Shown here piece after piece: positions 1 through 33,696 of a stretch of DNA of 33,696 nucleotides. The DNA is from an uncultured virus (IMG/VR IMGVR_UViG_3300042898_001580). Taxonomy: Duplodnaviria; Heunggongvirae; Uroviricota; Caudoviricetes; Crassvirales. Location of the stretch: IMG/VR virus record IMGVR_UViG_3300042898_001580; one strand, written 5' to 3'. Each line of letters starts with the position of its first letter. Positions within the stretch are counted from its first letter, which is position 1. The position numbers and the translations under genes were made by a program. The notes beneath the pieces are model-generated. The model was not told the DNA's origin. It saw only the letters and a program-made list of their open reading frames with translations, and made no database searches.

Positions 1-212
1 TCAACTTGAGGCCCATCATTTTTTCCAGTTAATTCTCTGATGTTTAATTGAGTAGTAAATAAACTATCTAATACTTCATAAACATTCTTTTTTGGTTCTA
101 CTTTAGGTACTACAATCTTAGATGAATCTAAGTTAAAAGAGCTAAGGTTATTAGCAAGAACATTAGAATGTATTTGGAGACCACAAAGAAGGATAATAAG
201 GTAATTTGCCAT
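1..212 (-). CDS. Putative endolysin / CHAP-like cell-wall hydrolase, N-terminal part (runs off the window); not in ORF track
   Basis: Manual translation from ATG at 212: MANYLIILLCGLQIHSNVLA...QLNIRELTGKNDGPQVE. It has a hydrophobic signal-like N-terminus, and the RE-TGxNDGPxVE motif resembles Bacteroidota CHAP-type peptidoglycan hydrolases. It follows two membrane-protein genes. Confidence 0.6.
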   Translation of the reverse strand, partial: MANYLIILLCGLQIHSNVLANNLSSFNLDSSKIVVPKVEPKKNVYEVLDSLFTTQLNIRELTGKNDGPQV

Positions 213-517
213 ACAGGTAATTTAGTATAATCTAATTCTAAAAATGTTTTATATAAATTAGGGTGGTTTAATTTAAAACCAATATACGCTAAACAGTTTA
301 ATGCTAACCCTATAATTGCTACAAGTACTACTGTTTGTACTACTCCCCAATCCCAACTAGCTGCTGTTGGATCTACCATATACAGTAAATGAGGGCTGTA
401 ATAAAAACTTACTAAAACTATAGGTAATCCAAATATTTCAGGAAACTGCCTTACAAGTTCTTTGGCTTTCATTACTTGTTCTACTAACCACCAACTAGCT
501 TTTTCTTTTCTGCTCAT
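128..517 (-). CDS. Multi-pass membrane protein, holin-like / lysis-associated
   Basis: ORF track 128..553; likely start MSRKEK at 517. Three hydrophobic segments; overlaps the putative endolysin gene. Confidence 0.5.
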   Translation of the reverse strand: MSRKEKASWWLVEQVMKAKELVRQFPEIFGLPIVLVSFYYSPHLLYMVDPTAASWDWGVVQTVVLVAIIGLALNCLAYIGFKLNHPNLYKTFLELDYTKLPVWQITLLSFFVVSKYILMFLLITLALLT

Positions 518-761
518 TTCTATATTTTTTAATATAAGCTTTAAACTCATCAATAGCCCATTTACCTATTCCACCGAATATTCCACCAACAATAGCATAT
601 AGAGCGACAAGTAGCACTTTCTGTAAAATTGTTTCTAGGTTAATTTCTTGTTCTTGTGTAACAACATGTTTAACTCCTGCACCTATTCCTACTGTAGCAC
701 CACAGAGTCTTTCAAAGTTTTCGTGGATATATATACTTATTTCGTCAAGTAAATGTTTCAT
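495..761 (-). CDS. Small membrane protein, putative holin
   Basis: 88 aa, hydrophobic segment VLLVALYAIVGGIFGGIG, basic C-terminal tail, lysis-cassette position. Confidence 0.5.
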   Translation of the reverse strand: MKHLLDEISIYIHENFERLCGATVGIGAGVKHVVTQEQEINLETILQKVLLVALYAIVGGIFGGIGKWAIDEFKAYIKKYRNEQKRKS

Positions 762-779
762 TACATTAATTATTTTTGG

Positions 780-1424
780 TTAGATTGCTGTTACTGTTAA
801 TGTACCTCCATTAGCTACAGTAACTCTGTATCTAGTAGCATCAGGACTTTCTAATATAAGCCCATTGGTGTTTCCTATTACTTCTATATCTCCATCATCT
901 AATGTTAATAATGAAGTAGGAGCAGCTGTACCTATACCTACATTTCCATCAGCTTTAACTACTAATTTATTGTTGTATATATTTACATCTTCATTTAAAT
1001 ATATGTTTCCTGTTACAACTCCTGCTGCAAATGTTCTAATATCTATATCACTGCCGCCTCCAAAATACTCTGCGTAATTATCTGGATCTTCAGATGTTTT
1101 TAAACTAATCTGATTAGTTGCTCCGCTTAATCCTAACATTAATATATTGTTACTTTTAGCCACAAACGGTTGTGCATCTGTAGTACCAATAAAGTTAGTA
1201 GTATAATCAGTTCCTGCATTACCTGTTAGTCCCCAACCACCGCTTGAAGATATTACTCCTAAAGATACAAGAGCATTAATATAATCTGTAGAACTAGTAA
1301 CCCATTCTTGTTCAGTTCTTGGATCTCTTAGAATTATCTGTACATCTGAACCTATAGTTTCTATAGTATTCTGAGTTTGTACCTGGGTTACCCCATTCCA
1401 TTTAATACCTGACTTATTTCCCAT
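780..1424 (-). CDS. Tail fibre/spike-associated structural protein
   Basis: WGLTGNAGT...FIGTTDAQP and GNVGIGTAAP motifs typical of Bacteroidota and phage fibre proteins; C-terminal LILESPDATRYRVTVANGGTL. Confidence 0.6.
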   Translation of the reverse strand: MGNKSGIKWNGVTQVQTQNTIETIGSDVQIILRDPRTEQEWVTSSTDYINALVSLGVISSSGGWGLTGNAGTDYTTNFIGTTDAQPFVAKSNNILMLGLSGATNQISLKTSEDPDNYAEYFGGGSDIDIRTFAAGVVTGNIYLNEDVNIYNNKLVVKADGNVGIGTAAPTSLLTLDDGDIEVIGNTNGLILESPDATRYRVTVANGGTLTVTAI

Positions 1425-1762
1425 TATACGTAGTAAGTTATTTTGATTGAGCTTGTACCACCTGTAACTTCAATTATTGAAAACTTAGATATTGCTACTG
1501 AACCTACTATTTCTAGTATTTGAGTATTAGCTAATAAATGCCCTACAGTTGTAGTTGCTGTAGTTCCATCTAAAGTGTATCTAAGAGTTACACCTGTTTC
1601 TACAGTAATATGAGCTGCTACAGCTCCTTCAGGTATATCAGGTAAGCTTTTTGCTGTTCCTGTTACTGCTAAAGATTTATATAATGTTGGTACTAGTTGT
1701 TTACCTAGTAATGTGATTAGTGATACTAATCCTTGTGAGTTACCTCCTAGCTGCAATTGCAT
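1424..1762 (-). CDS. Hypothetical virion protein (beta-rich)
   Basis: 112 aa, LRYTLDGTTATTTVG motif, translationally coupled within the structural operon. Confidence 0.5.
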   Translation of the reverse strand: MQLQLGGNSQGLVSLITLLGKQLVPTLYKSLAVTGTAKSLPDIPEGAVAAHITVETGVTLRYTLDGTTATTTVGHLLANTQILEIVGSVAISKFSIIEVTGGTSSIKITYYV

Positions 1763-2316
1763 TCTCCTGTTAGTTTTTTAGCGTGATTAATAATTGCACA
1801 TACTTGTTCTTGCGTTATGCAATTCCATATATCTAATATATGTTCATACGAATCTTCCATATTTGTAGTTACAGTAATATCTTCAGATTCTGTTACAGTT
1901 GTAGTAGTACCAAAACCAAGAGAAGTATCGTAACTATAAATATACAATGCTCCTTGATGGGTAAATCCTTCAAACGCATAAGTAGTATTTGCTAGTATTT
2001 CTTGTAAAAAGTAGTTTGTTATTTCAAATCTTTGGCCTGTACCACTATATGAAAATGTTTCTGTACCTATAGTAATATCTATAGTTACTGCATCATCATT
2101 GTTCTTTGTAAAAATAAAGTTATATGCGTATGTAACTGTAGCGTTAAATGTCTTGTAACAATAAAGTAAAGGAAGGTAACTAGCAACTATTCTCATTGCT
2201 GTAACCCTCTCTAAACATGTTCTACCAATAGACAATGCCTGTGATTGTTTGTATGCTAAATCAGCAAACTTACATTGGATGTCATTGATATGTATATTTT
2301 TACAAGTTGTGGTCAT
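1747..2316 (-). CDS. Hypothetical virion protein with Cys-rich termini
   Basis: 189-aa ORF, TAATG coupling to the upstream fibre gene, ends ECNCS. Confidence 0.55.
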   Translation of the reverse strand: MTTTCKNIHINDIQCKFADLAYKQSQALSIGRTCLERVTAMRIVASYLPLLYCYKTFNATVTYAYNFIFTKNNDDAVTIDITIGTETFSYSGTGQRFEITNYFLQEILANTTYAFEGFTHQGALYIYSYDTSLGFGTTTTVTESEDITVTTNMEDSYEHILDIWNCITQEQVCAIINHAKKLTGECNCS

Positions 2317-3854
2317 TATGCTGCGTATTTTATTTCATCAATATATACAGTAGCATGCCAGTAAATAGTTTTATTAGCTTGCCCTGTTACTTGTACTAAC
2401 AAGGCATCTAGTCCACTATCAGGTGTTAAATCTAAAGCCCAAGTAGTTGCTCCAGCATTAGCTGCTTGATATGCAGGAGTAGAACTTACTACACCTGTAT
2501 TATCCATATATAAAGGAGTACCTACTAAAGAAAGAGTTCCTGAAATATTCTTTATTGTACACCAAGCATCGAATGTAATTACATCTCCTACTGTACCAGT
2601 ACCTCCACCTTGTTGTACACCTGTTACTTTTACATAACAATTAGCTACTGAATTAGCAGCTATTGAAATATAATAAGCTACCCCATCTAATAATAAAGTA
2701 GTTTTAGTAGCATCAGTAGTTATAACTAAACATTGCACTATAGAGTTTTGTGCAAATAATGTTCCTCCAAAACTAGAAGAACTATGTGATTTAGAACCTA
2801 CTCTAAAAGCATTTGCTTGTGACCCAGTAGCTACAGAATAATCTTGTGTAGCTTCGTTATTTGCACCTAATGTTATTGCCCCAAGTCCTGATGAGATATT
2901 ATTGAACCCTATTGAGGCAGAATAATTCCCTGTTGAGTCATTATCATAGCCTATAGCTGTAGAATAAGTAGCTGTTGCAGTATTTATACCTCCAATAGTT
3001 GTTGATCCTGTAGCACTTGCTGTATTATTAGTACCTACTATTAAGGCATAGTCTGCTGTTGCAGTATTAGTATCCCCTGAAACTAATATGTAATCGCCTG
3101 TTAAAGTATTACCACTACCTAAATCAGTGTTATAATCTCCACTAGAAGTAGAAGTAGCTCCTAGCTTCTTTACAGATTTTACACCTGTTGATTCCCATAA
3201 CCCTGGTTGGCTACTTATAAATTGGCTATCCCATGTAGAACCATTCCATTTAGCGACTACTATGAAGTTACCTGCTAGTGCATCACCTGCATCTATGGTA
3301 AGTCCAAATATAGATAGTGTATTACTATTTAAATCTAGCGTAGAGTTCCATACAATCCAAAACTCTTGTCCTGAAGTAGTTGCTGTACCTGTAATAGTTA
3401 AGTTACCTATAAGTGTTTGAGAACCTGTAAATTGCTGCCATTTTTTATTTATGTTAGCATTGAAGGTAATTGTGCCACTAGTAGGGGTAGCTTGACTTTC
3501 TATACCTTCGTATATTGAAGGTAAGTTAGTGTTGTTTAGAACTACTGTTACTACCCAAGCAGCTGCTACAATATCATATACTACTGTTATAAGTAAATTA
3601 CTTTGTGCTTCCTGTTCAGTTAAAGTTCTTCCAAAAATAGTAAAGTCATAACCATTTAAAGTTATAGCTCCTGTTTTTATAATGTTAAAACTCAAAGTAT
3701 TTGCAGGAGAGCTTGAAGGAGCTATTGTATAATTAGCTAGTAAAGAACCTGTATTATAAAATACATAGCAGTTGTATAAAAGATCAGTATCTAAAGTAGC
3801 CGTAGCTCCATTAAGATCAATTTGAGTATATGAAGTATTTAGTGCTTGTGCCAT
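2316..3854 (-). CDS. Tail fibre / receptor-binding protein with YadA-head-like (Hep_Hag) repeats
   Basis: 512 aa, Thr/Ser/Gly-rich, with ~14-aa repeats (NTATADYALIVG, NTATATYSTAIG, NEATQDYSVATG) and a duplicated N-terminal module (LNGYDFTIFG / LNSNTLSIFG). Confidence 0.7.
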   Translation of the reverse strand: MAQALNTSYTQIDLNGATATLDTDLLYNCYVFYNTGSLLANYTIAPSSSPANTLSFNIIKTGAITLNGYDFTIFGRTLTEQEAQSNLLITVVYDIVAAAWVVTVVLNNTNLPSIYEGIESQATPTSGTITFNANINKKWQQFTGSQTLIGNLTITGTATTSGQEFWIVWNSTLDLNSNTLSIFGLTIDAGDALAGNFIVVAKWNGSTWDSQFISSQPGLWESTGVKSVKKLGATSTSSGDYNTDLGSGNTLTGDYILVSGDTNTATADYALIVGTNNTASATGSTTIGGINTATATYSTAIGYDNDSTGNYSASIGFNNISSGLGAITLGANNEATQDYSVATGSQANAFRVGSKSHSSSSFGGTLFAQNSIVQCLVITTDATKTTLLLDGVAYYISIAANSVANCYVKVTGVQQGGGTGTVGDVITFDAWCTIKNISGTLSLVGTPLYMDNTGVVSSTPAYQAANAGATTWALDLTPDSGLDALLVQVTGQANKTIYWHATVYIDEIKYAA

Positions 3855-4690
3855 TATTTTATAGATTGAATTGATTGCCAGCCTAAAGTAGCTGCTACAT
3901 CAGAATTTACTTGGAAATCTACACTTAAAGGATAGCTACCTGAATTATCTAAATCAGGTACAGAAAGTGTACCTATTGAAGACCAATCAAAAGTAGTTGT
4001 TTGTCCAGCAGGTACAATTTCTCCGTTATACTGTTTAGCCATAAAAACTATTGTAGTATTTGTTACTCTTATGATTTTTATTTCAAATGTAACTCTTGTT
4101 ATTGCTGAGTAAGTAATTTTAGGAGTAGTTAGTAATGCTGTACCATCTAATCTAAATTTAAAATAAGTATCATTACTTAAAGAAGCTCCTGTAAATATAA
4201 AACCTGTTACATTTACTTCATCTCCATCTTGAGCTAAAGCATAGTCAGTATAATTTATATTTTGATAGCTACTTCCAAATAATTGATATGATCCTGTTCC
4301 TGCTGTAGCATTAAAGTAGTTAAATTGTAGTCTTCCACCTTGTGAAGAGGCAACTCCTGCTGGAGACACTTGTTGTCCACTTGCAACTGTTGTACCTGGA
4401 GCTGTATTACCTGTTGTACCTGTATTAGTAACTACTATCGATGTAGTAGTTGAACTAACTACAGTATAATAACCTGCATTCTCAATATATATTGATTGGC
4501 CTGGTACTGCCCAAGAACCTGTAGAAGGATTACTATTAGATACTGCTAAAGTTACATTAGCCCCTATTGCAGGTACAATAAACTGTGCAGTAGTAGTAGT
4601 AAAGGCATTTAATCCATTTACTCCATTTGGGCCTACTATAGAAGGTATAGTTATTTGGTCACATGAACAATTGCAATTTCCTGAACACAT
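3854..4690 (-). CDS. Fibre-like structural protein
   Basis: Likely start MCSGNCNCSC at 4690 (TAATG overlap), short G-X-Y stretch GPNGVNGLN, Thr-rich beta region. Confidence 0.6.
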   Translation of the reverse strand: MCSGNCNCSCDQITIPSIVGPNGVNGLNAFTTTTAQFIVPAIGANVTLAVSNSNPSTGSWAVPGQSIYIENAGYYTVVSSTTTSIVVTNTGTTGNTAPGTTVASGQQVSPAGVASSQGGRLQFNYFNATAGTGSYQLFGSSYQNINYTDYALAQDGDEVNVTGFIFTGASLSNDTYFKFRLDGTALLTTPKITYSAITRVTFEIKIIRVTNTTIVFMAKQYNGEIVPAGQTTTFDWSSIGTLSVPDLDNSGSYPLSVDFQVNSDVAATLGWQSIQSIK

Positions 4691-5277
4691 TAGCAGCAAG
4701 TTTTATTATAAAAATTACAAATCTTTTTAGCTTGTTCCACAAGTTTTTGAGTTTCTGTAAACTTTCCACAAGAGAAGGCAGATTTAGAAGCAGATAGTAA
4801 AAAGGCATTAGCCATTTCTACATTATTAATAAATGTTAGGTCAGTCATTCTGTTAGGAATTTCTGCTAACAATTTGTCTACACAACAACGTGTTTGACAA
4901 AATAAATACGTTTTATAAGATGAAGTGTATGTATCACTACCATCTACTATAGTATAAGTAAAAGTATAAATACCATCAGGTAGTTTACCTGTAGTACCTA
5001 AGTCAGTAGCACTGTATGTGCCTAAATTAAATATACTTTGATAGTTTAATATAGTTGCAGAAGTAACTGAAGCAGTTACATCTAAATCTACAGCAGTAGT
5101 TGTATTAGGTAATAATACACTTACTGTAGCAGAAGTAATAGTTGAGTTGGTAGGATTACTACCCCCATTCCATCCATCTGGATTGAGGGTAGAATCATAC
5201 AAACCTCTTGAATCAGTCAGAAGTACGTCTGAGCAGTGATTCTTTTCACATATACTCAGGCTTGGAGTATATGCCAT
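4690..5277 (-). CDS. Conserved crAss-like tail (hub-like) protein
   Basis: LPDGIYTFTY motif, Cys-rich C-terminus; syntenic position after the auxiliary capsid-like gene. Confidence 0.5.
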   Translation of the reverse strand: MAYTPSLSICEKNHCSDVLLTDSRGLYDSTLNPDGWNGGSNPTNSTITSATVSVLLPNTTTAVDLDVTASVTSATILNYQSIFNLGTYSATDLGTTGKLPDGIYTFTYTIVDGSDTYTSSYKTYLFCQTRCCVDKLLAEIPNRMTDLTFINNVEMANAFLLSASKSAFSCGKFTETQKLVEQAKKICNFYNKTCC

Positions 5278-6593
5278 TATATATTGCTAGGTACTTGTGA
5301 AAGTAAAGTAGTTTGAGCTGTAACAAAAGCATCAATTACTGTAGCTACACCTGAAGGCCCTACAATGTTAGTATCAAAAGTATTTGCTACGTTATTATCC
5401 AAAGCACAAGCAATCTCAATATTAGCTACAAAGTTGTTAGGAGTAAGTTCACCATTTAAACCACGACCTACACGAGTGCCAATGTTTAAAGTAGAGTAAT
5501 CTTGTCCTGTTACTGTAGTAGTAAGAGGCTTGTCGTATGGGTATATTGCATAACCATAGAAATCACCTGCATTACGAGAGCTATCAGCTTGTTGAGTAGT
5601 AATAAGAGCATAAGTACCATGACCGTAAGTAGCAATTGCAGTAGTACTTACAGTAGTTGAGCTAGCTGCACCTTGTGAGTTAGAAATACCTACATTGAAT
5701 TGAACTTTATCTACTGGACGTGAGTCAAGTACAAATGGTTGTTCAATACCTGTTAGTTTGATACCCATGTTACCTGCTAATACGTCTACGTTTGTAGCAA
5801 CTTCTACTAATGCTACGGCTATAGTTGCATCTACACCTTGGTAAGGTTGATCTAAGGTAATAGTGTTAGTAGTAGTGTTTAAAGCTGTAATACGATAAAC
5901 TGCAAATTCATTAGTAATACCTCCTACACGTAACCAAGAACCTACTGGAGTATTTGAAGGGTCAGTACCTGTATAAGTTACTGTTTTTGAGCCATAGCTA
6001 AAGGTAAGGTCAGTAGGGGCGCCAGCAATAGCAGTAGAAGCTGCGCTAGAAACACGTTCTGCAAGAATTACAGGAAGGTTAAAGAAGGCTAGTTGCCTAA
6101 CAAGGTTGTTGTACAAACCATTTACTACTTTAACTTGAGTTGCTGTAGCATCTGATTGATACCATACTGATACAGGAACATAAGAACCTTGTAGACCAGG
6201 AACAGTAATTTCTTGGAAAGTAATGGTCATTGCATAAGCATTGTTGTTCAATACTTCAACTGAACCTGTGTTAGCTACAGCATCATAACCTAGATAAGTT
6301 ACTTGTTGTTGAGCATCTTCAAAAGCTTGGCCTTTGTACTGATAAATTTCAGAAGCAGCAAATGTAGCTGTTTCAAATAAAGGTTTGGTAGCTCCACGTC
6401 CTTGTACAATTTTAATACGATCTGCTGTAAAAGCATCGGTGAAGTTTAAGATTACATTACCTGCATCTGTTACTACTACTTCACCATCTGCTAGAGATGT
6501 TGGAGAGGCTAGAGCACCAACTGTTGCTGTACGTGCAATGTCTTTTGCTACGATTAGCCTGAATTGGTCTTTAATTACACTTTGTGATTTCAT
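5277..6593 (-). CDS. Abundant virion protein, probable auxiliary capsid protein (crAss conserved structural block)
   Basis: 438 aa, highly-expressed codon bias similar to the MCP gene, downstream of MCP as in Crassvirales; function inferred from synteny. Confidence 0.55.
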   Translation of the reverse strand: MKSQSVIKDQFRLIVAKDIARTATVGALASPTSLADGEVVVTDAGNVILNFTDAFTADRIKIVQGRGATKPLFETATFAASEIYQYKGQAFEDAQQQVTYLGYDAVANTGSVEVLNNNAYAMTITFQEITVPGLQGSYVPVSVWYQSDATATQVKVVNGLYNNLVRQLAFFNLPVILAERVSSAASTAIAGAPTDLTFSYGSKTVTYTGTDPSNTPVGSWLRVGGITNEFAVYRITALNTTTNTITLDQPYQGVDATIAVALVEVATNVDVLAGNMGIKLTGIEQPFVLDSRPVDKVQFNVGISNSQGAASSTTVSTTAIATYGHGTYALITTQQADSSRNAGDFYGYAIYPYDKPLTTTVTGQDYSTLNIGTRVGRGLNGELTPNNFVANIEIACALDNNVANTFDTNIVGPSGVATVIDAFVTAQTTLLSQVPSNI

Positions 6594-6616
6594 TTTTTAT
6601 ATTTTTATATTTTTAG

Positions 6617-7036
6617 TTATAGATCAATAATTTGGAAGTCTAATTTGATTTTAGCTGTAGTACTTGCTGCACAAACAATAGCTGCACTTGCTTTAATGCT
6701 AATACCATCAGCACTTACAGGAATTGCTACTGAACCAGTTACAGCACCTGCTGAACCTGAGTATTGAATCCTATTTTGAGCATTGTCACCTAAAGCACCT
6801 GCTGATGAGTCTACGTTTAGGAATTGTGCTGCAATCGTACCAGTTGTAGCTGTGTAGTAAAGTTGTAGTTCACCTGTACCTGCTGTAGCTGCATTACCTG
6901 CTGTTTTCCATAGTTGTGCGCCTATCAATACTATTGCTTTACCTGCTACAGGTGGCTCTAGTAATTCGATTGCTGTTGAATCTAAAGCATCAATTTGGGC
7001 TTTAGTTAAAGTAATTGTTCTTGAAATTGTTCTCAT
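6617..7036 (-). CDS. Small virion (decoration/head-fibre-like) protein
   Basis: Likely start MRTISRT at 7036 after an A-rich leader; Ala/Thr-rich beta protein. Confidence 0.5.
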   Translation of the reverse strand: MRTISRTITLTKAQIDALDSTAIELLEPPVAGKAIVLIGAQLWKTAGNAATAGTGELQLYYTATTGTIAAQFLNVDSSAGALGDNAQNRIQYSGSAGAVTGSVAIPVSADGISIKASAAIVCAASTTAKIKLDFQIIDL

Positions 7037-7055
7037 TTTTCTTTTTTTTAATTTC

Positions 7056-7610
7056 TTATAAGATTGTATAATGAATTTTAATTGCTGCATTAAAAGCTGC
7101 ACTTGCATCTACATTCTTTACTGTTACAGTAATTTTGTTTGTATCTGCTTTAGCTGAAGCTACTGCAAAACCAGTAGAGGAATTTTGATCTACAGTAAGT
7201 AAAGGTACGTTCGTAGCTGCTAACCCTGTTAGAGTTACATCAAAAGAGAAAGAAGCATTAGCTGCATCTGTAAGAGCAAATGTAGTTATTGTACCTGTAC
7301 GTGTAGTAATAGGCACTGCTGTAGTTTTGCTAGTTCCTTGTGTGTAAGCTGCTTTGGTTGGAGATACATAACCATCTTTAAGTAGAACTGAATCTACAGT
7401 TACTCCTGAACCTGCTGTGTATTCTGATACTATATCAGCTTTTACAGTTCCTGTTGTGGTTGATATATCATTTACTGCTGTAGCTAGATTACCTAAATCT
7501 GTTACTACATCATTGTAAACATTTGCACGCACAATACCAGATTCTGTTTGACCTAGTGGTTGTGGGTTATTTGCTCTTGTTATTTCTTGGGCTGTAATTG
7601 TTACGCTCAT
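7056..7610 (-). CDS. Virion decoration / head-fibre-like protein
   Basis: 184 aa, TQGTSKTTAV motif, Thr/Ala-rich. Confidence 0.5.
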   Translation of the reverse strand: MSVTITAQEITRANNPQPLGQTESGIVRANVYNDVVTDLGNLATAVNDISTTTGTVKADIVSEYTAGSGVTVDSVLLKDGYVSPTKAAYTQGTSKTTAVPITTRTGTITTFALTDAANASFSFDVTLTGLAATNVPLLTVDQNSSTGFAVASAKADTNKITVTVKNVDASAAFNAAIKIHYTIL

Positions 7611-7642
7611 TGTTTGTTTTGTTTTAGCCTTTATACTTAAAT

Positions 7643-8476
7643 TTATTCAACTTGTTGCATATTTGGAATAATTTGTGTATTTGGTTGATTCAAGGCTTCT
7701 TTAGCCATATCAACTGCAATACCAATTATTGCCAAGTGAGTAGAATAATCTAGCTCACAATTTCTTTGTAGTGTAGGATTAGTAATATCTACAACTATTT
7801 GTTTAGGTATCTTTAGAAACCTAAGTTTGTAATCAGTAATAGTAAATTGTCCATTTGTAATTAGTTCATGCCTCTTTGGAGTTTGTCCTACAAGGAATGA
7901 ATAACCATCTGTTACTAATGGATTGTAAGTTGGGTTGGTAGTAGTAGAAGCTCCATATGCTGAGTCATTCCTTTGATAGGCTACTCTCCATGCTGTACCT
8001 TCATTGCCATTCCAGTAAGGTCTTTTAAAAGGATTTACAGAGTTTCTTTTTATCTCATCATGCCTTACTACATCTACAGTTAGTATTCCATAATCATTTG
8101 TTGAGCAATCTATTTTATCAATAGTTACATCTTCATATATGGCATACATAAAGTTCTGAGGTAAATCCCAGAATGTTCCTTGCAGATTGTAATTAGAAAA
8201 TACACCTTGTTGGTCTGAAGATACTGTTGTAGTGCCTATAGAATTAAAGGGGTCATCAGAATCAGTTATTAACCCTGATAACCCCTGCATTCTTACCTCT
8301 GTTTCCTCTAAGCCTTCTTTCTTTAGATTGAGTGTGCTTATACGAGTTTGAACAAAGTGCAACTGAGCGTTGGTGAAGAGAATGGATAACTGTGCATCCT
8401 CAATGTCTGGTGCTCCATTAGATGTTATCTTTTCGTATTCAACTACAAAAATATCTCTCCACTCGTTTGCTGTCAT
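7643..8476 (-). CDS. Tail ring / head-tail adaptor protein (crAss conserved block)
   Basis: N-terminal LSILFTNAQ and C-terminal CELDYSTHLAIIGIAV motifs resemble crAss ring proteins; synteny after MCP. Confidence 0.6.
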   Translation of the reverse strand: MTANEWRDIFVVEYEKITSNGAPDIEDAQLSILFTNAQLHFVQTRISTLNLKKEGLEETEVRMQGLSGLITDSDDPFNSIGTTTVSSDQQGVFSNYNLQGTFWDLPQNFMYAIYEDVTIDKIDCSTNDYGILTVDVVRHDEIKRNSVNPFKRPYWNGNEGTAWRVAYQRNDSAYGASTTTNPTYNPLVTDGYSFLVGQTPKRHELITNGQFTITDYKLRFLKIPKQIVVDITNPTLQRNCELDYSTHLAIIGIAVDMAKEALNQPNTQIIPNMQQVE

Positions 8477-8479
8477 GCT

Positions 8480-9457
8480 CTACTTATCTTGTATTTCTTT
8501 TTCAATTCTATTAAGGAAGTTTACATCTTCTTTGCATTTACCTATAATGTCCATGATAGTACCTAGTGGCTCATCATTAACTGTTTTGTAGGTAGTTTTA
8601 GTTGCATAAAGAATGTAACCAACTTCAATAGCTTTATAAATCTTAGTCTTTAGTAAGAAGAAAGGATCTTTATGTACATTAAAGAACTCATCAGGTTTTT
8701 CTGTTGCCAGTTCACCTACATAAGTTTCTAGTGTAGCTAAAGAGGTTGCTTTGTTAAGTTTCTTAAGCGGGTTATGTACAACAATAAAATTACGTAGTTT
8801 ATTTTCTTGACCTACATATTCTGTTGCATATAACTGTATTGCTTTAGTACGTTTATCAAGCAATTCTTTCTTGTTGTCAAATTGACGATTTTCATCAACT
8901 ATGGCAAACTTATAAGTAGGACGATCAAACCTGTCTTCCCAATTTGGTGCAATATACTTTCTGTTTGCATAAGCAATCTTAGCTTTAAGACAATCTTCTA
9001 CACGTGTTAGGTCTAGTTCTATACCATTCTTAGGAATGTCAAGAGTAAAAGCCCTTTGTGAATCACGAGTAACAGGGTCTGTATAAGCTTTCCAAAAGTT
9101 ATTGTTCTTTGCATTTGTAGCTAAATCTAAATTCTTTTCTTTTGAGAAAAACTCTAGTTCAGTCATTTCCTGATTGTATTCAGGTACAAAGTTCTTAGTA
9201 GTAGTATCAAATACTTTTACTAATTGACCTGTTTTACCATCAATAGGTAAATCAAGTTTATACGTTTGATTGTCCATCATAAAACCTTGAGGTAGTTCAG
9301 AAATAGTCTGACCTTCAAACTTCAAGGAATTGATAGCTTTGATTTTAAGCTTCTTAGGCTTAAGATACGGGTGAAGACCATTTGCAACAATCTGTTCAAA
9401 TGACATGCCTTCTGTTTTATCAGCAGGAGCTGATTTTGTTTTTGTTTCTTTTTCCAT
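8480..9457 (-). CDS. Conserved crAss-like protein immediately downstream of MCP
   Basis: 325 aa, NNNFW and LDLTRVED...IAP motifs, synteny. Confidence 0.6.
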   Translation of the reverse strand: MEKETKTKSAPADKTEGMSFEQIVANGLHPYLKPKKLKIKAINSLKFEGQTISELPQGFMMDNQTYKLDLPIDGKTGQLVKVFDTTTKNFVPEYNQEMTELEFFSKEKNLDLATNAKNNNFWKAYTDPVTRDSQRAFTLDIPKNGIELDLTRVEDCLKAKIAYANRKYIAPNWEDRFDRPTYKFAIVDENRQFDNKKELLDKRTKAIQLYATEYVGQENKLRNFIVVHNPLKKLNKATSLATLETYVGELATEKPDEFFNVHKDPFFLLKTKIYKAIEVGYILYATKTTYKTVNDEPLGTIMDIIGKCKEDVNFLNRIEKEIQDK

Positions 9458-9464
9458 AAAAATA

Positions 9465-9505
9465 ATTTTGGGGCTAATATACGAAATTTATACTAGCCCC
9501 AAAAT
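9465..9505 (-). terminator. 12-bp inverted repeat after MCP, overlapping a promoter-like motif
   Basis: ATTTTGGGGCTA (9465-9476) / TAGCCCCAAAAT (9494-9505), followed by a U-rich tract on the minus strand. Confidence 0.6.
9473..9503 (-). promoter_or_regulatory. Bacteroidota sigma70-like promoter (TTTG..TATATTAG)
   Basis: Minus-strand TTTCGTATATTAGC, one mismatch to the -7 consensus TAnnTTTG, with TTTG 18 nt upstream. Confidence 0.5.
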
Positions 9506-9517
9506 GTTTAATTAAAT

Positions 9518-11041
9518 TTAAGCTACGTTACGTGGCAAGAATAGTATTTTAGTTGGGTCTTCTATTACGCAACCATTATACATCATACCATGTACTTCAT
9601 AAGCATCTTCAGGAGATACTGTAGAAGATTTACCTGCCCAACCTGTACCACCTGGAGAGAATGGGTTACGCATACCTGGAATGTAACGGAAGATACCATC
9701 TTCGTAAGCTTTCACAGATAGACGTTTAATACCACTATCACCTAGGAATTGACCATCAGCTTTTACACCTGAACGGATTAACATGTGGCGAGAAGATACT
9801 AGACCTAAGCCTGAAGGATCTTTTTGTTTCCACAATTCAGGATCATCAAAGAACTTACGGAAACGTATTTCAATGTTTACACCATTGTAAGAACGGAAAC
9901 GAGTAAATACACCTTGGTAAGTTAAACCTTGACCACCCATATCACCATTCTCTTGAATGCGATGTAAAGTCCAGTTAGGAGTGTAAGTAGTTGAACGGTT
10001 TTCTAACCATTTAGAAGCTTCTTGGTAACCATAGTAACCTGTTTCAATTACTAGGTAAAGTTGCTCATCATATTTGTAAGCCAAGTTCAAGTCTTGTGCA
10101 ATGTCAACTATTTGGTCTAAGTTAATAGAGTTTTGAGGAATAGTGTTTGTTGCAGCAATTTGTTTGAAGAAACCTGGGAATGATTTAATAACACATTTGT
10201 TTTTCTCGTCAATGTTATAAACCATATCAGAGCTATCATAGTTCTTTTGAGAAAGAATGAAAGCACGAGCAGCTTGCATTTCAAACTGATGGATTGCAAG
10301 AGCATCAAAGTAGTTTACATAAGCACCTACAGAGATTTTAGCACCTGCATCATCTTTAAATACCATACCAAAAGGCATAGGTTTGTTTTGCTCAATCATG
10401 TTACCATCTACTTTGTATTGCATACGGTGCAATGAAGTAGGGGCTTTAAGCTCAACAAAGGTATTCATATAAAAATCAGTACCTTGGTAAGAACGCTCGT
10501 TAGGAGACAATTGCCAGCCTTTAGACCAGTTTGAACCTACAGTTAATTCTGAATCAGGTACAGACATTAGAGGAGAACCTTGATTAATAAGTTCTACACG
10601 GTACTCATATTTGTCTTTAGAAACCTCTGTAAAATCTTTAACCATGATATTGTAGTCAAGAGGTGTATCACCAAGAACTACATCACCAACCTTAAATAGA
10701 GGTTCAGCAAAGTACATATACCATTGAGCGTTATTTTGACCTACTTTAGAAGGTTTAGCACCTGCTAAGTCAGACCAGTCAAGTAGAGTTACTACCTTTT
10801 GATTAGTACCACCAAGACGCCAGAAGAAATAATCATTGCTAGTGTCTAAGGCATGTACTGGAAATTCACGCATAAATGCGATATAATCATCAGCAGGTAG
10901 ATATTGAAACAATCTGCGATAGACCATTTTTTCTACATCGTAGCCAAATTTCTCACCTAGTTCACCCAAGTGAGGTACTTTCAAAGGCCCAATGTAACTT
11001 TTAGGGCCTAGTTTTGAGAGGGTTCCAAAATTTTCAATCAT
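9518..11041 (-). CDS. Major capsid protein (crAss-like, HK97 fold)
   Basis: 507 aa, strong codon bias, YIPGMRNPF and GCVIEDPT C-terminal motifs typical of Crassvirales MCP; order portal-scaffold-MCP. Confidence 0.85.
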   Translation of the reverse strand: MIENFGTLSKLGPKSYIGPLKVPHLGELGEKFGYDVEKMVYRRLFQYLPADDYIAFMREFPVHALDTSNDYFFWRLGGTNQKVVTLLDWSDLAGAKPSKVGQNNAQWYMYFAEPLFKVGDVVLGDTPLDYNIMVKDFTEVSKDKYEYRVELINQGSPLMSVPDSELTVGSNWSKGWQLSPNERSYQGTDFYMNTFVELKAPTSLHRMQYKVDGNMIEQNKPMPFGMVFKDDAGAKISVGAYVNYFDALAIHQFEMQAARAFILSQKNYDSSDMVYNIDEKNKCVIKSFPGFFKQIAATNTIPQNSINLDQIVDIAQDLNLAYKYDEQLYLVIETGYYGYQEASKWLENRSTTYTPNWTLHRIQENGDMGGQGLTYQGVFTRFRSYNGVNIEIRFRKFFDDPELWKQKDPSGLGLVSSRHMLIRSGVKADGQFLGDSGIKRLSVKAYEDGIFRYIPGMRNPFSPGGTGWAGKSSTVSPEDAYEVHGMMYNGCVIEDPTKILFLPRNVA

Positions 11042-11065
11042 TTTAAATTATTTGTTTTTTAGTTG

Positions 11066-12205
11066 TTATTTTATTTTTTTGTTTTTTACTGCTTCTGCTA
11101 GTTTGGCATAACCATCATTTATTACCTGTTCCATAGTATCTGTAGAGGTAGTACCAAATGATTTGTTTATGCTTTTCTGGTTGTTATTAGTTATAGCTGC
11201 TTCTAGTTCTTTTATTACATCAGCTTTACCTACATTTTTAAGAACACTTAAATCAGGAATAAAATCTTTTTTGCGAGTGTCATATTTAAATAAACCTATG
11301 GTATGATAGAAACGTAAAAGAGCATCAAACTTAGCTTCATCTTTTTGGCGGGTAGCAAATATTGGATTTACTTTCTGACCATTAGCTTCCACTGTTTGAT
11401 ATTCCTTAGTCCAAGATTCTTTAAGTTTCTTAGATAACTTTATGCCACCAATTTCTTCAGTACTTTCAATAAAGTCTTGTAAGTCTTGTAGTTGCTTTTG
11501 TGCTTGAGCTTGTTGGTATTGGCTTTGTTTAGCTACTTCTTGTTTTAGCTGTGCTTCGTAATTATTTACTACTTCAACTAACTCATCATAGTTAGATTCA
11601 GCTTCTTCCATTAATACACCTGCTTCTTTAGACTTCTTAATTTCCCTGTCTATTTTATCAGGAGAAAAATTAGTTGTATTACGCAAGTATTCTTTTTGTA
11701 TCTTTTCAGCTAACTCTAAATCTGAAGCAATATCATCTTTGTTAATTTGTGAGATAGTCTTTAGAGATTTCATCAAATCTGCTGCATCTTCAACTGGTAC
11801 GCCACTATCAACTAACTCAATAAACTTCTTATTAAGAGGGTTAAGATTATTTTGTATATGAGAGTCTAGTTTTACTTGTGCTTTTCTGTCAGATAAATCT
11901 TCTTGCAGAGAAAGATAACTTTCTATAGTACCATCAAACTCTTCTTCATTAAACTCTAATCCTTCTTTCTCGTAAAGAGCTTTAAGGGTTTTAGAAAGTA
12001 CATTAGTATTTTCTTCTACTTTCTTTGGAGCTTCAGTAGGTACTTCTTCTGAAACTTTTACTATGTCATCAAAAGCAATAAGACCATCATCTGATGTTAC
12101 TTCAGTTTTCTTTGGTTCTTCTTCTGCTGCTGTTTTTTCCTTTTTTACTTCTGGTTCTTTACCAATCTGGTCAAAAGGAATAACTTCTAAATTTTCTATT
12201 TCCAT
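11066..12205 (-). CDS. Acidic coiled-coil protein, probable capsid scaffold/assembly protein
   Basis: 379 aa, E/K/D-rich, directly upstream of MCP as in crAss-like phages. Confidence 0.6.
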   Translation of the reverse strand: MEIENLEVIPFDQIGKEPEVKKEKTAAEEEPKKTEVTSDDGLIAFDDIVKVSEEVPTEAPKKVEENTNVLSKTLKALYEKEGLEFNEEEFDGTIESYLSLQEDLSDRKAQVKLDSHIQNNLNPLNKKFIELVDSGVPVEDAADLMKSLKTISQINKDDIASDLELAEKIQKEYLRNTTNFSPDKIDREIKKSKEAGVLMEEAESNYDELVEVVNNYEAQLKQEVAKQSQYQQAQAQKQLQDLQDFIESTEEIGGIKLSKKLKESWTKEYQTVEANGQKVNPIFATRQKDEAKFDALLRFYHTIGLFKYDTRKKDFIPDLSVLKNVGKADVIKELEAAITNNNQKSINKSFGTTSTDTMEQVINDGYAKLAEAVKNKKIK

Positions 12206-12307
12206 AAAATATGTGTTTTAAACGCACAAATATTAACTATTTGTTGCATTAATTAAAATTAAAATTATAGGCATATATAGCAATTATATATAACTTGTAT
12301 ATAAAAC

Positions 12308-12670
12308 CTACTTCAAGTACGTTAATTTATATAAGGTTTGTTTAGTAAGAGTCTTTATTTCGTCTATAATATTGAGTTCATCAGAGTCTGTAAAGGGACA
12401 TTCTGTTTCAATATAAGTCAATAGTGCTTTAAGATAAGAGATAAAATCTTTACTTACTTCTGTATAGGAAGCTTGTATAGTTAAAGATAATAGCCCATAC
12501 TTACCTTGATGTGATTCTATTAGAGTATCAGTAAAATCTAATAGTTTATCATAAAAACTTTGTGCTGCCTTATGTGCTGCATATGCTCCTGGCCCTTCTA
12601 ATGATAAATGATATAGATGTGCTGTATCACGTGCATGGAATAGTCTTCCAATAAATTTACTTACTTCCAC
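12308..12670 (-). CDS. Ferritin/Dps-like four-helix protein (DUF5856-like)
   Basis: HLYHL...YAAHKA...FYD.L..F.D.L.E..QGKYG and LYKL motifs. Confidence 0.7.
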   Translation of the reverse strand: MEVSKFIGRLFHARDTAHLYHLSLEGPGAYAAHKAAQSFYDKLLDFTDTLIESHQGKYGLLSLTIQASYTEVSKDFISYLKALLTYIETECPFTDSDELNIIDEIKTLTKQTLYKLTYLK

Positions 12671-15107
12671 CTTTTCTTGCTTTTATTTTATCTACTTCTA
12701 GCTTTTGTTGAGCTATCTCTTTCTTATCCTTCTCTTTTAGTTGTTCCAAAGAAACTTTTATAGATTCAGACTGTCTGTCTAGTTCTAATCGCTGTTGTTC
12801 CAAATCTAGTTTTCTCATTTCTAAATAGTCAGGCTCATTGTTATTATTATAATCCTTTTCAGGGTCAAATGATTGAGCTTGTAGTTGAGCTACTTCCAGT
12901 TTAGTTTCTCTATCTGTATCTATTTTATATCTTTCTAGTTCTAACTTAGCTGCTTCTAACCTTACTTTTCTATCTTCTATTTCTTGTGCCTGCATATCAA
13001 GTTGTTTCTTAATCTCTATTTGCTGTTTCTCTGCTTCAGCTGCTTTCTCTTGTCTTTGTTTTTCACGTAGTTTAAGCTTGGCAGTTGCATTAGCAATAGA
13101 TTCATTTTGATAGATTTCAAGTACATCAGAAAGAGTAGCTGTACCATTTTGCATTGCAACTTGGAATAAGCCTTCTATCTTCTGCATTATTAGTGCATCA
13201 TTAGTAGAGTTGGTTACATGTAAGTCAAATTCAGAAGCTTGTATTGCTGTAAGTTCTTCATCTGATAAGACTAATGTTGTAAGGTCATCTAATATGTATT
13301 GAAACTTCTTTGGGTTCTCCTTGAATTGCTGTATAGAAATATTCATTACTTTACGTAACGTCCTTAGTTTAAATTTATCATTTAACCTAAACCATTTCTC
13401 TGTTATATGAGAAGATTGTGTTACAGACCTTTCTACGTTACCTACTAATTCTCTATTTTGTATAGCACCTTGTCTTTGTTGTGTAATACCAGTTACTTGA
13501 TCCATACTTTGTAGAGTAGTGTCTATAAGACTACCTATTACTGATAGCGGGCCATTCTGTGTTGCTGATATTATTTGAGCTCCTACTGTATTGTTGATTT
13601 GTCCTGCTGCTTTACCTGCCAATGCTCCATTGTCTATTTCAGCAGTTGGGTCTAAAGGTATGGTTGCAGTAGTCTGCATGTAATTGATAAACTCTTCAAG
13701 ATTCATGTTATCAGGCATCATTGAAGTAGGAAATACCAACATGTCAGGTAACATAAGTGATGTTAAATGTTTCTTCTTGAAGTAGAGTACATCTAACATA
13801 TAATCAAAAGGTTTACAAATATCCATTAAAGACTGAGCTTTGGAAGTATTTGTATTATATATCTGTATAGTTACAGGTGGTTCTTGACGTGAGATATTGT
13901 CTAGTGAAGTAGAAAGAAATGGTACAGGTTCTATCTTTACGTATATATCATAACCAATCTTAAAACCTCTCCACCATTCATTAACCCACATTTCTTTTAC
14001 TATCTCTTCACCTACTAGTTTGTTAGCTTTATACTTTTGATGTACATATTTTTCTTCTTCCAGTCCTGTTTCTTCGTTGAAAGATTTAAGTAGTTTTACT
14101 TTTCTTTTTGATTTCCACAAGCAATGTACAACACGCATATTACCATTCACATCTATGTTTGTTGCAAATAGTGTTCTTTCTAATTCAGATACAGGAAATA
14201 TACCTGAAGCTGTAATAGAATTATCAGGTACTGCAAGTTCACCTACAGGCCCATAAGTAGGGTAAGTCCAACCAGATGTACCACCAAAAGGTGAGATACC
14301 TTTGAATGCTTGTAGTTTAGCTATGGCTTCTGTATCTAAGTAAGGGTGAAAATTGTCTAGTACATTTGATACTGTTTGGTAGCTTACCTCTACTAGTGCC
14401 TCAAGCCCTGATTCATCTATTGATTCAGCAGACATAATAGTAAAGATTTTTGTTGGGTCTCCTTTTCTTATAAAGAGTTCTTTACCTAATGCTTCTGTAA
14501 ATACTATTTGTTCACCTGCAATAAGCGCATCTTCAAATGCCCTGTTAAATATTGTATCTAAATCCTGTTGTTTGTAATAATACTTTAATATCTTTTGTGC
14601 TCCTGATTCTGCTACATCTTGCCATTCATAGTTCATGTAATCAGAAAGCCTTTGTAATCTTTGTTGAGCTTCTTCTTCAGGTAGGTTCCCTTGTAACATA
14701 TCTACAAGTTCTTGTTTTACCCTACCCATCATTCTTTGTTCTTTTCCTGATATACCTTCAGCATCATTATTAGAAAGTGTAACTCTCCAATCAAACCTAC
14801 GGTTCATATGCTCACCTACAAGTAGGTCTATTTTGGCATTACCAAAACCCATATGTTCTAACCTTGCAGGGAAAGAGTTTAATCCTAACCCATGTGGGTC
14901 TAGTATTTTTTCAAAATCTGCTTGGTTTATTACTCCCCTCTTTAGATTATAATTGTTAAACTTATTATATAAGGTAGGTCGTAATTGACGATTCTCAAAC
15001 ATAATAATGTTTTCAAAAGCATCTAAATTATTCTTCTGCCATTCTTTAGTAGCTTTCTTTTCATCAGACACCATTTGGTCTGGGAGTAATTTTACTTGTC
15101 CTAACAT
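12657..15107 (-). CDS. Portal protein
   Basis: 816 aa, immediately after TerL; AKIDLLVGE, WVNEWW, GITQQRQG and ELVGNVER motifs of crAss-like portals; coiled-coil C-terminus. Confidence 0.85.
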   Translation of the reverse strand: MLGQVKLLPDQMVSDEKKATKEWQKNNLDAFENIIMFENRQLRPTLYNKFNNYNLKRGVINQADFEKILDPHGLGLNSFPARLEHMGFGNAKIDLLVGEHMNRRFDWRVTLSNNDAEGISGKEQRMMGRVKQELVDMLQGNLPEEEAQQRLQRLSDYMNYEWQDVAESGAQKILKYYYKQQDLDTIFNRAFEDALIAGEQIVFTEALGKELFIRKGDPTKIFTIMSAESIDESGLEALVEVSYQTVSNVLDNFHPYLDTEAIAKLQAFKGISPFGGTSGWTYPTYGPVGELAVPDNSITASGIFPVSELERTLFATNIDVNGNMRVVHCLWKSKRKVKLLKSFNEETGLEEEKYVHQKYKANKLVGEEIVKEMWVNEWWRGFKIGYDIYVKIEPVPFLSTSLDNISRQEPPVTIQIYNTNTSKAQSLMDICKPFDYMLDVLYFKKKHLTSLMLPDMLVFPTSMMPDNMNLEEFINYMQTTATIPLDPTAEIDNGALAGKAAGQINNTVGAQIISATQNGPLSVIGSLIDTTLQSMDQVTGITQQRQGAIQNRELVGNVERSVTQSSHITEKWFRLNDKFKLRTLRKVMNISIQQFKENPKKFQYILDDLTTLVLSDEELTAIQASEFDLHVTNSTNDALIMQKIEGLFQVAMQNGTATLSDVLEIYQNESIANATAKLKLREKQRQEKAAEAEKQQIEIKKQLDMQAQEIEDRKVRLEAAKLELERYKIDTDRETKLEVAQLQAQSFDPEKDYNNNNEPDYLEMRKLDLEQQRLELDRQSESIKVSLEQLKEKDKKEIAQQKLEVDKIKARKGGSK

Positions 15108-17117
15108 TTATCTGTATTTCTCAAATGTTTCAAAATCTTCTTTATCGAAAATGTCTGTTAACTTCCTTTGTACTTTAAATTTGGTAAAAAAGTTACCGAA
15201 TTTATTTGACTTAGGTTTTTTCCTTTCTTCTGCAACATCATCTGTAAGGTCTTCTCTATACAAGAATAACATATTTAAAGCTGATACTCTATCAAAGTTA
15301 CCATCCTTATTCCAGTTTATAACTTCTTTTAAGTAACCTATGCTTCTTATTGTATCTATCTTCTTTGTGCCTGTAGTTACATCTAAATCAGATAACATCC
15401 AGGTTTTTTGTGATTCTCTTCCTCTTTTGTTTACATCTTCAGTTGGCTTTATACCTTTTGAAGTATCTAACCCTTCTCTCCAAGTATTTCTATCTCTTAA
15501 GTAAGAAGGTGTATCTGCCAATAAGTATAATTGTTGTTTTCTTTCAAAGAACTTGTACATAAGTGTTACTGAAGCTTCATACATTGCTGTTGCATTATAC
15601 CAAACTAATATTCTTCTGCATGTTTCATAGAAATCTTCTGCTCTTTCAGGTCTTGCTGTATACTCACATACAATCCTGTCAGTCCATAAGTCCATTATAA
15701 ACATACAACCAACTGATTCAGAGTTTGTTGTCTGGTCTTGGTTGTAGGGGTCAATACCTCCTATATATCTGTTACGAGGTACTACAAGTGTGTTTTTATC
15801 TTGTTGAGGTAATTCAAATACTTCTATGTAATTTATGGTTGGGTCTAATATAGGCCATTCTCTTTGAGGTTGTGCATCTTGTACATCAACCCATTTAATT
15901 ACCTTGTCTTCATTATACTCTAATCTACCAACATTATGCTTTGATAACTCTTTGTCTGTATATAATTCTGACAATCTTTTCTTTGCTTCAGTTATCGGAA
16001 AGTAAGTTCCCTTTGTACGAAGCATGGCTTCTTCAGGTGTAATTGGATCTTCAGCTGCCATCTTTAACAGCGTTTTATTATCCACACCTAATTTCTTTTT
16101 ATCTAGTCTTTGTTGTAGTATATAATCTTTTGCTTCTGTTTCTAGGGAGTTGCCATTCTCATCTATAAAACCCAAGTAGTTTTTGTAAGCAGGAAAGAAG
16201 AAACAACAAGGTTGAGAAGATTTAGCTTCTTCCCATATATTCTTTACATCTTGAAATCCATATGCATCAGGTTTGTAGAATACAGTTTCCATTGCTGCAA
16301 ATCCTGGCCCTTCATCACCACCTGTACCAAATGCTAATATTGTACCTTTCTTTAATATACCTTCCTGTACTGATTTTCTTATAATAGGTATTGCATCTAG
16401 CAAATTAGGAAATGAACCAGCTTCTTCTACTATAATTAGATCCGCACTTTTACCACGTAACTTTTGTGGGTCATCTAAAACTATTGCAGCTATATTAGAT
16501 TTGTAACCTTTTTCTATTATCTGTCCTTTTACATTTTCTAAATAACTTGCACGTATGTGATCAGCTTTATTAATCTTTTGGCGTAGTTTACCAAAAGGTG
16601 TATGTAAAGACATGTGGTCAACATTCTGAAGTACCTTAGTCATTGTAGAGTCAGCACCTAAGATGTATTGTTTTGTTGCCGCCACAATAAATACATTACT
16701 GTTTCTTTTAAAATGGTATATTCTAGAAGCTAATGCTGCTGCATAGTAAGATAAACCTTTCCTACGACCTTTGAGTATGAAGCAATCTTTTTTATTTCTA
16801 TGTGCCTCTTGATAATACCCATCTACTTCAATAGTACCATCCCAAGTTACTGGGAATCCATTTATGGAAAAAGTCATTCCACCTTCTTCTACTGTCTTGT
16901 CCATTATACTATAATTGAAGTAATAGTATAGTTCTCCTGTAATAAATTTGGAAGGTAAATATTCGTAACCTTTTAATATACGCTCTTGTTCTCTTTGCCA
17001 GAATTGCATCCAACGAGAGTTAGGTGTACGTGATTCAGGAAAAGGACAATATGTTTCGTACTCTTCAAAGTGCCTACGTACTTCAGTAAAAGCTAATATA
17101 TCTTCTTGTGTAAGCAT
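15108..17117 (-). CDS. terL: Terminase large subunit
   Basis: Walker A-like KGRRKGLSY, LRGK, Walker B IIVEEAG, FGTGG coupling motif, nuclease GGIDPY...NFDRVSA; no intron or intein evident. Confidence 0.92.
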   Translation of the reverse strand: MLTQEDILAFTEVRRHFEEYETYCPFPESRTPNSRWMQFWQREQERILKGYEYLPSKFITGELYYYFNYSIMDKTVEEGGMTFSINGFPVTWDGTIEVDGYYQEAHRNKKDCFILKGRRKGLSYYAAALASRIYHFKRNSNVFIVAATKQYILGADSTMTKVLQNVDHMSLHTPFGKLRQKINKADHIRASYLENVKGQIIEKGYKSNIAAIVLDDPQKLRGKSADLIIVEEAGSFPNLLDAIPIIRKSVQEGILKKGTILAFGTGGDEGPGFAAMETVFYKPDAYGFQDVKNIWEEAKSSQPCCFFFPAYKNYLGFIDENGNSLETEAKDYILQQRLDKKKLGVDNKTLLKMAAEDPITPEEAMLRTKGTYFPITEAKKRLSELYTDKELSKHNVGRLEYNEDKVIKWVDVQDAQPQREWPILDPTINYIEVFELPQQDKNTLVVPRNRYIGGIDPYNQDQTTNSESVGCMFIMDLWTDRIVCEYTARPERAEDFYETCRRILVWYNATAMYEASVTLMYKFFERKQQLYLLADTPSYLRDRNTWREGLDTSKGIKPTEDVNKRGRESQKTWMLSDLDVTTGTKKIDTIRSIGYLKEVINWNKDGNFDRVSALNMLFLYREDLTDDVAEERKKPKSNKFGNFFTKFKVQRKLTDIFDKEDFETFEKYR

Positions 17118-17341
17118 TATTTTTTATCTGTCCAATTAAGAGAAGGTTTAAGAATTTCTAAAAAACGAACTAGGTCGTTTATATCATCTACACTTGACAA
17201 ATTTAATGAAAGTTCCGCAGAATTTAGTTTAGCTCCTCTAAAGTAATTTTTATCTTTTCTTAAATCAAAACTACTTATAGTTTGCTTTTTATTATCTTTT
17301 ATAAAATGTATAGTTGTTAGTTTCATAATATTAATCTTCAA
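17117..17341 (-). CDS. Hypothetical protein
   Basis: 74-aa ORF coupled (TAATG) to terL. Confidence 0.55.
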   Translation of the reverse strand: MKINIMKLTTIHFIKDNKKQTISSFDLRKDKNYFRGAKLNSAELSLNLSSVDDINDLVRFLEILKPSLNWTDKK

Positions 17342-17876
17342 ATGATGATTTATGTGCCCCTCCCCTAAGATTAGGGTCTTGAGTTAATTCTACCTCTACA
17401 TGCTTACGCATTTCAGTAATCTTCTTTATTGTTTCAGGAAAATCTGCAATGGTTTTCTGTAATTGATTTACATTGTATACAGCTTTACCTTGTTTATCCC
17501 TTTCATCTAGTTTTACTTTGGCTAGGTATTCAGATATTTTAGCTGCTGTATTCTCTACTGATTCTAAGTGCTTTAAAGAAAAAGAAGATTCATTTTGTAT
17601 GTCTTCATACATCTTTGCTGCTGCTAAAACTAATGTGTCTGCTTTATACTTATTATCGTATACTTCTTTTTCTAACGTAGTTATCTTATCTTCTACAGGC
17701 AATTTCTTAAAAGTAGACTGCCAATCAGCAAAGAAATACACAAAAGACAAGTCTAGTTTAGCCCTGTCTTTATTTTTTGTTTTATCCCTTTCCCATATAT
17801 CCCTGAAAGCTTTTAATCCTAATGCTTCAGGAGTTATACTACAAAGATGATTGTTTTCTAGCTTCAATAACTTCAT
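17331..17876 (-). CDS. Conserved helical protein upstream of terL (possible small terminase subunit)
   Basis: 181 aa, RDKTKNKDRA motif, C-terminal LRGG; function inferred from position only. Confidence 0.5.
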   Translation of the reverse strand: MKLLKLENNHLCSITPEALGLKAFRDIWERDKTKNKDRAKLDLSFVYFFADWQSTFKKLPVEDKITTLEKEVYDNKYKADTLVLAAAKMYEDIQNESSFSLKHLESVENTAAKISEYLAKVKLDERDKQGKAVYNVNQLQKTIADFPETIKKITEMRKHVEVELTQDPNLRGGAHKSSFED

Positions 17877-18087
17877 GTACTTTTTCTATTTTTTGATAGT
17901 TAGGACAAAACTCTCCTAACTTAGGCATGTATATTTCTACAAACCCTTCTTCATAAGAGGAGCCTGTAATCTTATCTTTTATGTTAGTAAAATAAGCAGA
18001 TACTACTTCCAAAGCTTCTGCTTTAGTTATACCACACCTTTTGGCATGTTTCTCTACTAATCTTTCTAATCTATAATCCAGTTTCAT
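17839..18087 (-). CDS. HU/IHF-like DNA-binding protein
   Basis: HAKRCGITKAEALEVVSAYF...VEIYMPKLGEF matches the HU/IHF pattern; an IHF-like gene is a known Crassvirales core gene. Confidence 0.7.
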   Translation of the reverse strand: MKLDYRLERLVEKHAKRCGITKAEALEVVSAYFTNIKDKITGSSYEEGFVEIYMPKLGEFCPNYQKIEKVHEVIEARKQSSL

Positions 18088-18232
18088 TTGTAGGAAATTT
18101 ATCTATAAGCACTACTCCCTCCTCTAGTTCAGGGTGCTCTAAAGATTCTAAATGTTTTATGTAATCTTCAACTGACATAGTTTCAGGAATTTTACGTAAA
18201 TCAAATGTTAGTATTTTATCTTTTGGTATCAT
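18071..18232 (-). CDS. Small hypothetical protein (53 aa), not in ORF track
   Basis: Manual translation MIPKDKILTFDLRKIPETMSVEDYIKHL...NETGL*; TAATG coupling; fills the operon gap. Confidence 0.6.
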   Translation of the reverse strand: MIPKDKILTFDLRKIPETMSVEDYIKHLESLEHPELEEGVVLIDKFPTNETGL

Positions 18233-18720
18233 TATAATATATCTAAGTCATCATCATCTATAAAAGTTACTGCTTTTAATTCAGGTACTTCTATTGCTTC
18301 ATCTACAAAGGCATCAAAAGAAGGCCTTTCATTTTCTATTGGTTTTGGTTCTTCTTTTACAGCCATTGTAAAACGTATTTCTAATTTATCTTCCATTGTT
18401 ATTACTACTTGTTTAGATAAAGCATTGTTTGTGATAATACCTTTCTTGCGTAGCTTGTTTAGGTAAGTCTCAAACTTTTGTGCATCTATATCAAACTCTT
18501 CCCTTATCTTCTTTTTTGTTGAAGAAGAGAATAGTAAGTCATACCTTATTTCATCTGACTTTATTTCAGCTGCATAAAAGTTATTATAATACACAAGATA
18601 AGATAATACTTCTAACTCTGAATCAGTTAACTGTTCAGGCAAAGTCCAATTTATTGCTTTAAGGTAAGCTAAAAACAATTCTTGTTTATTCTTTACTTTT
18701 ATATTAAATGGTTTTACCAT
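18232..18720 (-). CDS. Winged helix-turn-helix protein
   Basis: LTDSELEVLSYL...KIREEFDIDAQKFETYLNKLRKKGII pattern; acidic tail. Confidence 0.6.
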   Translation of the reverse strand: MVKPFNIKVKNKQELFLAYLKAINWTLPEQLTDSELEVLSYLVYYNNFYAAEIKSDEIRYDLLFSSSTKKKIREEFDIDAQKFETYLNKLRKKGIITNNALSKQVVITMEDKLEIRFTMAVKEEPKPIENERPSFDAFVDEAIEVPELKAVTFIDDDDLDIL

Positions 18721-19126
18721 TGTTTATTTCTTCTAAGTAGAGTTTAAATGTAACTCCGTTTACTACTAATTTATTCTTGTCTGGACAAATATCAGGATAT
18801 TCTGTCATATATGCAAGCAATAAATCTTTAAACTCTGCCATTGTGACAAATACCTTTACAGGTATATTCTTCTTTTCTTGTAAAGAGTGTTCTTTTATTT
18901 GTGAGAAAGATAAGTGGTATTTATATCTTCCCTGCAAGTAAAATTCGTATTGCAAAGTATAAGAAGGTTCTGTTTCTTGTAAATATATTTCTTCTAATAC
19001 TACGTAATGTAAATCATGCAACATCATTTCATCTTTCCAATTATCCAGCTCTTGTAGAAATTCTACTTTAAACTTTTCCAGGCTATTGTAGTCTTCAAAG
19101 TAGTTCCTAATTACCTTTGTGCGCAT
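18704..19126 (-). CDS. Hypothetical protein
   Basis: 140-aa ORF in an overlapping gene chain. Confidence 0.55.
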   Translation of the reverse strand: MRTKVIRNYFEDYNSLEKFKVEFLQELDNWKDEMMLHDLHYVVLEEIYLQETEPSYTLQYEFYLQGRYKYHLSFSQIKEHSLQEKKNIPVKVFVTMAEFKDLLLAYMTEYPDICPDKNKLVVNGVTFKLYLEEINNGKTI

Positions 19127-19403
19127 GAAATCCTACTGTCTTATTTTGTGAATGTTGCTTTTTCAGTTCATTTAGTTTGGTAGCAGCTATTTTAACTACA
19201 ACTACTCCCATATTTTCTATATGTACCTGACACCTGTCTTTAAACACTTTACCTGTACGTATGTTAAGTACTTCAGCATGTGCTCCCAAATGAAAAGGTT
19301 CACAGTAGATTTTAAAAGATGCATTTCTTTTTATAAGAAACTCTACTGGCCCTTCTTCTGTTAGTTTTGTATTATATAGGTCTGTTATTCCTCTGAGTTC
19401 CAT
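19107..19403 (-). CDS. Hypothetical protein
   Basis: 98-aa ORF in an overlapping gene chain. Confidence 0.55.
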   Translation of the reverse strand: MELRGITDLYNTKLTEEGPVEFLIKRNASFKIYCEPFHLGAHAEVLNIRTGKVFKDRCQVHIENMGVVVVKIAATKLNELKKQHSQNKTVGFHAHKGN

Positions 19404-19567
19404 ACTGTAACAACTAAAAAGTGTTTATCTTCCAAGCTAAAAGTTTCTGTAAGGTAATGCTCACCTTCAAGCATACAGGTTTGGAATATCTTCTCTACAT
19501 TAAGCGTAGCTTTGATAAGTCCTGTTACTGATTCACATTCTATAGAAAAAACTCTTGGCATTGTCAT
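19385..19567 (-). CDS. Hypothetical protein
   Basis: 60-aa ORF directly behind a promoter-like motif. Confidence 0.5.
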   Translation of the reverse strand: MTMPRVFSIECESVTGLIKATLNVEKIFQTCMLEGEHYLTETFSLEDKHFLVVTVWNSEE

Positions 19568-19570
19568 AGG

Positions 19571-19584
19571 GTAAATATACGAAA
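19571..19584 (-). promoter_or_regulatory. Promoter-like motif TTTCGTATATTTAC
   Basis: Near-identical to the motif at 9473-9486; lies between the groES terminator and the next ATG. Confidence 0.5.
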
Positions 19585-19608
19585 TAGTTTTTAATTAGTT
19601 GCATAAGC

Positions 19609-19632
19609 AAAAAGAGCTACTTTCGTAGCTCT
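19609..19632 (-). terminator. Intrinsic terminator after groES
   Basis: Minus strand AGAGCTAC-GAAA-GTAGCTCT followed by TTTT. Confidence 0.8.
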
Positions 19633-19641
19633 CTTAAACAA

Positions 19642-19917
19642 TTATACTTCAACAAATTTACAAATTATATCTCCTACCCGCATAAGCAAGTATGCATTAT
19701 CTACCATAAGTAAAGGTACTCCTGTATTAGGGCTAAACTGTACTACATCTCCTACTTTTAAAGTAGTTACTTGTTCTGATACAGCTTTTATTATACCTTG
19801 TGTTGCTGGGGGTAGTTTAGTTTCAGCTAAGAATAACTCTGATTCTTGCTTTTCTACTATTGGTTCTACTATAACTCTTTCTCCAAGAGGTACTGGTGTT
19901 ACATTTGATGTTTTCAT
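19642..19917 (-). CDS. groES: Co-chaperonin GroES (Cpn10)
   Basis: PLGERVIVEP...QGIIKAV...LKVGDVVQF...YLLMRVGDII. Confidence 0.88.
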   Translation of the reverse strand: MKTSNVTPVPLGERVIVEPIVEKQESELFLAETKLPPATQGIIKAVSEQVTTLKVGDVVQFSPNTGVPLLMVDNAYLLMRVGDIICKFVEV

Positions 19918-19918
19918 A

Positions 19919-20098
19919 TTAAAAATGTTTTGTTACGTCTATAGATATTTCATTTTTCAGTTTCTGTTCAAAGTAAGGAATTACCTGCCCTACTTCTGTA
20001 ATATATTCAGGCAAGTCTTTTAGAGATACTTTAAAATTAATTCCTTCTACTTTAAAAAAGTAAATTTCATCAGGTAATTTAGATTGTTGTGTTTTCAT
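19919..20098 (-). CDS. Small hypothetical protein (59 aa) between groEL and groES, not in ORF track
   Basis: Manual translation MKTQQSKLPDEIYFFKVEGINFKVSLKDLPEYI...VTKHF*; fills the gap almost exactly. Confidence 0.65.
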   Translation of the reverse strand: MKTQQSKLPDEIYFFKVEGINFKVSLKDLPEYITEVGQVIPYFEQKLKNEISIDVTKHF

Positions 20099-20103
20099 AT
20101 TAA

Positions 20104-21669
20104 TTAATTAAAGTTCATTGGGGTTTCTATATATTTTTCTGCTACTACACAAGATGTAGTTAAGAATAGGGCACATACTGATGATGCGTTTTCCAAGGCT
20201 ACTCTTACTACTTTAGTTGGGTCTATTACTCCTGAAACTAATAGATCTTCATATTGCTCTGATTTGGCATTAAACTGTTTGCCTTTCTTTACTTTTTGGA
20301 TTATTGTATCTTCTTCTAGTCCTGCGTTTTGTAGTATTTGTCGTAAAGGTGCTTCTAATGCTTTCTTTATTAAGTCTATACCTGACTGAATGTCTTTATC
20401 TTTTGAAGAAGAGATAGAAGCTATTGCTTTTATAAATGCTGTTCCACCTCCTGGTACTATACCTTCAGCTATTGCAGCTTTTGTAGCACAAAGAGCATCA
20501 TCTATTCTATCAGCTTTTTCTTTTAACTCTGTTTCAGTTGTTGCTCCTACATATAATACAGCTGCTCCTCCTGAAAGTTTTTGTGCTCTTTTGGTAAGTC
20601 TGTCTTGGTCAAACTGTAATTCAGCGTGTTTGGCTTGTTCTTTAATTTGAGATACTCTGATAAGTATGTCTTCTTTCTTGCCTTTGCCATTAATAAGTGT
20701 GGTAGAGTCTTTAAAGATTTTTACATCTGATTGACCTAAAGAAGATAGTTGAGAAGCTTCTAGTGATAATCCTTTATCTTGAGTAATGTATAGACCACCA
20801 GTTATTGTAGCTATATCCTGTAATAGCTCTTTTTTGTGGTCACCATGTGCAGGAGCTTTGATAGCTGCTACTTTGATACCTTTCATTCTATTTACTACAA
20901 GGGTAGAAAGAGCTTCATCTACTAAGTCTTCACAGATAATAATAAGAGCTCTTTGTTCTTTTACACAAGCTTCTAAGTACTTAAGTATTTGAGTAGTAGA
21001 AGTTATTTTCTCGTCTGTAATCAAGATTAAAGCATTTTGATACTCTACTACCATCTTGTTAGGATCAGTAACAAAGTAAGGTGAAATGTACCCTTTATCT
21101 ATCTTTAGTCCTTCTGTAACTTCTATGTATGTTTCAGTAGACCTTGATTCTTCAACTGTAATAAGCCCTTCTTCTCCTACTAGATTTACAGCATCAGCTA
21201 TTAGTTTACCTATAGTAAAGTCATTGTTAGCTGATATAGTAGCTACATTAAGAATAGAATCTGATTGTAATAGTAGTGATTGTGATTTAATAGATTGAAT
21301 AGCTTCTACTGTTGCTAGCTCTATACCTTTCTTTAATTTTACAGGATTTGTGCCTTCAGCTATTAGTCTTAGTCCTTCATTAAGGATTGTTTGTGCTAAT
21401 ACTATAGAAGTTGTAGTACCATCTCCTGAGACTTCCAGTGTTTTATTAGCTATTTCCTGTAAAAGTTGTGCTCCAAGATTTTCATTTGGATCTTCAAGCT
21501 TTATTGAAGAAGCTACACTAACACCATCTTTGGTGATGTGTGGTGCATTGAATTGACGTGAAAGAATTACATTCCTTCCTTGTGGGCCAAGAGTACCTTT
21601 TACAGCATTTGCTAAAATGTTAGCACCTTTCTGGAGGGATCTTGTGTGAAATTCTATTATTTTGCTCAT
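20104..21669 (-). CDS. groEL: Chaperonin GroEL (Cpn60)
   Basis: TLGPQGRNV, ITKDGVSVA, GDGTTT, GYISPYF, RIDDALCATKAA, GIVPGGG, GVIDPTKV; no GGM tail. Confidence 0.97.
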   Translation of the reverse strand: MSKIIEFHTRSLQKGANILANAVKGTLGPQGRNVILSRQFNAPHITKDGVSVASSIKLEDPNENLGAQLLQEIANKTLEVSGDGTTTSIVLAQTILNEGLRLIAEGTNPVKLKKGIELATVEAIQSIKSQSLLLQSDSILNVATISANNDFTIGKLIADAVNLVGEEGLITVEESRSTETYIEVTEGLKIDKGYISPYFVTDPNKMVVEYQNALILITDEKITSTTQILKYLEACVKEQRALIIICEDLVDEALSTLVVNRMKGIKVAAIKAPAHGDHKKELLQDIATITGGLYITQDKGLSLEASQLSSLGQSDVKIFKDSTTLINGKGKKEDILIRVSQIKEQAKHAELQFDQDRLTKRAQKLSGGAAVLYVGATTETELKEKADRIDDALCATKAAIAEGIVPGGGTAFIKAIASISSSKDKDIQSGIDLIKKALEAPLRQILQNAGLEEDTIIQKVKKGKQFNAKSEQYEDLLVSGVIDPTKVVRVALENASSVCALFLTTSCVVAEKYIETPMNFN

Positions 21670-21686
21670 TTTTGAATTGTTTTGAG

Positions 21687-21716
21687 CAAATATAGGTATT
21701 ATTTTTAGATAAACAA
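21687..21716 (-). promoter_or_regulatory. Consensus Bacteroidota housekeeping promoter for groEL
   Basis: Minus strand TTG (21716-21714), 19-nt spacer, TATATTTG (21694-21687): exact match to TTG-N19-TAnnTTTG. Confidence 0.75.
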
Positions 21717-21780
21717 GGAAATTTATACGTTTTTTTTGTAATTTTTCTCTTTATACGGTTAGCTTGCTAACCCGATTGTT

Positions 21781-22066
21781 AAAAAAGCCCCCTTTGGAAA
21801 AAACCATCCACATGACAAGGGGGCAATTCATGTGTGGGGAAGTCATTAAACTTAACTTCCAAAGATATAAATATCTTTAATATAACTATCTGATCCAGTA
21901 TCCTTCCACTACTTATTGGGGGCTATAGTTTATCAATAATAAGACAATATTATATTGGGTAAGAAAATAAACAGAATGTCTAATCTTATTAATTGAGTCC
22001 TTAAGGTCAGATAGCATTACCCTTAAGTCTTATTACCAGGAAAGAAAGAACTACTTCGCTATCATC
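21781..22066 (-). ncRNA. Candidate ~285-nt pseudoknotted non-coding RNA
   Basis: No listed ORF; upstream promoter-like motif; at least 8 helices including crossing pairs; ends in an 8-bp GC-rich stem plus U6. Confidence 0.55.
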
Positions 22067-22068
22067 CT

Positions 22069-22083
22069 GCAATAATACGAAAA
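22069..22083 (-). promoter_or_regulatory. Promoter-like motif TTTTCGTATTATTGC
   Basis: Same family as the motifs at 9473 and 19571; one mismatch to TAnnTTTG. Confidence 0.5.
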
Positions 22084-22416
22084 TTATTTTGATTGGTTGT
22101 ATTTTTTGAAAACTTTTTCTATGGTTTCTACAATCCACTCCACAAAATAAGCTTCATGCTCATCATTTTCAAAGTCTGGTTTAGCTGCAATCTGGTCAAA
22201 TACAATATTCTTTATATGTATTGCTTCATGCGCTACTAAAGAGGCATTAAATTCTTTAGTAGAGAACCATACAACTATACCTCTGTCTGTTTCATGTACA
22301 CAAGCTATATCTGTTAAAGACAATTCTAGGTTATATGCTTTACAAGTTTTTTCAGAAGGTATTCCTATATGTACATATAACACTCTCTGGTATATGGGTA
22401 TGATTATTTTTTTCAT
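22084..22416 (-). CDS. Small zincin-like metallopeptidase
   Basis: Likely start MKKIII at 22416; HEAIH (HExxH) with downstream EHEAY as candidate third ligand. Confidence 0.65.
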   Translation of the reverse strand: MKKIIIPIYQRVLYVHIGIPSEKTCKAYNLELSLTDIACVHETDRGIVVWFSTKEFNASLVAHEAIHIKNIVFDQIAAKPDFENDEHEAYFVEWIVETIEKVFKKYNQSK

Positions 22417-22479
22417 CCTGCTTATTATTTTATAGCAATTATACTTGCAAGGTACAAAAAAGTTACTAAAATAAAAAAA

Positions 22480-22746
22480 CATACCCCCCATGTTTATATA
22501 GGGTATTTGATACCCCGACTACCCACTTTAAGTAGTTGATTTATAGAAGGATACCCCCTTTTCTATAATAAAAATAGTGTGTATCCCCTGCGTTAGTATC
22601 CATAATAAAAATCATGGGTATGCTCTAAAGGAGTAACCAAAAAATTTTTAGAAATATTTTTTTAAAACTGAATGTGTGTACCCCGTTAGTAACCAGCCCC
22701 AAACAACACCCCCTCATATGGTCAGGTGGGTAAAGTACCTACCCTG
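22480..22746. repeat. TACCC-motif cluster at the divergent strand switch
   Basis: About 8-9 TACCC/GGGTA copies; direct repeat GTGTGTA(T)CCCC(TGC)GTTAGTA at 22577-22598 and 22674-22691; hairpin at 22723-22746. Confidence 0.6.
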
Positions 22747-22769
22747 TTTCACATTATACATCCGCAAAA

Positions 22770-23069
22770 ATGGCGAAAATTACAGTAGTGGTAGACTCAA
22801 CCACTCAAATCAACAACAGTGAGTCAAAAGACCTTGGTTGTTACAAACACAAGCTGCTACTTTCACGCAAGGTGACAGCTGATGGTGTAACTACCACCAA
22901 ACGTGAGACCTATACACTAATCACAGAGGACAGTGAGATAGGTGAACTAACTGAGGGTGTGAGGTATTGGAGCTTCGATTCTACCAAGTGGAAACCTGAG
23001 CCACGTACATTCACAGATGAGGCAACAGGTGAGACTATCACCTACAAGCGCCTTGTACCACGTGATTAA
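22770..23069 (+). CDS. Hypothetical protein, first gene of the plus-strand arm
   Basis: 99 aa, higher GC than its neighbours, has its own terminator. Confidence 0.7.
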   Translation: MAKITVVVDSTTQINNSESKDLGCYKHKLLLSRKVTADGVTTTKRETYTLITEDSEIGELTEGVRYWSFDSTKWKPEPRTFTDEATGETITYKRLVPRD

Positions 23070-23070
23070 T

Positions 23071-23100
23071 AGGAGCACCTTCGGGTGCTTCTTTCACTTT
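23071..23100 (+). terminator. Intrinsic terminator (cUUCGg loop)
   Basis: AGGAGCACC-TTCG-GGTGCTTCT followed by a T-rich tail. Confidence 0.8.
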
Positions 23101-23142
23101 ATATATTAGTAATGCTTACTACACTGCTTACTAAGCACTATT

Positions 23143-23271
23143 ATACTACAGTTTTCTTTGGCTGTTTGCCTTAAAACTCAATGGACATCAGGCTAATAGA
23201 TATAATCTATGATGATTTAATTGTCATAGGATTACTCTATAAGATAACCAACATCCTGAAAACTGTAGTAT
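23143..23271 (+). ncRNA. Stem-enclosed multibranch RNA element
   Basis: Perfect 14-bp closing stem ATACTACAGTTTTC/GAAAACTGTAGTAT with internal hairpins. Confidence 0.45.
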
Positions 23272-23326
23272 TTTACCCTGTTTATCTTATAATATTATAG
23301 CAATAACATTCAAACACATACACAAA

Positions 23327-23512
23327 ATGGAATTAGTTATATCACCTAATAAAATGAAATCATTACAAAATTCTGCCATTAAAAATGCTGAATCAAATGA
23401 TTATGTTTTCAACAGGTCTAAAGAAATGACTGAATTGCTTCAAACATTAGAGGCAATGCAAGTTCGTAAGATTGAAATAGACTTATCACCTGATAGTGAT
23501 AGTCTTCTGTAA
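23327..23512 (+). CDS. Hypothetical protein
   Basis: 61 aa, AC-rich leader without SD sequence. Confidence 0.6.
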   Translation: MELVISPNKMKSLQNSAIKNAESNDYVFNRSKEMTELLQTLEAMQVRKIEIDLSPDSDSLL

Positions 23513-23515
23513 TAT

Positions 23516-23540
23516 AAGAGCCTGTAACAAGGCTCTTTTA
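23516..23540 (+). terminator. Intrinsic terminator
   Basis: AAGAGCCT-GTAACA-AGGCTCTT-TT. Confidence 0.65.
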
Positions 23541-23693
23541 ACTCTTTGAGTTCACCTGAGATTGATGTAATGTCAGTTTTGGGTGAACTTTCTTTAATTT
23601 ATGATTCAAATTCCGTAGCAATAGTTTAAAGTTTTACTGTTGTAAATACGTCTGAGAAGAAACTTTTATTACTAACCTTTTAATCTTATTCTT

Positions 23694-23819
23694 ATGGTTA
23701 TTTGTTTTCACGCAGGATTATATCCTGTAGTTAATACTTCAACTAACGAAATAGTTGATGTATGTGCCACTTTAAAAGAGGCAAAAACTCTTTATCCTTC
23801 TGCCACAGTGCAGTTGTAA
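23694..23819 (+). CDS. Small hypothetical protein (41 aa), not in ORF track
   Basis: MVICFHAGLYPVVNTSTNEIVDVCATLKEAKTLYPSATVQL*. Confidence 0.5.
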   Translation: MVICFHAGLYPVVNTSTNEIVDVCATLKEAKTLYPSATVQL

Positions 23820-23946
23820 AATACTAGTAGTTCTTTCTGCACAAGGACTACCTATAACTCTTTGGGGGTGCAGATAACCCAATGTTTTCCTCTTATGGGT
23901 AGGAATGTGCTGACATAAGATTAGCATAAAACCCATTATTTATACT

Positions 23947-24168
23947 ATGATACTATTCAATACATTGAAGAAAGCTTCACACTATGTTAAATATAAAAAC
24001 AGTGTAGTAGCTAAAGACCCTTATTATAAAATCTATGATGAGCATTACAAATATTTCTTTATATCCAAAGATTTAGTTATTGAATCATTTGGTTGGAGAT
24101 GTGGTTGTGGTTGTGGTCAAAATTCTAATGATAATATAGTCATTGGAAGAATAAAAGCAGGGTTTTAA
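23947..24168 (+). CDS. Hypothetical protein with CGCGC motif
   Basis: 73 aa; WRCGCGCG. Confidence 0.55.
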   Translation: MILFNTLKKASHYVKYKNSVVAKDPYYKIYDEHYKYFFISKDLVIESFGWRCGCGCGQNSNDNIVIGRIKAGF

Positions 24169-24295
24169 TACTGTTTATCAGACATAGCAGTGTACAAGTC
24201 TGAGGTAATATAAATTAAATTGAAACATTTAATCACTATAGCCAAGTTGGTAACTTAACAACCATATTATTTTATTAACTCAAACAAACAGAAAC

Positions 24296-24601
24296 GTGAA
24301 ACAAGAATTAACAAAATTAGAAGAGTTGCTTAGAGATTTAGGCAATCTTTATAAGTGGGATATGGTTATTACAGCAAGTGTTCTTGTTCAAAATATGGCA
24401 TTTAATGCTGATAAATTTGAACATAAAGACTTTCTTCCTTATTTATCTATTCTTGAGAAGATGAAGAACTATAATGAATCAAACCATATACTTCAATGGG
24501 CTTATGATGAAGCCTCAATGATTGTAGAAGCTCATTTTTATTCTCTTTATTTAGATGAATCTGACCTTAATGCTCTTGAGAATCAATCAACAGAGCAATA
24601 A
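24296..24601 (+). CDS. Hypothetical protein
   Basis: 101 aa, GTG start after an AAAC-rich leader. Confidence 0.6.
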   Translation: MKQELTKLEELLRDLGNLYKWDMVITASVLVQNMAFNADKFEHKDFLPYLSILEKMKNYNESNHILQWAYDEASMIVEAHFYSLYLDESDLNALENQSTEQ

Positions 24602-24709
24602 TCTAGCTAATGTATATGGAAAGTCTGTTATATAACATACATTAGAAACACTACCTTTGGAGAATCTAAAGGTTACAGACCGTTAAGCATAAATGGCGAA
24701 CATTAATGT

Positions 24710-24802
24710 ATAACTATAGTAAGATAATTAGCTCAGTTGGTTAGAGCCGTGGTTTACCACAAGGTCATAGGTTCAAGTCCTGTATTATCTTATTATAGTT
24801 AT
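24710..24802 (+). ncRNA. tRNA-like element without an anticodon loop, with acceptor stem extended to 19 bp
   Basis: TAGCTCAGTTGGTTAGAGC D-arm, AGGTC variable loop, ATAGG-TTCAAGT-CCTGT T-arm; anticodon arm reduced to GTGG-TTTA-CCAC; no CCA. Confidence 0.7.
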
Positions 24803-24814
24803 TTTTATTAACAT

Positions 24815-24890
24815 TAAACTACTATATTATAGACGAAGGTTAATCCAATGAGATTAATAAATAGGATATAAGGTATAATATAGTAGTTTA
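24815..24890 (+). ncRNA. Stem-enclosed RNA element
   Basis: Perfect 17-bp inverted repeat TAAACTACTATATTATA/TATAATATAGTAGTTTA with inner hairpin TTAATC/GATTAA. Confidence 0.45.
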
Positions 24891-24917
24891 TTTTTATTAA
24901 CTCTAAAAACAAACAAA

Positions 24918-25121
24918 ATGAAATACTTCATCTTATTCATTATCTTTATAGCTGTATTTGCAGCTTTATTCTTTATACTATCATTATTTGGTATGTTATG
25001 GTTTAACTATCAATCAGTTATTACCGACCCTAATTGGTTTATGTTTTATACCATAATGATAGGTTGGTGGACATCAGCATTAGTATCAGCTGATTATTAT
25101 GAACAAGTAATAGACAAATAA
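24918..25121 (+). CDS. Small two-TM membrane protein
   Basis: 67 aa, two hydrophobic helices. Confidence 0.65.
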   Translation: MKYFILFIIFIAVFAALFFILSLFGMLWFNYQSVITDPNWFMFYTIMIGWWTSALVSADYYEQVIDK

Positions 25122-25131
25122 CTTTAAGATT

Positions 25132-25226
25132 TAAATAAACTATAGTATAGAATGTTTCATCTTACAACTACTCCTTTGAAGAGAATAATAGTTCTAACTG
25201 GTAGAATGCTTATTATAGTTTATTTA
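25132..25226 (+). ncRNA. Stem-enclosed element with a tRNA D-arm on its 3' side
   Basis: 16-bp closing stem (one G-U); TAGTTCTAACTGGTAGAATG at 25189-25208. Confidence 0.45.
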
Positions 25227-25232
25227 TATTAT

Positions 25233-25326
25233 TAAAACTGTAATATCTATAGTATCTCTAAATGCGTACTTAAAGAGTTGGAATACTATAAAGTGCATGA
25301 GTATTCCCTATAGTATTACAGTTTTA
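25233..25326 (+). ncRNA. Stem-enclosed three-way junction element
   Basis: 19-bp closing stem with one bulge; inner GGAATACT/AGTATTCC and CTCT/AGAG hairpins. Confidence 0.45.
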
Positions 25327-25348
25327 TTTTAACTTAAATTAACTAACT

Positions 25349-25696
25349 ATGACTCAACTACAAATAGCTGAAAAGCTCAGAGAACAAATTAAAGAACAAT
25401 GGCCTTATGTATCTACTATATTAGCTTTATATGCTAATAACAGTGATGGTAGATTTACTGATAGAATACAAGATATGGTTGATAGGTTATTACCTAGAGA
25501 GGTATTTTATCAAAAAGCCAAATGTTTTGTAGATCAAGAAACTACATTACGTAAGGTAGTTTTATTTGGTAAAGAAGTAAATAAACTTGATGATATAATT
25601 AAATATCATATAGCTTATGCAGAACCTATTCTTTCATTACCAATAAACCAAGTATTATTTTCGTCAGAAGATAATCCATTAGGAATTTTAAAATAA
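25349..25696 (+). CDS. Hypothetical protein
   Basis: 115-aa ORF. Confidence 0.65.
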   Translation: MTQLQIAEKLREQIKEQWPYVSTILALYANNSDGRFTDRIQDMVDRLLPREVFYQKAKCFVDQETTLRKVVLFGKEVNKLDDIIKYHIAYAEPILSLPINQVLFSSEDNPLGILK

Positions 25697-25772
25697 TTAA
25701 GGAAAATCCTTAATAATAGGTAGTAGAACGCAAAAGGGTAGTAGAGGTACTACCCTTACCTAAATTAACTAT

Positions 25773-25943
25773 ATGTTAGTAGAAACAAAAGAAAATGTAA
25801 GAGTAGATTATTCTCTATTAGGTAGAATAATATCTGCAAGAAGAGAATATACCACAAAAGAGCTATTAGATATAGCTGTTAGAAACAAATCAAAAGCTAT
25901 GTTAAACAGAACTGTAGCTTATCGTGTAACAAACTATTATTAA
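25773..25943 (+). CDS. Small hypothetical protein (56 aa), not in ORF track
   Basis: MLVETKENVRVDYSLLGRIISARREY...RVTNYY*; followed by a terminator. Confidence 0.55.
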   Translation: MLVETKENVRVDYSLLGRIISARREYTTKELLDIAVRNKSKAMLNRTVAYRVTNYY

Positions 25944-25963
25944 AACCTTTATCAGTATCACTT

Positions 25964-25995
25964 AAAGAGTCTATTAGCAGTAGTAGGCTCTTTTT
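25964..25995 (+). terminator. Intrinsic terminator
   Basis: AAAGAGTCTATTA-GCAG-TAGTAGGCTCTTT-TT, with G-U pairs on the plus strand. Confidence 0.7.
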
Positions 25996-26007
25996 AACAA
26001 ACATAAC

Positions 26008-26145
26008 ATGAAAAAACGTACACTCTATTTTGACAAATGGTCTACACTTAAACCATTTATGGACAGATTACAAAAGCTATATGGTGCTGTAATCAACAAA
26101 CTACGATATGAAGGTGATAAATACATTGTCACTTTTAGTTATTAA
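26008..26145 (+). CDS. Small hypothetical protein (45 aa), not in ORF track
   Basis: MKKRTLYFDKWSTLKPFMDRLQKLYGAVINKLRYEGDKYIVTFSY*. Confidence 0.55.
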   Translation: MKKRTLYFDKWSTLKPFMDRLQKLYGAVINKLRYEGDKYIVTFSY

Positions 26146-26210
26146 CATTATGGGGAAAGGCTACATGTTTGTTTAGAGTGTAGCCAAGTACCCATTTTTA
26201 TTTAAACAAC

Positions 26211-26498
26211 ATGAGAACCTTAAACGAGTTATATAAATTACTTTTAACAGAATTTGAAACATATGACCATCCTGGTATTTGTTGTGCTATAATAAATTTA
26301 AAATGGTTTAGTAAAATAACAATGGAAGAATACCATGCTTTACTTAAACATTTTGAGTCAGAAAGGCCCAAATTATTTAAAAATACATTATTTATATTTA
26401 AAAATAAATATAGGTATAAAACAGAATATTGGTGGCCTCCTTTAAGTAAAACTCCAAGAATAAAATTTATTAAACACTTAATAAACAAAACAAAATGA
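26211..26498 (+). CDS. Hypothetical protein
   Basis: 95 aa, GICCAI...YWWP...RIKFIKHLI pattern. Confidence 0.65.
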   Translation: MRTLNELYKLLLTEFETYDHPGICCAIINLKWFSKITMEEYHALLKHFESERPKLFKNTLFIFKNKYRYKTEYWWPPLSKTPRIKFIKHLINKTK

Positions 26499-26821
26499 AA
26501 AAACTAATTTTAATTGCAATGATAGCTTTATTAACTAGTTGCACAGAATCTACTGTTAAAATAACAGATGAAGAAACAGAATTACCTAATAAAGTAGTTA
26601 AATCTTTAGATGATACTACATTAGTTAAACAGTACGCAATAGTAGAAACAAATGATAAGTTGTATTTACTTACAAAGAAAGATACTGAAAAGAAATTCTT
26701 TGTGGAAAAAACAATAACAAAGAATGCTGATGAAGGTACTGCCTTTCTTCTTGGAATATTAGTAACACTTTTTGTTGCTGTACTTATAGGAGTAGCAATA
26801 AACAATTATAATGAACCATAA
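26495..26821 (+). CDS. Predicted lipoprotein with C-terminal TM helix
   Basis: MKKLILIAMIALLTSC lipobox plus hydrophobic C-terminus. Confidence 0.65.
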   Translation: MKKLILIAMIALLTSCTESTVKITDEETELPNKVVKSLDDTTLVKQYAIVETNDKLYLLTKKDTEKKFFVEKTITKNADEGTAFLLGILVTLFVAVLIGVAINNYNEP

Positions 26822-27065
26822 AAACAAAGTAGAACCAATCAAGAGTTGGTCAGCTCAATGGATGATAGAGCACGAACTATGGCATCCACCTGTTACATCT
26901 GTAGACTTTACTAAGACTACTGCTGAAAAAGCAGAGTTAAAGGTGGAGAAACTGCACCATAAGTTAGCAAAGTTAAATGCTAACTACAAATCTAACCAAT
27001 TACAGCTGTTAGCTGATTTGGCTAAATCAAAACCAAGGTTTAATGTTTTTATAACTACGTTATGA
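26811..27065 (+). CDS. Hypothetical protein
   Basis: 84 aa, overlapping gene chain. Confidence 0.55.
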   Translation: MNHKNKVEPIKSWSAQWMIEHELWHPPVTSVDFTKTTAEKAELKVEKLHHKLAKLNANYKSNQLQLLADLAKSKPRFNVFITTL

Positions 27066-27421
27066 GAAACCACTCTAATGATAGAAAACTCTGTTGGCTA
27101 GATGCTAATGGAAAGTTTGTGCCTGTAAGATTCTTACTAAATTGGGAAATAGAACGATTACTAACAAGATTTTTAGTTGATGACAAGTACTATGGAAGTT
27201 TATTAGGTTCTGAATGGCGTTCTATCCTGGAGAATGAAAAAGCCTTTAGGAATCAATCCATAGACAGATTGTTCTTTTCTTTACTCTTTAAAGATAATAG
27301 TCTTGCTGAAAAGAAAGATATATTATTTCTCATTAATCCTGACTTTACAGTTAAGGAAACAACAAAATTAGCTGAAAAACTTATCCTATCTCAGAAAAAA
27401 GCTATTGTAGCAGAGGATTAA
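27062..27421 (+). CDS. Hypothetical protein
   Basis: 119 aa, overlapping gene chain. Confidence 0.6.
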   Translation: MRNHSNDRKLCWLDANGKFVPVRFLLNWEIERLLTRFLVDDKYYGSLLGSEWRSILENEKAFRNQSIDRLFFSLLFKDNSLAEKKDILFLINPDFTVKETTKLAEKLILSQKKAIVAED

Positions 27422-27529
27422 GTAAAGCTAAAGTACGTTAAAACTTGTGTAACGTAATAACTCAAGTATATGGACTGCTGGATATTGAATAGTAGTTGAA
27501 CAATTTTTTATATTTTAATTTTAATTTTT

Positions 27530-28078
27530 ATGGCAAATTTTGAAACAGCCTTAGCAACAGGCAAAGCATTAATTCGTAAAGTATGGGTAAATGAAGGTTC
27601 TTCAAAAAACCAATTAGGTATCCAATTAGTACAACAAATCCAAAATAACACAGAAGCGGTAAATCCATCTCTGTTGTTACAAGGTATTAAAAACACACAA
27701 AAACTTACTGTAGTTATATCTGCAAAGCAAGATGTAGCTTTAAGTGGTGGTGTGAAAATACAAGACTATATTGAACAAGACGAAGTTTTGTTTGCTGAAG
27801 ATTTGTATGCTAAACTAGCAGGTGCTCCTGTTGAAGTAAACATTCAGTGTACAGAGAATAACTCTCCTTACCGTATGAATGGTTCTATTATTGCTCGTAA
27901 TGCAGCAGGTGAACCTCTTACTATTGACCCAAAGATTAATCCTTCTACAGGTGAAGTAGTAATGGCTAATGGTAAAGAAGTTTACCGTCATACTTCTCTT
28001 GTATTTGGTAAACCTTCTCACACATTCCTACGTGCTGAATCTACATCAGTAGAAGCATTAGGCTTGCAAGAAGCGTAA
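27530..28078 (+). CDS. Probably highly expressed hypothetical protein (possibly ssDNA-binding-like)
   Basis: 182 aa, strong codon bias (CGT, GCT, TCT), PKINPSTGEV...GKEVYR motif; function tentative. Confidence 0.55.
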   Translation: MANFETALATGKALIRKVWVNEGSSKNQLGIQLVQQIQNNTEAVNPSLLLQGIKNTQKLTVVISAKQDVALSGGVKIQDYIEQDEVLFAEDLYAKLAGAPVEVNIQCTENNSPYRMNGSIIARNAAGEPLTIDPKINPSTGEVVMANGKEVYRHTSLVFGKPSHTFLRAESTSVEALGLQEA

Positions 28079-28165
28079 ATTTAAAATAAAACTATACAAA
28101 CCTCAAGTTTGATTCTTTATGCGGATGAAGAATTTTTAGAGAGGTTTATTTTAATACATAAGATT

Positions 28166-30094
28166 ATGTTTAAAAAAAATGATTATATAGTGTTGTTAAA
28201 CAAAAATTGTGCAAATCATAAAGCAAATTTTTGTTATAAACAAAGACAAAATTCAGACCATATTCAACCTTATAAAGATAATGTAGGCAATACTACTAAT
28301 GGAAGTACTGTATTTTATTATAAACATGAAGAAAATTGGAGATACGCTAATTCTCAAGAAATAGCTGAATATAATAGAATAGGTAAACCTTATGATGTAA
28401 CAACTCTTAAAACTATCAGAACTCTAAATAAAGATACTGTTAAAGTAGGTCAGAAAGTTAGGGTTATTGCTGAAGACGCTAGAACATTAGGTTTTGAAGG
28501 TATGGGCAATAATGATAATTTTAAAAAAGGATATGTTGGAATTATTACTAATATAAACGGTGGAGATTACATTTATGATAATAATCATTTATGGGCTTAT
28601 ATTGATGGAAAAGGTGGTATAATTACTGGCTTATTAGAACTACTAGAAGAACCTAAATCTAAAGAAGTTATTTCTGAAAAAGAACCAGAAGTATTAGTAT
28701 TTGGTAAATTTAAAATAGGTAGTATTGTTGTTAGTACGTCTGACTTTGGTAATAGAAGAAAAGAAGGTGGATTATTTAAAGTATTTCCAAATTCTACTTA
28801 CGATACATTATTTTATTCACAAAATGGGTATAATACTGGTACTACAGATACTTGGAGACAAGCTACCCCTGAAGAAATTAAAGCTTTTGAATCGGGTATT
28901 ACTAATATTAAAGATATGAAAAAAGAAGAAGATTTAGTTGGTAGGTATATTAAAGCTTTAAAAGACAGTCCTCAAAATACAGGTATTAAAAAAGACAACT
29001 TTACTAAAATAACTTATGACAATGGGCATAATTATAGTATTGACAATGGATGTGCTGTTAGTAAAGTTAATTTACCTACAGATTGGGAACTAATGCCTGT
29101 TGGTTTTAATCCATCTGAAGTTAAAGGAGAACATTCTTTTTATGTTAAATATGAACCTGCTTTTACAGAAGATATATTTAATAAACTAAAAGAATGGTGT
29201 AATAAGAATATACCTAATATTAAATGGTATAATCATGTTTTTGGAGATAAATATGCAGATTTTGCTTTTGGAAAGTATCCTTATTTTAGATGTTTTTATG
29301 ACCAACCAGATAAATTTTATTGTTGTGGTGTAGATAATAACAAACAAAATGCTAAAAAACAACTATCTTTATCAGAATTATGTACTTTAATAGGTTACAA
29401 ACCAGAAGTTGATAAACACTTTAGAGATTATTCTTTTAAAGGTAAATGGATTCAAGCAGCACATTGGGGTTCTACTTCATTTGCTAAATGTGACTATTTT
29501 ACTGAAGGGGTAGTTTATTTTACTGAATGTATTAGAGATGGTGTTTATACAGAAGTTAGTACTTGGTGGGGAAATTCACAAGAACCTAATAGGTTAAAAG
29601 AAGTTTCTTTATTAGAAATCCAAAAGTATTTACCTGAAGGGCATGTTGATAAAATACCTAATACTTCAGAAGAATTTAAAGTAGGAGATTGGGTTATAGG
29701 TTGGCATGCTAAAATATCTGAAGGTTATAGAGATAATGCTTGGAAAATTACAGAGTTAATCTTTGATAATAATGGAAGAAAAATAATTCATGTTAGACCT
29801 CAACCAGGATATTCTACAAGTTTTGAAGATATACGTAAAGCAACTCCAGAAGAAATAGCTAAAGCTCAAAAGTTACAAAGAGACAGATATATAGACCAAG
29901 CTTTTACAAGTAAATATACTAAAGAACCTTGGACTGTAAGTGCTGCATATTCAGAAGAATATCCTATTTTTGCAGAGCCTAAAAAGCAAAAGTATCAGTT
30001 TAGTGAAGTAGAGTATTTAGCTAAACCAATTAATCAACAATTAGATTTACCAATAGTTAAAAAGTACAAAAAGAAATCAATAATCAATTTATAA
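28166..30094 (+). CDS. Modular repeat protein (SH3/KOW-like units ending in WRxATPEEI)
   Basis: Likely start MFKKNDY at 28166; repeats FKKNDYIV..WRYANSQEI, FKIGSIVV..WRQATPEEI, FKVGDWVI..IRKATPEEI. Confidence 0.7.
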   Translation: MFKKNDYIVLLNKNCANHKANFCYKQRQNSDHIQPYKDNVGNTTNGSTVFYYKHEENWRYANSQEIAEYNRIGKPYDVTTLKTIRTLNKDTVKVGQKVRVIAEDARTLGFEGMGNNDNFKKGYVGIITNINGGDYIYDNNHLWAYIDGKGGIITGLLELLEEPKSKEVISEKEPEVLVFGKFKIGSIVVSTSDFGNRRKEGGLFKVFPNSTYDTLFYSQNGYNTGTTDTWRQATPEEIKAFESGITNIKDMKKEEDLVGRYIKALKDSPQNTGIKKDNFTKITYDNGHNYSIDNGCAVSKVNLPTDWELMPVGFNPSEVKGEHSFYVKYEPAFTEDIFNKLKEWCNKNIPNIKWYNHVFGDKYADFAFGKYPYFRCFYDQPDKFYCCGVDNNKQNAKKQLSLSELCTLIGYKPEVDKHFRDYSFKGKWIQAAHWGSTSFAKCDYFTEGVVYFTECIRDGVYTEVSTWWGNSQEPNRLKEVSLLEIQKYLPEGHVDKIPNTSEEFKVGDWVIGWHAKISEGYRDNAWKITELIFDNNGRKIIHVRPQPGYSTSFEDIRKATPEEIAKAQKLQRDRYIDQAFTSKYTKEPWTVSAAYSEEYPIFAEPKKQKYQFSEVEYLAKPINQQLDLPIVKKYKKKSIINL

Positions 30095-30104
30095 GCAACA
30101 AACA

Positions 30105-30488
30105 ATGAAAAAATCAAATTTAAAAGACCGTGTATTAGCCTTTCTTAAAGGTGGTGATGAAGCAAAACTAACTCGTTTTGAAGGTAAGTTAGATAAACAT
30201 CTGGCTAAACAAATTTCTATGCGTGAGGATCAAATTGAAACTCTTGAAGAAAAGATTGTTGATGCCAAAGAAGATCTTAACGAAACAATCCTTAATGTAA
30301 ATCCTGATAGTGTAAACACTACAGAAGGTGCAGAAAGTTATTGTGTTACTTACTTGAAACAAGTACGTGCTAAACGTAATGTAATCTTGGGTTATGAAAA
30401 CCAAATTGCAGCTTTACAAGAAGAAATTGCAGAGTTTAAGGCTGATGAAGCAGCAATTTATTCAGTTCCTGCTGAAAAGAAAGCTTAA
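30105..30488 (+). CDS. Coiled-coil hypothetical protein
   Basis: 127 aa, heptad pattern, high-expression codons. Confidence 0.7.
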   Translation: MKKSNLKDRVLAFLKGGDEAKLTRFEGKLDKHLAKQISMREDQIETLEEKIVDAKEDLNETILNVNPDSVNTTEGAESYCVTYLKQVRAKRNVILGYENQIAALQEEIAEFKADEAAIYSVPAEKKA

Positions 30489-30499
30489 TTAAAAACTAT

Positions 30500-30594
30500 A
30501 AAGCAAGCCAAGCTAAGAAATTATTTACTAACAAAAACAGTTACTGCACACTGTAGGTATTTAACTAATTAGATGGTACTTGGCTTGCTTTTTA
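30500..30594 (+). ncRNA. Stem-enclosed RNA element / long-loop terminator
   Basis: Perfect 13-bp AAAGCAAGCCAAG/CTTGGCTTGCTTT enclosing 66 nt with an inner hairpin. Confidence 0.4.
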
Positions 30595-30604
30595 TATTAT
30601 TATT

Positions 30605-30805
30605 ATGGATAAACTACAGCGAGAAAAAAGAAATAGCAAGCGCATATTAAGTGCGATGTTTTACGATAGGTTTGTCAGGTTTAACTTTGATGATGCTCCT
30701 ATAGATTGGGAATGGCACAGAAAGTGGACTAACAAAGTAAACACGAGAAAAAGAGTATTTCCTAAAAAATACATTACTAATACTGATGTATGTAATATAG
30801 ATTGA
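30605..30805 (+). CDS. Hypothetical basic protein
   Basis: 66-aa ORF abutting the kinase gene. Confidence 0.5.
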   Translation: MDKLQREKRNSKRILSAMFYDRFVRFNFDDAPIDWEWHRKWTNKVNTRKRVFPKKYITNTDVCNID

Positions 30806-30806
30806 T

Positions 30807-31370
30807 ATGAAAATAATAGCGTTAAAAGGAAAGAATGGTAGTGGTAAATCCACAGTAGCAACTATGTTAGCTAAGAAATTAGATGAAAAAGGTATTAGTA
30901 ATAAAGTATTATCTTTTGCTGAACCTTTGAAGAAGATAGTAGATAAAGCATTTTTTCCTAAAAAATCTCCTCTTAATTGGGAGAATAGAGATGAAAAAGA
31001 AGTTGGTAGAAATTTATTAGAAACTACTGCTGATGCTATTAAATCTAGTTTTAGTTTTAATCCTTTTGCCAAAGAAGTTTTAAATAGTATTTATAATTTT
31101 GATACAGAATTGGCTATGGTTGATATTTGGAGAGAAAAACAATCTGTTGTAATTATTTCTGATTTAAGATTTAAAGATGAATTAGAAGTTTTAGGTAATT
31201 GGATAGAAGAAGAACTTGAAGATGAAGTGCTAGTAGTAGAAATAAGTAATGTCTTAACTCAAAATAATCCTTCAGAGTACGATTTAGATTTGATAAAAGC
31301 AGATAAAACACTTATCTTTGGAAAAGATATTGAAGATCAGTTGGATTCTCTTATTAAAGAGATACTTTAA
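30807..31370 (+). CDS. Deoxynucleoside monophosphate kinase (P-loop)
   Basis: IIALKGKNGSGKST, SFAEPLK and VIISDLRFKDE motifs of phage dNMP kinases. Confidence 0.85.
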   Translation: MKIIALKGKNGSGKSTVATMLAKKLDEKGISNKVLSFAEPLKKIVDKAFFPKKSPLNWENRDEKEVGRNLLETTADAIKSSFSFNPFAKEVLNSIYNFDTELAMVDIWREKQSVVIISDLRFKDELEVLGNWIEEELEDEVLVVEISNVLTQNNPSEYDLDLIKADKTLIFGKDIEDQLDSLIKEIL

Positions 31371-31384
31371 GTAATATAAGGTAA

Positions 31385-31457
31385 CTTCCTGTAGTTCAAT
31401 TGGATAGAATATGGGATTTCTAATCCTATGATAGAGGATCGTAGCCTCTCAGGAAGA
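31385..31457 (+). tRNA. tRNA-Arg(UCU)
   Basis: Full cloverleaf: CTTCCTG/CAGGAAG, GTTC/GAAT, TGGGA-TTTCTAA-TCCTA, AGAGG-ATCGTAG-CCTCT; CCA not encoded. Confidence 0.85.
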
Positions 31458-31609
31458 CTAATAATCAAAGAAAAACTGCAACACTAAGAATTTTACTTCT
31501 TACTAACCTTATCCAGCTTTATCTTTGAGCATTAAAACAGGGTACACTCAGTTCCCGTTCTTTAACCTGTTTAATAATTCCTTATGTGAAACTGGAATTG
31601 TTTTCCAAT

Positions 31610-31640
31610 ACTCTCTTGAGATGTACCAAGAGAGTTTTTT
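31610..31640 (+). terminator. Intrinsic terminator downstream of the tRNA
   Basis: ACTCTCTTG-AGATGTAC-CAAGAGAGT-TTTTT. Confidence 0.75.
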
Positions 31641-31652
31641 AATTTATGAATT

Positions 31653-31844
31653 ATGAAATTACTATTAATAATAACAGCTATTATATGTTACACTATAATA
31701 AGAGGAGTATGGTTTCATTCTTTAAGTTTAAATTCTCAAGGATATAAAGCTGAAAAATACTTATTGAAACATAAGAAAGAAGCTAAAAGATTAGTAATAT
31801 TAGTAATATTATTAGGAATAGTAGTATTATATTTATTATTTTAA
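31653..31844 (+). CDS. Small two-TM membrane protein
   Basis: 63 aa, hydrophobic N- and C-terminal segments. Confidence 0.55.
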   Translation: MKLLLIITAIICYTIIRGVWFHSLSLNSQGYKAEKYLLKHKKEAKRLVILVILLGIVVLYLLF

Positions 31845-31880
31845 ACACAAACTATCTAAAACCAAGTAACAACACTAACA

Positions 31881-32225
31881 ATGGAGAATAACCACACGCC
31901 AACGCCTTGGATAATATCAACCGATGGAACATACTTAGCTTATTATGATGAGAACAATAAACCTCAACAAATAGCTATGTTTATTAAAAAGGAGAACGGT
32001 CATTTTGCAGTAACCGCCTGCAACACCCATAACGTCCTTAAAGCCGAGAACACTCTGTTAAAAGAAGTAAACGAAGCCCAGATATTTACTATTGAAAAGT
32101 ATCAAAAGGAGAATGAGGAGTATAGGGTTATGCTTGGTAAAATAATAGAAGCCAAAAACAACTCTAATAAGCTATGGAAAGCTATTAAGGAAACAGAATT
32201 TTTACTAACCAAACACAGCAAATAG
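31881..32225 (+). CDS. Hypothetical protein
   Basis: 114 aa, HTPTPW N-terminal motif common in phage early proteins. Confidence 0.65.
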   Translation: MENNHTPTPWIISTDGTYLAYYDENNKPQQIAMFIKKENGHFAVTACNTHNVLKAENTLLKEVNEAQIFTIEKYQKENEEYRVMLGKIIEAKNNSNKLWKAIKETEFLLTKHSK

Positions 32226-32226
32226 A

Positions 32227-32568
32227 ATGAAAACAGCAGAAGAAATTTTAATTGATTGTTATAGTTACTATGGAAACTTTAATGATATAAAAGATATTGA
32301 AGATGAGATTACCGATGAGGGAGTAAAGGCTGCCCTAGAAGCTATGGAAACATACACCACCCAACAAACATCCGACCTAACCACCCAACTAGCAAAAGCC
32401 AATTCCGATAAGGAGAGGTTAGGGGAGTTGCTCAAAGTGGAATACAACACTTGCATTGAAAAAGCTAACGGTTGGGGACAAGTTGGAGAAGAAGAACTGC
32501 AAAAAAACCGATTGAAACAAGCTGATGAGATTTTACAAACCCTGCAAGATTGCGGAATAACCCTTTAA
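32227..32568 (+). CDS. Hypothetical protein
   Basis: 113 aa, MKTAEEIL...ALEAMETY pattern common in Bacteroidota phage proteins. Confidence 0.65.
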   Translation: MKTAEEILIDCYSYYGNFNDIKDIEDEITDEGVKAALEAMETYTTQQTSDLTTQLAKANSDKERLGELLKVEYNTCIEKANGWGQVGEEELQKNRLKQADEILQTLQDCGITL

Positions 32569-32578
32569 AACAAACACC

Positions 32579-32791
32579 ATGACAGAATTACCGAAAGAAT
32601 GGCAAGAAAAAGCTGAAAAATACTCTTGGGCTACTAATGACCAACAATCATATTTAGATGGCGCAACAGCCTATAAGCAAGCAGTAGAAAAGATGTTGAA
32701 TGATGAATTACCCAACTCTAAAGCACAAGAGCCATTTATTAAACATCTATTATCAAAGTTACAAACCCTTAAACCCACATCAAATGACTAA
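32579..32791 (+). CDS. Hypothetical protein
   Basis: 70 aa, AEKYS...SYLDGA pattern. Confidence 0.6.
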   Translation: MTELPKEWQEKAEKYSWATNDQQSYLDGATAYKQAVEKMLNDELPNSKAQEPFIKHLLSKLQTLKPTSND

Positions 32792-33617
32792 CGAAGATAA
32801 AGCCTTAATTAAGGAAACAAGCGATTTGCTTAAACAGCTAAAGCCGCTATTAAACAAAGTAGAAAAATTTATTTGTGAGCCTATTGATACAACAGAGGGT
32901 GAGTTTGAGTATAGAAAAATGCTAACTGAAAGTATGATGAATATTACCAAAGGTAAAATATATAAGTGCTACTACCAAAAAGGAGAGGATGCTTATACCA
33001 TTATTAACGATATTGGTAATATGGATAAGGATTGGGATGTGGGATGTTTTGAAGATAAAACATATACGCACGCTGAATTTTTAGCCCAAGAACAGGGCAA
33101 AGAATGGAAAGAGGGGTTTATGCCAAAATATGGAGAATGGTTTAAAAATGACCTAGGCTCTTTGTTTTTAAGGACAGGTAAAATTGGAATTATTGAGGGC
33201 GATACACAAGATGGTACTATCGTAGAATTTTATACCCATACTTGGTTATCTGAACCTACCCCCGAAGAAATCCAATCCCACCTAGTAGCCATAGCAGAGA
33301 AGAGATATCCTGTTGGGGCTACATTTATAAATCTATATTCAAATGTTAGGCAAATAGTAGCCAACCACAAATATACGCATTATAAAAACGGTGAACTTAG
33401 GGTTAATGGAGGTTTGGTTTGGCACAATGGCAAATGGGCAGAGCAAGCACCAATTGAAACAGAGCAGAGGTGGAAAGTTAATGTTGAAAGAACCTATGAC
33501 CATCTCAACGAGTACAGGATAATAGTAGAGTTAGATGAAAAAAATGGGCTAAATAAAGAACGGGCAGATAAAGCAGCCGAAGCCATCAAGCAATACCTAA
33601 GTATTAACCAGTTTTAA
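32784..33617 (+). CDS. Hypothetical modular protein
   Basis: Likely start MTNEDK at 32784; PTPEEI...AEKRYPVG...NGKWAE, related to the repeat unit of 28166-30094. Confidence 0.65.
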   Translation: MTNEDKALIKETSDLLKQLKPLLNKVEKFICEPIDTTEGEFEYRKMLTESMMNITKGKIYKCYYQKGEDAYTIINDIGNMDKDWDVGCFEDKTYTHAEFLAQEQGKEWKEGFMPKYGEWFKNDLGSLFLRTGKIGIIEGDTQDGTIVEFYTHTWLSEPTPEEIQSHLVAIAEKRYPVGATFINLYSNVRQIVANHKYTHYKNGELRVNGGLVWHNGKWAEQAPIETEQRWKVNVERTYDHLNEYRIIVELDEKNGLNKERADKAAEAIKQYLSINQF

Positions 33618-33633
33618 ACAAAGCATAAACAAC

Positions 33634-33696
33634 ATGGCACTAAAAGTAACAATATTCAACACGGAAGAGCAAAAGGTTAAGATATATCAGCAAGAT
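33634..33696 (+). CDS. Partial hypothetical protein (runs off the window)
   Basis: MALKVTIFNTEEQKVKIYQQD after an AAAC-rich leader. Confidence 0.5.
   Translation, partial: MALKVTIFNTEEQKVKIYQQD

Follow-up and report, generated by a model that had tools for sequence, protein, structure and literature searches.

Organization of the ORF110-groEL interval

The window, that is, the whole stretch of 33,696 nucleotides analyzed here (IMG/VR record IMGVR_UViG_3300042898_001580), belongs to a crAss-like phage, as judged by its matches to Crass_capsid, terminase, Cpn60 and Cpn10; the phage is of freshwater origin. The first gene of its minus-strand block, ORF110, is separated from the phage groEL gene by a gap of 414 nt (21670-22083), the features of which are collected in Table 1. 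The open reading frame listed for ORF110 spans 22084-22491, and its start was set at 22416 by relatives that open with MKKIIIPIYQ; a Pfam search with ORF110 returned no family. For comparison we used the corresponding loci of six IMG/VR relatives, L001 to L006.

Table 1. Features of the ORF110-groEL locus, in window coordinates.
Feature	Position	Strand	Description and basis
ORF110	22084..22416	minus	Small protein with HEAIH motif; ORF list and relatives; phrog_1365, E 7.3e-16
Conserved promoter-like box	22068..22083	minus	TTTTCGTATTATTGCA; directly after the ORF110 stop codon
Lineage-specific 5′ insert	21934..22066	minus	133 nt; present only in the window, L004 and L005
Second box copy	21934..21948	minus	ATTGTCTTATTATTG; 15-nt direct repeat of 22070-22084, 13/15 identical
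Shared 3′ module	21740..21933	minus	Shared with L001 and L003 at ~70% identity; alignments, BLAST
Hairpin 1	21838..21860	minus	GGAAGU/ACUUCC, 6 bp
H-type pseudoknot	21787..21834	minus	Loops of 3, 1 and 14 nt
U6 run	21781..21786	minus	UUUUUU in the window, directly 3′ of S2
Hairpin 3	21757..21772	minus	GGUUAG-CAAG-CUAACC
Endonuclease insertion site or scar	21717..21750	minus	A-rich stretch between two CGTATAAA copies
Predicted groEL promoter	21687..21716	minus	TTG, 19-nt spacer and TATATTTG; read from sequence
Phage groEL (521 aa)	20104..21669	minus	Cpn60_TCP1, E 2.1e-63

The interval 21781-22066, which a preliminary description had presented as a stand-alone structured RNA of about 285 nt without coding content, is non-coding: stops of all three kinds are abundant in the six frames of the gap, and neither recoding of TAG as Q nor translation table 4 opens a reading frame. 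In the aligned sequences one longer open frame covers the conserved part, for which the window and L003 use different frames and L001 has a stop after five codons. A pseudogene remnant was rejected, as the six-frame tblastn matches only mirrored nucleotide homology, in frames of both strands, and none was found in the eight loci of distant DUF559 relatives (L122-L129) included in the search. The genome is densely packed and yet retains 200-330 nt of non-coding DNA here, a point in favor of a stand-alone RNA; a gap of more than 300 nt follows the ORF110 homologue in none of 18 distant relatives. A GC-skew minimum and a 37-nt tandem pair were also noticed at 22.5-24 kb; a replication origin in the interval was discarded, since both fall outside it.

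The promoter-like box and the groEL promoter

The Bacteroidota -7 consensus is TAnnTTTG, and the box contains TATTATTG (22070-22077), which matches it at seven of eight positions, with an A in place of its most conserved T; read from the sequence, TTTG is absent at -33 of the box. The box is identical or near-identical in L002, L004, L005 and L006, and appears as TAATATTGCA in L003 and TATAATTGCA in L001. Past it, unrelated cassettes diverge within 0-3 nt, about where the start site of a stand-alone RNA would fall. The degenerate motif TATWWTTG has 19 sites in the window, six of them intergenic against 2.6 expected by area, and its occurrence ahead of ORF110, of groEL and of the gene that starts at 12205 also speaks for a promoter. 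The 16-nt box itself is unique in the window, with no recurrence, which counts against it as the start of a stand-alone RNA, and a recurring promoter was rejected, the total counts of the 16-nt box, TANNTTTGC, TATTATTG and TTTCGTATWT (one mismatch) all being at chance level.

The separate groEL promoter of the preliminary description was confirmed at the level of prediction, its region being 95-100% identical across the six relatives. The arrangement TTTG-N20-TAnnTTTG is found upstream of g108 and g110 of phage phi14:2, whose promoters are reported as middle promoters used by the host RNA polymerase (bioRxiv 10.1101/2020.03.07.982082). Unlike the box, the mapped phi14:2 middle promoters and the groEL promoter of the window have both the -33 and the -7 element, and this difference, together with the A at the key T, argues against initiation of a separate RNA at the box. 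The bracketing of the interval on the minus strand, by a promoter-like box on one side and a GC-rich stem with U6 on the other, was found as described, with the box conserved and the U-run in place.

Folding of the interval and the 5′ insert

The multi-pseudoknot fold of the preliminary description was compared with shuffled sequence. All six of its pairings can form where it had placed them (9/9, 7/7, 9/9, 6/6, 7/7 and 8/8 pairs), as can its three local hairpins, but such helices were no commoner than in shuffles. When perfect helices, with G-U allowed, were counted in a 303-nt RNA against 200 dinucleotide shuffles, 68 of at least 7 bp were found versus 59.3 ± 7.9, with 32/200 shuffles reaching 68; the corresponding numbers were 29 versus 25.9 for helices of at least 8 bp and 10 versus 10.3 for those of at least 9 bp. 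The MFE z-score was -1.50 for 21781-22083 on the minus strand, -0.85 for the 286 nt of 21781-22066, -0.10 for the 5′ 133 nt alone and -2.39 for the 3′ 153 nt. The sequence alone therefore does not support the multi-pseudoknot fold; support comes from relatives and concerns the 3′ part, and the first two thirds of the interval give no sign of a selected RNA fold.

The 5′ 133 nt form a lineage-specific insert, closed by the stem 21935-21945/22027-22037, which houses most of the helices previously drawn. L001 and L003 lack it, and in L002 and L006 other sequence has taken its place entirely; conservation in relatives was found for the 3′ part only. The helices 21937-21945/22027-22035, 22000-22006/22021-22027 and 21960-21988 lie in this insert, are missing from L001 and L003 and fold no better than shuffles; both proposed long-range crossings have their 5′ arms in it, and the hairpin 21861-21878 is not kept in L001 or L003. 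The copies of the insert differ at five positions, namely 22064-22066 at the junction, 21952 in a loop and 21970, where G-U becomes G-C, and covariation is uninformative here because the carrier copies are nearly invariant. Given the direct repeat at 21934-21948 and 22070-22084, with TATTATTG found at both sites, two box copies flank the insert. A transposon-like insert was rejected, as no terminal inverted repeats were found at the ends of the 133 nt. A 21-nt similarity at 30600-30620 coincides with the start of a reading frame and was taken as chance.

No described RNA family was matched elsewhere than at tRNAs: at the gathering score, Rfam 15 returned for the whole window only two tRNAs, both elsewhere. 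With E ≤ 10 over 21600-22200 the top-scoring match was a eukaryotic IRES, with 22.6 bits where the cut-off is 50; nothing was found in five related loci or in the alternative cassette, and nothing but tRNA over 22450-24850.

Conserved helices of the 3′ module

In the shared module, the 5′ half contains the conserved stretches UGGAUCAG, GGAAG and a C-run, with no consistent helix, and the 3′ half contains four conserved helices (hairpin 1, S1, S2 and hairpin 3). The outer pair of hairpin 1 is G-C in the window, G-U in L003 and A-U in L001. The pseudoknot consists of S1, in which CACAUGA (21828-21834) pairs with UCAUGUG (21809-21815), and S2, in which GCCCCCUU (21817-21824) pairs with AAGGGGGC (21787-21794) over 8 bp, six of them G-C. 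In L001 and L003 S1 reads UUUAAGG/CCUUAAA, with five of seven pairs changed on both sides, and in S2 of the relatives a C-G pair is replaced by A-U on both sides and a G-C by G-U on one side, none being broken. Hairpin 3 is GUUUUG/CAAAAC in L003, with two pairs changed on both sides, and a U-run/A-run hairpin of ambiguous register in L001.

Altogether, the four helices retain 27/27 pairs in all three sequence types. Relative to the window, L003 has eight pairs changed on both sides, two on one side and none broken, and L001 has 11 changed on both sides and one on one side; since L001 and L003 are identical in S1 and S2, leaving two independent sequence types, the covariation of the pseudoknot rests on few events. 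The pseudoknot stands at the same offset from the anchor TGACTTC in 4/4 sequences, and such a knot appeared in 40/5000 composition shuffles of the window and 13/5000 of L003. Its two stems share no nucleotide and leave loops of 3-4, 1 and 13-14 nt, which would be sterically possible if both form together. In a MAFFT alignment, 92.3% of the cells of hairpin 1 and S1 were paired versus 81.5 ± 3.0 in shuffles, none of 500 reaching the observed value, and only 34.6-59.6% when the partners were slid. Thus, the 3′ H-type pseudoknot and the hairpin 21838-21860 of the preliminary description proved to be kept in diverged relatives through compensatory changes. The MFE z-score of the shared module was -2.39 in the window, -2.19 in L003 and 0.01 in L001. 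An HDV-like ribozyme was discarded, there being no P3 hairpin between the 5′ arm of S2 and the 3′ arm of S1 and no Rfam match.

The G-U pairs of L003 and L001, in the outer pairs of hairpin 1 and S2, would be A-C mismatches on the plus strand, and only on the minus strand does a U-run lie 3′ of S2; the minus strand is therefore the likely transcribed one. Read from the sequences, the run is UUUUU after S2 plus one C in L003 and UUUUCUU in L001. A GC-rich stem followed by a U-run, with the stem kept in L001 and L003, has the layout of a terminator; the loop is not the compact one of about 3-8 nt, and a consensus terminator scan misses the site because its GC stem encloses 22 nt. When a pseudoknot followed by a T-run was searched for, one site was found in the 33.7-kb window, against one in total in 20 shuffles, and one in the 96,431-nt sister genome G001, the homologous one.

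The G-run could pair with either of two conserved C-runs, one at 21913-21919 and one in the S1 loop, and the MFE fold uses the distal one; GGAAG likewise occurs twice for a single CUUCC. Outside the element itself, the window contains no complement of UGGAUCAG. Compared with the CIRCE consensus, hairpin 3 of the window resembles the outer half of the operator; a CIRCE-like operator was rejected, as this sequence is not kept in L001 or L003.

Cassette exchange and the DUF559 endonuclease

The locus is hyperplastic, with unrelated cassettes and a putative DUF559 homing endonuclease swapping behind one conserved promoter-like box, which stands at the left border of five cassette types and is carried along in L005 and L006. 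L001 and L006 have ORF110 genes that are 99.7% identical at the nucleotide level and different cassettes; L002 and L006 share an unrelated cassette (97% identical), although the ORF110 protein of L002 has 94% identity to that of the window and the one of L006 has 55%. This alternative cassette has an MFE z-score of -0.18 and no compensatory change among 10 differences, and a terminator scan found no recognizable site in it, which indicates that a terminator is not indispensable at this locus.

From the box to hairpin 3 the window and L004/L005 show five differences. The element is present in 20 DNA sequencing runs, lake samples among them, and no RNA run was among those listed as containing it. 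Four runs were compared by way of assembled DNA contigs. In contigs of three of them, the letters differing from the window were 6/333 in the cassette and 31/308 on the groEL side for X11, with no figure for the ORF110 side; 6/378, 17/327 and 14/368 (ORF110 side) for X5; and 9/358, 28/273 and 37/345 for X10. The low divergence is limited to the cassette, in a tract that begins exactly at the box and stops where the endonuclease is inserted. At exactly this site, whose CGTATAAA copies lie at 21750-21757 and 21722-21729, L004 and L005 carry a 233-aa DUF559 + ExoX-like_C gene, and the joint has 685, 707 and 714 extra letters in X5, X10 and X11, respectively. A DUF559 gene lies directly downstream of the cassette in L003, L004, L005, X5, X10 and X11 and is absent from the window, L001, L002 and L006; the window has what looks like its deletion scar.

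Beyond these relatives, BLASTN found among 50,697 phage records no match to the gap and only groEL genes for the 4-kb neighborhood. When metagenomes were scanned with residues 1-150 of GroEL, the 80 loci kept, presumably cellular groEL, were all 49-58% identical, with no close relative among them. GTDB genomes gave 0 matches to the module pattern and 0 ORF110 relatives, and BLASTN with the element showed no similarity in the 18 distant ORF110-relative loci. In IMG/VR, the 5′ hairpin and knot patterns were each found only in the two contigs behind L004 and L005, and a degenerate module pattern only in the four known contigs. The element is single-copy, by BLAST and knot scan, in all sequence searched.

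A proposed terminator trailer and its alternatives

Our preferred explanation, to which we give about even chances, is that the cassette is a transcribed terminator or insulator trailer with the 3′ module as its core; the interval itself is a single-copy, non-coding, exchangeable cassette between groEL and ORF110, a small early or middle gene. RNA polymerase would come in from ORF110, perhaps starting in addition at the TATTATTG box after the stop codon of that gene, and transcribe the cassette. S1 would fold first and expose the C-run in its loop, with which the G-run could then pair, compacting the 22-nt loop into a knot just before the U-run. If the interval is transcribed as predicted, the 3′ hairpin, pseudoknot and U-run most likely act together to stop transcription, releasing the transcript ahead of the host-type promoter of groEL or, in the sister phages, of the endonuclease gene. 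The 133-nt insert, bounded by the duplicated box, would be carried passively as a trailer, and phages with diverged flanks would have nearly identical cassettes owing to recent lateral spread with the adjacent DUF559 endonuclease, and not to selection on a 285-nt fold. That homing lies behind this low divergence is, like the order of folding, our inference.

Several points sit uneasily with a terminator. A generic one should recur, yet this one is single in two genomes, an indication that its role may be more specialized; nor would a terminator account for the unpaired, conserved UGGAUCAG or for the conservation of the module's 5′ half. The module of L001 shows no extra stability (MFE z 0.01), and a GC stem with a 22-nt loop fails the usual definition of a terminator unless the knot forms.

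A stand-alone, trans-acting small RNA, with the TATTATTG box as promoter and the pseudoknot and U6 as terminator, is a tentative alternative that we consider rather doubtful. Acting for example via UGGAUCAG, it would be about 285 nt long in the phage of the window and shorter, at about 170-185 nt, in phages of the L001 and L003 types, and the promoter would yield another RNA in L002 and L006. It is consistent with this alternative that cassette and box move together and that the shared module of the window has another copy of the box ahead of it, and the long non-coding RNAs reported for phi14:2 provide a precedent (bioRxiv 10.1101/2020.03.07.982082). Against it, the putative seed finds no complement in the window beyond the element, phages can do without the element, as its replacement in L002 and L006 shows, and constraint over the whole length fails, the 5′ 133 nt being absent from L001 and L003 and having a z-score of -0.10.

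More far-reaching still would be that sister phages express alternative, unrelated small RNAs from one box, or that a knot-dependent conditional terminator gates read-through into groEL-groES, which we hold to be unlikely. If true, the locus would be a slot for exchangeable RNA "accessory genes" at the head of the chaperonin and structural block, serving for instance host takeover or anti-defence, and the version in the window would be a 170-290-nt RNA with a knot-stabilised 3′ end and an invariant single-stranded UGGAUCAG.

It is decidedly improbable that the interval has no function as RNA, being DNA carried along with the DUF559 endonuclease (as a co-conversion tract or part of its mobile unit or target) or a decayed gene remnant, with hairpins that are incidental or act at the DNA level. 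The high-identity tract does span exactly the box to the endonuclease insertion point, the element accompanies the endonuclease in L004, L005, X5, X10 and X11, and the apparent deletion scar in the window fits as well; the sequence around the ORF110 start codon recurs at the head of the window's cassette, GCAGGATGA, where a frame of 4 codons begins, and the 5′ insert is no stabler than random sequence. Recent transfer, however, cannot account for what is seen at 70% identity, where 8-11 stem pairs differ on both sides and not one is broken; L001 has the module without any endonuclease, the G-U pairs and U-run point to one transcribed strand, and the six-frame comparison gave no protein-level remnant.

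Least probable, in our estimate very much so, is a regulated attenuator, a conditional knot-dependent terminator that would sense temperature, a protein or an RNA at the S1 loop or the alternative C-runs and set read-through into the chaperonin genes or the homing endonuclease: a site unique in two genomes and directly upstream of groEL-groES, the G-run with its two conserved C-run partners, the distal one used in the MFE fold, and the repeated GGAAG would suit it, but downstream of the terminator there is a conserved promoter for groEL itself, the distal pairings as read from the alignment are short and only partly conserved, no riboswitch or leader family was matched in Rfam, and any ligand or factor is purely hypothetical.

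Relation to known systems

Like an intrinsic (Rho-independent) terminator, the putative terminator of the 3′ module has an 8-bp stem (six G-C) followed by U6, lies after a same-strand gene and before the next promoter, and has kept its stem through compensatory change. It differs in that the stem encloses 22 nt instead of 3-8, part of the loop pairing upstream to give an H-type knot, and in being single-copy in two genomes and not a recurring signal. If the 3′ module works as proposed, it would be an intrinsic terminator in which a pseudoknot closes up a long loop, a design that standard finders miss. H-type pseudoknots are known from the T4 gene 32 leader and from the preQ1-I and fluoride riboswitches; the element shares with them two short crossing stems and plausible loops of 3, 1 and 14 nt, and it differs in lying at the 3′ end fused to a U-run, and not at a ribosome-binding site or aptamer, with no Rfam match.

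Most of the visually convincing multi-pseudoknot fold lies at chance level, a caution for the reading of AU-rich phage DNA.

Phage phi14:2 is likewise a crAss-like phage of a Bacteroidota host, with groEL just inside a minus-strand block by a divergent region, and it has highly transcribed intergenic long non-coding RNAs of unknown function; these lie at the g004-g006 junctions, and there is no non-coding gap before its groEL (bioRxiv 10.1101/2020.03.07.982082). BLASTN of the element found no sequence similarity in the phage collection.

The free-standing homing endonucleases seg and mob of T-even phages are of the GIY-YIG or HNH type. As at those loci, the endonuclease gene here has conserved neighbors on both sides and closely follows a terminator-like hairpin, some near relatives have it and others lack it, and a tract of very low divergence lies alongside; unlike at those loci, the putative homing enzyme is of the DUF559 + ExoX-like_C type and its gene is absent from the window.

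In the composite PeSL cassettes of T4-like phages, short conserved promoter/stem-loop motifs border unrelated sequences that are exchanged, gained or lost among close relatives in a hyperplastic region (PMC4122927). The box TAnnATTGCA similarly stands at the left border of every cassette here and is duplicated around the 133-nt insert. The phage order and the motif are different, a single locus is involved, the swapped units are largely non-coding and the box is only a putative promoter; an early promoter and stem-loop motif repeated many times in the genome, as in PeSL, was not seen, the box being unique in the window. The swapping of non-coding cassettes and a putative homing endonuclease behind a common box in crAss-like phages would extend the PeSL idea beyond T4-like phages.

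The non-coding gap between ORF110 and groEL

Genes for a Crass_capsid major capsid protein, a large terminase, Cpn60 and Cpn10 assigned the window to a crAss-like phage. Its minus-strand gene block spans 22416 down to 128, and plus-strand genes begin at 22770. Stops of all three kinds crowd all six frames of the ORF110-groEL gap and recoding opens no frame, in agreement with the preliminary description, which had seen no listed ORF in the interval and no hallmarks of tmRNA, RNase P or group I introns; nothing was found for it in Rfam 15. No description of the element turned up there or in the literature searched, which for phi14:2 covered passages of the preprint text. The interval is present in 20 DNA runs from 13 studies, labeled lake-water, aquatic or sediment metagenome, three of them possibly source runs. 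ORF110, which opens the minus-strand block, has no Pfam family and falls in a PHROG of unknown function; its HE(A/V)IH motif is invariant in the alignment of homologues. The product is possibly a small metallopeptidase-like protein.

Features of the ORF110-groEL gap and of the neighboring region
Feature	Position	Strand	Remarks
ORF110	22084-22416	-	Upstream border of 414-nt gap; phrog_1365; HExxH motif
5′ insert	21934-22066		
Shared module	21740-21933	-	
Hairpin 1	21838-21860	-	Kept in all three sequence types
S1 (pseudoknot stem)	21828-34 with 21809-15	-	Kept in all three sequence types
S2 (pseudoknot stem)	21817-24 with 21787-94	-	Kept in all three sequence types
Hairpin 3	21757-72	-	Kept in all three sequence types
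groEL	20104-21669	-	Downstream border of 414-nt gap
Divergent region	22492-22770		Between gene blocks
GC-rich island	22675-23124		
tRNA-like gene	24721-24792	+	

Structural conservation in the 3′ third

The pairings earlier named as evidence for an ncRNA of ~285 nt with multiple pseudoknots all exist (6/6 to 9/9 pairs each). However, they are real as sequence and not as statistics, being the chance yield of AU-rich sequence: perfect helices of at least 7, 8 and 9 bp numbered 68, 29 and 10 vs 59.3, 25.9 and 10.3 in dinucleotide shuffles, with 32, 55 and 114 of 200 shuffles, respectively, reaching the observed count. The MFE z-score was -1.50 for 303 nt and -0.85 for 21781-22066; the two crossing long-range pairings (22007-15/21885-93 and 22017-22/21957-62) are of chance size, as is the switch proposed for GAUAGC. 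The ~285-nt RNA as a whole is not supported, since the 5′ insert folds at shuffle level (z -0.10) and is absent from L001 and L003, two IMG/VR relative loci. Copies of this insert show two internal differences (one lies in a loop, the other turns G-U into G-C) and three more at the 5′ junction with the box, the promoter-like motif following the ORF110 stop codon. Neither L001 nor L003 preserves hairpin 21861-78, also proposed; in L003 the matching stretch instead forms a 12-bp helix with the 5′ leader. Invariant single stretches (UGGAUCAG, GGAAG and a C-run) occur in the 5′ half of the shared module, and a consistent helix was not found there.

What stood of the claim is the 3′ third, a conserved, unusual RNA-type structure, so that the observation is partly confirmed and its interpretation partly supported. 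The informative comparison for structural constraint is that of the window's own copy (W) with L001 and L003, at 70% identity. The 3′ half of this module holds four helices that are kept with 27/27 pairs in each sequence type. Relative to W, L003 has eight pairs changed on both sides, two on one side and none broken, and L001 has 11, one and none, with hairpin 3 of an ambiguous register in this type; for S1 and S2 the support comes from two independent types, L001 and L003 being identical there. S1 reads CACAUGA/UCAUGUG in W and UUUAAGG/CCUUAAA in the other two, at a constant offset from an invariant anchor in 4/4 sequences. Any such knot arises in 40/5000 (W) and 13/5000 (L003) composition shuffles. 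In a plain MAFFT alignment, where two S1 pairs seem broken only from a one-column offset of the 3′ arm, hairpin 1 and S1 gave 92.3% paired cells vs 81.5 ± 3.0% in shuffles (0/500 reach), and 34.6-59.6% with slid partners. Two features favor the minus strand as the transcribed one: the variants contain G-U pairs, and the U-run follows S2. Scanning for a knot followed by a T-run returned one site in the window, the element itself, and one site in all from 20 shuffles; in a 96,431-nt sister genome it returned only the homologous site, and a second copy of the shared module is absent there.

Cassette exchange and the endonuclease site

A GroEL search retrieved seven IMG/VR loci (92-99% aa identity), six reaching the upstream region, and among these the gap is hypervariable. 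W carries the full element and no endonuclease. In L004 and L005 a W-type element is directly followed by a 233-aa DUF559 + ExoX-like_C gene, with an extra opposite-strand ORF upstream; they differ from W at five positions from box to hairpin 3, yet their ORF110 has only 78-88% nt identity. L003 and L001 retain only the 3′ ~190 nt at ~70% identity, with a DUF559 gene (41% identical) next in L003 and no endonuclease in L001. L002 and L006 hold an unrelated non-coding cassette of ~320 nt; these cassettes are 97% identical, whereas the ORF110 proteins of the two loci have 94% and 55% identity to that of the window. ORF110 is 99.7% identical in nt between L001 and L006, which have different cassettes. 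One conserved box directly precedes every cassette (TTTTCGTATTATTGCA in W; variants TAATATTGCA and TATAATTGCA). Because W has a second box copy (13/15 identical) just ahead of the shared module, the 133-nt 5′ part is an insert flanked by direct repeats. A comparable gap is absent in 18 distant ORF110 relatives, and pattern scans of IMG/VR and GTDB genomes found the element nowhere else.

The alternative cassette (L002 2652-2975, L006 2651-2975) lies behind the same box at the same place, and has an MFE z of -0.18 and no Rfam match, terminator-like site or compensatory change. In L005 the extra ORF (1525-1881, -; 118 aa, no family) is inserted within the last codons of the ORF110 homologue, followed by a duplicated remnant of its C-terminal codons and the box.

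Contigs from four other sequencing runs changed little over the cassette, while the flanks were far more variable. Differing letters in the cassette, groEL side and ORF110 side were 6/378, 17/327 and 14/368 in X5 and 9/358, 28/273 and 37/345 in X10; X11 had 6/333 and 31/308 for the first two (no figure for the third), and X20 19/403 over 21784-22186, which takes in part of ORF110. At 21717-21750, the site of the endonuclease gene, the contigs of X5, X10 and X11 are longer by 685-714 letters. There the window has an A-rich stretch between two CGTATAAA copies, aligning to the first codons of that gene, which we read as a probable deletion scar. Recent spread of the cassette together with the endonuclease best accounts for the sharp one-sided low-divergence tract, which is no evidence of constraint on a 285-nt fold.

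A putative terminator ahead of the groEL promoter

We take the core of the element to be a putative intrinsic terminator closed by the knot and flanked by hairpins. Placed ahead of the groEL promoter, it would terminate the ORF110 unit or a small RNA that starts at the box. The cassette slot that contains it recombines at the conserved box and hosts a homing endonuclease. The separate groEL promoter proposed before was recovered (TTG-N19-TATATTTG); the same architecture, TTTG-N20-TAnnTTTG, lies upstream of g108 and g110 of the crAss-like phage phi14:2, whose promoters the preprint text names among the middle ones, for host RNA polymerase (bioRxiv 10.1101/2020.03.07.982082).

ORF110 transcripts must run into the cassette, as no terminator lies between. 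The box lacks a -33 element and matches only the -7 part of Bacteroidota promoters, its A standing at the position of the most conserved T; intergenic DNA shows a mild enrichment of TATWWTTG (6/19 sites vs 2.6 expected). Judged by these motifs, independent initiation at the box is possible. A true stand-alone sRNA is a rather doubtful reading. That the DNA merely hitch-hikes with the endonuclease is less probable still, as both the compensatory changes and L001 count against it. The third reading, an attenuator that conditionally controls the chaperonin genes, is suggested by the site being unique and by a second conserved C-run, a potential rival partner of the G-run, but we regard it as the most improbable of the three. 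The same preprint text records long non-coding RNAs for phi14:2; these lie at another place in that genome, and phi14:2 groEL, unlike that of the window, has no preceding gap.

Other features near the divergent region

The divergent region, which looks origin-like, contains a 37-nt tandem pair (22562-22635, 70% identical), and the cumulative GC-skew minimum of the window falls at ~22-24 kb. The 99-aa plus-strand ORF over the GC-rich island (0.42-0.47 vs ~0.30) belongs to no Pfam or PHROG family. Between 22.5 and 24.7 kb the plus strand is ORF-poor and without Rfam match, and might, by analogy, parallel the early long non-coding RNAs reported in the phi14:2 text. The Rfam tRNA model gives the tRNA-like gene 48.7 bits; ARAGORN labels it 'tRNA-???' with a two-base anticodon, and its anticodon arm GUGG-UUUA-CCAC has a 4-nt loop.

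Upstream of ORF110 in relatives, a conserved stretch (L001 1989-2331, L006 1989-2228, L002 2000-2230) reads as an implausible 76-79-aa frame (...MRGCCLGLE...) and may represent a further conserved segment of non-coding DNA in the divergent zone. CGTATA is over-represented in the window (15 sites vs 6.2 expected; 0/100 shuffles reach 15), with sites including 9477-9486, 19575-19584, 21722-21729 and 21750-21757 (all -). TTTCGTATAT occurs a short way upstream of the genes that start at 9457 and 19567, within a GC hairpin at 9457, and this CGTATA-type motif may be a phage regulatory motif.

Follow-up and report, generated by a model that had tools for sequence, protein, structure and literature searches.

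What could be the role of the long AT-rich inverted repeats that occupy the gaps between small genes of a crAss-like phage, each of them closed around a different sequence? Few known phages are as abundant as the crAss-like phages, and the DNA considered here (hereafter the window, 33,696 nt from an uncultured member of the Crassvirales, IMG/VR record IMGVR_UViG_3300042898_001580) belongs to a freshwater (lake) phage, its region 23000-26000 being found in 24 runs, all of them of DNA and of lake, freshwater or river origin. A sequence-only reading of the window had proposed that the repeats form a common double-stranded RNA carrier, from which a panel of small structured RNAs would be released as decoys against host defences. 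The small-ORF block concerned is presumably an early region, judging only by gene order.

Results

Stem-closed elements between the small genes

All five inverted repeats noticed in that reading (E1 to E5) were found where it had placed them, in gaps between small genes, and a sixth module, E6, was added (Table 1). Each of the six sits between co-directional plus-strand ORFs. Such elements are far denser than chance: a scan of the plus strand of the window for stems with 15 or more pairs, at most 2 G-U pairs, at most 1 mismatch and a loop of 30-130 nt returned 6 stems, against 0-5 per 33.7 kb (mean 1.95) in 20 block-wise dinucleotide shuffles. Five of these 6 stems are intergenic in the small-ORF block, four of them packed into 620 nt.

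Table 1. Stem-closed modules and shared tails of the window, with whole-element fold z-scores against shuffled controls
Feature	Position	Strand	Description	Arms (pairing)	z, plus strand	z, minus strand
E1	23143..23271	+	perfect closing stem of 14 bp, 101-nt insert	23143-23156 / 23258-23271 (14/14 paired)	-4.8	-6.3
E2	24708..24804	+	19-20-bp closing helix continuing the acceptor stem of a tRNA-derived body (24722-24791)	24710-24728 / 24784-24802 (19 nt: 18 Watson-Crick, 1 G-U)	-5.0	
Shared tail TTTTTATTAAC	24802..24812	+	after E2			
E3	24813..24892	+	17-18-bp closing stem, 42-nt insert	24815-24831 / 24874-24890 (core, 17 perfect pairs; extension to 27 nt at 89%)	-4.7	
Shared tail TTTTTATTAAC	24891..24901	+	after E3; start codon 24918 is 16 nt on			
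E4	25128..25230	+	19-bp closing stem (1 G-U, 1 mismatch), 63-nt insert	25129-25147 / 25211-25229 (19 nt at 89%)	-2.4	
E5	25231..25328	+	13-bp stem, bulge, 6 more bp; insert of 54-68 nt; U-rich tail after	25233-25245 / 25314-25326 (13 perfect pairs; 1-nt bulge and 6 pairs in the minimum-energy fold)	-4.5	-8.2
E6	30497..30594	+	GC-richer 15-bp closing stem, 66-nt insert, TTTTT tail; not in the sequence-only reading			

Folded as whole elements, E1 to E5 all had negative plus-strand z-scores against shuffles, E4 having the weakest one, with 4 of 200 shuffles folding equally well. The closing helix marks the 3' end of a cistron or lies close to it. E4 begins 7 nt after the stop of a 67-aa ORF, and the start codon at 25349 is 20 nt past the tail of E5. 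E1 is not needed to end the upstream cistron, because a conventional GC-rich hairpin (23071-23092) already precedes it by 50 nt. Two tandem pairs are formed, with 12 nt between E2 and E3 and 6 nt between E4 and E5.

The closing helix and its strand

The claim of a common carrier stood up well. The closing helix consists of 14-24 AT-rich base pairs, with an A-rich run before it and a U-rich tail after it in most elements; its arm sequences are related, and they are kept in relatives in which the inserts are swapped. The 3' arms finish in AGTTT(T)A, followed by T-rich sequence. The identical tail reported behind two elements, TTTTTATTAAC, was confirmed, and the copy at the E2 site also trails an unrelated element at the same site in three relatives (g4922, g5190 and g9151).

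Pairs were counted in closing stems of 8 genomes, 28 different ones in all, whose limits were set with an equal penalty on G-U and A-C. They comprise 419 Watson-Crick pairs, 14 G-U, 1 A-C and 10 others; some of the G-U pairs fall in homologous arms, so that they represent fewer than 14 independent events. This imbalance agrees with the proposal that G-U pairs favour the plus-strand RNA and argues that the closing stems act in that RNA. E6 is kept in 4 relatives, its stem being paired in 50 of 50 cells; in g3120, 3 of 10 stem pairs are changed on both sides, while the insert has diverged. Such compensated changes indicate a closing stem under selection.

A degenerate word, AAYTRTART, is common to the arms beyond the needs of pairing, and 8 of its 17 matches in the window belong to arms (those of E1, E2, E4 and E5), although its genome-wide count is not above chance. 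It hints that the arms are recognised by sequence, for which a plain terminator would have no use. Of two other arm motifs counted over the genome, CTATAGT was matched 21 times where 10.6 were expected, a number reached by 1 of 100 shuffles, and AGTTTATTT is not enriched. The word TTATTAAC occurs upstream of three start codons. A sigma-70 scan, which does not cover Bacteroidota-type or virion-polymerase promoters, gave 44 sites against 60.5 expected, none of them consistently by the stems.

Are the elements ordinary terminators? None of E1 to E5 was among the 9 terminator-like sites returned by a consensus scan, since they have oversized loops (42-101 nt) and too few G-C pairs in the stem (0-2). 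Inserts of 40-120 nt are indeed unusual for intrinsic terminators. E6, with its GC-rich stem and TTTTT, comes nearest to one; of the features of an intrinsic terminator, E1 to E5 have the U-rich tail only.

Inserts and the tRNA-like body of E2

The panel of structured RNAs, on the other hand, did not survive the analysis of the inserts. Folded without their closing stems, the 28 inserts resemble their shuffles on either strand alike (mean z -0.72 plus, -0.75 minus). For the inserts of E5, E1 and g3120, it is the minus strand that folds better (z -4.1, -3.0 and -3.2 versus -0.95, -1.95 and -0.78 on the plus strand). Of the payloads assigned by the sequence-only reading, the tRNA body of E2 is supported by Rfam, but the D-arm-like hairpin of E4 is missing from its minimum-energy fold; the hairpin of E3 and the three-way junction of E5 are minimum-energy predictions only. 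E3, E4 and E5 matched no Rfam family; with E-values up to 10, Rfam gave tRNA for E2 and, otherwise, chance-level microRNA matches for E5. No copy of these three inserts occurs in the 13 related loci searched, and no insert is repeated within the window or within any related genome examined, each insert of the window matching itself only.

E2 is the only insert recognisable as an RNA. It scores 48.7 bits against the Rfam tRNA family (RF00005; cut-off 29), with 5 anticodon-loop positions absent, and ARAGORN reports it as 'tRNA-???', giving it an anticodon of two letters. The body includes a 7-bp acceptor stem, U8-A9, a D arm, a variable loop and a T arm, and no CCA is encoded. This cloverleaf resembles that of a canonical tRNA and scores above the curated cut-off, but leader and trailer pair for 12 bp past the acceptor stem, and the anticodon arm of the fold is a 4-bp stem with a UUUA loop. 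With 4 nt in this loop (5 nt in a relative) instead of the normal 7 nt, E2 has no anticodon. The homologue in this relative (L014/L135) reaches 51.6 bits; taken together, the two sequences pair 65 of 66 cells, and their five differences all leave the helices intact or improve them. With two sequences, covariation has no statistical weight, 252 of 500 shuffles reaching the observed value. E2 is a tRNA-derived RNA with its anticodon loop shortened to 4-5 nt, and one relative has kept it.

The D and T arms of E2 match Ile/Met/Asp/Asn-type phage tRNAs among the matches listed, and the sole blastn match in GenBank phages is a tRNA of Psychrobacter phage Psymv2, annotated as tRNA-Lys/Asn. A search of IMG/VR gave no exact match to the tRNA-like core; a degenerate pattern retrieved the known relative alone there and nothing in species genomes. 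A looser pattern of D arm and T arm returned at least 80 ordinary tRNAs, with the normal 18-nt spacing in all matches listed. Literature searches yielded no paper on tRNA-like RNAs in Crassvirales intergenic regions and, among the papers listed, nothing relevant on phage tRNA-like decoys.

Exchange of inserts among related phages

In seven related contigs, the same gaps are likewise occupied by stem-closed elements. Such an element follows the same left flank in 6 of 8 genomes, with six different inserts. E1 has a copy identical at 128 of 129 positions in g6000 and a partial one in g6004, whereas its left flank is followed by different stem-closed elements in five other genomes. The arms of E4 enclose another insert, of 60 nt, in g6000, and those of E5 enclose four other inserts (in g6000, in g4021 and two in g5190). 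E3 is missing from g9151, in a stretch that is otherwise collinear, and a 14-nt direct repeat flanks it. A module has also moved as a unit: in g4922 and g9151, one insert, identical at 76 of 77 positions, stands at two different loci, and the identity is bounded by the arms. A remnant half element is present in a further relative (L013, 2050-2095). In the same region, L013 has a tmRNA as well as another tRNA-like RNA, the anticodon arm of which is odd.

Breakpoints of homology coincide with the arms. Within 22700-26000, 23 of 84 BLAST block ends lie within 6 nt of an arm, although arms make up 8.6% of the region (binomial p 4e-7); in intergenic DNA alone, this becomes 23 of 61 against a coverage of 19.7% (p 9e-4), and 12 of 38 end clusters touch arms when ends are collapsed by position, all these block ends coming from seven related genomes and not being independent observations. 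Comparison of these genomes indicates that the arms are conserved while the inserts are replaced wholesale, and that the arms mark DNA swaps between related phages. Inserts common to several genomes are 94-100% identical, versus 82-97% for neighbouring ORFs, and this high identity could stem from selection acting on the inserts instead of from a recent exchange. Relative to its flanks, each of the 7 insert sets found in more than one genome keeps the same orientation. The sequence-only reading had argued from the tandem pairs against one terminator per gene. This argument is weak: in relatives, the same arms are separated by genes or by a tRNA-like RNA, so that the pairs look like leftovers of cassette loss.

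Across 22500-26500, those contigs of 4 runs that span E2-E5 match the window letter for letter, free of joints and indels; no strand-changing joint was seen in contigs of these runs, which keep the major form only. Farther away, in a distant relative whose 67-aa protein is 45% identical, the place of E2/E3 is taken by a textbook GC-rich terminator followed by T8. A 16-nt arm pattern matched 116 loci, mostly by chance, with both arms in only 3 contigs; a conserved 27-mer retrieved the 4 contigs already known and no others; and a protein-guided metagenome scan gave 3 distant loci. Nothing relevant was found by Rfam in the distant relatives L131-L133. Three stem-closed stretches in long early gaps of phage phi14:2 resembled the modules, but two of them fall within a tmRNA according to ARAGORN and Rfam, and they were not counted. 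In the nearest 95%-complete relative (G001), we found no phage-encoded RNase III and neither Y1 transposase, tyrosine recombinase nor TROVE protein.

Discussion

We propose, with about even confidence, that the closing helices punctuate early transcripts, through termination or RNase III-type processing, and also serve as recombination linkers resembling the PeSLs (promoter-early stem-loop cassettes) of T4-type phages, sometimes carrying small RNAs. The hairpin-closed modules would lie in plus-strand transcripts of the small-ORF block, with the closing helix as their working part. This helix could shape transcript ends either by making the polymerase stop or pause, or by offering about two turns of double-stranded RNA to the host RNase III, and under either route the upstream mRNA would keep a protective 3' stem. 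The arms and tails, near-identical among many modules, could provide short homology for the phage recombination machinery, a mechanism that we infer from the position of the breakpoints, so that genes and inserts would be exchanged as cassettes between co-circulating phages. The inserts would be passengers of mixed kind, with no sign of a conserved fold outside E2; the latter, unable to decode, could be cut from its carrier by RNase P or RNase III.

One could instead see the modules as exchangeable small-RNA cassettes, a wider form of the decoy proposal, in which the inserts would be what functions and the carrier would process and stabilise strain-specific small RNAs, including an anticodon-less tRNA mimic, that act for example on defence nucleases, tRNA-binding proteins or RNA quality control of the host. 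We consider this unlikely. A genuine tRNA-derived RNA such as E2, with its shortened anticodon arm kept in two phages, speaks in favour of it, as do the RNA genes housed in the same region of L013 and the higher identity of the inserts than of the ORFs nearby; their wholesale replacement in close relatives would fit diversifying selection. However, insert-only folds that match shuffles on both strands, the lack of any family or homologue for E3, E4 and E5 in the searches made and the weightless covariation of the two E2 sequences all count against it, and nothing in the window points to a defence target. According to a study of phi14:2, long early intergenic regions of this phage are transcribed above most genes and their RNAs stay abundant (10.1101/2020.03.07.982082), but the abundant region is, at least in part, a tmRNA and not a hairpin module. 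Quite unlikely, in our view, is the fuller scenario in which the arms would double as a double-stranded RNA handle, from which host nucleases free small stable RNAs, and as homology for trading these RNAs, the set of each strain being tuned against tRNA-targeting or RNA-sensing defences of local hosts.

It is also rather improbable that the modules are selfish or neutral DNA, that is, miniature inverted-repeat elements or scars of illegitimate or homologous recombination, functionless and tolerated between the genes of a hyperplastic region. The presence or absence of E3 with its flanking direct repeat, the one module at two loci, the half element of L013 and the unstructured inserts would all suit this view. 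Yet no insert occurs twice in one genome, unlike what is seen with a proliferating MITE, G001 has 0 matches to Y1 transposase and 0 to tyrosine recombinase, and 6 of 8 genomes keep some stem-closed element at the same site; moreover, an RNA helix under selection is what the 14:1 ratio of G-U over A-C and the compensated stem of E6 suggest. The repeats could also be a signal acting in the DNA: an invertible switch, a cruciform or single-stranded hairpin start zone for the virion RNA polymerase, or an attC/REP-type recombination site. The AT-rich and nearly perfect arms would suit such a signal, as would the G-T pairs, whose strand asymmetry is known from single-strand hairpin sites too. It is very improbable, given the common orientation of all 7 shared insert sets with their flanks, the relative G001 without recombinase and arm ends that presumably do not fit the attC R''/R' consensus; the contigs of 4 other runs, without strand-changing joints, are a weak test, as they keep the major form only. 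The phi14:2 study reports that the virion polymerase transcribes single-stranded or denatured DNA in vitro, and that the early transcripts have no upstream motif in common (10.1101/2020.03.07.982082). Here, the non-template strand would be the one favoured by G-T pairs, and cruciform extrusion would be less likely with loops as long as 40-120 nt.

Punctuating helices that double as linkers would make the modules a testable candidate for how crAss-like early transcripts are bounded and how early regions diversify. As conserved RNA helices, they may terminate or cleave early transcripts, and they may be recombination joints as well, which would extend the PeSL idea beyond T4-type phages. E2, an anticodon-less tRNA look-alike enclosed by a 20-bp carrier helix, makes a compact candidate non-decoding tRNA mimic. 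If the inserts were true active small RNAs, they would represent a new phage route to carry and exchange RNA effectors.

The sequence-only reading recognised no described family with such an architecture, but it overlooked the YrlA-type Y RNAs and the PeSLs. YrlA-type Y RNAs of bacteria and phages have an end-to-end stem and a tRNA-like domain with a shortened anticodon arm, and RNase P cuts within such a stem in YrlA of M. smegmatis (PMC4201824). E2 shares with them the long stem between 5' and 3' ends leading into a tRNA-like domain, the D and T arms and the short anticodon arm, whereas the Ro-binding motif GNCGAA(N)G found in the long stem of Y RNAs (PMC4201824) is missing from its stem (24708-24728). 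A TROVE/Rsr gene, which for a Y RNA is expected a few kb away at most and on the same strand, was not found by Pfam in the 21 plus-strand ORFs of the window, nor PF05731 in G001.

Integron attC sites also have conserved inverted ends, a centre variable in length and sequence, a position at cassette boundaries and a strand asymmetry; here, by contrast, the ORFs lie between elements, and no integrase is present in G001. A parallel for the processing route can be drawn with the early genes of phage T7, the RNase III hairpins of which are single, irregular, about 60 nt long and devoid of large inserts, and are not known to act as recombination linkers. They form an intergenic series in a polycistronic early transcript, with about two helix turns, and the cut leaves a 3' stem on the upstream mRNA; by analogy, the modules described here may do the same.

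PeSLs are composite motifs of terminator and promoter that drive cassette shuffling, with a small G/C-tract hairpin joined to a sigma-70-type promoter (PMC4122927, PMC2839356). The modules differ from it by their 14-24 AT-rich pairs around a variable insert of 40-120 nt, by the lack of a recognisable promoter and by their host genome, that of a crAss-like podovirus with its own virion RNA polymerase; with no promoter consistently beside the stems in the sigma-70 scan, the parallel is incomplete. Both are nevertheless repeated stem-loop motifs between small ORFans of a hyperplastic, early-expressed region, onto which homology breakpoints and cassette swaps of close relatives map (PMC2839356, PMC4122927), mini-circles that arise by exchange between flanking motifs being a further mark of PeSL cassettes.

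Stem-closed elements in the small-ORF block

A block of crAss-like structural genes lies on the minus strand of the window; in it PHROGs assigns the terminase large subunit, portal protein, major head protein and GroEL-like chaperonin. The small plus-strand ORFs from about 22.7 kb on received no family assignment from PHROGs or Pfam, and we infer from gene order that their block is early. Public runs with the window sequence come from lake, freshwater and river metagenomes. The nearest relative genome found, G001, is 96 kb long and 95% complete, and the GroEL-like gene is shared by six more contigs from IMG/VR, with protein identities of 92-99%. Among relatives, the small-ORF block is a mosaic of blocks with 80-100% identity interspersed with unrelated sequence.

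A sequence-only reading had described five inverted repeats here (E1 to E5), and all of them were found where it placed them, together with gaps of 12 and 6 nt within the tandem pairs and two identical TTTTTATTAAC tails; the observation of stem-closed elements is confirmed. A stem scan of the window plus strand (at least 15 pairs, loop of 30-130 nt) returned 6 matches against about 2 per 33.7 kb in shuffles, and 4 of the 6 are packed inside 620 nt. It also gave a module missing from that reading, E6. The E6 stem is GC-richer and followed by a TTTTT tail; the module is conserved in four relatives, and a 13-nt word directly before its 3' arm is retained though the remaining insert (the enclosed sequence) diverged.

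Stem-closed elements and neighbouring features
Feature	Genome	Coordinates	Strand	Description
E1	window	23143-23271	plus	stem-closed element
Short-loop hairpin	window	23548-23590		43 nt, U-rich tail
Conserved stretch	window	24602-24709		108 nt, non-coding, directly upstream of E2
E2	window	24708-24804	plus	stem-closed element
E3	window	24813-24892	plus	stem-closed element
E4	window	25128-25230	plus	stem-closed element
E5	window	25231-25328	plus	stem-closed element
E6	window	30497-30594	plus	sixth module, stem scan
Second tRNA-like RNA	L013	2100-2173
tmRNA	L013	2949-3329
CAGTTGTAATA-type hairpin	g4922	1619-1676
CAGTTGTAATA-type hairpin	g9151	2468-2595
CAGTTGTAATA-type hairpin	g6000	3495-3577
84-nt GC-rich element	L131	53-136
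84-nt GC-rich element	L132	1385-1468
tmRNA	phi14:2 (L141, NC_021806)	4031-4500

Folded whole, E1, E2, E3 and E5 were far more stable than dinucleotide shuffles (z -4.5 to -5.0), and E4 less so (z -2.4). Once the closing stems were removed, the inserts (28, from eight genomes) folded no better than shuffles, with mean z of -0.72 and -0.75 on the two strands, so that the strong whole-element scores stem from the closing stems. These were delimited with an equal penalty for G-U and A-C, and the 28 distinct stems contain 419 Watson-Crick, 14 G-U, 1 A-C and 10 other pairs. The claim that G-U pairs favour the plus strand therefore holds, although some of them are inherited in homologous arms, and the excess points to helices formed in RNA of the plus strand, on which the flanking genes are also read. 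The inserts of E5, E1 and g3120 do not fit so simple a picture, since their minus-strand folds are the better ones. In five genomes the E6 stem is paired throughout; in g3120, 3 of 10 stem pairs changed on both sides while the insert diverged, all three in a single lineage.

The tRNA-like body of E2

The E2 insert is a tRNA-derived body (Rfam tRNA, 48.7 bits) from which five anticodon-loop positions are missing. ARAGORN reports it as 'tRNA-???' with an anticodon of two letters, and the predicted fold has a 4-bp stem with a UUUA cap at the anticodon-arm position. Its D and T arms match Ile/Met/Asp/Asn-type phage tRNAs, whereas spacing is normal in 80 of 80 tRNAs with similar arms among the matches listed. 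Twelve further pairs extend the 7-bp acceptor stem into leader and trailer. The five differences between the window and g9151 (G-C to U-G, C·A to C-G, U·G to U-A and a 1-nt loop indel) leave every helix unbroken, but two sequences carry no statistical power for covariation (252/500 shuffles). The proposed tRNA body of E2 is confirmed. For E3, E4 and E5 Rfam gave no matching family, also when 546 nt were searched at lax thresholds. Overall we consider the finding of moderate interest, its most distinctive part being this anticodon-less tRNA look-alike.

A second tRNA-like RNA occurs in the relative L013 (Rfam tRNA, 36.5 bits; no ARAGORN call). The 17 nt of its anticodon arm do not allow the standard 5-bp stem with a 7-nt loop, and it lies between the remnant of an E4-type element and a pair of E5-type modules.

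Variable inserts and homology breakpoints

The corresponding gaps in relatives are also stem-closed, with other inserts. Behind a common left flank, the E1 site holds six different inserts in 6 of 8 genomes. At the E2/E3 site, g9151 has E2 only, g4922 and g5190 an unrelated 62-nt element, and g6000 this same element plus more; all variants, including the window's, end in an identical T-rich tail. In g6000, g5190 and g4021 the arms of E4 and E5 are found again, enclosing unrelated inserts of 38-89 nt. The proposed shared carrier is supported. In L013, two small ORFs and the second tRNA-like RNA lie between E4-type and E5-type arms, which makes the window's tandem pairs look like the outcome of cassette loss.

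Between 22700 and 26000, 23 of 84 BLAST block ends fall within 6 nt of an arm, arms and margin making up 8.6% of the region; for intergenic DNA alone the figures are 23/61 and 19.7%, and 12 of 38 clusters touch arms when ends are collapsed by position, with p-values that overstate independence because the seven genomes are related. One module lies at one locus in g4922 and at another in g9151 (insert identity 76/77), and the matching sequence starts and stops at the arms. On both sides of E3 stands a direct repeat (14 nt) of the tail, which unequal exchange between tails fits at least as well as target-site duplication.

Other non-coding features share this region. The short-loop hairpin has copies with 100% identity in g4922 and g5190 and with 98% in g9151, while its flanks differ; it marks a further module boundary, of the conventional short-loop kind. 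The conserved stretch shows 100% identity in g6000 and g9151, 107/107 in g4922 and 99% in L013, neighbouring ORFs showing 82-97%; its fold is modest (z -1.85 plus, 0.05 minus), and inspection by eye suggests possible pairing between a hairpin loop and the word ACAGAC further downstream. A variable-length hairpin with CAGTTGTAATA-type arms, absent from the window, always precedes the word AGTGCAGAGGGATTA and follows a small conserved hairpin, which suggests that it may be the one expandable stem of a larger non-coding RNA with defined structure.

Proposed role of the closing helices

The closing helices (14-24 bp) follow an A-rich run, precede a U-rich tail and lie just past stop codons or just before the next gene's leader; E4 starts 7 nt past a stop codon. 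In the distant relatives L131/L132, a textbook terminator occupies the site homologous to E2/E3, in the gap before the gene of a 67-aa protein (45% identical). On this basis, we read the helices as transcript-punctuating signals doubling as recombination linkers; a panel of decoys, as proposed earlier, is currently unsupported. The helices could terminate transcription, although the terminator scan placed them outside the canonical definition; E1 comes after a conventional GC-rich hairpin. Alternatively, they could be cut by RNase III, which prefers helices of about two turns, the length of several of these. No RNase III was found in G001, and the host enzyme would thus be needed.

The L131/L132 terminator is followed by a GC-rich element of 84 nt that contains a T-loop-like word, GGTTCGACTCC. 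ARAGORN and Rfam gave no tRNA call for this element, and its minimum-energy fold is two hairpins.

Comparison with known systems

Readings as a MITE, an inverton or an attC site each fail on at least one defining feature. E2 is alike in outline to YrlA-type Y RNAs (PMC4201824), but has no Ro-binding motif, and no TROVE gene was found among the window's plus-strand ORFs or in G001.

In phage phi14:2, the passages seen of a preprint (10.1101/2020.03.07.982082) describe very abundant, stable early intergenic RNAs with no assigned function, one of them at the g005-g006 junction, and make no tmRNA link for it. ARAGORN calls a tmRNA (tag GSSVQKLAMVA; Rfam 46 bits against a cut-off of 47) in the long gap without coding sequence that precedes g006, the preprint's gene numbers probably mapping onto the RefSeq record. 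With this called tmRNA in at least one of the abundant-RNA gaps, phi14:2 is a precedent for RNA genes in the early regions of crAss-like phages, not for the hairpin modules themselves. In L013, Rfam also identifies a tmRNA within the small-ORF block (54.3 bits against a cut-off of 47; no ARAGORN call), with a tag frame that by eye is unusually long and has KLAA before the stop; this cassette is absent from the window.

The closest functional parallel is with the promoter-early stem-loop cassettes (PeSLs) of T4-type phages (PMC2839356, PMC4122927). Although a sigma-70 scan gave no consistent counterpart of their promoter half beside the stems, three PeSL features are present here wholly or in part.
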